Of a DNA stretch of 64,000 bases, positions 1-64,000 are shown in pieces. The position numbers were made by a program, and so were the translations under genes. The DNA lies in NCBI GenBank assembly GCA_037443785.1, contig JBBINR010000003.1:11950-75949 (forward strand). Reading direction: 5' to 3'. Under the pieces are notes generated by a model that was given only the letters and a program-made list of their open reading frames with translations, had not been told where the DNA came from and ran no database searches. Position 1 is the first letter of the stretch. The number at the start of each line of letters is the position of its first letter. The DNA is from Ignavibacteriales bacterium (GTDB lineage Bacteria; Bacteroidota; Ignavibacteria; UBA10030; UBA8401).

Positions 1-558
1 GTCCGCAACAAACACATCACCAACTTCAAGGCGAGCAGCATCACGTTCGACGTAGGGAAGAAATTTATCCTTCAGCGCTTTGTCACCTTCACGCATCCGA
101 GTCCACACGAGACGGTTCTGTTCGTAAAAGTCTGCAGCATATCTGCGATACGTCATATCGGATGATGAAACAGGAATGCCGTGCATCGACAATCTGTATT
201 TTGTGTGCGCAATGCATTTGCCGATGTCGAGCGCACGCGGGTCGAGAAGTAGATCGACAAAAACTTTCATTTCGATCTCGGACAATTTGCGCTGACTGAT
301 ATTTTTGTATTTATAGTTAGGTGCAAGCGCGTCAACATCGCCGCCTGTATCGGTCAATTGTTTTTTCCATCGCTCTGCAGTTTTGAATGAAACCGAACCA
401 AGAACTTTGAAAATGTCCGGCAGCAGCTTACCGAGATTATATGCGTCGATAAACATTTGCTTTGCCGGGAGCTTCAACGCTGCAGATTCGTACGACTTAC
501 TGTAATTGGCAAGAAAGTCCGACTTGGCAAGTGCAATATTTTTTTGTTTGTCGTTCAT
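1..558 (-). CDS. Hypothetical phage protein (3' end truncated by window edge)
   Basis: Open minus-strand frame starting at ATG 558-556 (MNDKQKNIALAKSDFLANYSK...). It lies downstream of the portal and morphogenesis genes. Confidence 0.45.
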   Translation of the reverse strand, partial: MNDKQKNIALAKSDFLANYSKSYESAALKLPAKQMFIDAYNLGKLLPDIFKVLGSVSFKTAERWKKQLTDTGGDVDALAPNYKYKNISQRKLSEIEMKVFVDLLLDPRALDIGKCIAHTKYRLSMHGIPVSSSDMTYRRYAADFYEQNRLVWTRMREGDKALKDKFLPYVERDAARLEVGDVFVAD

Positions 559-756
559 TTCATCGTTCCTTTTGTGATTCGTTTTCCGCTTGATCTAAAA
601 TTCGTTGATGCGTCAAGCGGTCGATTCTTTTCAGCAGATTTTTTTTATTGCAGAGAGGATTTCCTGTTTTGAAAATGTTCAATTGAGAAATCCGTGCTAT
701 CCTGTCGGGATGATGTGAAACGTCCTTCATTGTGTAAACCATAAAGCCTCCGATTG

Positions 757-1314
757 TTATTTTACAGTCTGTAATTTTGCAGCAAGTTCGTTTGCAACTT
801 CCTTCGTTACATCAGGCGTCATCTTTATTGCAAGTTGGTTCTTTTGTTCGTTCGACAATCCAAAAAATTTCCACAGCTTCCGGCTTCGACCCGCTCCGCT
901 GATATTCAGATAAAACGCTTTGTCGGAATTTTCTTTTGTCCAAAATCCAAGTATCACTCCGTTGTCTGTATAGTTGACAATCTTCATGTCGCGCAGCATC
1001 TTGCCGGTTGCTTCAAGAAAGTTGTTGATCATGTCAGGATAGACTTTCAATTTGAAGTCTGCATAGCCGCCAAGAATAATCATTCCAAGTTTCCCGGACT
1101 TCTTACTGTGAACGATGTCATACAATTTTCCTTCGCCAGATTTTCCGCCGAGCCGAGAAACAATTTTTTTGTTGTATGGCATAAAGAACGGCTTCGTGGA
1201 ATACTTGTATGCTTTGCCGTTCACATCAACGCCTTTGGCGATATTTTCTTCAATCATGCCGAGTGCAATCGTTCCGGCTTTCGTTAAAACTTTTTCAGAC
1301 AGCTTCAATTGCAT
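757..1314 (-). CDS. Hypothetical phage head-morphogenesis-region protein
   Basis: 185-aa ORF co-oriented with and downstream of the portal; no recognisable motif. Confidence 0.45.
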   Translation of the reverse strand: MQLKLSEKVLTKAGTIALGMIEENIAKGVDVNGKAYKYSTKPFFMPYNKKIVSRLGGKSGEGKLYDIVHSKKSGKLGMIILGGYADFKLKVYPDMINNFLEATGKMLRDMKIVNYTDNGVILGFWTKENSDKAFYLNISGAGRSRKLWKFFGLSNEQKNQLAIKMTPDVTKEVANELAAKLQTVK

Positions 1315-1499
1315 TTCTCCTGTTGTGCGAACGGCGCTTCAAATAATAAAATGGTTACAACAACTCTCCCTGTTGTGTTGCACCGTCCGCACGGTTTCGA
1401 TTTCGTTTCCGAGTCGTGACCTGACGTTCTTTCGGAATAGCGAATCATACCTTCACCTTTACAATCGCTGCAGACTTCGATGAAAGAAATTTTATTCAC
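1305..1499 (-). CDS. Small zinc-ribbon protein (CxxC...CxxC)
   Basis: 64 aa with CSDCKGEG ... CGRCNTTG. Overlaps the portal stop by 4 nt, i.e. translationally coupled. Confidence 0.4.
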   Translation of the reverse strand: MNKISFIEVCSDCKGEGMIRYSERTSGHDSETKSKPCGRCNTTGRVVVTILLFEAPFAQQEKCN

Positions 1500-2650
1500 G
1501 GTAACTCACTTGCATTGATCGGCGTAAACAGTTTGTCACCTTGCTGAGGCGGAGTGAATCCAGCCTTTTTATAAACTTCATCTTCACGCATCGGAAGAAA
1601 TTTGTGCAGCACATCGATTGCCGCTGCATTCTTTTCTATATCCTGTTCTTCGGCAATGTTGAATTCAAACTTTACCGGAAGGTCATCGATTGCTGCGTCG
1701 GATTTATAATTCAACTTGTAATCGATCAGCAGCAATTGTTTCATCAGTGCTTCAACGCGGTTCATGTCCGTATAAAAAATATCGGCACTGACAAGTTTTA
1801 AGATTTCGATTGCCGCACGGCTGCCGCCGTTGTTCGGAAGTTCCGACGTATTCGCCTGCCCTAACATGGCAATAGAAATTTCTGCCTTGCGTTCATCGTT
1901 GAAATCTTTGAACTGCGTTCCGCCGCCTGCAGCTGCGATCTGATTCAATTTGAATTCGATCATGTCGTCAGTAACGAGGTAGTTATTCTTTACCGCATTC
2001 GCTGCCGCTGTTTCCGCTGCCGCTTGATTGTCGTCGGAGGTCCCTTTATTGATGATCTGCAAAATGCCTTTCAACTTTTTCAAATAGTTCGCATTCTCAA
2101 GCACCATGTCCCACCGCAAGATTTCAGGAATCATAACCGTGCGAAGCACACCGCCGCGCGGCAATGTTGTATAGGCATCAAAAATATATTCCGCTTGAAA
2201 TTCTGTTCTGCTGATTGCAGTGACAGTTCTGTCGGTTTTATTTTTAATGAGGAAGTGTGTGTTGCTGTAATCGAATTCATCCGGTTCAAAAAATTTTTCG
2301 ACAGAAAGGATATTACTGTCTTTTGCAGAAATAGTTTGCAGTTTTACAAGGAACGCACCATACAAGACCGTATTCAATTGTTTTTGAAGTATCGCATTGA
2401 TAGCCGGAGACAATCGTGTCTTCATCTCTTCCGCTTTTTTCTGAAACGTTGCGTCGCTCACGGTGAGATTCCACGAGAATGATGACAGCGCGCTATTGCG
2501 AGTTGTTGCATGACCGCTGATGCGAGGATTGGCAAAAAGCTGTTTGAGATATTTGAACATCACTTCCGTTGACCGCACCTTGTCGTTCGGTTCATCGGCG
2601 TTCTTGCATGCTGCGAAAAATTGGTCAAGCGTTGGGTAGAGTCGAGCCAT
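1496..2650 (-). CDS. Phage portal protein, Mu gp29-like (DUF935)
   Basis: About 385 aa immediately downstream of TerL. Start MARLYPTLDQFF at 2650 avoids overlap with the terminase. Overall similarity pattern matches the DUF935 portal family. Confidence 0.75.
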   Translation of the reverse strand: MARLYPTLDQFFAACKNADEPNDKVRSTEVMFKYLKQLFANPRISGHATTRNSALSSFSWNLTVSDATFQKKAEEMKTRLSPAINAILQKQLNTVLYGAFLVKLQTISAKDSNILSVEKFFEPDEFDYSNTHFLIKNKTDRTVTAISRTEFQAEYIFDAYTTLPRGGVLRTVMIPEILRWDMVLENANYLKKLKGILQIINKGTSDDNQAAAETAAANAVKNNYLVTDDMIEFKLNQIAAAGGGTQFKDFNDERKAEISIAMLGQANTSELPNNGGSRAAIEILKLVSADIFYTDMNRVEALMKQLLLIDYKLNYKSDAAIDDLPVKFEFNIAEEQDIEKNAAAIDVLHKFLPMREDEVYKKAGFTPPQQGDKLFTPINASELP

Positions 2651-2661
2651 GATAAAATTCC

Positions 2662-4350
2662 TTAATTGGTATAGACATCGTTGACCGGAACAGGCGGCGT
2701 TGATTTGCGTCCCGTAATTTTCCGGTCGTGAATAAATTCGTGCGCACAAATAATTGAATCCGGAGCGTCATCTTTTTTGTTTAACTTCACACCGGTGAAA
2801 GAAAAAAACTGAGCAAGGAACTTTTCGCCTTCCGGTGTCTTCGCAAATCCGGCAGGAAAAAAAACTTTGTCAGCTGCATACGCGCTTTGAAAATTTTTTG
2901 CAAGCTCGTCAACATTGTATCTTTTATATTCGATGTGCGGGAATGGCAACTTCTTTATTAAGCACCAGTTCCGAACATTGTTTGTCCAGTTGCTCTCTTG
3001 GTTCACGTTGCCGTCGAATCCGATATTCTTTACGTCGTGCGCTTTGCGCATGCGGAACACTTCATCCAATAATTTGTTGCTGTCCGCAAACGATCTGCAT
3101 AACGCTTCGGTGATGAAATAAGAATCCGTTGAGACAGAATATTTATAGACCGGCATCGCTGTCGTATCACCTTTCGATTTTTTTGAGAGGTTCGGGTCAA
3201 CCCACAACACACCGCGTGCATCGTTCGGTATCGATGTATATTCGTGATAGTGATCGCGCGTGAAGAAATCGCCTTCCGGAGGAATTGGATTTTGTTGGAA
3301 GTTCGCCTGCCAGTCACTTCCAGATTTCGGCTTCAACATTTCCTTCAGTTCGTTCTCGCTCATTGCAGAATATTTTTTGAACCATAACGAGAAGCCGTCG
3401 TATTGTTCTAACCGTGACACAGAATCTTTACTGAAGCTGACAACTTTAGAAAGTGTGGTGAATGTTTCGCGGTCAATCCATGCTTTGAACGATGTCACAG
3501 TCCATGAACGTGCAAGAATGCCTTGCTCTTGTTCAAGCGATAAACGATGCAGCGCGCCGGCTGTTGTAAAGTCGTTGCCAAGAATTAAGAATGTGCCGCC
3601 ATCGGAAAGAGATTGGAACGCTTCGGAAATTTTATCGATGCGTAGCTGCACTGCGTCGTTGCTGAATGACGATTCAAGTGTTTCGATGTCATCACCGAGA
3701 AGGAATTGCGGCCTGCCGAACAAACGAGTGTAACCGCGTAACGAACGACCTTCTGAAAATGATGCGATGTATTTCCATTCGTTCAATGCAGAAATTTTCG
3801 TCGAAGCCGATTTCTTTTTCTTTTTTCCATCGTTCATAAAAGAAAAATCTGCTGTTGCACGGAATCGGCATTGATCTGAGTTAGCTTCGGCGAATTCAAT
3901 TTTGAAATCTTCGCGGATGCGTTCATTGTCGGCGAGCAGCATAATGCAATCGCGCAAAATGTTTGCGGACTTCAAAATCGTTTCTGCATACGTTCCGGCA
4001 ATTTTTATTTTACCGCACAGCAGCATCCATAACAGCGTTGTTTTTCCTTTTGCCGTCTTACCGTGTTTTCGAGGTCCGAAAATTGTGTGCACGCCGGCAA
4101 CCTGCGCAACTTCACCGATGTAACCGTGCAACTCGCACGGCGGCGCGTAACTTTCATACATCGACGGCGGAAAATAATATTTATCGAACGCTTCATGCGA
4201 TGCGAACGCTTCTCGCAATCTTTTTTCCCGCGCTTGCGGTGTTCGTTCTGCATCGGTGAATGGCTGTACCTGCGACAACATCGCTGCAAGTTCTGCGTTC
4301 GCTTCAAACTGCGGGAAGGTATGCTGTATGTGTGAAAAAGTATTTTCCAT
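2662..4350 (-). CDS. Phage terminase large subunit
   Basis: Walker A GPRKHGKTAKGKTT, Walker B-like LLGDDIE, and C-terminal nuclease-like acidic motifs (WVDPN..GDTTAM, GFDGN); 562 aa. Confidence 0.9.
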   Translation of the reverse strand: MENTFSHIQHTFPQFEANAELAAMLSQVQPFTDAERTPQAREKRLREAFASHEAFDKYYFPPSMYESYAPPCELHGYIGEVAQVAGVHTIFGPRKHGKTAKGKTTLLWMLLCGKIKIAGTYAETILKSANILRDCIMLLADNERIREDFKIEFAEANSDQCRFRATADFSFMNDGKKKKKSASTKISALNEWKYIASFSEGRSLRGYTRLFGRPQFLLGDDIETLESSFSNDAVQLRIDKISEAFQSLSDGGTFLILGNDFTTAGALHRLSLEQEQGILARSWTVTSFKAWIDRETFTTLSKVVSFSKDSVSRLEQYDGFSLWFKKYSAMSENELKEMLKPKSGSDWQANFQQNPIPPEGDFFTRDHYHEYTSIPNDARGVLWVDPNLSKKSKGDTTAMPVYKYSVSTDSYFITEALCRSFADSNKLLDEVFRMRKAHDVKNIGFDGNVNQESNWTNNVRNWCLIKKLPFPHIEYKRYNVDELAKNFQSAYAADKVFFPAGFAKTPEGEKFLAQFFSFTGVKLNKKDDAPDSIICAHEFIHDRKITGRKSTPPVPVNDVYTN

Positions 4351-4535
4351 TAGTCGTTCACCGGATTGTTTGAATCGAACTCATCGTCTGAAAAAATATT
4401 GTCAGTCTTGCGCTTCGGAATTTTTCCGCTGAGTTTTTCCTGCGGCTGTATAAACTGGCACTCGCATTGCGCAAGAGTCTTGTTGCATCGTTCACAAATT
4501 TTTGTAAAGTCAGTTTCAATTATTATTTCTTCCAT
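4350..4535 (-). CDS. Small Cys-rich phage protein (zinc-ribbon-like)
   Basis: MEEIIIETDFTKICERCNKTLAQCECQF. Its TAA overlaps the TerL ATG (TAATG). Confidence 0.4.
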   Translation of the reverse strand: MEEIIIETDFTKICERCNKTLAQCECQFIQPQEKLSGKIPKRKTDNIFSDDEFDSNNPVND

Positions 4536-4595
4536 GTTGACCTTTGATTGAATAGAGCCTGCTGCGTGCGCAAACATGCAGCAGGCGTTGCAACG

Positions 4596-4856
4596 TTACG
4601 CGAAACTACGACCGCCTTCTGCGACACCGCCCTCTCTAAAATGACTTACTTCCGGAAGCATTGCGTTGATCACTTGATGAGTAATATTTCGCAGTCCGGA
4701 ACAGATGATACGTTGATTGCGAAGTTCCTGTGTGCATGCCAGCAACAATAAGCCTTGATGTTCCGCAGATGTTTCCGCCGCGACAAGCTGCGCTTGAAGC
4801 ATCGTGAGTTCATCACGCAAAATTATTCGAGCGATTGCTTTCAAAATATTTTTCAT
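4596..4856 (-). CDS. Hypothetical phage protein
   Basis: 86-aa ORF in the co-directional early-gene string; its start overlaps the stop of the next gene. Confidence 0.4.
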   Translation of the reverse strand: MKNILKAIARIILRDELTMLQAQLVAAETSAEHQGLLLLACTQELRNQRIICSGLRNITHQVINAMLPEVSHFREGGVAEGGRSFA

Positions 4857-5119
4857 AGTGCGCCCTCCGATAAATATTTTTCCGGTATCTCTTCTTTGTG
4901 CAGCGCATAGTGCAAACGGATTGCATAGTCGATCATTGCAGTGAGCGATGAGAATGTTTCCACATCGTTACCATAGACAGTTCCGTTCAATATGAAACAC
5001 CAACCGCACAGCACATCGTCATACCAAAAATTTTCGATGAAAGGATATTGCTCTGCAAGTTCTTCGTACAGACGTTCGATGCTGATAAGAAGCGACTGAC
5101 GTTTCTCTTCGATGTTCAT
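4853..5119 (-). CDS. Hypothetical phage protein
   Basis: 88-aa ORF, 4-nt overlap coupling with the downstream gene. Confidence 0.4.
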   Translation of the reverse strand: MNIEEKRQSLLISIERLYEELAEQYPFIENFWYDDVLCGWCFILNGTVYGNDVETFSSLTAMIDYAIRLHYALHKEEIPEKYLSEGAL

Positions 5120-5282
5120 TTGCGTTGCCCTTCCATTTTACTGAATGCACGTTCAAGAATTGCTTTCGCTCGTGGGTTGTATGATTCTGCGAAGCGTGAC
5201 AGTTGATGCTTTGGAATAAAATCTTTTCCGTTATCAATTTTGCTTTGTTGCGGAACTTGCTGCATTGCCATTTTTTGATTCT

Positions 5283-5480
5283 TCATTTTTGTTCCTCCGA
5301 AGTATGTTGATGAAGTTCAGTTTCTTCTAATTCACCGTATGCAAAATTCAACGATTCAATGTCTTGCTCGGCAATTTGCAATAAGTAACCGCTGCTCAAT
5401 ACAACCGCATTGCCTTCAACGCGAACGATCTTTCTACCTATCAATGCTTCTTTGGCTCCATCGCAAAGTTTTGTTGCCAT
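5283..5480 (-). CDS. Hypothetical phage protein
   Basis: 65-aa ORF, co-oriented early gene. Confidence 0.3.
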   Translation of the reverse strand: MATKLCDGAKEALIGRKIVRVEGNAVVLSSGYLLQIAEQDIESLNFAYGELEETELHQHTSEEQK

Positions 5481-5512
5481 AAATATTTTCTCCGATTAGT
5501 TAGTGATGAAAA

Positions 5513-5917
5513 TTATTTTGAAAACTTACTTGCAGGGAAAATGTAAATTCCCTTTTTGTCAGAATATTGTTTCTCTGTTAAACCATATCTCAATTTCTCA
5601 TTCAAAAATTCAACAGCGTCTTGTTTCGAGTTGAACTTCTTTACATATCCGCGTTGCGTTAAAACAAATTCATAACCGTTGAGAGAAATTCCGTGCGGGT
5701 TCCGAGCGATAATAAATTTTTCTTTTGGCACTCGCGGAGTGATCAGACCTTGTTCGATGCAGAATTGTTTTAGTGCCGCAACTTTTTTCTTTGAGATGTA
5801 GTCGAATCGTTTGTTGATGAAGTTTGATACATCGGCGCGGGTAATTTCTTTGCCGGTTTTTGAAAAAACGAAATCTTTCAAATTTGCGTTATAAGCGATT
5901 TTCATTGTTTTTTCCAA
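5513..5917 (-). CDS. Hypothetical phage early protein
   Basis: 134-aa ORF directly downstream of the cro/ner-like gene. Confidence 0.45.
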   Translation of the reverse strand: MEKTMKIAYNANLKDFVFSKTGKEITRADVSNFINKRFDYISKKKVAALKQFCIEQGLITPRVPKEKFIIARNPHGISLNGYEFVLTQRGYVKKFNSKQDAVEFLNEKLRYGLTEKQYSDKKGIYIFPASKFSK

Positions 5918-5972
5918 TAGTTAGTGGTAGTAATGTTTGGGAATTCCCAAAATCATGTTTGGAACGCGATTT

Positions 5973-6150
5973 TTACGCAGCCTTCTCGAACCGCTCGACC
6001 TCTTTTTTCATGATTTTGGCAATTCTCTTTCTATGCTTTAGTCCGGGGCGCTGTCCGGACAAAATCATGTGTGCGTAAACTTCGCTCACTCCGAGCCGCC
6101 TTCCGATCTCCGCAGAATTAAATAGCTTTGCAACGTTGTTGACTTTCATT
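5973..6150 (-). CDS. Cro/Ner-like HTH DNA-binding protein
   Basis: About 59 aa. The segment AEIGRRLGVSEVYAHMILSGQRPGLKHRKRIAKIM is helix-turn-helix-like. The gene is divergent from the cI-like repressor. Confidence 0.55.
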
Positions 6151-6171
6151 TAATTGTCTCCTATGTTTGTT

Positions 6172-6251
6172 TAGTGTTAAAAACGTTTATTACTCTAAAC
6201 CAATATAGTGAAACTCGCTACTTTTGTCAAGCAGAAAATAGTGATTATCGA
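6172..6251. promoter_or_regulatory. Candidate operator region of the prophage switch, with ATAGTGA-N3-TCG direct repeats
   Basis: TAGTG motif at 6172, 6206 and 6239, about 33 bp apart. Copies two and three share ATAGTGAnnnTCG. The region sits between divergent cro-like and cI-like genes. Confidence 0.35.
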
Positions 6252-6260
6252 AACTTTTTT

Positions 6261-6680
6261 ATGAGCGATATAACCCCTGAAAAATTAGAAGCGTTCGGTC
6301 ATTCTCTTGTGGGGAAAGGTCACGGCTGGCAAAAAAAATTTGCTGATAAACTTAAAATTCGTTCAACGCAAGTATCAAAGATGTTATTGGGTCTTGAACC
6401 GATTGGTTCTAAGATGCAGCTGCGATTGTATGAACTTGGCTACGCTGATGAAGAAGAGTTGATTGCGCGCGACGCAATCGCACATTATTCCTCTCAAAAA
6501 ATAAAAACTGCATCAGAGTGGCTTGAGCGTGAAGCGATACGTTCAAGGAATACAGAAATCTCAGAACAGATTCGCTTACTTTGCGACATCGTAAAAATTT
6601 TAGAGGTGAAACCGAAAGAGGAACTTAAACGTGCAAAAGAATTATTGCGTGCCGGAGGATTTCAAAACTCAAACCACTAA
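6261..6680 (+). CDS. cI-like prophage repressor (HTH; no S24 peptidase domain)
   Basis: N-terminal HTH-like GHGWQKKFADKLKIRSTQVSKMLLG. Divergent from the cro-like gene. No Ser-Lys autocleavage motifs. Confidence 0.55.
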   Translation: MSDITPEKLEAFGHSLVGKGHGWQKKFADKLKIRSTQVSKMLLGLEPIGSKMQLRLYELGYADEEELIARDAIAHYSSQKIKTASEWLEREAIRSRNTEISEQIRLLCDIVKILEVKPKEELKRAKELLRAGGFQNSNH

Positions 6681-6686
6681 CATACT

Positions 6687-7073
6687 ATGGAAGAAAAAAT
6701 AATTTATGAACACCGCGATATTAAAGTTTCAAATGTTCGCGCTGTTTTCGGCGATAAAACTTTTTCTATGTCGAATATAACTTCGGTGATGTTTATAAAA
6801 ATTCCGAAGGTAATACGGTTGTATGGTGTGACAATAATATTTTTTGCCATTACAATATACTACGTCTCGAAAGACAGCAGCGCAACATGGCAAATACCGA
6901 CCGCAATCTTTTTAGCTCTCATCGGCGCATTACTGATTATTTTTGATCGACAAAAATACGCAGTGAGAATTGGAACTGCAGGCGGTGAAATTAACGCGAT
7001 CATTTTGAAAAGCGAATCAGAAATAAAATCCATCGTTGATTCACTCAATGAAGCAATCATAAAGCGTGGCTAA
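6687..7073 (+). CDS. Small two-TM membrane protein co-transcribed with the repressor (candidate superinfection-exclusion or abortive-infection protein)
   Basis: Starts 7 nt after the repressor stop. Two hydrophobic helices (VIRLYGVTIIFFAITIYYV and AIFLALIGALLIIF) are flanked by soluble ends. Confidence 0.5.
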   Translation: MEEKIIYEHRDIKVSNVRAVFGDKTFSMSNITSVMFIKIPKVIRLYGVTIIFFAITIYYVSKDSSATWQIPTAIFLALIGALLIIFDRQKYAVRIGTAGGEINAIILKSESEIKSIVDSLNEAIIKRG

Positions 7074-7207
7074 TTTACCGTCACATCAAAATTATAAACT
7101 TCGTAAGATAATCGTCTTCACCGTTCTAAGTCTCAGCTGCGTCATCGTGTGGCTCTCAGTGATCTTTGATTGGTGAAGAAATGTAAATTGTCAAAGAACA
7201 AAAATTT

Positions 7208-7615
7208 TTATTGCTGCGTTGAATCGTACACAACATTGAATTCGACATACGCCGCCGCAAAGTCTGAGTAGTAACCGTCGAACTTCACCGGCTCCGCATT
7301 CTGCTGAATCATTACATCGGAAATTTCATTTACGATCTTTTCAACCTTCTCGCATAACTCAATCGCATCGAGCGCGCTGTAGATTGGATTGTCTTCACCG
7401 CCTGCGCAGGCAAAGAATGTGAACTTCGATTTTCTGATCACACTTCCTTTTTGTGAAGTTGTCCCGGGTTCCGGGTCAATATAAATCCACACGCACGGTG
7501 TCATACTCGGCATCGTACCGAATTTTCCAAAGTCAACATCAACCTTTGCAGCGGTCATCAATGCATGCTGCTGCAGTGCCGTTCGTATCGCGCTTGCCGC
7601 TTCTCGCAGTATCAT
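7208..7615 (-). CDS. Hypothetical phage protein (possible head-tail joining protein)
   Basis: 135 aa. It is the last gene of a 3-gene minus-strand cassette whose members overlap by 4 nt. Confidence 0.45.
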   Translation of the reverse strand: MILREAASAIRTALQQHALMTAAKVDVDFGKFGTMPSMTPCVWIYIDPEPGTTSQKGSVIRKSKFTFFACAGGEDNPIYSALDAIELCEKVEKIVNEISDVMIQQNAEPVKFDGYYSDFAAAYVEFNVVYDSTQQ

Positions 7616-8112
7616 CGTTTTTTCTCCATCTTGATTTTCGCAATTTCCTCATTGTAAATTTTTATCACGTCATCATTGGTTGCACCCGGTGCATAACGCC
7701 GGATGATGCGCGCGATGATTTCAGCGTCTGCTCGGTTCATGTGCGCTTCAAGTTCAACGCTTTGCAGGAACTGCCGAATGCGCGACATCTTGTAAAGAAT
7801 GCTGACCCGCGAATTCAATTTCATTTTTGGATTCATCTCAAGCATTCCGGCACAGAGCGAGAGCTGCGATTTCATCAAGCCGAGATCGTCATTTTCATCA
7901 CGCATCATTTGTGCTGCGTTTAACTGTCCCTTCGATGTGTTTTTCAGGAGTTCGGATTTTTCAGCGTGCTTCTGCAGCGCGTAACGCGCTTGGTGAATCT
8001 TCACGTGAAATTTTTTAGAAAGGTCCTGCAGCGTCGCTTCAGGATGATTGCTTTTCCAAATGGATATTTTACTCTGCAGTTGATCGGAAATAAAAATTCT
8101 TTTCTTATTCAT
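7612..8112 (-). CDS. Hypothetical phage protein with HTH-like N-terminus
   Basis: Start at MNKKRIFISDQ (ATG at 8112), 5 nt after the upstream stop. The N-terminal region HPEATLQDLSKKFHVKIHQARYAL is HTH-like. Confidence 0.45.
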   Translation of the reverse strand: MNKKRIFISDQLQSKISIWKSNHPEATLQDLSKKFHVKIHQARYALQKHAEKSELLKNTSKGQLNAAQMMRDENDDLGLMKSQLSLCAGMLEMNPKMKLNSRVSILYKMSRIRQFLQSVELEAHMNRADAEIIARIIRRYAPGATNDDVIKIYNEEIAKIKMEKKR

Positions 8113-8563
8113 TCTCGTAGAGTCCTCCCATCGTTCCAACTTTCGCCGGAGTTGTTGATGTTGAACCGCCTGCATGTTGCGCAAGAGTTTTCATTGCATT
8201 ATCATAATTCTTGGTGATGCGAGAATTATATTCCGGCGAGGTTGCTTCTAATTTTACGCTTGCAAGATATTCAAGAATCCATGCATACGGCTGTTGCATC
8301 CAATCCGGCGCTGTCGTAAACGTTCCGCACTTATCAATAATCATCGTCTCAGTATTTGCAGCGAACTTTCCAAAGTTCGTTTCATCGGCAAGAACTTTTG
8401 CGGCAGACTTGCTGAGCAGTTCTTTGATGTCGTTGTAGGTATAGAGCATGACGTCCTTTCTAAAATGATAATGCAAACATACCGCACGCAGAAAAAAAAA
8501 GTCGGGTATATGCGGATATACTCTATAATAATTTTCCCGCGTGATTAAATTTGCATCGTTCAT
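8105..8563 (-). CDS. Hypothetical phage protein
   Basis: 152-aa ORF, first gene of the divergent cassette. Confidence 0.45.
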   Translation of the reverse strand: MNDANLITRENYYRVYPHIPDFFFLRAVCLHYHFRKDVMLYTYNDIKELLSKSAAKVLADETNFGKFAANTETMIIDKCGTFTTAPDWMQQPYAWILEYLASVKLEATSPEYNSRITKNYDNAMKTLAQHAGGSTSTTPAKVGTMGGLYENE

Positions 8564-8593
8564 TTAGCAACCACATACACAGGAGAAAATTTT

Positions 8594-9121
8594 ATGAAGT
8601 TAAAAGATTTTGTTGCGCTGTTGAAAAAACTTTTGCCGGACAAGGTGAAAGAGATCGAGGAAGTTGAAAAAACAATTTCCGATGAACCGCCGACACCTCC
8701 AACTCCGAAAAAGGAACCGGAGACGGAAACGATTCCGCCAGCGCTGCAGCGGTTCATCGATTCTCAAACGGAAGCAATAAAGAATTTGTCGCAGCAGGTG
8801 AAAGACCTGAATGAGAAATCACAGTCGAATGAAAAAAATCAGCTGCAGGAAAAAATCGACACCGTGATTACGAAGGCAAAAGCTGATAAAAAAATTGCAG
8901 CGAAAGATGACGTGTCTGAAAAAATGTATCGCACGTTACTTGAAGCCAACTTCGATAATGCAAAAAAAGTGATCGAAGTATTGCCGGTCATCGGTGAAGC
9001 TGCAGCAACAAAGACGAATGTCCAAACCGCCGTGTCTCGCGGTACGCTCGGTGCAACGCAGACGGAACTCGGCAAAAAAATTGCAGAGTTCAGCGGCACT
9101 GCACAGACAAAAACTGAATAA
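8594..9121 (+). CDS. Phage scaffolding protein (putative)
   Basis: AGGAGA RBS upstream. Charged, helix-rich, with a Pro-rich linker (PPTPPTPKKEPETE). Sits immediately upstream of the major capsid gene. Confidence 0.5.
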   Translation: MKLKDFVALLKKLLPDKVKEIEEVEKTISDEPPTPPTPKKEPETETIPPALQRFIDSQTEAIKNLSQQVKDLNEKSQSNEKNQLQEKIDTVITKAKADKKIAAKDDVSEKMYRTLLEANFDNAKKVIEVLPVIGEAAATKTNVQTAVSRGTLGATQTELGKKIAEFSGTAQTKTE

Positions 9122-9154
9122 CCATTTTTTCATTATCACATAAAGGAGTAACAC

Positions 9155-10120
9155 ATGAATATAGCTCAAGTGTCATCGCTCAGCGGTCGCGGTCAAGGTT
9201 TACTGGAAGTCATGATTCAGGAAGCCCCGCTTCTGCAAACAGCGGAGTTCAAGCTGGAAGGAAGTTCGCATCTTGTTGTCACCGGTCGAAGCAAAACGAC
9301 CGACAGTGCTGCGCGCAAAGAAGGTGATCCCGGCGCAAAAAATACACCGACACCAAATACCACTGCGCGCAATCTCGCGCTCTACACACGCAACGTGTAT
9401 ATCGACGATGTCCGTCGTAACGACGTTGCTGCCGGTCTGCAGTCTGTTGAAGGATTGCGCTCGTTCGGCGATACACAGCTTCGCGTTGAAGCGAAAGGTC
9501 TCGCGTCTGAACTTGCGAATGAAATCATTAACGGTATCGATGCAAACGACGTCGGCGGTGTGTATCACATGCTCGGCATCAATCAGTTTGTAAAGGATGC
9601 TGCTGCTGCCGGACAAACAGCGCGCTTCGGTTTTACCGCTGCGCAAATTGCCGCGTTGAACAAAGAGGTAACACTGCAGCTAAATACCGCTGCAAACCAA
9701 GATGCATTTGTTGAATTGCTGGAACAAGAGATCGTGAATGTTCCGGGTGCGAATGCACTTATCATGAGCGGTCCGCTTTTCGCGCGTCTTGGAACAATTG
9801 CGCGACGGCTCGGCGCTGCAGGCGAAACACGAAACAGCTTCGGCGTTTCGGTGAAGACGTTTGCAAACGTTCCGATGATTCCGGTTGCAGGATTGGCAAT
9901 GGATGAAACATACGATGCCGTTGTCAACGCAGGCTCTATCTTCATCGTTCGCTTTGCTGAAGATACCGGCGTGCAGATCGACACGAACAGCGGTATCGCA
10001 TTCAAAGACTTCGACGAAGTCGAATCGATTCCTGCCGGCATGTCGCGCATTCAATCGTTCGTCAACCTGTCAATCCGTGAATTGAATTCTATTCGCCGAT
10101 TGTCACGCATTACGCTGTAA
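9155..10120 (+). CDS. Major capsid protein
   Basis: 321 aa, follows the scaffold, AGGAG RBS, and is followed by a strong hairpin. Confidence 0.65.
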   Translation: MNIAQVSSLSGRGQGLLEVMIQEAPLLQTAEFKLEGSSHLVVTGRSKTTDSAARKEGDPGAKNTPTPNTTARNLALYTRNVYIDDVRRNDVAAGLQSVEGLRSFGDTQLRVEAKGLASELANEIINGIDANDVGGVYHMLGINQFVKDAAAAGQTARFGFTAAQIAALNKEVTLQLNTAANQDAFVELLEQEIVNVPGANALIMSGPLFARLGTIARRLGAAGETRNSFGVSVKTFANVPMIPVAGLAMDETYDAVVNAGSIFIVRFAEDTGVQIDTNSGIAFKDFDEVESIPAGMSRIQSFVNLSIRELNSIRRLSRITL

Positions 10121-10165
10121 AATTATTCTCCACACGCTCGCGTCGTCTCCTGCTGCATTATTCTT

Positions 10166-10196
10166 GTCCCGTTGTTGACTCCGACAACAACGGGAC
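10166..10196 (+). terminator. Perfect 12-bp stem-loop directly after the major capsid gene (terminator or attenuator)
   Basis: GTCCCGTTGTTG-actccga-CAACAACGGGAC; no U-tract. Confidence 0.4.
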
Positions 10197-10231
10197 GGGA
10201 TAGTGCGGTGAGAACGAAGAAAGGAAACTTT

Positions 10232-10450
10232 TTGGAACAAGAACTAACGGTTTTAGGAGTTGCTGCAACATCAATCACGCTCATCTACGGCGGCATACGT
10301 GTTATCTCATTTGTTTCCGATAGACCGAAACGTGAGGAAGTGACAAAGATGATCGAAGACAAACTTGAAGTGGTGAATGTAAAAATTGACGGCGTTGCGC
10401 GTGATGTAAAACGTATCGCCGATGCTTTTGACAAAAAAACAAAACGCTAA
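10232..10450 (+). CDS. Small membrane protein (TTG start proposed)
   Basis: TM helix LTVLGVAATSITLIYGGIRVISFV. The track's upstream TTG start at 10172 lies inside the hairpin. AAAGGA RBS precedes the TTG at 10232. Confidence 0.3.
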   Translation: MEQELTVLGVAATSITLIYGGIRVISFVSDRPKREEVTKMIEDKLEVVNVKIDGVARDVKRIADAFDKKTKR

Positions 10451-10471
10451 TTATTTTTTGAAGGAGTAATC

Positions 10472-10927
10472 ATGTCATATTTTAGAATGCAAGTGAAGTC
10501 AATTAAGATCGTCCAGGCTGCGGATACGACAGACTTCACAACCGCCGCTGCATTCGCAGCAGGCACAGACCTCGGCGATCTAAAAGGTACGCCGTTCGCA
10601 AAAGTCAACATCGACCCGAAAACAGTTGATACACAGGCTGGTAAGAAAACGCTCGGCAAAACAGCAAAGGTTGAAGTTAACGTTGTGATGCCGGTCGATG
10701 AAACACTTCAAACGACACTTCTTGGCTTTGAAGGGAAAAACGTTGCGCTGCTTTGCACGCCAAAAGGTGCAGTGAGTGCTGATAATCCTTATCTGGTTAT
10801 CAAAAACTTTCCGTTGCAACACGGCACCGAAGTCCTTGTCGGTGATGCTTCAACGGTAAAATTGATGGGCGAAGTTCCGGTATATGATGAAACGGATATT
10901 ATCGACCGCCTCGCTGCATTGGTATAA
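10472..10927 (+). CDS. Major tail (tail tube) protein, putative
   Basis: 151 aa; position between capsid and the G/GT chaperone-tape measure block. Confidence 0.45.
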   Translation: MSYFRMQVKSIKIVQAADTTDFTTAAAFAAGTDLGDLKGTPFAKVNIDPKTVDTQAGKKTLGKTAKVEVNVVMPVDETLQTTLLGFEGKNVALLCTPKGAVSADNPYLVIKNFPLQHGTEVLVGDASTVKLMGEVPVYDETDIIDRLAALV

Positions 10928-11004
10928 AAATTCAAACACCCCAACAGAGAAAATAGCCGTGTCCGGTGCATCGGCGCGGCTCTTGAGTTTAACAGGAGAA
11001 CTCG

Positions 11005-11373
11005 ATGAGCAAACAAAAACAGAATATCGTTCACATCAACGGTAAACAATTCACTATTGCGCAAACGGCAAGCAGCAAGCGATTACTCAAAGTCGCAAAA
11101 GTCTTCGGCGCGAAAACTCTCACAGAAGCACATACAATGTTCATCGGTGTATCGAATGATGAAGCACAAAAAATCTTCGACGCACTGCTTCTTAATATTA
11201 TTACTGACGATGAACGGCTTACTATTCTACTCGGCGCTCTTATTATAGAACCGCTTAGCCCGGATGATATTGAAAAGTTTGATGATGTCTTTCAATTAGG
11301 AGAAATGCTTACAAATTTTTTTACGAACTACACTCCCGGTTCGAAGAACTTGCAGAGTGTTACGCAGGAATAG
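11005..11373 (+). CDS. Tail assembly chaperone (G-like)
   Basis: 122 aa immediately upstream of the tape measure. The -1 frame stays open to 11636. Confidence 0.55.
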   Translation: MSKQKQNIVHINGKQFTIAQTASSKRLLKVAKVFGAKTLTEAHTMFIGVSNDEAQKIFDALLLNIITDDERLTILLGALIIEPLSPDDIEKFDDVFQLGEMLTNFFTNYTPGSKNLQSVTQE

Positions 11374-11636
11374 CAGGCGATGCAAACGGCGAATCGGTTA
11401 TTGAACAACCGATTGAAGAATCACTGAGAGAGATCGTAAATTTTTGTGCTAATGGAATTTTTACCGAGTGGGAAAAATGTTGGAATGAACGAAGCGTCGG
11501 TGATCTGCTTGCGTTCTACATTGAACAGAACCAATTCATCAAAGAATCATTCTCGCATGTAACATCAGGCGGGAAAAAAGAATTCAAGGAATTACTCATC
11601 GACCTTTTTGAAGTGCTTATACGACGCAGATTTTAA
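11005..11636 (+). CDS. Frameshift-extended chaperone isoform (GT-like), predicted
   Basis: Fusion of the 11005 frame with the -1 frame 11316-11636 (…AGDANGESVIEQPIEES…LIRRRF). Confidence 0.35.
11316..11322 (+). promoter_or_regulatory. Candidate -1 programmed ribosomal frameshift slippery site (T TTT TTT)
   Basis: A run of 7 T (X XXY YYZ) in the zero frame, 50 nt before the chaperone stop. The -1 frame is open from 11286 to the TAA at 11634-11636, two nt before the tape-measure ATG. Confidence 0.45.
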
Positions 11637-11639
11637 TTC

Positions 11640-13973
11640 ATGGAAACGATAAAAATAAAAATAGACATCGACGGCACGCAAGTCAATGGAACACTTGCGC
11701 TGACAACGGATAATTTGAAACGGCTTGTGCAGCAATCCGATTCACTTTCGTCTTCCGGAAAATCTGCGTTCAAAAGCTACAGAGATAATATCGCCAACAT
11801 CGGCTTTGCAATTGACGGCGCTCGAAGAATATTTGATGTCATCAATGGAACACTCGGCGACAGCGTTCGCGCGTATCAAGAATCTGAAAATGCTTCAACG
11901 AAATTGACACAGGCGTTGAAGTCGCAAGGTATTTACAGCGAGATACTTATTGATGACTTGAAAAAGTTTGCTGCAGAGCGTCAACGTCTTACCGGAATTG
12001 ATGATGATGCGATCGTTTCCATTATGGGACAGCTCACAGCGATGGGTTTACAGGGGAAGGCGTTGAAAGATGCGGTTGTCGCCGTTCAAGATTTAAGCAC
12101 GTTGATGGACGGCGACATGCAAGGTGCTGTTCGCGTTATTGCCGATGCGTTCGACGGCAACGCCGGAATGTTGAAACGATACATAAAAGGTTTAGATGAA
12201 GCGGACATCAAAGAGCGTGGAACGATCTCAATCATTGAGCAGCTGACAAAAGCTGTCGGCGGACAAGCGGAGGCGATGGGAAATACCGGAGCCGGTGCAA
12301 TTAAAAAATTTGAAGCTGACTTAGGCGATGCAAAAGAATCTGTCGGCGAAATGATTTCACTCGCACTTATTCCGCTTGTGAATGTTGTTGATTCAATGGC
12401 ACGTGCATTTAACGGCCTTGAACCTCCGGTAAAGAATACTGCGATTGCGATTGGCTTTGTTGCCGCCGCTGCATACGCTCTTCAATCGGTCGGCATTATT
12501 GCATTCTTAGGCAAAGTTACAGTTGCCGTAAAAGGTATTTCGTTTGCGTGGACTGGATTAAGCGCTGCAATTGCGATTACCAATGCTCTTATCGGTGGTG
12601 TTGCCATTGCCGCATTATCCGTTTTCGGATTGCTTATTGAAAAGTTTTATCTCGACTGGAAATTGAAACAGAAAGAGATTGAACACATTGCAAGTTCATC
12701 TGCAGCGATGACTCAGGAAACAATCGATAAAATCAATAAGCTGCCGTCGATAAAACTCAAAATTCAAAGCCTTGATTTTGAGATTAAGGAATCGAAGGCA
12801 CGGCTTCAGGAACTTTACGACTATGCAGAAAAACTTCGTGCCGATAGTGCGAGCGATCAAGACATTGCAAAAGCCGATGCAGCGCGAGATGCAGAAGTTG
12901 AGCGATTGAAGCGATACGAAGATACAAAGACATCGATCATTACCGATTCTGAAAAGAAGCGCAAGGCAAATGCCGGAGTGATTGCTACTGAACTTGAAGA
13001 GCTTCGTGTTAAAACGATGCAGGATGGTTACGCAAAGCACAAAGCACAAGCTGAACTGGAATATGCTGAGGCTCTTAAAAAACTTAATGAGCGTTTGAAG
13101 AAAGAAGAAATCCTGCAGGAAGACTATACAAAGTTTCTTGCGCTCGAACAAAAGAAACGTGATGACATCGTCGCACCGCCGCTCAAGAAAGTAAAAATAA
13201 AATCGACTGCCGATGCCGAAGCTGAGGAGACCGAGAGAAACAAAAAAGCACTCGACAAACGCGTGAAGGATACTGGCGGCGCGTTAAAAAAAATTGATGA
13301 AGCGAAACTCGACGCACTTGATAACAGTGCCGCTATCGACAAAAAAAATGCTGAAGACGATGATGCAAATAAGGAAGCGCAGCAGAAGGCAACGGAACAA
13401 AACATCCTTGCTGCAACTCAGCAATATGATACGAGCAAATCGTTTGCTGAAAACATGAAAGATATATCGCGCGCGAACATTAAACGCATCATCGCCGAAG
13501 CTGTTGCAACGCAACTGGCGAAAGTCATTTCGATGATTCCCTTTCCGCTTAATATCGTTGCTGCACCTGCTGCCGGTATTGCCGTTCAAGCGATGATTGA
13601 AAAGATCGTACCGAAATTTGCTATTGGCGGATTGATCGGCGGACAGAGACACGCCCAAGGCGGAACACTCATTGAAGCTGAAGAGGGTGAATTCATTATG
13701 AACCGTGTCGTTACTCAAAAGCATTTCAATTTTCTCTCAGCTCTCAACGCAGGTAAAATTACGCTGCCAAAATTTTCCACCGGCGGCGTTGTTGGAAGTG
13801 TTGTTGCGACGGTATCGAATGCGGGAACTGATTTGAAAAGAGAATTTAAGACTCTCACAAAAGCTATCATTAACAATCCGCCGATTGTTAAAAATAGTTT
13901 TGATACCGACTGGACGCGGATGCGCAAGGGTGAACGAAAACTTCAACGCGTGAAAGCAGCATACGCATTATGA
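11640..13973 (+). CDS. Tail tape measure protein
   Basis: 777 aa with long coiled-coil and charged repeats, central hydrophobic segments, and C-terminal GG-rich region. Position after G/GT. Confidence 0.85.
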   Translation: METIKIKIDIDGTQVNGTLALTTDNLKRLVQQSDSLSSSGKSAFKSYRDNIANIGFAIDGARRIFDVINGTLGDSVRAYQESENASTKLTQALKSQGIYSEILIDDLKKFAAERQRLTGIDDDAIVSIMGQLTAMGLQGKALKDAVVAVQDLSTLMDGDMQGAVRVIADAFDGNAGMLKRYIKGLDEADIKERGTISIIEQLTKAVGGQAEAMGNTGAGAIKKFEADLGDAKESVGEMISLALIPLVNVVDSMARAFNGLEPPVKNTAIAIGFVAAAAYALQSVGIIAFLGKVTVAVKGISFAWTGLSAAIAITNALIGGVAIAALSVFGLLIEKFYLDWKLKQKEIEHIASSSAAMTQETIDKINKLPSIKLKIQSLDFEIKESKARLQELYDYAEKLRADSASDQDIAKADAARDAEVERLKRYEDTKTSIITDSEKKRKANAGVIATELEELRVKTMQDGYAKHKAQAELEYAEALKKLNERLKKEEILQEDYTKFLALEQKKRDDIVAPPLKKVKIKSTADAEAEETERNKKALDKRVKDTGGALKKIDEAKLDALDNSAAIDKKNAEDDDANKEAQQKATEQNILAATQQYDTSKSFAENMKDISRANIKRIIAEAVATQLAKVISMIPFPLNIVAAPAAGIAVQAMIEKIVPKFAIGGLIGGQRHAQGGTLIEAEEGEFIMNRVVTQKHFNFLSALNAGKITLPKFSTGGVVGSVVATVSNAGTDLKREFKTLTKAIINNPPIVKNSFDTDWTRMRKGERKLQRVKAAYAL

Positions 13974-15094
13974 AATCGGTTCTTGCCTATAGCAAAACGC
14001 ACACATTTCAACTCTTCGTGAAGGAAGCGAAAGTAACGCGTCGTTATGAAGAAAAGGATTATGATTTTGTGGCGAGCGATCTGCAGCTTGATCTGACGGA
14101 CGGAAAAGAGTTGTATGATCTTGTTAACGCCGGCGAAGAAATATTTATCGCAATCAAAGATGGTGACGTGACAAAGTTTTACGGTACAATTCAATTTGAA
14201 GGGTCCGGTTACAATCCCGAAACAGAAATTTATTCGTTCACCGCGCTTCATATTTCTAAAAAAGTTTTTGGTTTGCTGAAAGACGCACTACATAATACAC
14301 AATGGTATTCCGACATCGAAATCATCCAAGATGTGAGTCTTGAATTTGTTCGATTCAATATGGCGCTCTATGATGCCGGTTTCGCGCCATATGCCAACGA
14401 CCAAAAATATACGATGCGAGATAGATTAATCGATATAGCAAAACAATATCGGTTTGTCATGGGAGTGTTGGATGATTTATCTGCAATCGGAAAATATCAA
14501 TTGACGTTTCAAAAGAAAGCCGATCTAAAATCTATTGTACATACCGGTTATGATGAACTCATCTCCGAGTATAATGAAGAAGATTGCAACGCTGAATATG
14601 AATATGTTTTATTCCCCTGCCGTATTAATGAAGCTGGCGAAATCTTTTCAGCGTATGCGATTCACTCATTGAAAGAAACAAAAGTGATTGTGACGAGCAG
14701 TGATAATTTTGAACCGCGAGATTATCATGGTGTCAGAATGGAATTTATCAAGGTCGGTGATAAGCTGAATATCCCTGATAATTGTTTAGACTTGAGAGTT
14801 CCATCTGAAGTATATGGTGACGTTGTGAAAGAGAAGCATCCGTTCATCGATCTGCCTATGTTCACATTTATTTTTCTCACCGACGAGTGGACTGAAACGC
14901 CTGAGGCATATTGTTTGCGTGAATTTCAAACAGCAATTTCACCATATAAAGAAATCACAACTTTATTTTCAGAAATGCTTCCGGTAAATCCGTGCGAGAC
15001 AATTAATATCGTCGGTGGAAACAGCACAATTCACGAGATCGAAGATGATCACGTTAATGAAACGACAAAAACTATTTCAAGGAAATATTTGTGA
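13970..15094 (+). CDS. Distal tail protein (putative)
   Basis: 374 aa, 4-nt overlap with the tape measure stop. Confidence 0.45.
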   Translation: MKSVLAYSKTHTFQLFVKEAKVTRRYEEKDYDFVASDLQLDLTDGKELYDLVNAGEEIFIAIKDGDVTKFYGTIQFEGSGYNPETEIYSFTALHISKKVFGLLKDALHNTQWYSDIEIIQDVSLEFVRFNMALYDAGFAPYANDQKYTMRDRLIDIAKQYRFVMGVLDDLSAIGKYQLTFQKKADLKSIVHTGYDELISEYNEEDCNAEYEYVLFPCRINEAGEIFSAYAIHSLKETKVIVTSSDNFEPRDYHGVRMEFIKVGDKLNIPDNCLDLRVPSEVYGDVVKEKHPFIDLPMFTFIFLTDEWTETPEAYCLREFQTAISPYKEITTLFSEMLPVNPCETINIVGGNSTIHEIEDDHVNETTKTISRKYL

Positions 15095-15564
15095 CTCCAA
15101 AAGTTGTTTACACTCTTAATGGTGTTGAGAAAACGGTTCTGCTGCTGCCATCAGATTTTACATTGATGTCGCAACGCTGGGAAAAGGATTATGTTGAATA
15201 TAAAAATCCATTTACCGGAGACATGAAGCGAAAAAATCGCGGCTATTATTATACAGCGACAATACAATATGAAGGTGTATTTTATGATTTGATGAACACG
15301 ACGTATCGAGATTTGTTCAATGTGAAAATTTCCGACATGAAGTTTTTCCCGAACATCGATTCACAAGAGCACTACGACGTTGATACGAATGACACACTTG
15401 AACATGATGACAATGACGTGGCGATGGCGTATGAAAATTTCCAATTAGTTTTCACTTCAAAGAAACGCTATGAGTCTCCGTTGAATTATCCGGTCGGTTA
15501 TTGGGGAGCGCGGCGAACGACATTTACAGACATCGGCAGCACAACATTTGATTCATATATTTAG
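15091..15564 (+). CDS. Hypothetical tail protein
   Basis: 157 aa, translationally coupled. Confidence 0.45.
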   Translation: MTPKVVYTLNGVEKTVLLLPSDFTLMSQRWEKDYVEYKNPFTGDMKRKNRGYYYTATIQYEGVFYDLMNTTYRDLFNVKISDMKFFPNIDSQEHYDVDTNDTLEHDDNDVAMAYENFQLVFTSKKRYESPLNYPVGYWGARRTTFTDIGSTTFDSYI

Positions 15565-15578
15565 AAAGAAATAATTCT

Positions 15579-16586
15579 ATGCCAACCAATATACAGACGG
15601 TTGCAGCATCCGATACATTGGACGCAGGACGACAAAAATTTAATGCGAACGACGAAGCATTGAAAGCCACTGCAGATGCTAATACCGCTCAGCAAGCGCA
15701 GCATGTTACAGATGGTCATCCGACGTTGTATTACACAAGGGCTCAGATCGATGCGGCACAAACGACGCAGGATAATGCGCTTGTGACTCACAAGGCAAGC
15801 GGCGATCATGATGCACGGTATTTATCATCATCGCTTCTTGCCAATTTGATGCGATTAACACTCGATCAAATTATCGACGGGATAAAAACATTCGTGCAAA
15901 ATATAAAGGTGAAAAAAGCGCAGCCGGCAATTGAACTGCAGCACTCCGATGGGACACCAATTGGTAACTTCTCCGGAGACGTTGTTGCTGGAAAGACTGT
16001 TGTGCGTACGCAAATTGTTGAGGCTGGTAATAATGTAAAGACGATATGCGAAGTGAATGAAGGTGGAACAATAGTAGATTTCCCAAACCATGATGTGGGT
16101 GCAAAAGGATTAAAGCTCGCTACTGAGGAATATGTTTCAAGCAAATTTATCAACGGACAAGTTAGTGGTTCGTTCTCCGTGCAAGAACAGTTACATGCTG
16201 CGAATTATTCAATCGCCGATCCAATTTATTCGAAGATTGAAGGAAATAGAAAATTCAATGGATTGCCGAATTGTAAATTGATTCGTGTCTGCATCCATAG
16301 AGTTATTACCGGCAGTATTTACGTCGGTGAATCATTCGAGTTGAATTTTGATTTTACATTGAACGTAAGCCAGAATCAATGTTGTTTTGTCTATGTCGCA
16401 CGGGGTATTGACTATGGTGGAGGAACTTATAAACCGCAATTAAAAATCGTCCGCCGCACGTACACAATCAATGCTGTTGTTGATGAAGAGATTGTATCGA
16501 CGTATGGCGGATTTGGCAGCGGAAGCACCGTGAGCAGCAGTGCAACCGATGATTGGTTTGTCACTTTACTATTTCAGATGGCTTAA
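15579..16586 (+). CDS. Tail fibre protein
   Basis: 335 aa. N-terminal motif GHPTLYYTRAQIDAAQ...HKASGDHDARYL is shared with the next gene. Gly/Ser-rich C-terminus. Confidence 0.55.
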   Translation: MPTNIQTVAASDTLDAGRQKFNANDEALKATADANTAQQAQHVTDGHPTLYYTRAQIDAAQTTQDNALVTHKASGDHDARYLSSSLLANLMRLTLDQIIDGIKTFVQNIKVKKAQPAIELQHSDGTPIGNFSGDVVAGKTVVRTQIVEAGNNVKTICEVNEGGTIVDFPNHDVGAKGLKLATEEYVSSKFINGQVSGSFSVQEQLHAANYSIADPIYSKIEGNRKFNGLPNCKLIRVCIHRVITGSIYVGESFELNFDFTLNVSQNQCCFVYVARGIDYGGGTYKPQLKIVRRTYTINAVVDEEIVSTYGGFGSGSTVSSSATDDWFVTLLFQMA

Positions 16587-16948
16587 TGATTGAAGAGATA
16601 AAACATACCGATTCCGATTTTCATCGTTTGCGTCAAGCAATCAATAAAAACGATAAAGCTCTGCAGAAGGATGTTGACGAGCTGCGAAACGCCGATGACA
16701 AACACGCGGCGACCGGTCATCCTGACTTGTATGATATGAATGGAGCGGCGGCTGCTGTGCAGATAAGTCTTAATTCACATAAATCTGGCGGAGATCACGA
16801 TACACATAATGATGTATTATACGCCGCAAAAAATAAATTCGATCAATTCACAAATTTTCTTTTGACCGGCGACTATGATGTGAGCACGGCGTTATTTGAT
16901 ATTGATGTTGCTCGGTTACCAATTGCAATTGATATGGGAGTTATCTGA
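16586..16948 (+). CDS. Tail fibre-associated protein sharing the N-terminal GHPxLY/SGDHD module
   Basis: TAATG overlap with the upstream gene. Motif GHPDLYDMNGAAAAV...HKSGGDHDTHNDVLYA. Confidence 0.45.
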   Translation: MIEEIKHTDSDFHRLRQAINKNDKALQKDVDELRNADDKHAATGHPDLYDMNGAAAAVQISLNSHKSGGDHDTHNDVLYAAKNKFDQFTNFLLTGDYDVSTALFDIDVARLPIAIDMGVI

Positions 16949-18528
16949 TGGGAAAATTACAAACATTGCGCGGTTCTGTTCTACCAGCGTTTGATGCGAA
17001 TCTTTATCCTGAGAGTGTGCAATTTACTGTTATCGTTGGCGGGGTTGTTACCGGTGTATACATCAGCAATGGAGTTTCGTGGGGTGATAATTTAATTTTA
17101 GTGAAAAGAATTAACGATAAAATTGTTCCAACAAACTCAAGGATATATGAACAAAATTATGGAGCGTTTGAGACAGGAATAAGAATAGTCTCATCTCAGC
17201 AGAATGTATTGCAAGGTTTGTTCGATGCCGTCGAGCCGGATGGAGTTGTTATTGATAACGACGCGGCTTTTACCACCGACCTTCTCGGTAAGACAATAAT
17301 GCAATTAACGTCAAACGATAATACTAATACTGATGGCACCGTCACGCGAGCTCCCAATTTTCCCAACGGGAATTGGGAACACATATCTGCAAGGATTATA
17401 GAGGTTATTAGCTCTACAAAACTTCGTCTTTCAAACGACATATTTAGACCGGGCAAATCATATTATTATGCAATTGATAATCATACCGGTAAAATAATTG
17501 AATCGCTAAAAGGGTTTATTACTACGGACACCGCAAGCAAGCTGATTGATAATAATGCAGTTTTTACAGGAGCCGTCGTTGGAAACTATGTTCTTGTTTA
17601 TAATGGTTTTTACTGGTACAGGTCAATTATTACCGCACTTGATAGTGCAACACAACTATCGCTCGACGTTGATATACCAACGATCGTGGGTCGGCAATAC
17701 ATTATCATCATATCGGACGATGCTTACAGATTCATACAATCAGCGGCTGACGATGTTTCAAATAATTCTTTTGGTTACAATCCTTTTGTCGTGGCTATTA
17801 AAAATGGCGTTTATCGAGAGTCCGTATTTGTTGGTACGCGAAGCTCGGAATACAATCACGTTGGGTCCGATCATATAATTTTCACGGGGGATAATCGCCA
17901 AAATTCATCCGTTGTAATAAAAGGCTCATTTGCAACGACTCCAACAACCATTTCTTCTACATTTGGTCTTCGTTGCAGTGGCTCTCTTCGGATTGTCTCT
18001 ATCGGTATTAGTTATAATTATACAATCGCCGCATTGTCATCCTCATATTCGGGGAGTATAGTCATTGAAAAATCAACAATCTCAAATGTAATTTCCGCCG
18101 CCGTTGGTGTCGGTTTAATTAAAATGGGTGATTGTATATTCAACAATGTGTCGTTAAGCATATTTTCCACTCAATCACAAGGTGGTGAGGGTTATTTTTA
18201 TGGTTCAATCGAAATACAGACTAACATGAATCTTGTCAGCCACTACTCACAAGGTGTTATAGCCGTTTTTGTAGACGGCGCGACAATCTCCGGAGCTGGC
18301 ACGCTAAGCGGAGGAGATCCTTTTGTACCGTATATAGGAGCAAAAGTGAGTGGAACATCGTTGCCAAAATTAACAGACGGTTCGAGTGTATGGGAACGAT
18401 ATTTTCAAACAACAAAGACTGCTGCAACAGCAACGGCAGGCGTTGGCGCTTTGCCGGCAACACCAGAAGGATTTATTATTGTTTACGTTAACGGAGCACA
18501 GAAAAAAATACCTTATTACAACGCATAG
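16948..18528 (+). CDS. Tailspike or receptor-binding protein with predicted right-handed beta-helix
   Basis: 526 aa with periodic short hydrophobic and Asn/Ser/Thr-rich repeats (VFVGTRSSEYNHVGSDHIIFTGDNRQNSSVVIKGS...ISNVISAAVGVGLIKMGDCIFNNVSLSIF). Confidence 0.5.
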   Translation: MGKLQTLRGSVLPAFDANLYPESVQFTVIVGGVVTGVYISNGVSWGDNLILVKRINDKIVPTNSRIYEQNYGAFETGIRIVSSQQNVLQGLFDAVEPDGVVIDNDAAFTTDLLGKTIMQLTSNDNTNTDGTVTRAPNFPNGNWEHISARIIEVISSTKLRLSNDIFRPGKSYYYAIDNHTGKIIESLKGFITTDTASKLIDNNAVFTGAVVGNYVLVYNGFYWYRSIITALDSATQLSLDVDIPTIVGRQYIIIISDDAYRFIQSAADDVSNNSFGYNPFVVAIKNGVYRESVFVGTRSSEYNHVGSDHIIFTGDNRQNSSVVIKGSFATTPTTISSTFGLRCSGSLRIVSIGISYNYTIAALSSSYSGSIVIEKSTISNVISAAVGVGLIKMGDCIFNNVSLSIFSTQSQGGEGYFYGSIEIQTNMNLVSHYSQGVIAVFVDGATISGAGTLSGGDPFVPYIGAKVSGTSLPKLTDGSSVWERYFQTTKTAATATAGVGALPATPEGFIIVYVNGAQKKIPYYNA

Positions 18529-18536
18529 GAGAATTT

Positions 18537-18815
18537 ATGAAACTAAATATTATACCAGTAGCAATAGATCTGCAAATGGCAGATATAATCGAAATACAAA
18601 TAAATGCGCTGCGGCTGAATGACAGCGCAGAGATTCACGTCGATTTTTTTAAGGATAAGGGATTGATTATTATTAACGGTGCTAGTGTACCAAATTATGA
18701 GCGCATTGCGCAGAAACAATTTGTCATCGCCGGTGCAGACTATCAAGCATGGAACGACGACCAATATGTGATTGATTATGTTATGAATAAATTTGGATTG
18801 ACGCTTGCTCAATGA
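18537..18815 (+). CDS. Hypothetical tail protein
   Basis: 92-aa ORF, coupled to the next gene. Confidence 0.4.
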   Translation: MKLNIIPVAIDLQMADIIEIQINALRLNDSAEIHVDFFKDKGLIIINGASVPNYERIAQKQFVIAGADYQAWNDDQYVIDYVMNKFGLTLAQ

Positions 18816-19693
18816 TTATTCAAGAGAATTATATTGAGATTGACTTTGATGCGGTGAAGAAATTTCGTTCACTCACTATAACATCCACGGCTGAAATTAC
18901 ACTCAGCAAGTTAATGCTAAAGAATCAGAACACCGGAACGTATGAGAGCGTTGATGCTGCTATTTATGTTGATGGCAATGAGGCGCACCTCCCTTTTTAT
19001 TTTCACACTGGCACGATTGAGATTATTCCCGATCTGCTCGGAAGCGGATTGATGATTGAGGGTGTCGGGTTAAATAATATTAGCAATGTTGTTGTTGATG
19101 ATCTACCGGTTCAGGACGTTGATTATTCCGGTGTTGTCGCCGGTGAAGCAAAGGAACGCGCTGACGGTGATGAAGCCTTGCTATCGGCGATTAATGCAGA
19201 AGCTACAGCGCGGTCAGTTGCGGATATAAATGAAGCGTCTGCTCGTGCTGCGGCGGATTCTACCCTTCAATCCGCTATCGATGCAAAGATTAATTACTGC
19301 CAACTTCCGATGGCATTTGAAAGCGGGTTCGGTGCGAGTGTAACGCGCTATGTTACTCCGGCATATTATAATGTTTCTTCGGTGAGCGGTGATATGCGTT
19401 ATCCTGTTGGTGACCGTGATATTACAATTCATGCTTTCACAATTTTAGGAAGACCAGCAACGTCGCCGGCACAGAATTATACGCACACATTTACTTTGCG
19501 AGTGAACGGTGTTGATACTGCAATGTCCGGGACAATTACAGTAACGCCGGCAGGTGGAATTGGTTATTATGAATTGACGGTAACTACCGGTGCACCCATT
19601 ACTGTTGCAGCTGGTTCATGGATAGATATTAAATGTGTCATCGCTGGTAATGGATTTATTAAGTTCAGCGGTAATATTTTGATAGGGATTTAA
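18812..19693 (+). CDS. Tail fibre or collar protein
   Basis: 293 aa with an Ala-rich coiled segment (EATARSVADINEASARAAADSTLQSAIDAKI). Last phage gene. Confidence 0.45.
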   Translation: MIIQENYIEIDFDAVKKFRSLTITSTAEITLSKLMLKNQNTGTYESVDAAIYVDGNEAHLPFYFHTGTIEIIPDLLGSGLMIEGVGLNNISNVVVDDLPVQDVDYSGVVAGEAKERADGDEALLSAINAEATARSVADINEASARAAADSTLQSAIDAKINYCQLPMAFESGFGASVTRYVTPAYYNVSSVSGDMRYPVGDRDITIHAFTILGRPATSPAQNYTHTFTLRVNGVDTAMSGTITVTPAGGIGYYELTVTTGAPITVAAGSWIDIKCVIAGNGFIKFSGNILIGI

Positions 19694-19788
19694 AGAGGGT
19701 TTGAATGATTACCCAAAATGATTTAGGAATAAAAAAAAATCTTAAAGCTGACAAATTAGCAGAGAAAAAAATAATGGGAAAATGCTAT

Positions 19789-19826
19789 TCCTCATTTAAA
19801 GTGACCTCAATCCTCATTTAAAGTGA
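19789..19826. repeat. Two copies of 16-bp direct repeat TCCTCATTTAAAGTGA, 22 bp apart, at the prophage-host junction
   Basis: Seen directly at 19789-19804 and 19811-19826. Confidence 0.6.
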
Positions 19827-19975
19827 TCGCATACAGAACAAGTGAAAAGCGATAATACGACTATCAAGAAAACGATTGGCAATCTTCACGTTGCTTCACT
19901 TCTTTTCTTTCGCTACTTTTCTGTCGTCATTTTTTCAAGCCGTCATTTATCAATAACAATCACTCCGCTTACACC

Positions 19976-21325
19976 ATGAAAAAAATATTGCTCCTGCTCG
20001 TTGTAACGTCGTTTCTTTATTCGCAAACACCAACTCAATACGCAAAAGAAAACGCCCGTCATTCCGAAAAATGGGTAACGAATGGAATTATTTACGAAGT
20101 ATTTCCACGAGTTTTTTCCAAAGAGGGAAATTTTGCCGGCGTTGAAAAGAAAATTCCTGAAATTAAAAAACTTGGTGCAACAATTCTCTGGCTGATGCCG
20201 ATTCAACCTGTCGGAATTGAAAAGAGAAAAGGGACGCTTGGAAGTCCATACTCCATTAAAGATTACTATGGCATCAATCCTGAATACGGAACGCTTGACG
20301 ATTTCAAGAAATTAGTCAGCGTAGCACACGACAACGGTTTGAAAATTATTATCGATCTCGTGGCGAATCACACATCGTGGGACAGCAAATTATTTACGGA
20401 ACATCCCGAATGGTTTACAAAAGACAGCGCGGGAAAATTTATTCCGCCGGTTGCCGATTGGAGTGATGTTGTCGATCTGGATTATTCACAGCCTGGATTG
20501 CGTCGTTACATGATTGAGATGTTGAAATACTGGGTGAGAGATATTGGTATTGACGGATATCGATGCGATGTTGCCGAAATGGTGCCGACAGATTTCTGGA
20601 ATGAGGCGCGCGCTGCGCTGGATTCTTTGAAACCAATCGTAATGCTTGCCGAAGGACAATATCCTGAACAACATCTGAAAGCATTCGATCTCACATATTC
20701 ATGGAATTTTTATCACGACATGGGTGATGTCATCAAAGGAAGCAAAACCGCAGCCGAAATGGATTCGATCCTTTATCGCGAATCGTTGGCATATCCGAAA
20801 GGATCTCTGCGCATGCGTTTCAGCTCCAATCACGATGAGAATGCGTGGGATAATCCCGATGTGGTAAAATTTGGCGAGGATGGAGCGAAACTTGCGGCTG
20901 TTCTTACGAACACATTTCCCGGAGTTCCGCTTCTCTATAACGGGCAAGAAATCGGCAACGACAAGAAATTAGGATTATTTGAAAAATTTGAAATTGATTG
21001 GACAAAAGGAAAAGCGTGGAGAGAATTTTATACAAAATTATTTTCGATCAGAAAAAATAATTCGTCGCTTGCAACAGACGACTATCAATGTGTAAAAAAC
21101 AATCGGCCAGATCAGGTGTATGCATTTATCCGCACAAACGGAAAAAATACAATTCTTGCGGCATTTAATTTCTCCAGCAGCGAGCGAACAGTACATCTTA
21201 AACTTCCGAAAGCATTTCCGTCATTACGATTTGTCAACGCCTTTACAGGGAAAAAAATAGCATATAAAAATATTGAAAAAATCACTCTGCCGAAATTCGG
21301 CTACAGAGTATTTGTTGTGGAATAA
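19976..21325 (+). CDS. Secreted alpha-amylase family GH13 enzyme
   Basis: Signal peptide; GH13 regions DLVANH, GIDGYRCDVAEM, MLAEG, FSSNHDE. Confidence 0.85.
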   Translation: MKKILLLLVVTSFLYSQTPTQYAKENARHSEKWVTNGIIYEVFPRVFSKEGNFAGVEKKIPEIKKLGATILWLMPIQPVGIEKRKGTLGSPYSIKDYYGINPEYGTLDDFKKLVSVAHDNGLKIIIDLVANHTSWDSKLFTEHPEWFTKDSAGKFIPPVADWSDVVDLDYSQPGLRRYMIEMLKYWVRDIGIDGYRCDVAEMVPTDFWNEARAALDSLKPIVMLAEGQYPEQHLKAFDLTYSWNFYHDMGDVIKGSKTAAEMDSILYRESLAYPKGSLRMRFSSNHDENAWDNPDVVKFGEDGAKLAAVLTNTFPGVPLLYNGQEIGNDKKLGLFEKFEIDWTKGKAWREFYTKLFSIRKNNSSLATDDYQCVKNNRPDQVYAFIRTNGKNTILAAFNFSSSERTVHLKLPKAFPSLRFVNAFTGKKIAYKNIEKITLPKFGYRVFVVE

Positions 21326-21369
21326 CCCCCCCTGTCCTTCGGACATCTCCCCCCTTGAAGGGGGGGGAG
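21326..21369 (+). terminator. GC-rich double hairpin (C7 ... TGTCC-ttc-GGACA ... CTCCCCCC-loop-GGGGGGAG) after the amylase gene
   Basis: Complementary arms seen directly; no U-tract. Confidence 0.4.
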
Positions 21370-21400
21370 AATTAAAGCGGGAGTCGTATAGGAGTCTGCT

Positions 21401-22549
21401 ATGAAACACGAACGTCTTCTTTCTCTTGATGCATTCCGCGGATTTACGATTGCCGGAATGATTCTTGTCAACAATCCCGGTTCTTGGTCACACATCTATC
21501 CGCAATTAGAGCATGCTGAGTGGAGCGGGTGGACATTTACGGATTGGATTTTTCCTTTCTTTCTGTGGATCGTCGGTGTGGCGATGACGTTTTCTTTTGC
21601 CGTCCGCGCTGCGAAAGGAGATTCGAAGCAAAAACTTTTGTTGAATGTATTTCGACGTTCAGCGATCATTTTTGCTCTTGGACTTTTTCTCGCAGGATTT
21701 CCATTCGGTTTATTGTGGGGACATCATTTCAGCTGGGCAGCAATTCGCATTCCCGGTGTTCTTCAGCGTATTGCTGTTTGTTACTTTATTTCGTCACTTA
21801 TTTATCTCTATACAAACACACGCGGACAAATTTTTGCCATCGGGGCTTTATTCGTTTTGTACTGGGTGATGATGTTCTACATTCCAATTCCAGAATTTGG
21901 CACAGGATTGTTTGAAAAAGGAAGAAACTTCGCCGCATATATTGATTCTCTCTTTTTAAACGGGCACATGTGGAGCGCGACAAAAACATGGGATCCGGAA
22001 GGAATTATCAGCACCATTCCGGCAATTGCAACAACATTGTTTGGTGCGTTAACGGGGGATTATCTTCGTCAGTCGGAACATTCCAAGATCGAAAAATCGG
22101 CGTGGATGTTTGTGTTCGGTGCGGTGATGTTGTTGATTGGAGCAGCACTTGATATGTGGATGCCGATCAACAAAAGTTTGTGGACCGTGTCGTATTCAAT
22201 TTTCATGGCAGGCTGGGCGTCGTGTATTTTCGGAATTTTTTATTTTTTGATCGACGCAAAAGGAATAAAAAAATGGGCGTACCCGTTCATTGTGTATGGC
22301 ATGAATGCAATTTTTATTTTTGTCCTTTCCGGCGTTGTCGGGCGTACGATGGGATTGTGGAAATTTAATGTGCAATTGAGTGATGGAACGCGCGCTGATG
22401 TAGCGATGAAAACCATCATCACCCAAAATCTTTTTGATCCATATTTTTCTCCGCTGAACGCCTCGCTCATGCACGCGATCATCTGGATATCCGTGATGTA
22501 TCTTATTGTGTGGGTGATGTATAAAAAGAAATGGTTTGTGAAGGTGTAA
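21401..22549 (+). CDS. Membrane acyltransferase, DUF1624 / HGSNAT-like
   Basis: N-terminus LSLDAFRGFTIAGMILVNNPGSW is the family hallmark; about 10 TM segments. Confidence 0.7.
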   Translation: MKHERLLSLDAFRGFTIAGMILVNNPGSWSHIYPQLEHAEWSGWTFTDWIFPFFLWIVGVAMTFSFAVRAAKGDSKQKLLLNVFRRSAIIFALGLFLAGFPFGLLWGHHFSWAAIRIPGVLQRIAVCYFISSLIYLYTNTRGQIFAIGALFVLYWVMMFYIPIPEFGTGLFEKGRNFAAYIDSLFLNGHMWSATKTWDPEGIISTIPAIATTLFGALTGDYLRQSEHSKIEKSAWMFVFGAVMLLIGAALDMWMPINKSLWTVSYSIFMAGWASCIFGIFYFLIDAKGIKKWAYPFIVYGMNAIFIFVLSGVVGRTMGLWKFNVQLSDGTRADVAMKTIITQNLFDPYFSPLNASLMHAIIWISVMYLIVWVMYKKKWFVKV

Positions 22550-22576
22550 AAAAAATAATTTTACTTCTTTTCTGTT

Positions 22577-22604
22577 TTGAACTTTGAAAACACCTTGGTA
22601 TAAT
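22577..22604 (+). promoter_or_regulatory. Sigma70-like promoter candidate (TTGAAC-16-TATAAT) upstream of the GH2 gene
   Basis: Hexamers seen at 22577-22582 and 22599-22604. May not apply if the host uses FCB-type promoters. Confidence 0.3.
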
Positions 22605-22665
22605 GTTGTTATGCCCTCGGGGTTAAAATATCCTGATTTATACACTATGGTGAAAAATTGTTATT

Positions 22666-24723
22666 ATGAAAGCATTTAGATATACACCTCTATTCATTTT
22701 TCTATTCACTTCCTTCTCGCTTTTTGCATTTCAACGGACTGAAATCAACTTCAACGATTCATGGAAATTCTATAAATCCAATGCGGCCGATGCTGAGAAT
22801 GCTGTGTTCGATGATTCCAAATGGGAATCTATAACTCTTCCTCACACATGGAATAATCTCGATGGGCAGGATGGCGGGAACGATTATTATCGCGGGCCGG
22901 CATGGTACAGAAAGCATTTCACTATTCCGGCTGAATACGGAGGGAAGAAAATCTTCATGAAGTTCGGTGCAGCAAATATGATCACAGATGTGTATCTCAA
23001 TGGAAAACAGATCGGCGAACATAAAGGCGGCTATGCGGCGTTCACATTTGATATTACCGACGGCATTCTCCTTGGAAAAGAAAATGTGCTTGCAGTGAAA
23101 GTTGATAACACGTCGTATCTCACATCGACTGAATTTCATCTTGCACCGCTTCGTGCAGATTTCACGATGTGCGGCGGTATTCATCGTTCTGTGGAATTGA
23201 TCGTAACAGACAAAGTCCATATCACACCGCTCGATTACGGTTCGCCCGGCGTTTATATAAAACAAACCAACGTCAGCAGTGCATCGGCGAATATTCAGGT
23301 CACAACAAAAGTGAAGAATGATGACAATGCGCAGAAAAATATTTCTGTGGAATCTATTATCGTTGATCGTGAAGGAAATGAAGTTAAAAAATTGAATTCA
23401 ACAATTGTGTTGAAGAAAACTCAAAGCGCCGATGTTGTCCAGCAAACAATTATTCAACAACCACATTTGTGGAATGGACGGATTGATCCTTATTTGTATT
23501 CTGTTAAAGTCACGTTGAAAGAAAAAGAAAAAAATATTGATGCAATAACTCAGCCGCTTGGCATTCGGTATTTTTCCATCGATCCCGAAAAAGGATTTTT
23601 CCTTAATGGACAGCCGTACGATCTTCATGGTTTTAATCGGCATGAAGACAAAAAAGATAAAGGTCGAGCCGTCAGCGACAATGACCGCGAGGAAGATATG
23701 CATGCAATTCTCGATATTGGCTCAACCGTTGTACGATTGGCTCACTATCAGCATGCAGATAAAATGTACGAGTTATGCGATAAGAACGGCATTGTAGCGT
23801 GGGCGGAAATTCCTCTTGTCGATCGCATCAGCACGGAAAAAATATTTGGGGAGAATGCGAAATCGCAGCTAATCGAACTGATACGTCAGAACTACAATCA
23901 TCCTTCAGTTTGTTTTTGGAGTTTGTTCAATGAAATCTATCTCCAGGACGGCCCCGATCCTGCTCCACTCATTCGAGAATTGAATGCTCTGGCGCAATCA
24001 GAAGATTCAACACGCCCGACTGTTGGTGCTCTCAATGCCGATGCTCCTGCCATGACGATACCCAACGCTATTGCGATCAATAAATATTTTGGGTGGTATG
24101 AGGGAAATGTTTCCGACTTCGGACCATTTCTTGATAATCTTCATAAAAAATATCCGAACACGACAATTGGTGTGAGTGAATATGGAGCCGGAGGAAGTAT
24201 CTTCCATCACCAGGAGAAGCTAGAAAAAACAGTACACAACGCGATGTGGCATCCCGAAGAATATCAAATGTATATGCACGAAGAGACATGGAAACAATTG
24301 AAAGCGCGTCCATATCTCTGGATTAAAGCACTTTGGAATGGATTTGATTTTTCCGTTGACCAACGAACAGAAGGATTTTCAGCGGGTGTCAATGATAAAG
24401 GATTAGTGACACACGACCACCTCACAAAAAAAGATTCGTATTATTGGTACAAAGCGAATTGGAACAGCGAGCCGATGGTCTTCATCACCGGAAAACATTT
24501 TGCGGCTCGAGATACGAACCAAATCTCTGTTAAAGTATATTCCAATGCGAACGAAGTTGAGCTATTTGTCAATGAAAAATCGCTGGGAACGATGAAGAGC
24601 GAAGATCATATTTTCACTTGGAACAGTGTTGAACTAAATGCGCATCAATCAAACAAGGTGAATGCTGTTATCCATGTCGCCGGAAAAGAGTTAATGGATC
24701 AATGCTGGTGGTATTGTAAATAA
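22666..24723 (+). CDS. Glycoside hydrolase family 2 (beta-galactosidase / beta-glucuronidase-like), secreted
   Basis: Signal peptide; GH2 N-terminal sugar-binding signature NDSWKF...WESITLPHTWN; catalytic WSLFNE. Confidence 0.85.
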   Translation: MKAFRYTPLFIFLFTSFSLFAFQRTEINFNDSWKFYKSNAADAENAVFDDSKWESITLPHTWNNLDGQDGGNDYYRGPAWYRKHFTIPAEYGGKKIFMKFGAANMITDVYLNGKQIGEHKGGYAAFTFDITDGILLGKENVLAVKVDNTSYLTSTEFHLAPLRADFTMCGGIHRSVELIVTDKVHITPLDYGSPGVYIKQTNVSSASANIQVTTKVKNDDNAQKNISVESIIVDREGNEVKKLNSTIVLKKTQSADVVQQTIIQQPHLWNGRIDPYLYSVKVTLKEKEKNIDAITQPLGIRYFSIDPEKGFFLNGQPYDLHGFNRHEDKKDKGRAVSDNDREEDMHAILDIGSTVVRLAHYQHADKMYELCDKNGIVAWAEIPLVDRISTEKIFGENAKSQLIELIRQNYNHPSVCFWSLFNEIYLQDGPDPAPLIRELNALAQSEDSTRPTVGALNADAPAMTIPNAIAINKYFGWYEGNVSDFGPFLDNLHKKYPNTTIGVSEYGAGGSIFHHQEKLEKTVHNAMWHPEEYQMYMHEETWKQLKARPYLWIKALWNGFDFSVDQRTEGFSAGVNDKGLVTHDHLTKKDSYYWYKANWNSEPMVFITGKHFAARDTNQISVKVYSNANEVELFVNEKSLGTMKSEDHIFTWNSVELNAHQSNKVNAVIHVAGKELMDQCWWYCK

Positions 24724-24729
24724 TTCTGC

Positions 24730-25536
24730 ATGAGAAAATATTTTCAGCTTTTTCTTTTTGTTCTTTGTGTATCCGCTCAATCACAAATTCAATTTCATTC
24801 TCCGCTTGAAGAGCATTTGGCACTGGGAAATCCCAGTGCTGCGGTTGTCGATATTTCTGTTGGAAGCAATTATTTAATGATAAAACCGCAATATGTGTTG
24901 TCGTACAGCCGCTTTGCTGGAATTCCGAACTGGGTTGCATGGCATGTGGACAGCATATGGCTTGGCGAAATGCATCGAAGCAATAATTTTCGCGCGGACA
25001 GCACGCTTCCGGAAAAATGGTATCATGTTACCGAATCCAGTTATCGCCGAAGCGGGTACGACCGCGGACATATGTGTCCTTCCGGCGACAGAACGAATAC
25101 GCAGGAAAATAATTCCGCAACATTTCTGATGACTAACATGATTCCGCAAGTGGCAAATAATAATCGAGGACCATGGGCAACGTTGGAAATTTATTGCCGC
25201 GACTTAGTAAAGCAGGGAAAAGAATTATACATCTACTCCGGCGGATACGGATCAAAGGGATTTCTCGACAGCGGGCGGGTCAATATACCGGAGCGGACTT
25301 GGAAAGTAATTGTTGTGCTCGATGCGGGTAATAACGATCTGCAAAGAGTGACGACATCGACACGGACCATTGCCGTCGATATGCCGAACGACAATAGTTT
25401 GATACGCAACCACGATGACTGGAAAATATTTCGAACAACAATTGATGCAATAGAGAAGAAAACTGGATTCAATTTTCTTTCGAAGGTCTCAAATTCAATT
25501 CAGGCAACAATTGAAGCGAAGGTTGATACACAGTAG
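24730..25536 (+). CDS. Secreted DNA/RNA non-specific endonuclease (NUC / Serratia nuclease family)
   Basis: Signal peptide; active-site motif DRGHMCP. Confidence 0.85.
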   Translation: MRKYFQLFLFVLCVSAQSQIQFHSPLEEHLALGNPSAAVVDISVGSNYLMIKPQYVLSYSRFAGIPNWVAWHVDSIWLGEMHRSNNFRADSTLPEKWYHVTESSYRRSGYDRGHMCPSGDRTNTQENNSATFLMTNMIPQVANNNRGPWATLEIYCRDLVKQGKELYIYSGGYGSKGFLDSGRVNIPERTWKVIVVLDAGNNDLQRVTTSTRTIAVDMPNDNSLIRNHDDWKIFRTTIDAIEKKTGFNFLSKVSNSIQATIEAKVDTQ

Positions 25537-25574
25537 CAGTGGAAAATTTTTTCTTTTATCGTAGTCTTGGTTGT

Positions 25575-26843
25575 TTAATTCTCTAACGGCAGTTTCAGAA
25601 TGTAAACAGGTTTCAGCTTTTCTTCAGGGAATATCTTCCCATCCTGCGTAAAACTCTCCAATTGACTGTCCGCAATGTAATAAAAATCATCACCGACAAT
25701 TACACCGGTCGTTGGAATGTTGTGATTCGGGTGATTTGATTCTAAAATTGTTGCTTTCATTACCGCGTCGAAATTATTGTTCAATTCAAATTTCATGATG
25801 CGTGATTGCGGACCGGCACTGTTTTGTACACCAACCAAATTGTTATCATAAAAATACAAGCCGTCTATTCCGGTCAATGTTGTTTTGGCTTTTGTTGAAA
25901 TCAAAATTGTTTGCGTATCCGCGATAGAAATCCTGCTGATGCCTTGCCAGTGCGCAACAAACAGATATTTTTGATCAGGAGAAACAGTAATACCGTTGGG
26001 ATAAATCATTTTGGCGTCTTTATACCAGCGATGCAAGCTTTTATTCTTTGCATCAATGGTGTACACGGCTCCTTCTTTGCTATCGGTGAGATAAACATCG
26101 CCGTTCGAAAGGATGGTTAAATCGTTGAACATGTGCTGTAGTGTATCGCTTGGCGCATACGTACGAATCAATTTTTTCGTTTCGAGATCGTATTGATGCA
26201 CGATCGATTTGCCAATCTCTTCCTTTGCGACGATCTTTGCATTTCCTGATTGCATGGTGCTCAGCACCCACAGTTGATTTCGTGCCGCATCAACACGCAT
26301 TCCCAATGTGCTCAGCAACCCATTGCTTGCTTCCCCTGCAAAATCGAATGTTGAACCGTCGGGAAGAAGACCAACAATTTTTCGTTTGTAAATACTGCTG
26401 AGGTAGAAAATATTTTTACGAGGATCGTACGTTATTCCTTCAGGAATCAAATCTTTTTCGTAAATGGTAAACGCGAGTCCGCTGGCAACCACTGATGAGA
26501 TTTTCTTTGCCCGTGCAGAAATTTCTTTCAACAGGGAATGTTTCCACACTTTCATGAATCCGCTGTCGGCTTCAATGTGGTAATCAAATCCAATTACCGC
26601 AATATCATCCAGCAGTTCGATACACTTTGTTTTTTGCCCGTTCATGGCATAGGCTTTGGCAAGATTGACCCTCAATGAAAGATCGAAAGGAGCAAGAGTA
26701 TGCGCTTGCTGTGCGTGCTTCAGAAATCCGGTCGTGTCATGTTCGGCGAGTTTCTGCTGAGAAAGGGAATATACCTCAGACACATTTTGCGCACGCAATG
26801 TGGAAGAAAATAAGAGCAGTGCAAGAAAAATGTTTCGTTTCAT
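25575..26843 (-). CDS. Secreted TPR-like plus SMP-30/gluconolactonase-like beta-propeller protein
   Basis: Start at MKRNIFLALLLFSSTLRAQ (signal peptide). C-terminal repeats typical of SGL lactonase-like propellers. Confidence 0.55.
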   Translation of the reverse strand: MKRNIFLALLLFSSTLRAQNVSEVYSLSQQKLAEHDTTGFLKHAQQAHTLAPFDLSLRVNLAKAYAMNGQKTKCIELLDDIAVIGFDYHIEADSGFMKVWKHSLLKEISARAKKISSVVASGLAFTIYEKDLIPEGITYDPRKNIFYLSSIYKRKIVGLLPDGSTFDFAGEASNGLLSTLGMRVDAARNQLWVLSTMQSGNAKIVAKEEIGKSIVHQYDLETKKLIRTYAPSDTLQHMFNDLTILSNGDVYLTDSKEGAVYTIDAKNKSLHRWYKDAKMIYPNGITVSPDQKYLFVAHWQGISRISIADTQTILISTKAKTTLTGIDGLYFYDNNLVGVQNSAGPQSRIMKFELNNNFDAVMKATILESNHPNHNIPTTGVIVGDDFYYIADSQLESFTQDGKIFPEEKLKPVYILKLPLEN

Positions 26844-26892
26844 ATTTTCTTTAGTGATGTGAAATTGTTTAAAATATTTTACCATTCTGTTT

Positions 26893-28551
26893 TTATCGCC
26901 ACAATGCCGTGACCAAAATTTGCGCGAGAACAATTTTCGTGATCATTGATGCAGGATAAACCATGGCATAATGAATATTTGGCTGATCGTTTTGTGCCTG
27001 CTGATTTGCATAGGCAAGATACGCCGGCTGTGTTCCTAAGCCGCTCATCACTCCCATCACTGCTGACATTGGCAAACGAAGATACTTATATCCGAGGATG
27101 ATTGTCAACACCGTGGCAACCGTTGTAATGATTGCACCGGCGGCAAGATACTCAAATCCACCTGAGCGAAATGTTGCGCCGAATCCATCTCCCGCCTTTG
27201 TACCAATGCCCGCAAGGAAGAAAACAAGTCCGATTTGTCGCAGCACGAGGTTTGCGCTGTAGGGCATTGTCCATGTAATTGAACCGGTGCGCTGCAACCG
27301 CCCAAGAATGAGGGACACAACCAGCGGACCTCCGGCAAATCCTAATTTAAATGTTGAACCGTTCGGAAGGGGAATCGGCATCATGCCGATGAAAACGCCG
27401 ATGACGATGCCGAGCGAGATCGAAAGAAAATCTGTTTCGGAAATTGCTTTCATCGAATCGCCGAAAAATTTTGTAATCCGTTGAATATTTTCGTGACGAG
27501 AGACGACACGCACACGATCGCCGAGTTCAAGCCGCGTATCGGGTGACGGAACAAAATCAATGTCGCCGCGGCGAATGCGTGTAATTGTGGCACCGAACTC
27601 TTTTTCTAAATGCAATTCACTGATTAGCTTGCCGACGGCCTCCTCGCTTGACACAAACATGCGGCGGTATTCGAATCCTGCATGGTCAAGTGAGACCGGT
27701 TCATCAGACAATTCGCCAATGAAAACACGTGCTCGTTCTAATTCATCCGGTGTGCCGACGGCAACGAGCTGATCTCCCTGCTGGAAAATCGTTTCAGGAA
27801 GCACGATGTTGATTTCGCTCCCCCGTTTGTATCGGCTGAGCACGAAGCGACGCTGTACGATCAGCTTCAATACATCGTTTGCGGATTTGCCGACAATAGC
27901 AGGATTGGTTACGCGAAATGTCTGTGCTTGAATCGATCCGGCGCCCGTTTCCTTCATGCGATCTGATTCTTCTTTTATAAAATCCACTTTATATATTTTG
28001 ATAAAAAGATATGTCCACAAAATCACGCCGAGCACGCCGAATGGATAGGTGAGTCCGTATGTGATGACGGGGGCGTTGATCAATTGATTGCGCAATTCTT
28101 CGGGATGCTGTGCGGTGAACGATTTTACCGCTTCCACAGAAGCAGCAAGTGCTGGAGTGTTAGTGAGTGCGCCGCAAAATAATCCTGCCGCATATGGCGC
28201 GCCAAGGGAAAAGATATGCGCAAAAATGGCCGTCGCTCCCGCGGAAATAATCAGCACGGCAATAACAAACAGATTTGATTTGAGGCTTTTTTGATTGAAC
28301 GATGAAAAAAAACTTGGCCCCGATTGCAAGCCAACGGAGTAAACAAAAAGGACGAGGCCGATCACATAGATTTCGTCCGAAAGAGCAAGCTGTTTATCCA
28401 ACGCTCCGAAAGCGATGCCGACAAACAGAACAGCGGCTACGCCAAGACTGAATCCGTAAATTTTAATTTGGCCGAGAAGATAACCGATGCCGATAACCGA
28501 AAATAGCAGAAGTAATTTATTATGAGCAAGAAGAGCGATAAATGATTCCAT
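26893..28551 (-). CDS. AAE-family transporter (YidE/YbjL/AspT-like) with two TrkA-C domains
   Basis: 552 aa with duplicated membrane halves flanking two RCK_C-like soluble domains. Confidence 0.75.
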   Translation of the reverse strand: MESFIALLAHNKLLLLFSVIGIGYLLGQIKIYGFSLGVAAVLFVGIAFGALDKQLALSDEIYVIGLVLFVYSVGLQSGPSFFSSFNQKSLKSNLFVIAVLIISAGATAIFAHIFSLGAPYAAGLFCGALTNTPALAASVEAVKSFTAQHPEELRNQLINAPVITYGLTYPFGVLGVILWTYLFIKIYKVDFIKEESDRMKETGAGSIQAQTFRVTNPAIVGKSANDVLKLIVQRRFVLSRYKRGSEINIVLPETIFQQGDQLVAVGTPDELERARVFIGELSDEPVSLDHAGFEYRRMFVSSEEAVGKLISELHLEKEFGATITRIRRGDIDFVPSPDTRLELGDRVRVVSRHENIQRITKFFGDSMKAISETDFLSISLGIVIGVFIGMMPIPLPNGSTFKLGFAGGPLVVSLILGRLQRTGSITWTMPYSANLVLRQIGLVFFLAGIGTKAGDGFGATFRSGGFEYLAAGAIITTVATVLTIILGYKYLRLPMSAVMGVMSGLGTQPAYLAYANQQAQNDQPNIHYAMVYPASMITKIVLAQILVTALWR

Positions 28552-28686
28552 ACGTAGTCAATAAACAAGTGAAGATATTACTATTATACGAACTAAAGGT
28601 ACGGAGAAATGAAGTGAAATGACAGAAGGAATTGAGGTGTTTGTATCTTGCATTTTCAAAAGGTGAACGATACATTGAAATAAAAA

Positions 28687-29103
28687 ATGAAGATTCATAC
28701 AACAAATTATGCCGATACATTTATTGAAGCGGCAGGAGACTGTCCTGTGAGGAACGCCGAAGTTCCGCCCGAAAAAAATGGAGAGAAAACGGCGGCGAAT
28801 ATTCAATTTGAAATGATCAAAAAGAATCCGTATAAATTTACTTCTGACGATATTCTCTTTGCCGTCTATACTATAAAGAATAAGATTCCAGCGGAAAAGA
28901 AAACGACAGAAAAAGAAAAATTTTTTTCGAAGGCACAGCCGTGCTTTCGTTCTTCACCATTAACAAAACGATACGGCTGGGGAGTTCACAGCAATGCGGA
29001 AGGGAAAATTGCTATTTATGAAATTGAATCGGCTGAATACAAAAAGTTATCCCAAGATAAAAATTTACGACATCTCGGCGCGATGCGTTCAAAACGTATT
29101 TAA
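28687..29103 (+). CDS. Hypothetical protein
   Basis: 138-aa ORF upstream of the MBL gene. Confidence 0.45.
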   Translation: MKIHTTNYADTFIEAAGDCPVRNAEVPPEKNGEKTAANIQFEMIKKNPYKFTSDDILFAVYTIKNKIPAEKKTTEKEKFFSKAQPCFRSSPLTKRYGWGVHSNAEGKIAIYEIESAEYKKLSQDKNLRHLGAMRSKRI

Positions 29104-29117
29104 CAGGTGAGTATTCT

Positions 29118-29858
29118 ATGAAAACTTCGTCAATTATACTGTCAATTGTCATTATAATTTATTCTTCAACAAAACTTTTCGGGCAAGAACAAACGTCGAA
29201 TCTGGAGATTTCACATTTGACCGGGGATTTTTACGTTTACACCACATATAAGGAATACGGAGGAAAACTATTTCCCTCCAACAGTATGTATGTTGTCACC
29301 GATAAAGGTGTGGTATTGTTCGATACGCCATGGGATTCGACAGAATTTCAACCACTGCTCGACAGTCTTCTATTAAAACACAATAAAAAAGTTGTGCTGC
29401 TGATCGCAACGCATTATCATGACGACAGAACTGCCGGAATTAATTTTTTCAAACGAAGGGGCGCTGCAACCTATACTTCCAAGCAGACGTTTGATTTGTG
29501 TAAGATGTACAACAAACAGCCATCGGACTATTATTTTACAAAAGACACAACATTCGTCATCGGCAATCATACCTTCCAAACTTACTACCCCGGCGAAGGA
29601 CATACAAAAGACAACATTGTCATTTGGTGTGATGATGAAAAAATTCTTTACGGCGGGTGTTTGGTGAAAAGTACGGAGAACTTTTCACTCGGCAATATCG
29701 AAGATGCTAATCTTTCACAATGGCCGTTAACGATACGAAATGTACTCGATCGTTTTTCGCACCCGAAGTATGTAATTCCCGGCCACTTTAACTGGGGCAG
29801 TAACAAAAGTCTTGAACACACACTGCAGCTTTTACAAGAGAACGAGAAGAAAAAATAA
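29118..29858 (+). CDS. Subclass B1-like metallo-beta-lactamase (secreted)
   Basis: Signal peptide; HYHDD (HxHxD), GGCLVKS and PGHFNWG are equivalent to B1 zinc-ligand motifs. Confidence 0.7.
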   Translation: MKTSSIILSIVIIIYSSTKLFGQEQTSNLEISHLTGDFYVYTTYKEYGGKLFPSNSMYVVTDKGVVLFDTPWDSTEFQPLLDSLLLKHNKKVVLLIATHYHDDRTAGINFFKRRGAATYTSKQTFDLCKMYNKQPSDYYFTKDTTFVIGNHTFQTYYPGEGHTKDNIVIWCDDEKILYGGCLVKSTENFSLGNIEDANLSQWPLTIRNVLDRFSHPKYVIPGHFNWGSNKSLEHTLQLLQENEKKK

Positions 29859-29915
29859 TTACTAGTCTGAGAACGGTGATAACTTCTCTGTTGCTATTAA
29901 TCCTTTGTTCCTATT

Positions 29916-30392
29916 ATGGTAAGAATACTTAGAACCAACTCAGACAATATTAGTTTTCGCGGGTTGGTCGCTCTTCTTGATGCAGACCTTGCGCAAAGGG
30001 ATGGTGATGACCATCCCTTCTATGCCCAGTACAACAAGATCGATAAGATCAAACATGCTGTCGTTGCGTATGTTAATGAAAAACCCGCCGGCTGCGGAGC
30101 GATAAAAGAATATGAAAAAGATACTGCTGAAGTAAAACGAATGTTTGTCTGCGCAGACCATCGCAGAAAAGGAATCGCACGGCGTATCCTATCGGAATTA
30201 GAGCAATGGGCTGAAGAACTTCATTATTCTTGCTGTATCTTAGAAACTGGAAAAAAGCAGCCGGAAGCAATCGCGTTGTATCAAAATTCAGGATATACAC
30301 TTATACCTAACTATGGGCAATATGCAAATATTGATAACAGCATTTGTATGAAAAAGGTTATCACCACAAGACAAAAAAGGAGAATCGTATGA
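29916..30392 (+). CDS. GNAT family N-acetyltransferase
   Basis: Acetyl-CoA-binding motif RRKGIARRIL; 158 aa. Confidence 0.8.
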   Translation: MVRILRTNSDNISFRGLVALLDADLAQRDGDDHPFYAQYNKIDKIKHAVVAYVNEKPAGCGAIKEYEKDTAEVKRMFVCADHRRKGIARRILSELEQWAEELHYSCCILETGKKQPEAIALYQNSGYTLIPNYGQYANIDNSICMKKVITTRQKRRIV

Positions 30393-30946
30393 GTTTCCTT
30401 CGCGTTCCGGTATTCAAATATAAAGGTCTCTTCGTTTGTTTTTGTATTATGACTTTACTTGCAGCTAATCACCTTTTCGGACAAAGCTCGTTGAAAAATG
30501 TACGATGGCAAGGTTGGCAATTTTTGCTCGGCGAATGGGTCGGTGAAGGTGGGGGCGAACCGGGACAAGGTATTGGTTCGTTTTCATTTAAAGAAGATCT
30601 TCAGGGTACAGTCATTGTTAGAAAAAATTATTCTGACTATCCCGCGACAAAAGATCGTCCCGCGTTTTCACACGACGATCTCATGATCATTAATCAAGAA
30701 ACCGGCAAGCAAACAACGGCAATGTATTTCGATAATGAAGGACATGTGATTCATTATACGGTTGAGTTCTCCAAAGATTCAAACTCAGTTATCTTCATCA
30801 GTGGAATCAATACTAATGCGCCTCGATTTCGTTTGACGTACGAGAAAAAAGCTGAAGGTCAAATCAAAATAAAATTTGCGATCGCACCCCCAGGAAAACC
30901 GGAAGAATTCAAGCAATACATCGAAGCTTCTGCGCGCAGAAAATAA
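30389..30946 (+). CDS. Secreted hypothetical protein (DUF1579-like?)
   Basis: Signal peptide ...HLFGQ; LLGEWVGEG motif. Confidence 0.45.
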   Translation: MSFLRVPVFKYKGLFVCFCIMTLLAANHLFGQSSLKNVRWQGWQFLLGEWVGEGGGEPGQGIGSFSFKEDLQGTVIVRKNYSDYPATKDRPAFSHDDLMIINQETGKQTTAMYFDNEGHVIHYTVEFSKDSNSVIFISGINTNAPRFRLTYEKKAEGQIKIKFAIAPPGKPEEFKQYIEASARRK

Positions 30947-31083
30947 TTATTCATGAAGTAGTGCCGATTGTGCATTGAATATAAGGTTAAATGAATCGTA
31001 CATTACAATATGATTTATTCCCTTCATTCTTTTATCTATTCATGATTTTCCACTAAACTTCTTTTTTCATCAATCAAGAGGGG

Positions 31084-31794
31084 GTGCGCATGAATGCAGA
31101 TTCATCTTCCGACTCTTCCCTAGACCTTTCATTATTACGGCGAACGTTGTTTATTCGAGGGGGCAGTCTCGTGCTTGCAGCAGGCATCATTTTATTTTTG
31201 CCGGCAGGGACATTTAATTATATCGAAGCGTGGATATGGATTGCGATGTGGCTTATTCCGGCGGTATTTGTTGTTCGTCATTTTTGGAAGAACGATCCCG
31301 ATTTTTTAGCACACAGGATGAAGGTTAAGGAAAAAGAGAAAGAACAACGCTACATCCAGCAATATGGTGCTTTAATTTTTATTGCTGGTTTTTTAATTCC
31401 TGGATTTGATAAACGATATGGATGGTCATCCGTTCCTTTTGAAATTGTTATCGTCTCCGATATAATCGTTTGTCTTGCGTACATGATGGTCGTTCGCGTC
31501 TTCATAGAAAATCGGTACGCTTCTCATGTTGTTGAAGTGCAAAAGGATCAAAAGGTTATTTCCACCGGACCATATTCGATTGTGCGCCATCCGATGTACG
31601 TTGGTTCAATGGTAATGTTTCTTTTCAGCCCGTTAGCGTTGGGATCGTACTGGGCGCTGATCTTTTCGCTATTATATTCGATAATGATTATTGCAAGAAT
31701 TATTGGCGAAGAAAAGGTGCTCTTGAAAGAACTCAATGGATATGAGGAATATACTCACAAGGTAAGGTTTCGATTAATTCCCGGGATATGGTAA
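31084..31794 (+). CDS. Membrane methyltransferase, ICMT/PEMT family
   Basis: VRHPMYVGSMVMF motif; multiple TM helices. Confidence 0.65.
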   Translation: MRMNADSSSDSSLDLSLLRRTLFIRGGSLVLAAGIILFLPAGTFNYIEAWIWIAMWLIPAVFVVRHFWKNDPDFLAHRMKVKEKEKEQRYIQQYGALIFIAGFLIPGFDKRYGWSSVPFEIVIVSDIIVCLAYMMVVRVFIENRYASHVVEVQKDQKVISTGPYSIVRHPMYVGSMVMFLFSPLALGSYWALIFSLLYSIMIIARIIGEEKVLLKELNGYEEYTHKVRFRLIPGIW

Positions 31795-31844
31795 ATAAAT
31801 AATTTCGGGAAAAAATCGATGTTCCATCAACGAGGAAGCCGGAA

Positions 31845-32654
31845 TTATTTTTTCTCCGCGGCGACCAATAACCCCGTTCCCGTTTTATTGTCTGAAACAT
31901 AATCAATCCACATTAATATCAATGCAAACCATAACGTGAGAATGTAATAGAAGGGAAGAAGAAGAAAGAAAACTTTGCTCTTGTTGAGCATCAGCATCGG
32001 ATATTTAATTGCGAACCGCCACGAAATACTTCCGATTGGACCATACGTGTATCGCACGGAAACAGAATTAAATCCCGCCGATTTTAATTTTTCTGTTATC
32101 TCATCAGCACCGTACCCGTTGCGCGCATGCTCACCGATAAAACTCTCGTCACTATCGGAATCCGCATCCGATCCGCCAAGGTTCGATGGTGTATTGATGA
32201 GAACTGTTCCTGTGCTCTTTAATGCCGCATAAAAATTTTTGAACACCTGCACATCGTTTTCAATATGTTCCATTACATCGACCGATAAGATAAAATCGAA
32301 TTTGTTTGTGTGCGTTGGAACGGTAAGATCTTCAACGCCAAAATTCACATTTGTAATACCGACCTTTGTGAAGAACTCTTTGCAGTCGGCAATATAATCT
32401 TCTTTAACATCGATGGCATGGATCGATGCATTTGGAAAATTCTTTGCGATAAAATATGAATACTGCCCGAACCCGCTTCCCGCATCAAATAATTCGAATT
32501 TTTCCTTCTTCGATGAAAGCAATTGACGGAGTGCGCGCTTGACATGCCATGTGCGAAGGAACATCATTCCAAGCACAAAATAAAATATCTTCCGAAATAT
32601 TGGTTTTTTTTTTGCAACGTTGCCAATAACATCTTTGATAGGATCGTAATGCAT
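31845..32654 (-). CDS. Class I SAM-dependent methyltransferase with C-terminal TM segment
   Basis: Motif I LFDAGSGFGQY; DVKEDYI. Confidence 0.7.
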   Translation of the reverse strand: MHYDPIKDVIGNVAKKKPIFRKIFYFVLGMMFLRTWHVKRALRQLLSSKKEKFELFDAGSGFGQYSYFIAKNFPNASIHAIDVKEDYIADCKEFFTKVGITNVNFGVEDLTVPTHTNKFDFILSVDVMEHIENDVQVFKNFYAALKSTGTVLINTPSNLGGSDADSDSDESFIGEHARNGYGADEITEKLKSAGFNSVSVRYTYGPIGSISWRFAIKYPMLMLNKSKVFFLLLPFYYILTLWFALILMWIDYVSDNKTGTGLLVAAEKK

Positions 32655-32660
32655 AGCGTT

Positions 32661-33788
32661 CTATTGTTGTGTTGAGACAATTTTTTGAATATGTGAGAAC
32701 ATGAATTCCGGCGTGAGCGAATTCATGCAGTTCGGTTGAAAATCGCACCGCATTTTGTAACAGCAGAGGCAATCAAGATCGGCATGAATTTTTGTGATTT
32801 GTCCGTTATATGATTCAATTTCTGCAACCGATGTCGGTCCGAAATAGGCGATAACTTTTTTCTCCAATGCTGTTGCCGCATGTAGTGCCAGCGTATCGCC
32901 GGTAACGAATACATCGCACAATGTGATGAGACTGAAAAATTCGCGTAGAGAATTATTTGTTCCCATATTAATCACACGTGCAGGGTTGATTGCCGCAAGT
33001 TTTGTGTTTCGTTCTTCTTCAAACGGCCCGCCGTACAACAAAACGATGTAGTTCGTTTTTTCCAAAATCATTGTGATAAGTGCAACAAATCCATCGAACG
33101 TCCATTGTTTGTACTGCCAACGGTCGCTTGCACCGGTATTCAATCCGATTTTTTTTACGGAAGGATTAAATTGATGCGATGCGGCAAATGATGCAGCAAT
33201 TTTTTTTTCAGCGTCGGACAACGTGATAACGATATCTTTTTTTGTTGTAGAAATTTTTGCCAGCGCAAGCATGTGGTCTTGATACGTTCGCGTGTTATTT
33301 TTCTTTGCATCATCGAACGCGCCCATCTCAAACCATTGCTCTGCTTCTTTGTTGAACGGATAAACATTTCCCTTCTTGTCCACACCGAAGCCAAGTTTTG
33401 TTGTTCCACTTGCTTTCGTTGCCAGCACTGCGCTGGAAAACGCCGCATCAAAATTATAAACAATATCAAAATGTTCAACATCGACAACACATTGTGCTTC
33501 AGTTGACTCGTAAATAATCACGCGATCAACTGACGCGTTGTTGTTAAAAATTGGCTGCGCTGCTTTTCGAGTGATCCATGTTATTTCGGAAGAAGGGTAT
33601 TGCTCTTTGATCCCGTGCAGCACCGCAGTGGTTCGAAGAACATCGCCTGTTGCATCAAGCTTAACAATAAGAATACGAATTGCCGCAACTTCATAATGCG
33701 GACACGAATCGCACTTCACGCCTTCTGTTTTATGAAATTTACAGGGGCGGTCACCAAAAAAATATTTGCAATCGTATTTAAGAATCAT
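32661..33788 (-). CDS. Glycosyltransferase family 9 (heptosyltransferase-like) with Cys-rich termini
   Basis: ILIVKLDATGDVL GT9 signature; N-terminal CKYFFGDRPCKF..CDSCPH and C-terminal CLCCYKMRCDFQPNC clusters. Confidence 0.7.
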   Translation of the reverse strand: MILKYDCKYFFGDRPCKFHKTEGVKCDSCPHYEVAAIRILIVKLDATGDVLRTTAVLHGIKEQYPSSEITWITRKAAQPIFNNNASVDRVIIYESTEAQCVVDVEHFDIVYNFDAAFSSAVLATKASGTTKLGFGVDKKGNVYPFNKEAEQWFEMGAFDDAKKNNTRTYQDHMLALAKISTTKKDIVITLSDAEKKIAASFAASHQFNPSVKKIGLNTGASDRWQYKQWTFDGFVALITMILEKTNYIVLLYGGPFEEERNTKLAAINPARVINMGTNNSLREFFSLITLCDVFVTGDTLALHAATALEKKVIAYFGPTSVAEIESYNGQITKIHADLDCLCCYKMRCDFQPNCMNSLTPEFMFSHIQKIVSTQQ

Positions 33789-33802
33789 GGTATCGAGGAA
33801 AA

Positions 33803-34954
33803 TTATTTTCTGGATGAATGCGGTAACGCTGTGATTTCATCAAAAATATCGGCGATGGTGTTGAAGCTGTTAGCGTCACGCCGTTGTTGAATCTCCGCCG
33901 AAAATCCAGCTTCTTTGTTCTCGTTAAAATATTTGACGATGGTTTCAGCAAGTGCGGCAACATTTCGCGACGGCACCACAAAACCGGTAACGTTATCAAT
34001 GACAAGTTCCGCCAATCCGCCGACATTTGTAACGATTGCCGGAGTTGCAAATGATTGTGCTATGCTTAAAATTCCGCTCTGTGTCGCTTCATTATATGGC
34101 AGCACGACAACGTTCGATGTCGTAAAGTATTTGTGGACATCTTCGTTAGCGACATACTCAGCAACAACAGTAACATCATTACGAATGTCAAGCCGATCAA
34201 TTGCATCGTAATATTCTTTAGGATTGCCATAAAACTCACCGACGATAAGCAGATGAGCATTCGAAATATTTTTTTTGACAATCGGAAATGCCTCGAGGAG
34301 ATTCATCAATCCTTTGTATTCACGAATGTATCCGAAAAATAATACGACATTTTTTCCATCCAACTTTAAACGCTTTTTCGCTTCATCGTGGTTCACCAAT
34401 TCGTTTGATTGATAACAATCATACACAGGAAGTGTTGAACGAAACAGCGGAACAGCGGGATAAAATTTCTTTACGGTATCTTCAACAACTTTTGAAAGAA
34501 CAAGGAATCGATCGGCTGTATTTAGCGCAAGTTTTGTCAGAAAAAGATCGATCCATCGTCCTTCGTGGGAGATAACATTTTCTGCAACAATCACAATCGA
34601 AACGCCGATTTTCTTTTTAATCGACGATGCAACAGTTCGCACCAGCGGGCCAAAAAATGGATTCCACCATGTAAAGACCACAAGATCAGGTTTTTGTTGA
34701 ACGATGTATCGTGCAGTTGAAAACCACGTTAACGGATTAACGCTGTCGAGAATGTGTTTTGCAGGATGTTTTTTCATCGGTGTGCCGCTGATATCGTTTT
34801 GGCGGACACCGGGAAAAAGAAGCGAAGGATACAATCGTGAAAACGAAACCACTTCAACAGAATGTTTTTTGTTAAGTGCCTCGTACAGATGTGCTACAAA
34901 CAATGCGTTGCCGCCGCGAAGTGGGTATGCAGGACCAATAAGAATAATGTTCAT
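33803..34954 (-). CDS. Glycosyltransferase family 4
   Basis: GT-B fold signatures and EX7E-type region. Confidence 0.75.
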   Translation of the reverse strand: MNIILIGPAYPLRGGNALFVAHLYEALNKKHSVEVVSFSRLYPSLLFPGVRQNDISGTPMKKHPAKHILDSVNPLTWFSTARYIVQQKPDLVVFTWWNPFFGPLVRTVASSIKKKIGVSIVIVAENVISHEGRWIDLFLTKLALNTADRFLVLSKVVEDTVKKFYPAVPLFRSTLPVYDCYQSNELVNHDEAKKRLKLDGKNVVLFFGYIREYKGLMNLLEAFPIVKKNISNAHLLIVGEFYGNPKEYYDAIDRLDIRNDVTVVAEYVANEDVHKYFTTSNVVVLPYNEATQSGILSIAQSFATPAIVTNVGGLAELVIDNVTGFVVPSRNVAALAETIVKYFNENKEAGFSAEIQQRRDANSFNTIADIFDEITALPHSSRK

Positions 34955-34959
34955 TACGC

Positions 34960-36150
34960 TTAATTGATTTCTTCGCGGATGGAATATTCACGTTCGATCT
35001 GGCGGTTTCGAGTGGTCAGCTCTGCAATCAATCCCATCGAAATGAATTGAACACCGACAATGATCATGATTAAACTGACGAGAAACAACGGGCGATTGCT
35101 TAACGGTTCGCCATTTACAAATTTTTCATATGTCAGCCATGCACCGGTGATAATTCCTATCAATGCCGAAAAAATTCCCCAGCCGCCAAACAAATGCAGC
35201 GGGCGAGTAATATAACGCGTGGTGAACACGACCGTAACGAGATCTAAAAATCCGCGGGTAAAGCGGGCCATGCCGAATTTTGTTTTTCCGAATCGCCGCG
35301 GACGATGATTGACCACCGTCTCGCCGACTTTAAATCCAAGCCAGCTTGCAAGCGCGGGAATATACCGATGCAATTCTCCGTACACATGAACGCTTTTTAC
35401 AACTTCATTTTTATATCCCTTCAATCCGCAGTTAAAGTCATGAATCTTTACGCCGGTAACTTTTCCTGTGACAAAATTGAAAAACTTCGAGGGAAGAGTT
35501 TTAGAAATCGGATCGCGGCGTTTTTTCTTCCAACCGGAAACGACATCCAATCCGTTTTTCATTTCGCGGATTAAGTTTGGAATTTCTGCCGGATCATCTT
35601 GCAAATCGGCATCCATCGTAATAACAAATTCGCCCTGTGCTTTTTGGAAGCCAACTGCAAGAGCGGCGCTCTTTCCGTAATTTCTTCTGAAGCGAATTGC
35701 CTTCACACGATTATTCCGCTGACGAAGTTCGCGCAGCACATTAAATGATCGATCGGTTGAACCATCATCAATAAAGATGAGTTCATAATTGCCGCCGACT
35801 TTGTTCAACGCATTTTTTAATTGCTCATGAAGTTCGCGCAATGATTCTTCTTCATTTAGAAGCGGAATGATAACAGAAACATACGGACGATTTCGATGCT
35901 GCGGCTGTTTCGGTTGCGGCCTTTGCTGCGGCGCATGATGCTCGTGCGGCTTGTGCTGTTTTGGTTCAGCTTCTTCGCCGACAATTGCCGATGGTAATTC
36001 TGGTTGTTGTTCTAATGACGGAAATTCAGAGTCCGGATTTGTCTTTTTTTGAGGCCGAGGGAATTTTCCCTTAAAGTTTCTTCTGCGGAATGGATTTTCC
36101 CGTCTCTGCTCTCTGGGTTCATTTTGCTGATCGTGTGTTTCTTCTGCCAT
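34960..36150 (-). CDS. Glycosyltransferase family 2 (DPM1/ArnC-like) with about 90-aa low-complexity N-terminal extension
   Basis: VSVIIPLLNEEESL, FIDDGSTDRS, MDADLQDDP; C-terminal TM helices; N-terminal P/Q/H/R-rich tail. Confidence 0.8.
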   Translation of the reverse strand: MAEETHDQQNEPREQRRENPFRRRNFKGKFPRPQKKTNPDSEFPSLEQQPELPSAIVGEEAEPKQHKPHEHHAPQQRPQPKQPQHRNRPYVSVIIPLLNEEESLRELHEQLKNALNKVGGNYELIFIDDGSTDRSFNVLRELRQRNNRVKAIRFRRNYGKSAALAVGFQKAQGEFVITMDADLQDDPAEIPNLIREMKNGLDVVSGWKKKRRDPISKTLPSKFFNFVTGKVTGVKIHDFNCGLKGYKNEVVKSVHVYGELHRYIPALASWLGFKVGETVVNHRPRRFGKTKFGMARFTRGFLDLVTVVFTTRYITRPLHLFGGWGIFSALIGIITGAWLTYEKFVNGEPLSNRPLFLVSLIMIIVGVQFISMGLIAELTTRNRQIEREYSIREEIN

Positions 36151-36295
36151 AAATTGCGGGTTTCGTTAAGACAGGAACTTATCGTGATTTCGGTGATAAA
36201 TACTTCCTCATCTTCTAAATTTAGGAACAAAGTAGCACAAATAGGGGTGAAATGCAATGAAGAGGATTATAGAATGATTTTTTGCAGAATAAAAT

Positions 36296-36332
36296 TAAAA
36301 ACCCCATCCCGAAAAAATCGGAATGGGGTTAC
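36296..36332 (-). terminator. Rho-independent terminator of the cold-shock gene
   Basis: Minus-strand stem AACCCCATTCCG/CGGGATGGGGTT followed by a U-run. Confidence 0.6.
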
Positions 36333-36356
36333 GATGTTTCGAATAAACGTTACTGT

Positions 36357-36557
36357 TTAGATAACGGTAACGTTTGCAGCTTGAAGTCCTTTTGGACCGG
36401 TCTGCACTTCGAATTCAACTTTGTCACCTTCGTTCAGGTTTTTATAACCTTCGCTGGTAATAGCTTTGTAATGTACGAATACATCTTCGCCATTTGCGCG
36501 TGAAATAAAACCGAAACCTTTAGCTCCGTTGAACCATTTGACTGTTCCTTTTTCCAT
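36357..36557 (-). CDS. Cold-shock protein (CspA family)
   Basis: [18 protein letters not shown]1 motif; a long upstream untranslated region, about 200 bp. Confidence 0.9.
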
Positions 36558-36908
36558 GGAACACATCCTTTCAATATTGTCCGGCAAAACCTCCGGACGC
36601 GGTGTACTCCGAGAAAATCCGTCTGTACTACCTGATGGTGTGTTCTAAAAAAGAAACAAAACGATCCATCGAAAACAGGTAACAAAAGCGGCTCTTGCAA
36701 CTCTACTGAGCGGAAAAACTCCCAACTGTTGGGAGGTAACACGGTGTACGATTAACAGTATAAAGATACCACAACTAACCATCACTTCCTACACAATTAA
36801 TGTGAATTAATAATCCATTTCCTTATGTATCTTCTTTATGAAATTTTGGCAAAAAACGTTACATTTCACTAATCCAATAACAAATTATTTCATTTTTTAA
36901 GAACAATC

Positions 36909-38585
36909 ATGGACAACGAACGAAGTAAAATTATCACCGAAGGAATTAACCGCACTCCGAACCGTGCAATGTTGCGTGCAATGGGATATCAGGATGGCGA
37001 TTTTGCAAAACCGATCATCGGTGTGGCAAACGGATATTCCACCATTACTCCTTGTAATATGGGATTGAATATCTTAACCACGGCAGCGGAAAAAGGAATT
37101 AAAGAAAAAGGCGGAATGCCGCAAACATTTGGAACCATTACTGCGAGCGATGGTATTGCCATGGGAACAGAAGGAATGAAATTCTCTCTTGTTTCGCGGG
37201 AAGTGATTGCTGATTCCATTGAAACTGCGTGTAATGGGCAGTGTATGGACGCCGTTATTGCTATCGGCGGATGCGATAAAAATATGCCGGGCGGAATGAT
37301 TGCGATGATGCGCATGAACATTCCTGCTCTCTATGTATATGGCGGAACGATTAAACCGGGACATCATCCGAAAGATGGAAGAGATTTGAATCTTGTCAGT
37401 GCATTTGAAGCAGTGGGAGAATACAGTGTCGGAAAAATTACGGAAGCGGAATTGAAAGAAGTCGAATGTTTTGCTTGCCCCGGTGCCGGCTCCTGCGGCG
37501 GAATGTACACGGCAAACACAATGTCATCCGCATTTGAAGCACTCGGAATGAGCCTTCCCCACTCGTCGACAATGGCGGCAGAAGATCAGGAAAAATCTGA
37601 CAGCGCGTACGAATCCGGAAAAGTATTGATGAATGCGTTAAAGAAAAAAATTCGCCCTCGGGATGTCGTAACACGAAAATCAATCGAAAATGCAATCACA
37701 GTTGTTAATGCGATCGGCGGATCGACGAATGCCGTCCTTCATTTCCTTGCGATCGCACATGCAGCAAATATTCCGTTTACCATCGACGATTTCGAAACAA
37801 TCCGCAAACGCGTTCCTGTCCTGTGCGATTTGAAACCGAGCGGAAAATATTTAACGGTAGATTTCCATAAAGCCGGCGGCGTTCCGCAGGTAATGAAAAT
37901 GTTGTTGGCAAACGGACTTCTTCACGGAGATTGTTTAACCGTTACCGGACAAACCATTGCGGAAGTATTAAAAAATATTCCTGCAGAACCGCGCGCAGAT
38001 CAGCAAGTGATTCGACCGTTCAATAAGCCGCTCTATAAAGAAGGGCATCTCATTATCTTAAAAGGAAATCTCGCCACCGAAGGCGCTGTTGCAAAAGTAA
38101 CCGGTGTAAAAAACCCTGTTATCACCGGACCGGCGCGTATATTTGAATCAGAAGAAGAAGCAATGACGGCAATTACCGGAAATAAAATTAAAGCAGGTGA
38201 TATTGTGGTAATCCGCTACGAAGGACCAAAGGGCGGACCGGGGATGCGCGAAATGTTGGCGCCCACTTCTGCTATTATCGGACAAGGGCTCGGCGATAAA
38301 GTCGGATTGATTACCGACGGAAGATTTTCCGGCGGAACCTACGGAATGGTTGTCGGTCACGTTGCACCCGAAGCGGCAGTCGGTGGAACAATTGCACTCA
38401 TTAAAGAGCACGATTCAATTACAATTGATGCAACAAAAAATCTTTTGCAGTTGAATATCGATGAAAAAGAAATTGCAAAGAGAAGATCTGAATGGAAACC
38501 GCGCCCGATGAAATATACACGCGGGGTAATGGCAAAGTACGCAAAATTGGTATCGACCAGTTCGCTTGGCGCAGTAACTGACTAA
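36909..38585 (+). CDS. ilvD: Dihydroxy-acid dehydratase
   Basis: [16 protein letters not shown] Fe-S motif; 558 aa. Confidence 0.95.
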
Positions 38586-38608
38586 GGCGGTTGTCGTATT
38601 TACTCTGA

Positions 38609-39613
38609 TCAGGACGGAAAATATTCAATCGAATAATTTTTATGTTCTATGGGAGTAACGAATTCGCACGATTTTTTTTGAGTTCGTTGCTCCAATAGTG
38701 CAATATCTGCAAGCACTCTCTCTTCTTCTCCCCAATCACTCCAATACACATCGGTGATCGGAAGGACAGAAAGACAATCGATGCTGTGCTGGAGTACGGC
38801 ATCCGAAAAATTGATGTGTGGCATCGTTTCGAAAGCATCATTTATTATTTCTGTATCGTCGTCATTACCGATGGCGTATTTCAATGACTGCAGTGTGTAA
38901 TACAAATCGGGAGTGTGTGTACGGAACAATTTTAAAAACGTCGCTGCTTTCCCCACAAGCACCATTGTGTTGATCAAGCATCCTTCCGAGAAAAATTTTT
39001 GGAGCTTGCGATCGCTTGGTTTCTCGCAAAATTTTTTCACTGCAAAAATTTTTTCATCTCCGCGTCCGTATAATTTTTTTCCGGAATGAATCCATCCGTA
39101 CCCAGGCTGTGCTTTTTCGGGGAATATACCAAGAAGAACAATGCGCTCTTGTTCTTCTTCAGTGAACTCATAAGCGAATCGAACATGATCCATGAACCGT
39201 TGTTTTTCGATGACGAAATGATCGGAAGGAAATATTCCTACGGTAGCGTCCCGGTCGCATTCATAGATGTGCAAAAGAGGAAGAAGCATGCTCGGAGCTG
39301 TTTCACGATTGAATGGTGCTACCAGTACTGTTTCTGCATCTCTGTCGTGAATATCGTCGAGTGCATATTGATAGTGATTACCGCTGATGACAGAAAGAAG
39401 CTGCTTATCTTGGATAAGTAATTGCACTCTTTCAATGGTGTGCCGAAACAGCGATCGTGTTCCCCAAAAAGTGCAAAATTGTTTCGGATGTTTTTTCCCA
39501 AACTTTCGTTTGATGAAATCCTGCATTCTTTTTCCTTCACCACCGGCAAGAATGATTGCCCAGCGTTGGTCAGTCACATACGGTAATGAAGAAATATTAA
39601 GTTCGATTGCCAT
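38609..39613 (-). CDS. Sugar-phosphate nucleotidyltransferase (mannose-1-phosphate guanylyltransferase-like, no cupin domain)
   Basis: WAIILAGGEGKRM N-terminal motif. Confidence 0.6.
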   Translation of the reverse strand: MAIELNISSLPYVTDQRWAIILAGGEGKRMQDFIKRKFGKKHPKQFCTFWGTRSLFRHTIERVQLLIQDKQLLSVISGNHYQYALDDIHDRDAETVLVAPFNRETAPSMLLPLLHIYECDRDATVGIFPSDHFVIEKQRFMDHVRFAYEFTEEEQERIVLLGIFPEKAQPGYGWIHSGKKLYGRGDEKIFAVKKFCEKPSDRKLQKFFSEGCLINTMVLVGKAATFLKLFRTHTPDLYYTLQSLKYAIGNDDDTEIINDAFETMPHINFSDAVLQHSIDCLSVLPITDVYWSDWGEEERVLADIALLEQRTQKKSCEFVTPIEHKNYSIEYFPS

Positions 39614-39945
39614 TCCTGCCTCCGTAAATATTTCGGTGAAATATTTATTACAGAACAGAATGTTCGACTTTATGAATTAAAGACAAGGCTTCTGGAAAAA
39701 TGAGAAGGAACAGTAAATCAGAAAGAAACTTTCCTGTACAAACATATTAACGAGGAAAGGAACAGTCAACAAAAAAACTCTTTTTTTCACCGCTTTTTGA
39801 GTTCACAATTTGCATGCCACTTAAATACTTGTGTTTTGCTGGCAATAAGAAAAAAAGATTTTTTTATCTTGATAAGATAGAACCCTTGTTTAACTCCGTT
39901 GAGATATTTATCTTAACAGTATTATTTTAATACCTTTTTGAGCGA

Positions 39946-41088
39946 ATGAGCAAAATTTTATATTCATTTTCGTTTGTTTTAATTGGATTGTCAGCAACGT
40001 TTCTTGTTTCTGCCAACAACAATTCAAAGGAGAGTAACAGCTCTTCTATCGAAAAAGTTGTTGTCTCTCATGAAGTACGTGCGGTTCAAATTGATTCACT
40101 TTTCTCATATTTATCTCAGAAAAGAGGATTTAATGGAAATGTCCTCGTTGCGGTTCACGATAGTGTGATCTATAAAAATACTTTTGGGTATTCTGATCTC
40201 TCAAAAAAAGAGCCGTTGAACATCAAATCTGTTTTTCAACTTGCATCGGTCAGCAAACAGTTTACCGCCGTGGCAATGATGATGCTTCACGAACGCGGGC
40301 TTGTCAATTACGAAGATACTCTCCAAAAATTTATTCCCGAACTTCCCTATAAAAATATCACCATTCGCGAATTGCTTTCCCATCGTTCAGGCTTGCCGAA
40401 TTACATGTATTTCTCAGGAAAATATTGGCATAACAAAAAAGAATTTTTAACCAATAACGATGTGCTTGATATCCTGATAAAACACAAGCCGGCACCGGAA
40501 TTTTTGCCGGATAAACGATATAAATACAGCAATACCGGTTATGCATTGTTAGCATTGATTGTCGAACGCGCATCTGGTCTCTCGTTCGATGAATTTATGG
40601 AACAAAATATTTTTGCACCATTAGCCATGCACAACACGTTTGTGTATAACCCAAAAAATAAGAAAACGATTGAATACGAAACGAATGGATATAACAAAAA
40701 CCGCCGTCGGGCTGTCGATGATTTCCTGAGCGGGGTAGTTGGAGACAAAGGCATTTTTTCTACCGTTGATGATCTTTTTTTATGGGACCAAGCATTATAC
40801 ACCGAAAAAATCGTGAAACAGGCAACGCTTGAAGAAGCATTCACGCCAATGAGTTATGATTTTAAACGGAACAACAATTATGGCTTTGGCTGGAGAATAA
40901 CGACGTTTGACGACGGACGAAAAATTGTATATCATGGCGGATGGTGGAGAGGGTATAACAGTTTATTTGCTCGTCGATTGGATGATCATGCAACCGTCAT
41001 CATTCTTACCAACAAAGTGAATTGGAGTTTTGGTGATATTCACCACCTTATGGGGCTCATTACTTCTACATCTTCCGCTTCGCTGTAA
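39946..41088 (+). CDS. Secreted serine hydrolase of the class C beta-lactamase / PBP4* family
   Basis: Signal peptide; SVSK (SxxK), YSNTGY (YxN), HGG. Confidence 0.75.
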   Translation: MSKILYSFSFVLIGLSATFLVSANNNSKESNSSSIEKVVVSHEVRAVQIDSLFSYLSQKRGFNGNVLVAVHDSVIYKNTFGYSDLSKKEPLNIKSVFQLASVSKQFTAVAMMMLHERGLVNYEDTLQKFIPELPYKNITIRELLSHRSGLPNYMYFSGKYWHNKKEFLTNNDVLDILIKHKPAPEFLPDKRYKYSNTGYALLALIVERASGLSFDEFMEQNIFAPLAMHNTFVYNPKNKKTIEYETNGYNKNRRRAVDDFLSGVVGDKGIFSTVDDLFLWDQALYTEKIVKQATLEEAFTPMSYDFKRNNNYGFGWRITTFDDGRKIVYHGGWWRGYNSLFARRLDDHATVIILTNKVNWSFGDIHHLMGLITSTSSASL

Positions 41089-41187
41089 ATTTTCTCTTTA
41101 TAAAATCGTTCCTTGACTTTCAGCTAAGAAATAACCAAATTTTCACAGTTTATTTTTACATCACACCATTATCATAGGAGTTTTTGC

Positions 41188-41979
41188 ATGACTACAGAAA
41201 CGACCACCTCCAAAGGTCTGGAGTGGAAGTGGATCATTATCGGTGTTATTGCCGGTACGACTCTTTGCCTTTCTCTTCATCAAATGATCTCTCAAACATT
41301 TCACATTCCACTTATTCCTACGTTTATGAGCTTGTTGGGATTTGTCGTGATGGGAATTGTTATCGGATATAAATCAGAAGGATATACCATTAAAGAACCT
41401 GCGATTGGCGGAGCAATTACAATGCTTCTCGTCGCTATCATTCTTATTTATGGATTCAATTACCAATTCAGCGGCTGGGAATTGGTAGCCGGCGCAGTAC
41501 TCGGATTACTCCTCGGATTACTCGGCGGATGGGTCGGAGAGCAAATCCAGGTAACGCCCGAAGAAATGGCAAAAGAACTGGAAGATGATAAACAAGGCAA
41601 GCTGCAGTGGGGATGGATTTTAGCAGGGACGGTTGTTGCGTTTACCTTGAACTCCTTTTTTGTCATTGGCGGTTTTGCTCTTCTTAAATTTTCTTTTGTT
41701 GGAATTTTATCTGCCCTTGGAGCAAGTTTTCTGCTCGGCGGCTTGCTGATTGGATATTTTTCACCGGGTGTTACTATTAAAGAGGCTGCGATTGCCGGAG
41801 CATTGAGCGTTATCCTTAACGGAATATTTCTTTATTCGTTCTCTTTGTTGATGACGAATGAACTTGTGTATGTCGGCGAAGGTTTAGTCGGCGGGTTCAT
41901 CCTTTCGCTTCTCGGCGGATGGCTTGGAGAAAAATTGCAGTCATTCGTGGAAAGTGGCTCCAAGACAGAAGAAGATTGA
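41188..41979 (+). CDS. Membrane protein with internally duplicated GGWxGE repeats
   Basis: Two homologous halves each ending LLGGWVGEQIQ / LLGGWLGEKLQ. Confidence 0.5.
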   Translation: MTTETTTSKGLEWKWIIIGVIAGTTLCLSLHQMISQTFHIPLIPTFMSLLGFVVMGIVIGYKSEGYTIKEPAIGGAITMLLVAIILIYGFNYQFSGWELVAGAVLGLLLGLLGGWVGEQIQVTPEEMAKELEDDKQGKLQWGWILAGTVVAFTLNSFFVIGGFALLKFSFVGILSALGASFLLGGLLIGYFSPGVTIKEAAIAGALSVILNGIFLYSFSLLMTNELVYVGEGLVGGFILSLLGGWLGEKLQSFVESGSKTEED

Positions 41980-42083
41980 TGAATTGATCGTAAAAAATAA
42001 AAGGGAACTTCTCGGAGTTCCCTTTTTAGTTTTAAAGCATCTTGTTATTGCAGAAATAGAGAATTACTTTTACAAAGGAAACA

Positions 42084-42938
42084 ATGAAAATTCTTGTCAC
42101 CGGCGGCAGCGGCACTGTCGGAAAATATATTGTTGATGAACTTCTTTCGCATCATCACACCGTCGGCGTGTTGGATATTGCTGCGCCGAAACGAAAAGAT
42201 ATTCGGTTTCATCATGTCGATGTTCTCCAGCTTGATGATGTGATTGATGCAGCGGAAGGATACGATTGCATCATCCATGCTGCGGGGATTCCTCATCCAT
42301 TAAACGATCCGCCGGAAAAAGTGTTCACCGTAAATGTGAATGGAACATTTCACGTATTGGAAGCCGCCGCAAGAAATTCAATTAAGAAAGTTGTTTTTAC
42401 TTCCAGTGAATCGACACTTGGATTTGCATTTATGACCAATCGCATGGTTCCGGAATACATTCCAATCGACGAACATCACCCGATGCGCCCGCAAGATGTC
42501 TATGGATTAAGCAAAGTTATATGCGAACAAATGTGCAGGACGTACTCGGCACGATATGGAATGCGAACAGTCTGCTTGCGTGAACCGTGGATTTGGGTTC
42601 CGGAAGACTCAATGGTCCCGTTTTACAAAACATTGATTGCTGAATATCAACATTGGCATAAGAACCTCTGGACGTATGTTCATGTCTTCGATGTTGCGGA
42701 AGCTCACCGATTGGCTGCAGAAACCGATCTTGAAAACCTTCACGAGATATTTTTTATTACCGCACAAGAAAACTGGACAGGACGCGATTCGAAAGAACTG
42801 CTCTCCGTCTTTTACCCCGAAGTAAAAACATTTGCCGGTACGTTTTCAGGAAAAGATGCGATCATTTCTCATGCGAAAGCGTCGGCACTCCTCGGATATC
42901 AGCCTCACTTTTCATTACACAATATTGTGCTGAAGTGA
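42084..42938 (+). CDS. NAD-dependent epimerase/dehydratase (SDR)
   Basis: ILVTGGSGTVGKYIV Rossmann motif; YxxxK. Confidence 0.8.
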   Translation: MKILVTGGSGTVGKYIVDELLSHHHTVGVLDIAAPKRKDIRFHHVDVLQLDDVIDAAEGYDCIIHAAGIPHPLNDPPEKVFTVNVNGTFHVLEAAARNSIKKVVFTSSESTLGFAFMTNRMVPEYIPIDEHHPMRPQDVYGLSKVICEQMCRTYSARYGMRTVCLREPWIWVPEDSMVPFYKTLIAEYQHWHKNLWTYVHVFDVAEAHRLAAETDLENLHEIFFITAQENWTGRDSKELLSVFYPEVKTFAGTFSGKDAIISHAKASALLGYQPHFSLHNIVLK

Positions 42939-44839
42939 ATCGGCTTTCCATAATAGGTATCGTGCTGTTTCTCACTATCGCGCATGGATTTGCACAAACC
43001 GATATATTCCGTTCGCTGCCTGTGATGTCGTCGGATTCTAATAAAGCAAATCTTAGGATTGAACGAAATATTTCCACCTATGTTTGGAATCTTAATTCGG
43101 CTGTCATGCATATGGATTCTCTTTTTTCCTTCCGTGCAGCAGATCAATTTACCTCATCCTTGATCCATAAAAATTTTAACTCATTTCGTGATGAAAATAC
43201 ATTGGGCATGGATATAGCGTACACAATGACCGAGCAAATTTCACTCAACGGTGAAACGCATTCGTTTGTTGCATCGGATAATCAATCGCTAGGAGTGAGC
43301 AAAGCAGCAATTCATTCTTTACTTGGTGGAATATCGTATCGGCCGTTTCGTAATACTTCTCTCACCCCGCTGATTGGACTTCGGTACGATAAGCAGCAAG
43401 GAGAAGAAGATGAAGGAGCACAGTATAGAATTGTTCTCTATGCAGACTCGCTTGATTTCAGCGGTTACAGCGCAAATTTTTCCGGTGAGTTCAATCAAAG
43501 CGATCTCCATCCCAGAAAATTTAACAACAACGGTGCCGACCTCACGATTGCTTCTACATTTTCCGAAGGAGCGAGTGACAGCATTCATCTTCACTGGTAC
43601 AGCAACCGATGGGATTTTTATATTCCTGCGGATGTCAATATCAAAGAAGTCTATGGCGTGCAATCAAATATTCGGTCACGCAACGAGCAAATGTATACTA
43701 TCCAGAATATTTTGGACTATAATTTTGGCTATGGTTTTTCAACGGAATTCGTCACGTCAATTGAATCCCGTATCATCGATAATAAGTACCGGTACAAGAT
43801 CCTTTTCGATCCGCAGTCAATTTTATTTAATACGAATGTCCAGGAATTTCGTCTTGGAGGCGGCATCGATATTAGGTATCGTTCAGAAGTTTTTTCGTCA
43901 TTGATAGGACTGCATGTCAGCGAGCGGGATGAAAAGCATTCTATCGAAAAAATTGACAATACGAATCACGCTTTGCAAGAAACACGAGCGAGGCAGGAAA
44001 GTCAACTTGATAACACAGCGTTGAAAACGACGCTGAGCGAAACAACAACCGCCCGGTTGTCATCAGCCGATGACGCTGTTTTTGACGGCTCCATCAGTAT
44101 ACTTCGGTACGATACGCCCGACTCGAACAATACTGATGATCGCGATGAGCTTCTGATCAATCTTTCCTTGAAGGAACGTCATACGTTTAATCATGTGTTT
44201 GAAGGAAGAATCTCAGCAGAGGCGATATTGTCCCACATCGTGTATCTTCATGGGGAGAAGAGTGCAAATAACAATTGGAACAGAATTTTCCGCTTGTCAC
44301 CGGAGGTGGAATACCGTCCGTCGGATCGATTCAGGATGTTTAATTCATTTGAAGTTCTGGCCAATTATACCGTTTTTGATTTTGAGACACTGGTTCCGAG
44401 CGTGAAGAGCTACTCGTACCGCCAGGTTGCTTTTCTTGATTCAACCTCGTATGATATATCACGAACCCTCGGGTTGGATATGTTTGGACATCTTCGCATC
44501 TATGAGCGTGGTGAATTTTCATGGAAAGATTTTTCAGAACGCCCGCAGCAATATGTCGAGGAAATAACTTTTTCCCCGCAAGTGCGGTATCACTATACGG
44601 AGCGCTGGCTGTTTGCGATAGGGTTTCGTTCGTTTGCCCAAAAACGATTTCGCTACGAGAAAAATATTCGACGATTTGAAAATACGTACCTCAGCGCGGG
44701 GCCGACAGCACGGATCAGTATTCATCTTTCACCGGATTCGCTGATCGAGATCAACGGGTGGAAAGAATTTCAGCGGAACTCCGGCGAGAACATTAGAGAC
44801 TATTCAAACGTAATGATGAATATTAAATATTTTTTTTAA
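42935..44839 (+). CDS. Outer-membrane beta-barrel protein (putative)
   Basis: Signal peptide ...GFAQ, alternating amphipathic strands, C-terminal ...NIKYFF. Confidence 0.55.
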   Translation: MNRLSIIGIVLFLTIAHGFAQTDIFRSLPVMSSDSNKANLRIERNISTYVWNLNSAVMHMDSLFSFRAADQFTSSLIHKNFNSFRDENTLGMDIAYTMTEQISLNGETHSFVASDNQSLGVSKAAIHSLLGGISYRPFRNTSLTPLIGLRYDKQQGEEDEGAQYRIVLYADSLDFSGYSANFSGEFNQSDLHPRKFNNNGADLTIASTFSEGASDSIHLHWYSNRWDFYIPADVNIKEVYGVQSNIRSRNEQMYTIQNILDYNFGYGFSTEFVTSIESRIIDNKYRYKILFDPQSILFNTNVQEFRLGGGIDIRYRSEVFSSLIGLHVSERDEKHSIEKIDNTNHALQETRARQESQLDNTALKTTLSETTTARLSSADDAVFDGSISILRYDTPDSNNTDDRDELLINLSLKERHTFNHVFEGRISAEAILSHIVYLHGEKSANNNWNRIFRLSPEVEYRPSDRFRMFNSFEVLANYTVFDFETLVPSVKSYSYRQVAFLDSTSYDISRTLGLDMFGHLRIYERGEFSWKDFSERPQQYVEEITFSPQVRYHYTERWLFAIGFRSFAQKRFRYEKNIRRFENTYLSAGPTARISIHLSPDSLIEINGWKEFQRNSGENIRDYSNVMMNIKYFF

Positions 44840-44843
44840 GACA

Positions 44844-45251
44844 ATGACGCCGCGAAAAGAATTCCAACTTGTTATTCCCAGCAACAGGAAAAATATTCAC
44901 CGCGTTGAAGATTTTTTTCATTCCATCAACGACGCGCTTCGCCTGCCCGACGAAAAACTTCACGCCGTTCTCGTTGCTGTTACGGAAGCGGTGAACAACG
45001 GCATTATACACGGGAATAAAAATGACGAAACAAAAAATGTAACAGTAACATGTTCAAAAGGGAATGACATTATTAAAATTTTTGTGCGTGATGAAGGGGA
45101 AGGATTTAAGCCGGGCGAAATCGCCAATCCGTTGAGTGAAGAAAACTTAATGCGTGTCGGCGGGCGAGGCGTTTTTTTGATGAAGGCTTTTATGCAATCG
45201 GTGGAATATAATGAGAAGGGAAATGAAGTAACAATGACAATAAAGTTGTGA
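44844..45251 (+). CDS. Anti-sigma regulatory factor-like Ser/Thr kinase (RsbW/SpoIIAB-type HATPase)
   Basis: N-box VTEAVNNGIIHGN; G-box DEGEGF...GGRGVFLM. Confidence 0.65.
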   Translation: MTPRKEFQLVIPSNRKNIHRVEDFFHSINDALRLPDEKLHAVLVAVTEAVNNGIIHGNKNDETKNVTVTCSKGNDIIKIFVRDEGEGFKPGEIANPLSEENLMRVGGRGVFLMKAFMQSVEYNEKGNEVTMTIKL

Positions 45252-45254
45252 TAA

Positions 45255-45286
45255 TAAAAAAGGCTGATCGTTGATCAGCCTTTTTT
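45255..45286. terminator. Bidirectional rho-independent terminator
   Basis: AAAAAA-GGCTGATC-gtt-GATCAGCC-TTTTTT between convergent genes. Confidence 0.8.
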
Positions 45287-45306
45287 ATTTACAGCTTCTT
45301 TCAAGT

Positions 45307-46239
<933 letters not shown>

Positions 46240-46252
46240 CTAAAAGTTTCTG

Positions 46253-46286
46253 AAAATAAAAAAGCGCCCGCCTGAGGCGGACGCTT
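46253..46286 (-). terminator. Rho-independent terminator downstream of rpmA
   Basis: Minus-strand AAGCGTCCGCC-tca-GGCGGGCGCTT followed by TTTTTTATTTT. Confidence 0.7.
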
Positions 46287-46318
46287 AATGTAAAAAAATA
46301 ATTCTGATAATTTCAGAT

Positions 46319-46573
46319 TTATTGTGCGATGATCGAGACAGCTTGACGTGTCTTGCTGATCATGTGAAACTTTACGCGTCCGGTCTTTAAAGCGAACAAT
46401 GTATCGTCGCCGCCGCGTCCGACATTATCGCCGGGGTGGAATTTTGTTCCACGCTGACGAACGAGAATTTCTCCGGCATTGACCAATTCTCCGCCAAAGC
46501 GTTTTACGCCGAGGCGCTGCGCATTACTGTCGCGTCCGTTTTTGGTACTTCCCGCACCTTTTTTATGTGCCAT
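46319..46573 (-). CDS. rpmA: 50S ribosomal protein L27
   Basis: [16 protein letters not shown]... Confidence 0.95.
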
Positions 46574-46597
46574 GCTACGTAACTCCTTACTAAAATC

Positions 46598-46906
46598 TTA
46601 ATTAATGGACGTAATTTCAATTTGTGTGTACTGTTGACGGTGTCCCCGTTTTACGCGGTATCCTTTGCGTTTTTTCTTTTTGAAAACGATGACCTTATCA
46701 TCCTTCACGTGTGCAAGCACTTTTGCTGCAACCGATGCTCCTGCAACGACCGGATTTCCGACCTTCACAGATTTATCATCAGCAAGCAAAAGGACTTTAT
46801 CAAACTTTACAACGCTGTCAACAGCGCCTTCTAATCTGGGGACATAGAGCTTTTCCGTCGGGTTTACTCTGTATTGCTGTCCGGCAATTTCTACTACTGC
46901 ATACAT
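46598..46906 (-). CDS. rplU: 50S ribosomal protein L21
   Basis: [14 protein letters not shown]... Confidence 0.95.
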
Positions 46907-47041
46907 GCTTTCAATCCTTCTTTCTGTTCAATTTTGGAGTAATAAAATAGGAAAAATGCAGTCGAAAGTCAATGTCTGGTATAAGAAATTTTTTTCATTT
47001 TTGGCATTGCGAAAGCGAAATATTCTGGCGAATTTTATATA

Positions 47042-47650
47042 ATGATTTCCGAAGATATTTTACGAACTTTTCATGCGTCGCTGGCTACTCTGGAAAAAGG
47101 TGAAACTCTTTTCCACTACGGTGATTCTGCAGTCTATTTTTACATTGTTCATCATGGGAAAATTAAAATGGCAAATTACAGCGATGACGGACGTGAATTT
47201 GTTCAGGGATATTTTACCGATGGGCAAAGTTTTGGCGAACCCCCCTTCTTTCAAAAAAGTGCGTATCCTGCTTCTGCAATTGCCGTAGAGAAAAGCTCGG
47301 TGTGGAAAATCTCACGCGAGAATTTTTTAAAATTGTTGAAAAATAATTTCGATATTCATCTTGAATTGACAGCAACGCTTTCCAGTCGTTTGATCTACAA
47401 ATCGACCATGCTGTCGGAGCTGGCGATCGAAGAAGCAGAACATCGACTTATAACATTTATGCAATACTTTGTCGGAAACAACAAAACGGAATCTTCTAAA
47501 CCGTACAAAATTCCTCTTACACGCCAACAGCTTGCAGATATGACAGGGCTTCGTGTTGAAACGGTTATTCGATGTATAAAATCGCTCGAGCAAAAAAAAT
47601 TCCTCACGATAAATAGTGATGGAAAAATTCTTTGGAAAGTTTTTCAGTAA
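47042..47650 (+). CDS. Crp/Fnr-family transcriptional regulator (candidate NO-responsive regulator)
   Basis: cNMP-binding fold plus C-terminal HTH RQQLADMTGLRVETVIRCIKSLE. Confidence 0.85.
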   Translation: MISEDILRTFHASLATLEKGETLFHYGDSAVYFYIVHHGKIKMANYSDDGREFVQGYFTDGQSFGEPPFFQKSAYPASAIAVEKSSVWKISRENFLKLLKNNFDIHLELTATLSSRLIYKSTMLSELAIEEAEHRLITFMQYFVGNNKTESSKPYKIPLTRQQLADMTGLRVETVIRCIKSLEQKKFLTINSDGKILWKVFQ

Positions 47651-47681
47651 TTTTTTTCCATTCGCCATAAGTGTATTTCTC

Positions 47682-47699
47682 TTATGATGTACATCATAA
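47682..47699. promoter_or_regulatory. Perfect 18-bp palindrome TTATGATGTACATCATAA, 73 bp upstream of the hemerythrin gene
   Basis: Self-complementary, seen directly. Confidence 0.55.
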
Positions 47700-47771
47700 T
47701 CTTCATGGTAAATTTTGCTGTACGTTTATTCATGATTGATTTTACAAATCCTTTGAAAGAATGAAAAAAAA

Positions 47772-48281
47772 ATGAGAAGACCGCTCCACAGTTTTTTCAC
47801 GGAAGATCATCGAAGGTTGGACAATCTTCTTAACCAGGCAACAAAAGATCCGCACAATGTTGAAATGACTTCGTATAGCCGTTTTCGCACTGGTCTGTTG
47901 AAGCATATTAAAATGGAAGAAACTATTCTTTTCACTGCTGCTCAAAAACACAACGGTTCTCAATTTGCCCTTATACCAAAATTACGATTGGATCATGGCG
48001 CCTTAACAGCGTTAATGGTTCCATCACCTTCTCCCAAAGTTATACGTGCGCTACGGTTTATTTTGGAAAAGCACGATCTTCTTGAAGAAGAAACCGGCGG
48101 TCTTTATGATGCTTGTGATGCTCTCTCCGCCGCTGATGTTGAAACGATACTGCACGCAATAAAAAATACATCTGAAGTTCCGGTTCACGCTCATCGTGAT
48201 GAGCCATATATTTTAGAAGCGACTCATCGCGCTCTCGCCAGAGCCGGATATAATTTCAACGATTTCAACGACCCCAAGTGA
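47772..48281 (+). CDS. Hemerythrin-like (HHE cation-binding) domain protein
   Basis: H/E-rich helical motifs (EDHRRLD, KHIKMEE, LDHGAL, EKHDLLEE). Confidence 0.6.
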   Translation: MRRPLHSFFTEDHRRLDNLLNQATKDPHNVEMTSYSRFRTGLLKHIKMEETILFTAAQKHNGSQFALIPKLRLDHGALTALMVPSPSPKVIRALRFILEKHDLLEEETGGLYDACDALSAADVETILHAIKNTSEVPVHAHRDEPYILEATHRALARAGYNFNDFNDPK

Positions 48282-48301
48282 GTTTTTAGAAAATTTTATC
48301 T

Positions 48302-48319
48302 TTATGACATATATCATAA
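48302..48319. promoter_or_regulatory. Near-perfect 18-bp palindrome TTATGACATATATCATAA, 71 bp upstream of the RIC gene
   Basis: Same TTATGA-N6-TCATAA architecture as 47682-47699. Confidence 0.55.
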
Positions 48320-48389
48320 ACTTTGCTATTTTAAATTAAGATATATTACTCCGAATTAAATATCTTATCTCATCACAAAGGAGTCATAT

Positions 48390-49124
48390 ATGCTTATCAA
48401 CAATATTACATCGCAAACGATTAAAGAGATTGTTACGAATAATTTCCAAACTGCATCTGTTTTTGAAAAATATTCTCTCGATTTCTGCTGTCGCGGAGGA
48501 AAAACAATTAATGAAGCGTGCGTTGAAAAAGGAATTTCAATTGATGCTGTTCTTAACGATTTAGCATCGCTTGGAGGATCGCAAGATAATTCAGGTATGC
48601 ATTTTTCTGAATGGAGTCTCGATTTTCTTATCGACTACATTGTGAAGAATCATCATGAGTATGTTAAACGAATGATTCCGGTTCTGTACACACATACGCA
48701 AAAAGTTGCAACTGTCCATGGTTCACACCATCCCGAAGTAATTAAAATTGCCGAAGCTTTTGAGTCTGTCGCTGCAGAATTTCAGCAGCACATGCAGAAG
48801 GAAGAACAAATATTATTTCCCTATATCATTTCATTGGTTGAAGCAAAGAAAACAGGTTCTCCATCAGGCCGTTCACCATTTGGTTCCGTACAAAATCCAA
48901 TTCGCATGATGGAACAGGAACATCAAACGGCAGGAGATGAAATGTATGGAATTCGTTCACTCAGCAATTCATATACTCCGCCTGAAGATGCGTGCACGAC
49001 ATTTCGAGTTTCATATCAAGAACTCCAAGAATTTGAAAAAGATTTACATCAGCATGTGCATTTGGAAAATAACATTCTCTTTCCCAAAGCAATTGCATTA
49101 GAACAACAACTACTCTCAAAATAA
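48390..49124 (+). CDS. Iron-sulfur cluster repair di-iron protein (RIC / ScdA / YtfE family)
   Basis: N-terminal ScdA_N motif DFCCRGG plus hemerythrin-like H/E motifs. Confidence 0.8.
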   Translation: MLINNITSQTIKEIVTNNFQTASVFEKYSLDFCCRGGKTINEACVEKGISIDAVLNDLASLGGSQDNSGMHFSEWSLDFLIDYIVKNHHEYVKRMIPVLYTHTQKVATVHGSHHPEVIKIAEAFESVAAEFQQHMQKEEQILFPYIISLVEAKKTGSPSGRSPFGSVQNPIRMMEQEHQTAGDEMYGIRSLSNSYTPPEDACTTFRVSYQELQEFEKDLHQHVHLENNILFPKAIALEQQLLSK

Positions 49125-49146
49125 AATACATGAAAGGAATTTTCTT

Positions 49147-51363
49147 GTGAAGAAATATTGGATAGGATTCGCTTCGGTTATTGTCTTTTCGTTTGCGGTG
49201 CTGGGGTGGGTTGGAACACGCATTTATCACCAAGCACCGCCAATCCCGGATAAAGTTGTTACGAGTGATGGAGTAGTTGTGATTCCATCAGGTGATATTT
49301 CAATCGGTCAAAATGTTTGGCAGGCATTGGGAGGAATGGAAGTCGGCTCGGTGTGGGGACATGGAAGCTATGTTGCGCCGGACTGGTCAGCTGATTGGCT
49401 TCACCGTGAATTGATGTTCATTCTGAATGAATGGTCACAACAAGAACATCAAAAATCATTTGAAGCATTAACGAATGAAGAGCAAGCACAATTGAAAGCG
49501 CGGTTAACTGCACTGATTCGAAACAATACGTATGATCCGAACACGAATACTATTACCGTCGATCCGGTTCGCGCTCGTGCTTTCGAATCAAACCTACGGC
49601 ATTACAGCGATGTGTTTTCAAATGGAAAAACTGAATATGCAATTCGTAAAAATACGCAAAGCGATCCGGTAAAACTCCGACAGCTTGCGGCATTTATTTT
49701 TTGGTCATCATGGGCTGCATCAACAAATCGCCCCGGCGATAACATTACCTACACAAGCAACTGGCCTCATGAAGAACTCATCGGTAATCGTCCGACAGGA
49801 GATGCGGTCGTATGGACGGGCGTGAGCATTATTGTGCTTCTGGCGGGAATTGGCGGAATGATTTGGTTCCGTGCATCGCAAAAAACTGAGGAGATTCATG
49901 ATGACATTCCATCATCCGATCCACTTCTCAATTCAGTGGCAACGCCGTCGCAAAAAGCCACACTTAAATATTTTTGGACCGTGCTCGGATTGCTTCTTCT
50001 CCAAATGGGAATGGGAATGGTCACAGCACACTATGGAGTTGAAGGGGATGGATTCTACGGAATTCCACTCGCAAAATTTCTTCCGTATTCGATTGCCCGC
50101 ACATGGCACACGCAGCTCGGCATTTTCTGGATTGCAACAGCGTGGCTTGCCGCAGGATTATACATCGGGCCCGCCGTCAGCGGTGTTGAACCGAAAGGGC
50201 AACGTCTTGGTGTGAATGTGTTGTTCGGTGCATTGCTTGTTGTCGTGCTTGGTTCAATGGCAGGCGAGTGGATGAGTGTGATGAATCTTCTTCCGGATAA
50301 TCTTTGGTTCTTCTTCGGTCACAGCGGATATGAATATATCGACCTCGGCCGTTTCTTCCAGATTGCCTTGCTCATCGGATTATTTTTATGGTTTTGGCTG
50401 ATGTTCCGTTCGATTCGTCCTGCACTGCAGAAAAAAGATGAACAAAAACCAATCCTCACATTATTTCTCATTTCAAGCGCAGCCATCGCCTCATTCTATG
50501 CATCGGCATTGATGTACGGCAAACACACAAATCTTGCCGTCACGGAATACTGGCGCTGGTGGGTTGTGCATCTGTGGGTTGAAGGATTCTTCGAGGTTTT
50601 CGCGACTGTGGTGATTGCCTTTCTTTTTGCGCGGCTAAAATTAATAAGTTTGAAAACAGCCGGAGCCGCAACAATATTTTCCTCAACAATTTTTCTTTCC
50701 GGCGGAATCATCGGCACACTGCATCATCTCTATTTTTCGGGAACGCCGACTTTTGTGCTGGCGCTCGGTTCGGTCTTCAGCGCGCTGGAAGTTGTTCCGC
50801 TGGTGTTTGTGGGATATGAAGCGTGGGAAAATATCAAAATCTCCAGAGCAAAAGAGTGGGTGCAGAATTATAAATGGCCTATCTACTTCTTCGTCTCCGT
50901 TGCGTTTTGGAATCTTGTCGGCGCGGGCTTGTTCGGATTCATGATCAATCCGCCGATTGCATTGTATTACATGCAGGGATTGAACACCACGCCGGTGCAC
51001 GGACATGCGGCATTGTTTGGCGTGTACGGAATGCTTGGCATCGGATTGCTTCTGTTCTGTCTCCGCGCAATGAATCCGAGGTTGCAATGGAACGGAAAGC
51101 TCATCGGATTTTCTTTCTGGACGATCAATGCAGGATTGTTTGCGATGGTAACATTCAGTTTGCTTCCGGTCGGGTTAATGCAAACATGGGCTTCGGTTGA
51201 GTATGGATATTGGTATGCACGAAGCGCAGAATTTTTGCAGACAGGAATTATGTCCACACTGCGATGGATGCGCGTTCCGGGCGATACGATTTTTGCCATC
51301 GGAATTCTTGCGCTGGTCGTTTTTGTGGTGAACGTAACGTTGAAAGGAACTTCGGAAAAATAA
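49147..51363 (+). CDS. Quinol-dependent nitric oxide reductase large subunit (qNOR, NorB/NorZ)
   Basis: 738-aa heme-copper oxidase-type 12+ TM core with N-terminal periplasmic extension; conserved His ligands. Confidence 0.85.
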   Translation: MKKYWIGFASVIVFSFAVLGWVGTRIYHQAPPIPDKVVTSDGVVVIPSGDISIGQNVWQALGGMEVGSVWGHGSYVAPDWSADWLHRELMFILNEWSQQEHQKSFEALTNEEQAQLKARLTALIRNNTYDPNTNTITVDPVRARAFESNLRHYSDVFSNGKTEYAIRKNTQSDPVKLRQLAAFIFWSSWAASTNRPGDNITYTSNWPHEELIGNRPTGDAVVWTGVSIIVLLAGIGGMIWFRASQKTEEIHDDIPSSDPLLNSVATPSQKATLKYFWTVLGLLLLQMGMGMVTAHYGVEGDGFYGIPLAKFLPYSIARTWHTQLGIFWIATAWLAAGLYIGPAVSGVEPKGQRLGVNVLFGALLVVVLGSMAGEWMSVMNLLPDNLWFFFGHSGYEYIDLGRFFQIALLIGLFLWFWLMFRSIRPALQKKDEQKPILTLFLISSAAIASFYASALMYGKHTNLAVTEYWRWWVVHLWVEGFFEVFATVVIAFLFARLKLISLKTAGAATIFSSTIFLSGGIIGTLHHLYFSGTPTFVLALGSVFSALEVVPLVFVGYEAWENIKISRAKEWVQNYKWPIYFFVSVAFWNLVGAGLFGFMINPPIALYYMQGLNTTPVHGHAALFGVYGMLGIGLLLFCLRAMNPRLQWNGKLIGFSFWTINAGLFAMVTFSLLPVGLMQTWASVEYGYWYARSAEFLQTGIMSTLRWMRVPGDTIFAIGILALVVFVVNVTLKGTSEK

Positions 51364-51380
51364 ATTGCGGTATTACAATT

Positions 51381-51423
51381 AAACTGTCAGGCATCGAAAA
51401 AAATGTCTGACAGTTTTTATTTT
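51381..51423 (+). terminator. Rho-independent terminator after the qNOR gene
   Basis: AAACTGTCAGGCAT-cgaaaaaa-ATGTCTGACAGTTT followed by TTTTATTTT. Confidence 0.75.
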
Positions 51424-51805
51424 AAATCGCTGCGATCACTCGCTCTAACCGTGCTTTTACTTCATCGGCGATCGGTTTCAGCGCGGGATTTTCGACAAGT
51501 TTTTCCATGATACCCGGATTGAAGGCAGAGACAACGATTGAATCGTTTTTTTCGTATACAATAATATTGCAGGGGAGAAGCAATCCGATCTCTTTCTCAG
51601 CATGTAGCGATTTATTGGCAAACTGAGGATTGCATGCGCCGAGAATGATGTAGCGTGGAATATCAACATCGATTTTTTTCTTCAGCGTCTCTTTCATGTC
51701 AATTGTCGTGAGAACGCCAAAGCCTTCCTTTTTTAATTCTTCGGTGACTTTTTCGATCGCTTGTTCGTACGAAAGGGAAACCCTTTTTGAAATTCCGTAA
51801 TTCAT
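51422..51805 (-). CDS. DUF302 domain protein
   Basis: Start MNYGISKRV (ATG 51805); typical DUF302 length and pattern. Confidence 0.65.
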   Translation of the reverse strand: MNYGISKRVSLSYEQAIEKVTEELKKEGFGVLTTIDMKETLKKKIDVDIPRYIILGACNPQFANKSLHAEKEIGLLLPCNIIVYEKNDSIVVSAFNPGIMEKLVENPALKPIADEVKARLERVIAAI

Positions 51806-51809
51806 GTTT

Positions 51810-52271
51810 TTACTCTGTGATAATAGTTGGTTCAATAATGACTTTTGCTGTCAATGAATTGGCGATCAAGCAATTTTCATGCGCTTGATGAACAATTTCT
51901 TCAACCTGTTCTTTCGTCCATGATTGCTCAACAACAATTTCCGGTTTCACAATCACTTTTGTGAACTTATATTTTCCTTCAACATTTTCCAGCAATCCTT
52001 CTGCTGAGCTTTTGTAGGACTTGAGCGGAATTCCTTTTCGTGTTCCGAACGCTAAAAAGGTTGACATCGTGCAAATTTCAACTGCGGCGACAAGAAAATC
52101 TTCCGGAGTCCACACGCCGGGAATCCCTTTAAATTCCGGCGGACTAGAAATTGCAATCTCCGGCTTGCCTTCGGAGTTTAAAGTGCCCTGGCGTTCAGAT
52201 TTCCATGCAACGGAAGTGCGATAGGTGAACGATTTATATTTCTTTATCGGTTGAGGCGCTGTCGTTTCCAT
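51810..52271 (-). CDS. OsmC/Ohr family protein (start at METTAPQ; overlaps upstream small gene by 38 nt)
   Basis: OsmC-like core with conserved Cys in VEICTMSTF. Confidence 0.7.
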   Translation of the reverse strand: METTAPQPIKKYKSFTYRTSVAWKSERQGTLNSEGKPEIAISSPPEFKGIPGVWTPEDFLVAAVEICTMSTFLAFGTRKGIPLKSYKSSAEGLLENVEGKYKFTKVIVKPEIVVEQSWTKEQVEEIVHQAHENCLIANSLTAKVIIEPTIITE

Positions 52272-52482
52272 GTTCAATTTCTTTCTTTTCTTTTTTCGGT
52301 TTATCAACAAGAAACGCGCCGGCAAGAATTCCATATCCCGTAGAAATGTACGGATTGCTTGTAATGGGACACGTACCGCTGGCGCATCCGATAAAATGAT
52401 AATAGGCGTAGCCCGCAGTCCCGCCGATACATGCGGCAACGGCGCGCTTCTGCCAGAGTGTTAACGATTTGAAAAATTCCAT
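52234..52482 (-). CDS. Small membrane protein with CASGTCP motif
   Basis: 82 aa; hydrophobic core AVAACIGGTAGYAYYHFIGCASGTCPI. Confidence 0.5.
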   Translation of the reverse strand: MEFFKSLTLWQKRAVAACIGGTAGYAYYHFIGCASGTCPITSNPYISTGYGILAGAFLVDKPKKEKKEIEHGNDSASTDKEI

Positions 52483-52841
52483 GATGCAATTCCACCTTGT
52501 AAATTCCCGACTGTGAATCCAGCTTTTTTTAGTTTCAATGCCGCGTTGATGCTTCGGCTTCCGCTTGCGCAGTAGCAGATGATTTCTTTGCTGCGGTGTT
52601 TTTCAAGATCTTTAATTCGTGAACCAAGTTCGTGAAGCGGAATGTGGAGCGACGATGCAATCGAACGTGAGCTTCGTTCGGCGGCGGTGCGGACATCGAG
52701 CATCACGCTACTGGATTTCATCCGCTCTTTTGCTTCGGCGGCAGAATATTGAGTAACGCCGCGCATGCGAAATTGTTTTCTGAGATAGAGGAGTACAATA
52801 AGTCCAAGAATTACGTAAAAAATAATTTGATCCGATGTCAT
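52461..52841 (-). CDS. Membrane-anchored rhodanese-domain sulfurtransferase
   Basis: N-terminal TM helix; active-site loop CYCASGSRS. Confidence 0.8.
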   Translation of the reverse strand: MTSDQIIFYVILGLIVLLYLRKQFRMRGVTQYSAAEAKERMKSSSVMLDVRTAAERSSRSIASSLHIPLHELGSRIKDLEKHRSKEIICYCASGSRSINAALKLKKAGFTVGNLQGGIASWNFSNR

Positions 52842-53245
52842 TCGCCATTTCCTTTAAGTGTAGAATATCCTTCTGCTTTCCATTGATTGATTCCTCCTGT
52901 CATGCTCACTGCATTGAATCCTTTGCTCCGAAGCAGTTCTGTCGCAATGCCGCTGCGATGTCCTGAACGACAGTACACAATGATTTTTTTATTTTTGTAA
53001 GACCGCAGTTCGTCAATGCGCGATCTCAATTCTTGCAGCGGAATCAGCGGCGTATCGGCAATCCGTTCGGTGGAATTTTCCTGCGGCGTTCTCACATCAA
53101 GCAGCACAATTGTTGAATCGTTGTTCAACGCATTGCGAGTTTCTTGAACAGAAATAACAGCAGAATCATTCTGTTGGGCAATAATAAAACCTGCTGCAGC
53201 AAGAACAATTGCCGTAGCAATTATTTTTCGAGAATGTTTTTTCAT
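52838..53245 (-). CDS. Secreted rhodanese-domain sulfurtransferase
   Basis: Signal peptide from MKKHSRKIIATAIVLAAAGF; active-site CRSGHRS. Confidence 0.8.
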   Translation of the reverse strand: MKKHSRKIIATAIVLAAAGFIIAQQNDSAVISVQETRNALNNDSTIVLLDVRTPQENSTERIADTPLIPLQELRSRIDELRSYKNKKIIVYCRSGHRSGIATELLRSKGFNAVSMTGGINQWKAEGYSTLKGNGE

Positions 53246-53246
53246 A

Positions 53247-53480
53247 TTAATTGACTCCGCAGGAACCGCCGCAGCACGAACCTGATTCGCATGACGAAGA
53301 AGAAGAATCGTACGATGACGACGAATCATTTCCCATGGACATCATGGTCAGCGACATCACTTTTCGATGTTGCGCTGATCCGCAGGAAGGGCAGACGACA
53401 TCGTCTTCTACTTCGCGCACTTTGTGGAACACATCATATTTCTTTTTGCAGTCTGTACAGATATACTCGTAGGTCGGCAT
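53247..53480 (-). CDS. FmdB-family zinc-ribbon protein with Ser/Cys-rich C-terminal tail
   Basis: CTDC...CPSC plus SSSSYDSSSSSCESGSCCGGSCG. Confidence 0.65.
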   Translation of the reverse strand: MPTYEYICTDCKKKYDVFHKVREVEDDVVCPSCGSAQHRKVMSLTMMSMGNDSSSSYDSSSSSCESGSCCGGSCGVN

Positions 53481-53491
53481 TGCGCTGTCTC

Positions 53492-53866
53492 TTATGATAA
53501 TGTGATAATTTTTTTCTCAAGTAATTTTTCGTTGATGATCTTTTGCAGCTCTGCTTTCGGCAAAGCGCCCATTGCCATCATCGGCTGCTTGTCTTTTGGA
53601 ATGAACAACAATGACGGAATGCTTTGAATGCCGAACACGCCGGCGAGTTCCTGCTCTTCGTCCGTATTCACTTTGTAGAAGTTCACCTGCCCCTTCATTT
53701 CTTCGGACAGCTCATCGATGAGCGGACTTAAGAAACGGCACGGTCCGCACCACGGCGCCCAGAAATCGACGACGGCGGGAAGTTCGCCGGTGAATTTCCA
53801 TTCTTTGTTTTTTTCGTAATCAAAAATTTTTGTTAAGAAGGTGTCTTTTGTGAGCACTTCTGTCAT
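53492..53866 (-). CDS. trxA: Thioredoxin
   Basis: WAPWCGPCR active site; start at MTEVLTKD. Confidence 0.85.
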   Translation of the reverse strand: MTEVLTKDTFLTKIFDYEKNKEWKFTGELPAVVDFWAPWCGPCRFLSPLIDELSEEMKGQVNFYKVNTDEEQELAGVFGIQSIPSLLFIPKDKQPMMAMGALPKAELQKIINEKLLEKKIITLS

Positions 53867-53903
53867 ACATACTCCATTGAAAATCTTTTTGTGAATTATC
53901 TTT

Positions 53904-54107
53904 TTATATTTTTTTGACGTCAATTTTTTTGTTTGTATCGACGCCGATTGCGTGCCAAATTGGACAGTACTTAATAAACCCCGTTACAACGAAAATCAAT
54001 CCCACATACGCCCACGGGGTTTCAGGTCCCCAAAACGCAAGTGATGTAATCAATAATCCTAATAAAATTCGAATTGGCCGTTCAATAGCACCGATGTTTG
54101 TTTTCAT
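53904..54107 (-). CDS. DUF2892 (YgaP-like TM domain) small membrane protein
   Basis: 67 aa; conserved GFIKYCPIW. Confidence 0.6.
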   Translation of the reverse strand: MKTNIGAIERPIRILLGLLITSLAFWGPETPWAYVGLIFVVTGFIKYCPIWHAIGVDTNKKIDVKKI

Positions 54108-54189
54108 GATGACTTTCCTTTGTCTGAGTTGTAAAGAGAATCGTTAATGAACTATTCTTCTTGTATGATGCAATCGGACAGAAAAGGAT

Positions 54190-54471
54190 TCAGCGGCGCG
54201 TTCTCTTTTTCGGATGCTGTTTATCCAATCGGACAACAGCAAATAGTTCGGTTTTGATTTTGGTCGGAAGTTTAGGAGTTGGGTATTTCCGGTACAGATA
54301 CACTGTTTTTTTGAGCGAATCGAGCAGTGCCGTACAATTTTCACATCCGGCAAGATGTGCTTTAATTTGACGGCACGATTCAGAGTCAATTTGTTCATCT
54401 AAATTATCACACAAATGCTCGTACACTTCCGGGCAGGAAAGAATATGCTTATGTGAATGATGATGTTTCAT
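54190..54471 (-). CDS. Zinc-binding anti-sigma factor (ZAS, RsrA-like)
   Basis: HxxxCxxC motif AHLAGCENC plus extra N-terminal Cys. 4-nt overlap with the sigma gene. Confidence 0.7.
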   Translation of the reverse strand: MKHHHSHKHILSCPEVYEHLCDNLDEQIDSESCRQIKAHLAGCENCTALLDSLKKTVYLYRKYPTPKLPTKIKTELFAVVRLDKQHPKKRTRR

Positions 54472-55061
54472 GATGTCATGAACCCGTGTAATTGTTGTCG
54501 TAAAAATATTCGTGATCGTCTCAGCCTGGATTTTACTGCTGGCACAGTGAGTCCGGTAATTTTTGATGTCTCTTCTGCTGTTCGATGTTCAAGATCGCGC
54601 AGCACAAACACAACTTTGTATTCGTCGGGCAATTTCATGATCGCGTCATCCAATTGGTTTCGCAGTTCACTGTTCAGCATTTTTTCCATCGGAGTATCAT
54701 CCCACGTCGTGAGCTGCCTTTGCACTTTTTCATCCTCAACATCCGGCGCATCATCATACGATTCGAGAAGATCTTCAAGCTTCCTTCTGCGCCGTTTCAT
54801 TAAACAATTGTTGGCAACGATCGTGTACAGCCATGTTGAAAATTTTGAACGTCCGTCAAACTGATCAATCTTCCGAAAGACATTGACGAACGTATCTTGA
54901 AACGATTCTTCCGCTTTTTCTTTGTCGCGGCACAGCTTAAATGCGAATCCCCAGACTGTTTGTTCGTACCGCTGCACAAGTTTAGAAAATGCCCGCTCAT
55001 CGCCAGATTTTATTTTGGCGATAAGATCATGATCGGCGGCGGTGTCGTGAAGTTCTTTCAT
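54468..55061 (-). CDS. ECF-type RNA polymerase sigma-70 factor
   Basis: Region 2 (FQDTFVNVF) and region 4 HTH (ETSKITGLTVPAVKSRLRRSR). Confidence 0.85.
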   Translation of the reverse strand: MKELHDTAADHDLIAKIKSGDERAFSKLVQRYEQTVWGFAFKLCRDKEKAEESFQDTFVNVFRKIDQFDGRSKFSTWLYTIVANNCLMKRRRRKLEDLLESYDDAPDVEDEKVQRQLTTWDDTPMEKMLNSELRNQLDDAIMKLPDEYKVVFVLRDLEHRTAEETSKITGLTVPAVKSRLRRSRIFLRQQLHGFMTS

Positions 55062-55301
55062 TCAGTACGATGCAATGAATTCGGAAAAAGGTTCTTTGTC
55101 ATGCATGAAAGATAAAAATAAATTATGAAGGAAGAAAATATTGAGAGGTGTCTCAATTTGAAATTTACTCAAATGCAAATGTTATTCCCGCACGCTTTTG
55201 GTGGGAATCCATTGATGGATGCCCGACAGAAACATTCGGGCATGACGAATCTTAGTTAAACTAAGACGCTACAAAATGTTGCGGAAATATTTACGACTCG
55301 A

Positions 55302-55742
55302 TCAATGAAAATACTCCATATGCATTTCTTCCGCACATTTCGGGCAGAGTCCGTGACTGAACGTTGTTCCAGTGTGTTTGTTGATGTAGGTTTCAAACGG
55401 TGTCCACGAATCCTGCAGTTTCGGATCAGATTCAGGTTCACGAATTCGTTTGCATCGAGCGCAGATAGAAAGGAGTGACTCAAGCGTCTTTATTTTTGAA
55501 AGAGCGCTTTCAAGATTTTTTGAATAGAAGTGAGTGAGACCAAAAGCAATTATGCACACTACCGCTGTACACCCGCCGACGAGAAGATGTTCATCGTCAA
55601 AGTAAGGGATCTCCGGATGGAGAACAAAATCAACCAATGCATTCAAATTGGCAATAAACGCAATAATAAAAATAGAAAAAACAGCACGATAGATTGGGGA
55701 GATTAAAACAAGGCGATTGTTTTGCAGAATTGAACCGACCAT
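55302..55742 (-). CDS. Two-TM membrane protein with C-terminal CxxC...CxxC zinc-ribbon
   Basis: CARCKRIR ... GLCPKC after two hydrophobic helices. Confidence 0.45.
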   Translation of the reverse strand: MVGSILQNNRLVLISPIYRAVFSIFIIAFIANLNALVDFVLHPEIPYFDDEHLLVGGCTAVVCIIAFGLTHFYSKNLESALSKIKTLESLLSICARCKRIREPESDPKLQDSWTPFETYINKHTGTTFSHGLCPKCAEEMHMEYFH

Positions 55743-55995
55743 ACATATTCCTTCACGAATTATTTGTCTTTAAAAAATATGAACTTCTCAAAGAGAGATT
55801 ACTGAGAAAGTTGAAAAGAAGCAATTTTCTTGCAATCCGTTTTCCGATTTGGATACAACGCCCTAATTTTCACCATTTATTGGATTTTTTGCAACAAATC
55901 CGTTCTCTCTCCGTTAATGAGAAGGCATTCATCTTATGCTGCATCAAATTTTCAATGATAAAGTTTTGTAAATAATTTGTTCGTATGTTCAAACG

Positions 55996-57036
55996 ATGAA
56001 ACGCCGTTCAGCACTTATATCGCTCGTCTATCTTCCCGCTATGTTGAATTCGGGAAAATTATTTGCACAGGATCGAACATCTCTTCCTGCTCATCACAGT
56101 GATAACGGATTCATTAACACCGATCCCGATTTTGAAGAAGCGCCGATTACCGAAATGGCTCCGTGGGTTATGGAAAAATTCGGAAACATTTTTTCCAAAA
56201 CACCGAAAGTAGATATTCCGCGTTTCTATAATGACGGCTCGATTTTTAAGGAACAAAAGCCGTACACCGTTACATGGATTGGTCACTCTACTGTTTTAAT
56301 TCAAATGGAAGGAAAAAATATTCTCACCGATCCGGTGTGGGCTGAATCTGCCGGACCGTTTCGCTGGGGCGGTTCTCCGCGAATTTCGGATCCAGGATTG
56401 GACTTTTCAAAACTTCCGCCGCTTGATGCCGTGTTGATTTCTCACAATCATTACGACCATCTCGATCAATCGACAATTGAAAACATTGCCGACAATCATC
56501 CCAACGTAAAATTTTTTGTTCCTCTCCGCGTGCGCGATTGGTTTGAAGATAAAGGGATTCAAAATGTCGAAGAATTAGATTGGTGGGAAGGGGTGACATT
56601 CAACGGATTGAAGATCATCTGCATGCCGGCACAGCATTTTTCCGGACGATGGATCAACGACAAGAATCAAACGCTCTGGTGCTCATGGGCGGTCCTCGGC
56701 AAAAAGAAATTATATTTTACCGGCGATTCGGGATACTGCTCTCATTTTAAACATATCGGGAAAAATTTTGGTCCGTTCGATCTCACCATGATTCCCATTG
56801 GCGCTTACGAACCGAGAAAATTGATGAAACCCGTTCATATGAATCCCGCCGAAGCGGTACAAACATCGATGGATCTGCGCGGAAAGAAAATGCTCGGCAT
56901 TCATTGGGGAACATTTGTGATGACCGATGAGCCGATGGACGAACCTCCTCAGAAATTATATGAAGCCGTTGATGCGCAAAAATTTCCGCATGACGATTTT
57001 TGGATATTTAAGCTGGGTGAAACAAGAGAGTGGTAG
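55996..57036 (+). CDS. Secreted MBL-fold Zn-dependent hydrolase (NAPE-PLD-like)
   Basis: Signal peptide; ISHNHYDHLD motif. Confidence 0.7.
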   Translation: MKRRSALISLVYLPAMLNSGKLFAQDRTSLPAHHSDNGFINTDPDFEEAPITEMAPWVMEKFGNIFSKTPKVDIPRFYNDGSIFKEQKPYTVTWIGHSTVLIQMEGKNILTDPVWAESAGPFRWGGSPRISDPGLDFSKLPPLDAVLISHNHYDHLDQSTIENIADNHPNVKFFVPLRVRDWFEDKGIQNVEELDWWEGVTFNGLKIICMPAQHFSGRWINDKNQTLWCSWAVLGKKKLYFTGDSGYCSHFKHIGKNFGPFDLTMIPIGAYEPRKLMKPVHMNPAEAVQTSMDLRGKKMLGIHWGTFVMTDEPMDEPPQKLYEAVDAQKFPHDDFWIFKLGETREW

Positions 57037-57045
57037 AGGAAAACG

Positions 57046-57441
57046 TCATTTCGGGATGTGAAATTTTCCTGCCGCAACGGAAAGTGATCCCACAATCAGA
57101 CCGTATATCCCGCCAATGATAGGACTTAAACCGACGATGTAAATTTGTGGATTTTGATCGCCGAATATTTTTTGAAAGCCGGCAGATGCTGCCGGATTGT
57201 GCTCAAGAAAAGTTTGAAAGAATATAATCTGCACGAGTGAAAAATTAATTCCCATTCCTATGCCGGAGTACACCCCGTGTAAAAATATTTTGTGAGTGGT
57301 TTGCTTGGAAAGAATGTAAGCAGACAGAAGCGCAATGACGACCCATTCATATAATTCTCTTGATGCTGTCAAACCGAAGATCGACGCTGTCCCCATAGCA
57401 ATTCCAAAAAGCGACAAAAGCAATATCACATTCCATTTCAT
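57046..57441 (-). CDS. Integral membrane protein, unknown function
   Basis: 131 aa, about 4 TM helices. Confidence 0.45.
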   Translation of the reverse strand: MKWNVILLLSLFGIAMGTASIFGLTASRELYEWVVIALLSAYILSKQTTHKIFLHGVYSGIGMGINFSLVQIIFFQTFLEHNPAASAGFQKIFGDQNPQIYIVGLSPIIGGIYGLIVGSLSVAAGKFHIPK

Positions 57442-57521
57442 TATTGAATTTCCTCTGATAGAAAAATGAAACGCAGAATGAAAACAGAAACATCAGGGTC
57501 AATCGTTACTGCCAGCCAAAA

Positions 57522-57752
57522 TTACACAATTGCTTCGTCAAGTTCAAAGTGATCGTTCAAATCTTCCAATTCATGTTCAAGACTCGCACGGTGATCTTTT
57601 TTTTCTTCAATTAGACGGTGAAGAAGAGGCGAAATGACGCTTTCCCCTGTTTCCCGCAGAATGTTTTCATAGATAGCGATCGTTTCGTTCTCATGCTCGA
57701 TCAATTTTTCAATCACTGTCGTGATCGTCGAGTATTCATCAAGATGTTTCAT
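57522..57752 (-). CDS. Small acidic helical protein co-transcribed with korAB
   Basis: ATGA overlap with korB stop; 76 aa. Confidence 0.4.
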   Translation of the reverse strand: MKHLDEYSTITTVIEKLIEHENETIAIYENILRETGESVISPLLHRLIEEKKDHRASLEHELEDLNDHFELDEAIV

Positions 57753-59101
57753 TGATTTTTCTCCATGGCCTCTGTGAGTAACGGAATTATTTTCCCGATA
57801 TCAGATTGATATAGCGAAATTTTATCACCGTATTTTTCTCGGATGACGCTCGCAATAGATTCTGGCGGAAGTAATTTTTCAATTGTCATCCACGCCGCAA
57901 CAGCACTTACCGCTGCTCGCTGCGGCGTGCAGATTGCCCGCATTGGAATCCGGAGAATGCGGCCGGCGGCTGAAAATTCCGAAAGTGTTTCTTCAGCAAT
58001 GATTATTGACGACAGGGTGCAGCGTGCAAGTGTTCCATTTGAGGAAACTTCTTTTAATCCATCCGCTGAAGAAATAATAACGATATCGGGAATTTCGATG
58101 CCGGTGTAAAAAATATCAGTATCGCTGATACATACTTCTGAAAGTGAAAAACCAGAACCTTGTGTTACCGGATTGTCGTTTTTCTGCGTGGCATGGAGCC
58201 CGCAGGTGATTGCCGCACGCATCAACAAATACGAGGCTAATTGAACTTTTTCTCCTGCCGTTCCGGCAAGTACCCATTGTTGTTTTCCGCGAAGCGACGA
58301 AGTAAATTGCCGTTTGATGGTATCATCCTGCGACGGTTTTTGATTCCCAAGGATTTTGGATTTATACACCTCAGAAAATTCAATTCGTTTAAATCCATCT
58401 TTCAGCACATCAATGTTTTGATTTCGTTCATCAACCATTTGCTGCAGTGTTTTTCCATTGATGGCGTTTTTACCAACGGCAAACTCTGTACAGAGCTCCA
58501 TGATTTCCACCAAAGCAAACCCGGGATGATTGATTGCTGCCGCAATGATCGATGAGAGATGTTTATCCGTTGAAGAAACTCTCGAAACATATTCTGCGCC
58601 GCAACTTTTTACAATGGAACAAATATCCATCGGTGGAACGATATTCCCCCCGGGGGTCGTTGGCGTGATAAATTCAAGGGGAGAAAAACCGGAATTTTGC
58701 CCGCCGGTCATGCCATAGAGCATATTGTTGGCAACAAGAACAGTGACGTCAGCATTCATCAACGCCGCATTGACAATATGAAGCAATCCGATTGTTGCAC
58801 CTCCGTCACCGATTACGACAACCGATTTTAATTTTGAATCGTACAAAATTCCGTCAGCAAGTTCGACGCCTGTTGCAAATGCGGTCGATCGTCCGTGCGT
58901 CGTGTGAAATGTATGCGGAGTTGAAAAAAGGGAGTCGAGCACGCCGATACATCCGATATCGCTGACAATACAAATTTTTGAAGGATCCAGTTTTAACTGT
59001 GCAAACGCTTCCTCCAAATGGTTGACATAATGATGATGTCCGCATCCTTTGCAGAATGGGAATGCTGCCGATTCTTTCAAGTAGGGTGTTGACGTATTCA
59101 T
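57749..59101 (-). CDS. korB: 2-oxoacid:ferredoxin oxidoreductase beta subunit fused to gamma domain
   Basis: TPP-binding FCKGCGHH.., GDGG; C-terminal POR-gamma-like half. Confidence 0.8.
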   Translation of the reverse strand: MNTSTPYLKESAAFPFCKGCGHHHYVNHLEEAFAQLKLDPSKICIVSDIGCIGVLDSLFSTPHTFHTTHGRSTAFATGVELADGILYDSKLKSVVVIGDGGATIGLLHIVNAALMNADVTVLVANNMLYGMTGGQNSGFSPLEFITPTTPGGNIVPPMDICSIVKSCGAEYVSRVSSTDKHLSSIIAAAINHPGFALVEIMELCTEFAVGKNAINGKTLQQMVDERNQNIDVLKDGFKRIEFSEVYKSKILGNQKPSQDDTIKRQFTSSLRGKQQWVLAGTAGEKVQLASYLLMRAAITCGLHATQKNDNPVTQGSGFSLSEVCISDTDIFYTGIEIPDIVIISSADGLKEVSSNGTLARCTLSSIIIAEETLSEFSAAGRILRIPMRAICTPQRAAVSAVAAWMTIEKLLPPESIASVIREKYGDKISLYQSDIGKIIPLLTEAMEKNQ

Positions 59102-60237
59102 GGCAGTGACTCCAGGATGTCTTTCGGTGTAATCATTTTACCGAAAGAATTGATGCCGCGAATTTCTTTGCCGTCAAACAGATGCCGAATCATCGATCGA
59201 TATTGCCCGGAAAAATTTTCTTCCGCGAGAAGAACGGTTTGAACCCCCTCAGCCAGTTTTCGTAATTGCATTTCTGGGATTGGAAAGAGTGAAATCACAT
59301 TGACAAAACGAATGCGCTTTCCATTCTTCCGCGCCTCGGCAACTGCTTCGAGCGCCGTCCGGGCAGTAATTCCAAAACTGATAAGCAGCATTGTTGCATT
59401 CGGATCGTCGTCAATTTTTACCATTGCCATATCGTTTGCACGTGCTTCAATCTTTTGCTGAAGATGACGAAGCACATCAATTGTTTCGGGGGAATTTTTT
59501 TGCAATGATCCTTTTTTATCATGAGCCGATCCGGTTAACGTCGTCTTATATTTTCCTCCGACAGGAGAAAAAAGCGGAACATCGTTTGGCAATGAAAAAT
59601 CGTACGAACGATAAGGAGCAGAGTTCAGAGAACCGTTCACGAACGCCGCTCGTTCTATTGATGGAAAACTTTTTAATGAATTGAAATCAATATCTTCCGC
59701 CGTCATGCCAATTTCTTTATCTGATAGGACAACAACCGGAGTTCGGAGTGTTTCAGCCCAAAACATTGCGGCAGTGGTAACTTCAAAACATTCTTGCGGC
59801 GTACTTGGCGCAAAAATTGGAATCGTGTATCCGCCGGAAGTACAGAATTCAGTGAACAAGAGATCACCTTGTGCACTTTGGGTTGCGCCTCCGGTGCTTG
59901 GTCCCAAACGTTGAACCATTGCAATGACGACGGGAAGTTCAGTCATCAATGCATACTGTACCGTTTCGATCATCAGTGACCAGCCCGGACCTGAAGTTGC
60001 CGTCATCGCTTTTACTCCGCGTGCCGATGCGCCGACGCAGTACGCCAGCGCTGAAATTTCATCCGGTGAACTGATCGCAACGCCGTTTCGTTTTGGCAGT
60101 TCTTCAATCATTGTTTTATAAATTCCCGATGCGGGCGTAATGGGGTATCCGGCAAAGAAACGGCATCCTGCATGAAGAGCTCCTTCGGCAATCATTTGAT
60201 TGCCGGTTCGAATCTTATATTGCGGCTGAAGTGACAT
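59098..60237 (-). CDS. korA: 2-oxoacid:ferredoxin oxidoreductase alpha subunit
   Basis: N-terminal GNQMIAEGALHAGCRFFAGYPITPAS signature. Confidence 0.85.
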   Translation of the reverse strand: MSLQPQYKIRTGNQMIAEGALHAGCRFFAGYPITPASGIYKTMIEELPKRNGVAISSPDEISALAYCVGASARGVKAMTATSGPGWSLMIETVQYALMTELPVVIAMVQRLGPSTGGATQSAQGDLLFTEFCTSGGYTIPIFAPSTPQECFEVTTAAMFWAETLRTPVVVLSDKEIGMTAEDIDFNSLKSFPSIERAAFVNGSLNSAPYRSYDFSLPNDVPLFSPVGGKYKTTLTGSAHDKKGSLQKNSPETIDVLRHLQQKIEARANDMAMVKIDDDPNATMLLISFGITARTALEAVAEARKNGKRIRFVNVISLFPIPEMQLRKLAEGVQTVLLAEENFSGQYRSMIRHLFDGKEIRGINSFGKMITPKDILESLP

Positions 60238-60390
60238 AATTTTTTATTTCGAAGATGTAGATTTTTTCCTCTTATGCCTCAAAAATCGTGCTACATGAGA
60301 ATAAAGAAAATGCGGAGATTTTAGCAGATCAGTTATTGAAGATAAGAAATGAAAAAGAGAGTTTGCGAGTTCGGGAAGAAAACAGATAAG

Positions 60391-61611
60391 TTAGTATTCT
60401 TTTCTGTTTGCATACACGTTCATCAATAATCCGGCAATCATCATATATGAGATGAGCGATGAACCGCCGTAGCTTAAAAAGGGAAGCGGAATTCCGATGA
60501 CAGGCATTAATCCGACAGACATGCCGATGTTGACGAAGATGTGAAATGCGAGGAGGGAAGAGAAACCGATTGCGATCAGGCTTCCGAATTTATTCTTTGT
60601 GATCGATGCAAGCCGAATTCCATGGAACAAAATTATAGCAAACAATCCGAGCACAACAACGCCGCCGAAAAATCCGAATTCTTCGCCGGGGACGCAAAAA
60701 ATAAAATCAGTCCATTGTTTCGGAATAAAATTTAACTGTGTCTGCGTCCCTTTTAAAAATCCTTTCCCGAATAATCCGCCGGAACCGATTGCGACTTTTG
60801 CCTGAATTACATTGTATCCGGCACCGAGCGGATCATTGTTTGGATCAAGAAATGTCGCAATACGTTTTTGTTGATACGCGGGAAGTTTATTGTAAATCAT
60901 CTGTACTAAAAACCCAATAACCACGTTTGTGCCGAACACGAGCGATGCAATGAATTGGTTCTCACGGCGCAGCATCCACAATCCTACACCGAGCAAGATG
61001 AGGGCAATGAGAAAAGGAGTTGTACCGATAATGGATGCCGTGGCAATGATTGCCGGAGCGATGATGATAATGACAAGAAATTTTGACGCTCCGGCCCAAT
61101 ACAGCACAGGAATGAACATTGCAAGGAATGTCAGTGCCGTACCAAAATCAGGTTGAAGCATAATCAGAATAATTGGAAGTGCAACAATCAGGCTTGCTTT
61201 GATAAGATCGTTTAAGTCGGTTGCTTTCACATCACTTTTACTGAGGAATGATGCAACAGCCAGCATCGTTGTAATCTTGACAAACTCAGATGGTTGAATC
61301 CCGAGTCCTGCAATGCCCAGCCAACTTTGCGATCCGTATACGCGTCTGCCCATAACAAGAACAAGGATTAATAAACCGAGGGAGGCAAAAAAGATTGGAA
61401 GCGCTGACCGTTGCAGCCATCGCAACGGAAGCAGCATCATCGATAACATCGCAAATAAACCAAGAACCGCCCACTGCAATTGACGAAAGAAGTCGCGTCC
61501 TTCGTACGCATCGAACGTTGCACTGTAGATCGAAAGAAGTCCAACACACATCAGTCCGAGGACGGCGAAGAAAATTGTTCGATCAAAATATTCTTTAAAA
61601 AAGGAATTCAT
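60391..61611 (-). CDS. mrdB: Rod shape-determining protein RodA (SEDS family)
   Basis: FtsW/RodA 10-TM pattern; immediately downstream of PBP2. Confidence 0.85.
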
Positions 61612-61641
61612 TATTTGTTTGAATGAAGTGCTTTACATTTT

Positions 61642-63450
61642 TCAGTTTACAGCTATCGGACGAACTTCACCCGATAGTTTTATTCTGTTATACCGGATAA
61701 TTTCTCCGTATAAATATTTCTCCATGCACAATCCGGCAATTGGTGCTGCAAATGCTCCACCGTACCCCGCATTTTCTACTAGAACGCAAATTGCAATTTT
61801 CGGATCTTCGTACGGAGCAAATCCCATAAACCATGCATGCGATTTGCCGTGTGGATTTTGAGCTGTTCCTGTTTTTCCTGCAACCTGAATTCCGGGAATG
61901 CGTGCTGCCGTTCCTGTTCCGTGCGGTTCCATGACCGCACGCCTCATGCCCTCCCGCACAAGGTCCCACGTATGATCAGACAGCTTAATTGTGTGCTCAT
62001 CACTTTTCACATCGATTTTATTTTTTGAATACTTCGTGTAAATCGAATTTACAATGTGAGGCTGAAAGGCATGTCCTTTGTTCGCAAGAATTGCTGCATA
62101 ATTTGCCATTTGTACCGGCGATACGCCGACTTCTCCCTGGCCGATTCCGAGACTGATCAAATATCCCTGCGTCCATTTTCCTTTTCCGTGAACTCGGTCA
62201 TAATAATCACGGTCGGGAAGCAGGCCGGTATCTTCTTCTTTGATATCAATTTTCGTTAGTCGTCCGAATCCAAGCTCTCTTCCCATTTCTGCCCAATTAT
62301 CCAGACCAACTTTCAGCATTAACTGATAGAAAAAAACGTTGCACGATTTGTGGATTGCATCCACAACATTGACGGTCCCATGAACATGTTCACAGTCGAA
62401 AGTTTTATTTCCGTACCGGAAATATCCAGGACAGGTTACTTTCCAATTTTCATCGATGATTCCTTTTTCCAGCGCTTCCAGCGCGAGAAGCATTTTAAAA
62501 GTGGAACCCGGGGGATATCGTGTTAATGTTGCGCGATTGAAGAGCGGTTTATCAGGATCGTTGTTGAGAGCATGCCATTCGTCGGGAGGAGTAACACCGC
62601 TGAACGTCGCAAGGTCATAATCGGGTTTGCTCACTAATGCAATTACTCCGCCGTTTCGTGGATCGATAGCAACGACAGCACCGCGCTTGTCGGCAAGCAG
62701 TGATTCTGCCATTGCCTGCACATCGCCATCGATTGCGAGATGAAGATCGAGTCCCGCTTCGGGAGGGATATCATGTTTACCGTTGTCGAACGTCCCGATG
62801 ATTTGCCCTTTCGCATTCTGCGAAATAAATTCCCATCCCTTTTCACCGCGGAGATATTCTTCATACTTCGCTTCCAATCCTGCATTGCCGATGAGATCGC
62901 CGGGTTGATAATAATTTTTATTTTTTTCAAGCTGTGCGTCACTGATTTCTTTTGCGTATCCAAACATATGGCTTCCGCGTGCGGCTGAAGCGTAATGTCT
63001 TTTTGATTCCATCTGGATTTCTACACCGCGAAGCTTGTCCTTGTATTCTTCAATGAGCGAAAGTTCTGCAAAAGAAATATCGCGCTTGATACGAGCAGGA
63101 ACGAACGAATTGTACTTCTTCGCCTGTTTGATCCGCGCTATGATCTCTTCACTGGCCATGCCGAGAATCTTGGAAAGGAATTTGATTTTTGTCGTATCAA
63201 AATCAATCGGTGTCAGCATCACCGTATAGGCCGGCTGATTTTCGACGAGCAATTTTCCTTTTCGATCGTAAATATACCCGCGGATCGGAATCTTTGAAAC
63301 GTTGCGGATCGAATTCGCTTCTGCTTCTTTCCCGTACAAATCGCCGTAGATATACTGCAATTGGAACAGCCGTCCGAACAGGATGAGAAATCCTGCAGCA
63401 ATAACGATCTTGATTACTACGCGTCGCTCCGATGAACCAAATTCATCCAT
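61642..63450 (-). CDS. mrdA: Penicillin-binding protein 2
   Basis: STFK, SCN, KTG motifs; N-terminal TM anchor. Confidence 0.9.
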   Translation of the reverse strand: MDEFGSSERRVVIKIVIAAGFLILFGRLFQLQYIYGDLYGKEAEANSIRNVSKIPIRGYIYDRKGKLLVENQPAYTVMLTPIDFDTTKIKFLSKILGMASEEIIARIKQAKKYNSFVPARIKRDISFAELSLIEEYKDKLRGVEIQMESKRHYASAARGSHMFGYAKEISDAQLEKNKNYYQPGDLIGNAGLEAKYEEYLRGEKGWEFISQNAKGQIIGTFDNGKHDIPPEAGLDLHLAIDGDVQAMAESLLADKRGAVVAIDPRNGGVIALVSKPDYDLATFSGVTPPDEWHALNNDPDKPLFNRATLTRYPPGSTFKMLLALEALEKGIIDENWKVTCPGYFRYGNKTFDCEHVHGTVNVVDAIHKSCNVFFYQLMLKVGLDNWAEMGRELGFGRLTKIDIKEEDTGLLPDRDYYDRVHGKGKWTQGYLISLGIGQGEVGVSPVQMANYAAILANKGHAFQPHIVNSIYTKYSKNKIDVKSDEHTIKLSDHTWDLVREGMRRAVMEPHGTGTAARIPGIQVAGKTGTAQNPHGKSHAWFMGFAPYEDPKIAICVLVENAGYGGAFAAPIAGLCMEKYLYGEIIRYNRIKLSGEVRPIAVN

Positions 63451-63459
63451 AAAAAGATT

Positions 63460-63948
63460 TTATCGTAATTGATGTTTTCGTGACGCAATAAACATCGGGA
63501 TCATGGCAATAATTGTCGTATACATTGTTGACAGCAGGCCCAACTCTCCAAGCGCGGATAAAAGTCCGATTCCGCTTCCCTGTGTGAAGATAGCGAAGTA
63601 AATAACATTGTGTACCAGCGATACAATTGCGACAATCACGATAAATTGATAATTGCCAAGTGTGATATCGATTTTATTTTCGTGATAAAAATATCCTGCA
63701 AGAAATCCGGCGACAGTTTTTGTTAACGCTGATAATCCGAGAAACTGTCCACTGACAAGATCCATCGTGATGCCGATGAAAAAGCCAAAAACGGTGGCCG
63801 GAATCTGTCCTTCGGTGACGGCAACATACACGATCCAAATTAACAGGATATCCGGAATAATATTTCCTATTGAGGTAAACGTAACAACCGTTGTTTGCAG
63901 CGCCAGCAGTACAATGGAGATTAAAACTAATCGAAGATTTTTTTGCAT
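63460..63948 (-). CDS. mreD: Rod shape-determining protein MreD
   Basis: 162-aa polytopic membrane protein directly upstream of mrdA. Confidence 0.75.
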   Translation of the reverse strand: MQKNLRLVLISIVLLALQTTVVTFTSIGNIIPDILLIWIVYVAVTEGQIPATVFGFFIGITMDLVSGQFLGLSALTKTVAGFLAGYFYHENKIDITLGNYQFIVIVAIVSLVHNVIYFAIFTQGSGIGLLSALGELGLLSTMYTTIIAMIPMFIASRKHQLR

Positions 63949-64000
63949 GAAAGAATTTTTGGTGCCAATAAATGATACGGATTCTGAAATAAAGTAGCGG

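Follow-up and report, generated by a model that had tools for sequence, protein, structure and literature searches.

A conserved operon headed by an ECF sigma/anti-sigma pair and two predicted ECF-type promoters links thiol and sulfur proteins in uncultured Ignavibacteria-like bacteria

Gene content and conservation

Ten minus-strand open reading frames (ORFs) lie at 51422-55061 of the window, the whole 64,000-nucleotide stretch of Ignavibacteriales DNA that was analyzed, and all of them have the domains assigned in a preliminary description; ORFs and profile scores bear out its ten-gene operon layout, tight spacing, and two overlaps. The first gene encodes an ECF (group 4) sigma factor of 197 amino acids (aa) (54468-55061; Sigma70_r2, 66 bits; r4_2, 49.8 bits) and the second a 93-aa zf-HC2 (ZAS) anti-sigma factor (54190-54471; 28.2 bits; cutoff, 22.2). 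They are followed by genes for a 67-aa YgaP-like_TM/DUF2892 protein with two transmembrane (TM) segments (53904-54107; 60.8 bits), a 124-aa thioredoxin with a WCGPC motif (53492-53866; TIGR01068, 111 bits; cutoff, 96.8), an FmdB-family zinc ribbon protein with a Ser/Cys tail (53247-53480), two rhodaneses with the active-site loops CRSGHRS (Rho1, 52838-53245) and CASGSRS (Rho2, 52461-52841), an 82-aa DUF6132-family 2-TM hairpin protein containing CASGTCP (52234-52482), a 153-aa OsmC/Ohr-family thiol peroxidase-like protein (51810-52271), and a 127-aa DUF302 protein (51422-51805). The coordinates of the thioredoxin, Rho1, OsmC, and DUF302 genes are those of ortholog-supported ATG starts, the mechanical ORFs beginning too far upstream. 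The CASGTCP protein scores 19.6 bits against the DUF6132 Pfam model, under the cutoff of 23.2; its 330 homologues are mostly annotated as PF19628, and by sequence it is a DUF6132 relative.

The sigma and anti-sigma genes overlap by 4 nucleotides (nt) (ATGA), as do those of the two rhodaneses (4 nt). The DUF6132 gene overlaps that of Rho2 by 22 nt (52461-52482) and that of OsmC by 38 nt (52234-52271), both overlaps being present in L002 and L003 as well, and the genes of the effector block are spaced by -38 to 37 nt. None of the ten genes encodes SQR, PDO, CoA-persulfide reductase, TauE, or YeeE.

A hairpin with a 14-bp stem at 51381-51416, to which no strand is assigned, separates the stop codon of DUF302 (51422) from that of the convergent norB gene (51363). 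Its T-tract is good on the plus strand and weaker on the minus strand (TTTAATTGT); from its sequence it is a probable bidirectional terminator, in agreement with the terminator common to norB proposed earlier. The sole Rfam match there, to a miRNA, was rejected as spurious.

About 17 species-level metagenome-assembled genomes (MAGs) share the order sigma-ZAS-DUF2892-Trx-(FmdB)-(Rho1)-Rho2-DUF6132-OsmC-DUF302, and because it is kept across that many genomes, the gene arrangement is not due to chance; the earlier view of a unit headed by sigma and anti-sigma genes holds. The FmdB gene was found by tblastn in about 12 of the 17 orthologous loci, and Rho1 is absent from L002/L015 and L012. Distant relatives retain only sigma-ZAS-DUF2892-DUF6132(-Trx), and in all relatives, near and distant, DUF2892 opens the series of effector genes. 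All relatives are uncultured MAGs.

Two conserved ECF-type promoters

Each locus contains two copies of an ECF-type promoter motif, TGAATCCTTTT-N10-TGCATCnTA. The first, P1 (55069..55094, minus strand; GAACCTTTTTCCGAATTCATTGCATC), lies where a search for an ECF promoter had been suggested, upstream of the sigma gene start at 55061; its position is identical in 19/19 loci. In the window, 7 nt separate the end of its -10 element from the sigma ATG, and GCATC lies 6 to 7 nt from that codon in 18/19 loci. The second copy, P2 (54167..54191, minus strand; GAATCCTTTTCTGTCCGATTGCATC), is found between the anti-sigma and DUF2892 genes in all 19 loci examined; its -35 element starts on the stop codon of the anti-sigma gene, and DUF2892 follows after a leader of about 50 nt in which the Shine-Dalgarno sequence is AAAGGAAAG. 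Since the P1 -10 element ends only 6 to 7 nt before the ATG, the sigma mRNA would be leaderless, a start that, like the positions of both transcription start sites, is deduced from spacing alone.

The motif ATCYTT-N11-14-GCATC has about 47 matches in 386 kb, against 1.25 expected (approximately 40-fold over chance), and about 40 of these matches fall in the two predicted places. A stricter form has 3 matches in the 64-kb window versus 0.06 expected, two of the three being P1 and P2. Where loci are rearranged (L006, L037, L040, L043, L049, L055, L065, L066, L069, L070, L076, and L080), the same motif is found upstream of DUF2892, Trx-DUF6132, FmdB, or rhodanese/DUF302 genes, the FmdB gene having its own copy in L040, L043, and L049. 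Regulon membership is read from this promoter footprinting.

Sigma and anti-sigma proteins

The sigma factor has two invariant cysteines (C44 and C86), scores under every NCBIfam equivalog cutoff, and has Bacillus subtilis SigW as its best solved relative (94.8 bits). The anti-sigma factor is predicted to be soluble, with four helices and no TM segment. It has a His-rich N terminus (MKHHHSHKH; His-rich in most orthologues), C13, C21, and C33, and the motif H39-x3-C43-x2-C46; of these, C33, C43, and C46 do not vary, and C13 and H39 reach a conservation of 90% or more. Its best solved match is the cytoplasmic domain of RsiW (E = 0.11). Relatives at 46 to 48% identity still head DUF2892-DUF6132(-Trx), and throughout the representatives of the short ZAS family (411 clusters) the pattern C(-26)...C(-6)-H-x3-C-x2-C holds, with HxxxCxxC in 146/149, the -6 Cys in 125/149, and the -26 Cys in 134/149. 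The anti-sigma factor is a candidate for zinc binding and redox sensing.

Effector proteins

All effector proteins have Cys residues that are conserved among orthologues. In DUF2892 the invariant (K/R)YCPIWH follows TM2 and, by sequence rules of topology, faces the cytoplasm; by the same rules the invariant G-C33-x-S-G-x-C38 of DUF6132 is placed at the hairpin turn on the periplasmic side. The conserved Cys-Pro that had been proposed for both of these tiny membrane proteins therefore stands for DUF2892 and not for DUF6132, where Cys-Ala takes its place in 12 of the 14 operon orthologues. The thioredoxin of the sigma/ZAS loci is signal-less in 6/6 and predicted to be cytoplasmic, and that of ArsR-headed DUF6132 loci is exported in 10/10. 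FmdB contains CxxC...CxxC, a Ser-rich linker, and a C-terminal CxSGSCCGGSC tail; two Cys residues are conserved in OsmC (EIC67T and ENC134L) and two in DUF302 (GAC58NP and LPC79N).

The rhodaneses had been described as periplasmic sulfurtransferases. Rho1 has a Sec-type signal peptide ending in ...IAQQ and would be exported. Rho2 has a TM anchor, but this N-terminal anchor (MTSDQ-TM-RKQFRMR), with a positive-inside pattern in all 18 orthologues, would place its catalytic domain in the cytoplasm, leaving in the periplasm only Rho1 and the Cys pair of DUF6132.

An association of the CASGTCP protein with rhodaneses, which the preliminary description had suggested checking, was recovered: DUF6132 and rhodanese genes co-occur in 22/80 loci, with 15.1 rhodaneses per 100 kb in the inner flanks of DUF6132 versus 0.5 in the outer flanks. 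Thioredoxins are likewise enriched (23.1 versus 2.0 per 100 kb). DUF6132 neighborhoods elsewhere are thiol/sulfur clusters, such as that of L010 with PDO-rhodanese, YeeE/YedE, Pyr_redox_2, AhpC, Trx, and OsmC. The literature places DUF302 in CsoR-PDO-rhodanese-TauE and sox clusters, and rhodaneses are reported to limit disulfide stress driven by sulfane sulfur (PMC9163753).

Comparison with known systems

The preliminary description likened the locus to a SigR-RsrA-type regulon. As in this thiol-oxidative switch of actinomycetes (ECF12), the anti-sigma factor is small and soluble, the sigma gene appears to be autoregulated, and a thioredoxin in the regulon allows a reduce-and-reset loop; the Cys/His spacing, C13/C33/H39/C43/C46, is identical to that of RsrA (C11, C31, H37, C41, and C44; PMC3177212). 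Family membership was nevertheless rejected, because the anti-sigma factor scores 33.8 bits against TIGR03988 (cutoff, 62.5), the RsrA redox determinants E39, E40, L45, and E46 are A, G, T, and A here, the sigma factor is SigW-like, and the promoters differ (TGAATC-N16-CATC here; GGAAT-N18-GTT for SigR). The host also differs, being a Gram-negative member of the FCB group without mycothiol, and so does the regulon, which consists mostly of rhodaneses and micro-membrane proteins.

The closest solved relatives of both regulators, SigW and RsiW of B. subtilis (ECF30), share with them a similar promoter geometry, the SigW promoter being TGAAAC-N16-CGTA. Whereas RsiW is a membrane protein under regulated proteolysis, the anti-sigma factor here corresponds to the 93-aa cytoplasmic domain only, and neither protein reaches the NCBIfam equivalog cutoffs. 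The cytoplasmic peptide ZAS factors of the RpoE2/HrsE type control envelope oxidative repair (PMC7907618). By description, RpoE2/HrsE of Haemophilus influenzae (ECF13 type) and sigmaE/MseR of Neisseria resemble the present system in having a peptide-sized cytoplasmic ZAS protein in a Gram-negative bacterium and a small regulon, headed by the sigma/anti-sigma genes, with envelope-acting targets and a role in oxidative stress. Their signature MsrAB (and DoxX) is absent here, however, and the targets are instead Trx, rhodaneses, DUF2892, DUF6132, OsmC, and DUF302.

The effectors recall Escherichia coli YgaV-YgaP, in which a rhodanese is fused to DUF2892 in YgaP; here these are separate genes. YgaV-YgaP and the reactive sulfur species (RSS) regulons of CstR, SqrR/BigR, and FisR likewise have a Cys-based regulator, and clusters of this kind repeatedly include DUF302, rhodanese, and Trx. 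In contrast to the ECF sigma/anti-sigma pair found here, the known RSS sensors are CsoR-, ArsR-, and Fis-family proteins, and the SQR, PDO, TauE, and YeeE of RSS regulons are absent from this operon.

Proposed mechanism and alternatives

With moderate confidence, we interpret the locus as an autoregulated ECF sigma/anti-sigma module that senses through its soluble, RsrA-patterned zinc-cysteine anti-sigma factor and acts as a cytoplasmic thiol-redox switch for thiol-oxidizing or sulfane-sulfur stress. At rest, the Zn-loaded anti-sigma factor would hold the sigma factor. Cytoplasmic thiol-reactive stress, most likely disulfide stress from oxidants or sulfane sulfur (persulfides and polysulfides), would oxidize or persulfidate the C13/C33/C43/C46 cluster, leading to zinc loss and sigma release. 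The sigma-RNA polymerase complex would then fire the two near-identical promoters, P1 producing the leaderless sigma-ZAS transcript in a positive feedback and P2 transcribing the eight tightly packed, partly overlapping genes. Among these products, every one with a conserved Cys, the cytoplasmic thioredoxin would reduce targets and probably also the anti-sigma factor, which would close a negative feedback loop. The exported rhodanese and the membrane-anchored, cytoplasm-facing rhodanese may carry sulfane sulfur, the two 2-TM micro-proteins would present a Cys at the inner face (DUF2892) and the CxSGxC pair at the outer face (DUF6132), and the OsmC-type peroxidase, DUF302 protein, and FmdB zinc ribbon would complete the set, which together would clear sulfane sulfur and restore thiols in the compartments to either side of the inner membrane. 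Counting against a redox switch, the ZAS domain of RsiW reportedly does not respond to thiol oxidants.

The same architecture might instead respond to a general, envelope-damaging oxidant (HOCl or peroxide), the rhodaneses protecting thiols or handling sulfenic acid rather than carrying sulfur. Control of periplasmic repair proteins by a cytoplasmic peptide ZAS protein and an ECF sigma factor has established precedents, and Trx and the OsmC-type peroxidase would suit it; because the operon lacks the SQR, PDO, CoA-persulfide reductase, TauE, and YeeE genes, a sulfane-sulfur signal is not favored over a generic oxidant. We nonetheless consider this alternative rather unlikely: MsrAB, the signature target of the RpoE2/HrsE and sigmaE/MseR systems, is missing, and the two rhodaneses, DUF302, and the sulfide-oxidation clusters around DUF6132 elsewhere point to sulfur chemistry.

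A response to thiophilic metals or metalloids (Hg, Cd, Cu, arsenite, selenite, or tellurite) is improbable. The anti-sigma factor would bind the ion, as its His-rich N terminus may suggest, and DUF6132 and DUF2892, which we take to resemble MerF/MerE in size and topology, would carry soft cargo for processing by Trx and the rhodaneses. Other Bacteroidota have ArsR-DUF6132-HMA(CxxC)-lipoprotein-Trx modules, ArsR lies directly upstream of DUF6132 in 12/80 loci (L008 and L053 among them), in L010 DUF2892/DUF6132 neighbor genes for an HMA protein and a TehB-like methyltransferase, and several operon members weakly match NCBIfam models for "(seleno)protein" rhodanese and OsmC. However, no gene of the operon encodes a metal reductase, efflux pump, or HMA protein, DUF6132 had no detectable similarity to Mer proteins in Pfam and NCBIfam searches, and the ArsR-family regulators of such clusters include the bona fide persulfide sensors SqrR, BigR, and YgaV.

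The adjacent NO island (crp, hemerythrin, scdA, and norB) had been proposed as a plausible partner of the operon, in which case S-nitrosation of the anti-sigma factor would free the sigma factor to switch on products that repair nitrosated thiols. Convergent norB and/or scdA genes lie downstream in about 9/17 orthologous loci, norB and DUF302 share the hairpin terminator in the window, and HNO/NO and RSS responses are described as intersecting in Staphylococcus aureus (PMC5480029). The island, however, is on the opposite strand without a copy of the promoter motif, has shrunk next to an intact operon, leaving scdA and crp in L004 and a norB remnant of 40 aa in L003/L005, and is absent near the distant sigma-ZAS-DUF2892-DUF6132 modules; its place between the operon and rplU-rpmA-mdh is ancestral synteny. 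Synteny is thus the sole link, the island is a convergent neighbor that is eroding and no partner of the operon, and a nitrosative-stress module is highly improbable.

That the genes are merely adjacent, the motif being chance or an unrelated element, is barely credible even with generic sigma-70 and terminator scans at background level, given the motif's enrichment, its fixed position across 19 loci, its ECF architecture, its tracking of the same gene families upon rearrangement, and the small gaps of the effector block.

For the favored thiol-redox module, the nature of the signal and both feedback loops are what we infer, and an envelope persulfide-handling role of the operon is plausible. 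Two conserved promoters, as read from sequence, evidently drive a set of largely uncharacterized targets in uncultured Ignavibacteria-like bacteria. The system looks like a new version of a known thiol-stress switch, the conserved ECF promoter being newly described here.

Organization and conservation of the operon

All ten genes of the operon, with the domains named in the preliminary description, were found on the minus strand at 51422 to 55061. A gene for an ECF sigma factor (54468 to 55061; 197 amino acids [aa]) is followed by those for a zf-HC2 anti-sigma factor (ZAS) with the motif HLAGCENC (54190 to 54471), a 67-aa DUF2892/YgaP-like_TM protein (53904 to 54107; 60.8 bits), a thioredoxin with WCGPC that passes TIGR01068 (53492 to 53866), an FmdB zinc ribbon protein with a Ser/Cys tail (53247 to 53480), two rhodaneses, Rho1 (52838 to 53245) and Rho2 (52461 to 52841), an 82-aa CASGTCP protein related to DUF6132 (52234 to 52482), OsmC (51810 to 52271), and DUF302 (51422 to 51805). 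The spacing is as tight as first described, with overlaps of 4 nt (sigma/ZAS and Rho1/Rho2), 22 nt (Rho2/DUF6132), and 38 nt (DUF6132/OsmC) and gaps of 82 nt (ZAS-DUF2892), 37 nt (DUF2892-thioredoxin), 11 nt (thioredoxin-FmdB), 1 nt (FmdB-Rho1), and 4 nt (OsmC-DUF302). The probable terminator shared with norB was also recovered, as a hairpin with a 14-bp stem (51381 to 51416) between the convergent DUF302 and norB genes; the sole match in an Rfam scan of 51200 to 55400 was a spurious miRNA call on this hairpin. The 22-nt and 38-nt overlaps also occur in L002 and L003, the compared loci with gene calls. The 38 nt at 52234 to 52271 are dual coding, specifying the last residues of DUF6132 (...DSASTDKEI) as well as the first of OsmC (METTAPQPIKK). 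A fusion of Rho2 to DUF6132 through programmed frameshifting was rejected, because the overlap contains an ordinary internal ATG with GGTGGA upstream, and is further disfavored by the differing order of DUF6132 and rhodanese genes among other loci.

Querying one genome per species with four aligned sigma orthologues revealed 17 close sigma loci at 68 to 83% identity, all in metagenome-assembled genomes of uncultured Ignavibacteria/Bacteroidota. Gene order, determined by tblastn with the ten window proteins, is identical in all 17, with FmdB undetected in five, Rho1 absent in two, and DUF302 absent in one. Anti-sigma relatives at 46 to 48% identity head shorter units, either sigma-ZAS-DUF2892-DUF6132-thioredoxin, sigma-ZAS-DUF2892, or, in L030, sigma-ZAS-DUF2892-DUF6132. 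Because these distant relatives keep them, DUF2892, DUF6132, and thioredoxin make up the conserved core, and, judged by gene content, the rhodaneses, OsmC, DUF302, and FmdB are an expansion in the window lineage.

The divergent neighbor of the sigma gene in 15 of the 17 orthologous loci, at 66 to 73% identity, encodes an exported MBL-fold protein (55996 to 57036, plus strand; Lactamase_B_2, 145 bits) with a signal-like N-terminal segment; no ECF promoter copy points toward it. Inserted between the two genes in the window genome only is a 146-aa open reading frame (ORF) without a Pfam match (55302 to 55742, minus strand), with two hydrophobic stretches and the motif CxRC...W..FE.Y...HGLCPKC in its C-terminal part, whose last 65 aa correspond (38%) to the end of a 316-aa protein encoded upstream of the sigma gene in L002 and L015.

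On its other side the operon is followed by crp, hemerythrin, scdA, and norB genes on the opposite strand (the NO island) and then by rplU-rpmA-mdh. The preliminary description proposed that operon and island function together, which the comparison did not uphold. In about nine orthologous loci the operon is followed by norB and/or scdA. L004 retains only scdA and crp, and a 40-aa norB remnant (75% identity) lies between DUF302 and rplU in L003 (4350 to 4469) and L005 (2829 to 2948), so the NO reductase island was deleted from that position in their lineage. No copy of the promoter motif was found in the island, and distant sigma-ZAS modules have unrelated neighbors. From this comparison, the adjacency is best described as eroding ancestral synteny and not as evidence of joint function.

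The sigma factor and its putative sensor

The sigma factor consists of regions 2 and 4 only (Sigma70_r2, 66 bits; Sigma70_r4_2, 49.8 bits), scores 106 bits against TIGR02937 (cutoff, 42.9), and has the length of an ECF (group 4) sigma factor. The 4-nt overlap with the ZAS gene and a conserved upstream TGAATCC-N-GCATC, a putative promoter, are further ECF features. Its scores fall below the SigW equivalog cutoffs (NF007223, 138 versus 209 bits; TIGR02948, 117 versus 243 bits), and no ECF group number is given here because the ECF reclassification paper names no group with a thioredoxin or rhodanese context. C44 and C86 of the sigma factor are invariant in the four aligned orthologues and present in the distant sigma of L030 (FKVCRD and NNCRMK). 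By analogy with proposals for some ECF groups, they could form a second redox layer.

The anti-sigma factor is a 93-aa protein without a hydrophobic segment that matches zf-HC2 (PF13490) at 28.2 bits (cutoff, 22.2) and carries H39-x3-C43-x2-C46, which identifies it as a ZAS protein. Its AF2 model (pLDDT 74) has four helices (residues 13 to 23, 31 to 41, 46 to 62, and 70 to 84) and gave no significant Foldseek match in the PDB. Among 31 relatives, C33, C43, and C46 are invariant, conservation of C13 and H39 is 90% or higher, and C21 is retained in close and middle relatives. A full-library profile search placed 411 clusters in the short soluble ZAS family at an E value of ≤1e-10; HxxxCxxC is present in 146 of 149 representatives, a Cys at -6 in 125, and a Cys at -25 to -27 in 134. 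Residues 1 to 9 (54445 to 54471) read MKHHHSHKH, a His tail that adjoins the first predicted zinc-ligand Cys. The HxHxH pattern recurs in most close relatives, and the tail is missing from distant relatives of 82 to 88 aa.

The resemblance to SigR-RsrA suggested earlier holds for the spacing of the Cys and His residues. C13, C33, H39, C43, and C46 have spacing identical to that of C11, C31, H37, C41, and C44 of RsrA (PMC3177212), but the RsrA redox determinants E39, E40, L45, and E46, which flank the Cys residues, are replaced by A, G, T, and A, and TIGR03988 yields 33.8 bits, short of its cutoff of 62.5. A Glu precedes C43 in some orthologues. By these sequence measures the anti-sigma factor falls outside the RsrA family despite the shared spacing. 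Among solved proteins, it best matches the cytoplasmic domain of RsiW (E = 0.11), a protein listed as insensitive to thiol oxidants (PMC3177212). RsiW, which is controlled by regulated proteolysis, has a transmembrane segment and an extracytoplasmic domain, and neither is found in the window protein. A 93-aa cytoplasmic protein is beyond the reach of membrane proteolysis, and we therefore infer that it senses something in the cytoplasm itself.

Putative promoters and regulon

The preliminary description pointed to a possible ECF promoter upstream of 55061. A single motif is shared by the region preceding sigma and the ZAS-DUF2892 spacer, giving the putative promoters P1, at 55094 to 55069 with the consensus tG(a/c)ATCcTTTt-N-TGCATCnTA, and P2, at 54191 to 54167 with TGAATCCTTTt-N-GCATCnTA. 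Both are present in every orthologue, and in all 19 loci P1 immediately precedes sigma. As a regular expression, the motif has about 47 matches in 386 kb (window and loci) versus 1.25 in shuffled sequence, and about 40 of these are at the two predicted positions. A stricter form has 3 matches in the window (0.06 expected), two of which are P1 and P2. The third (8275 to 8300, plus strand), which lacks the CTTTT part and falls within an ORF of a phage-like region, was taken as chance. This phage-like block (about 7200 to 10100) contains a 321-aa major-capsid-like ORF, a 175-aa Lys/Glu-rich scaffold-like ORF, and ORFs without Pfam matches. A generic sigma-70 promoter scan remained at background (11 matches versus 9.3 expected).

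The consensus of SigW promoters is TGAAAC-N16-CGTA, a geometry paralleled by TGAATC-N16-CATC in the operon, in keeping with the sigma factor having SigW as its nearest solved relative (94.8 bits). ECF transcription begins a few bases past the -10 element, and in P1 the distance from the end of GCATC to the sigma ATG is 6 nt in 14 loci and 7 nt in 4; the sigma mRNA is thus probably leaderless. P2 starts on the anti-sigma stop codon and is followed by a leader of about 50 nt with a AAAGGAAAG ribosome-binding site. A T-rich block, TCTTTTTTCTCTATTCTTT, is found just upstream of the P1 -35 element in most orthologues (L014, L016 to L024, and L028; e.g., L016 at about 6780 to 6800), with a loose match only at 55110 to 55135 of the window, and may serve as an UP-like element, as a housekeeping promoter, or as a site for a regulator.

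The motif was also found upstream of effector families in loci with rearranged gene order or no visible sigma gene. It precedes DUF302-thioredoxin-DUF6132 in L006, L007, and L037, FmdB in L040, L043, and L049, rhodanese/DUF302 in L043 and L049, thioredoxin-DUF6132 in L066 and L076, and DUF2892 in L055, L065, L069, L070, and L080. Since the looser pattern used for this footprinting has a background of about 18 matches per 480 kb, only full-consensus copies beside these families were counted.

Effector proteins and their predicted topology

Every operon product contains conserved Cys residues. These are CGPC in the thioredoxin, the active-site loops CRSG(N/H)RS of Rho1 and CASGSRS of Rho2, two Cys in OsmC, GACNP and LPCN in DUF302, (K/R)YCPIWH in DUF2892, G-C-x-S-G-T-C in DUF6132, and two CxxC motifs plus a CxSGSCCGGSC tail in FmdB. 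The earlier proposal of periplasmic sulfurtransferases held for one rhodanese. In all orthologues, the N terminus of Rho1 combines a basic n-region with a hydrophobic core and an ...AQQ site, indicative of a Sec signal peptide, whereas Rho2 always begins MTS(D/E)Q-TM-RKQxxxR, which by the positive-inside rule places its domain in the cytoplasm.

The two small membrane proteins are predicted to expose Cys residues on opposite faces. The termini of DUF6132 are basic and its helices are predicted at 9 to 33 and 44 to 58, which would place its Cys pair at the outer face; its AF2 model was of low confidence (pLDDT 62) and served for helix boundaries alone. The Cys of DUF2892 comes after TM2 beside a Lys-rich tail and is accordingly assigned to the inner face, in agreement with the reported topology of YgaP (PMC4730233). 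In YgaP, a rhodanese is fused to a C-terminal DUF2892, while in the operon DUF2892 stands alone and the rhodaneses are separate, one with its own N-terminal anchor. The Cys-Pro that the preliminary description attributed to both proteins is not a conserved feature of DUF6132 in this operon, being Cys-Ala in 12 of 14 orthologues, although it is about 90% conserved family-wide.

DUF6132 in other genomes

PF19628 scores 19.6 bits on the window protein, under its cutoff of 23.2; the 330 homologues found are mostly annotated as PF19628 and place the protein in this family. DUF6132 is a small two-TM protein with the core GYAYYxFIGCxSGTCPITSNPY and invariant G20, G24, Y27, Y28, G32, C33, S35, G36, C38, I40, P44, Y50, and G51. 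The searched literature contained no relevant paper on it. Homology to YeeE/YedE is not claimed, as hhalign aligned GGxxGYAYYxFIGCxSG with GGFLVGFGTRYAGGCTSG of a YeeE/YedE protein at E = 0.01 and 4% probability, nor is homology to DUF2892, for which the match covered just 5 residues around CP.

A metagenome scan recovered more than 594 DUF6132 relatives, and the best 80 loci were annotated with HMMs built for this analysis. Within 2.5 kb of DUF6132 in these 80 are thioredoxin (49 loci), TlpA-like redoxin (10), rhodanese (22), DUF2892 (15), DUF302 (15), and ZAS (10), and an ArsR regulator is directly upstream in 12. Thioredoxin density is 23.1 per 100 kb in the inner flank versus 2.0 in the outer, and that of rhodanese 15.1 versus 0.5, bearing out the suspected co-occurrence of the CASGTCP protein with rhodaneses. 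The adjacent thioredoxin lacks a signal peptide in sigma/ZAS loci (6/6) but has a lipoprotein or Sec signal in ArsR-headed loci (10/10); all ten redoxins are anchored. This pairing with cytoplasmic thioredoxin in one setting and exported thioredoxin in the other hints at a membrane thiol/sulfur relay.

In L010, DUF6132 lies within a large sulfide oxidation cluster. L008 (5596 to 7073), from other Bacteroidota, contains a module of a Cys-rich ArsR, DUF6132, a 77-aa HMA-like CxxC protein, and a lipoprotein thioredoxin of the same subfamily as the signal-less thioredoxin of the window operon; such modules recur in L053, L067, L084, L087, L089, L090, L093, L094, L098, and L101.

The signal and its significance

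The operon itself is as first described, and its earlier interpretation is supported in part. The best-supported reading of the sequences is a thiol switch of the ECF/ZAS type, autoregulated and equipped with two putative promoters and a thioredoxin-based reset loop, that would respond to thiol-oxidizing stress. Sulfane sulfur is its most likely trigger because of the rhodaneses, the other genomic neighborhoods of DUF6132, and DUF302, which has been reported in CsoR-PDO-rhodanese-TauE and sox clusters. Sulfane sulfur buildup is reported to cause disulfide stress that rhodaneses relieve (PMC9163753). The signal may instead be a general oxidant. The regulons for reactive sulfur species (RSS) governed by CstR, SqrR/BigR, and FisR have a CsoR, ArsR, or Fis regulator in place of an ECF/ZAS pair and target SQR, PDO, CoA-persulfide reductase, TauE, and YeeE, none of which is in the operon, only rhodaneses being common to both (PMC13467558 for the definition of these regulons); the absence of SQR, PDO, TauE, and YeeE leaves room for a general oxidant, as does the lack of RsrA determinant residues in the anti-sigma factor. 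A thiophilic metal may also be the signal, in line with the His-rich anti-sigma tail and the ArsR-HMA modules around DUF6132.

A more specific proposal, which we regard as improbable, is that sigma/ZAS is the first ECF-type dedicated RSS sensor and DUF6132/DUF2892 a minimal membrane relay not recognized before. As core sigma targets, DUF6132 (CxSGxC, outer face) and DUF2892 (Cys-Pro, inner face) would move reducing equivalents or sulfane sulfur between the cytoplasmic thioredoxin or anchored rhodanese and partners in the periplasm, which are the exported rhodanese in the operon and the exported Trx-fold lipoproteins in ArsR-headed loci. In function, such a relay would correspond to CcdA/DsbD or to sulfur carriers of the YeeE type, built from two helices.

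The operon combines an unusually well-defined promoter with a target set of mostly uncharacterized Cys proteins, giving a promoter-defined, cleanly delimited regulon for an uncharacterized ECF sigma branch in uncultured Ignavibacteria-like bacteria. Four families of unknown function (DUF6132, DUF2892, DUF302, and FmdB) come under one thiol-type switch, which makes their function testable. A recent review assigns known RSS sensors to the CsoR, ArsR, and Fis families, adds secondary sensors, and lists no sigma/anti-sigma pair (PMC13467558); if the sulfur signal is true, an ECF/anti-sigma sensor would add a class beyond these.
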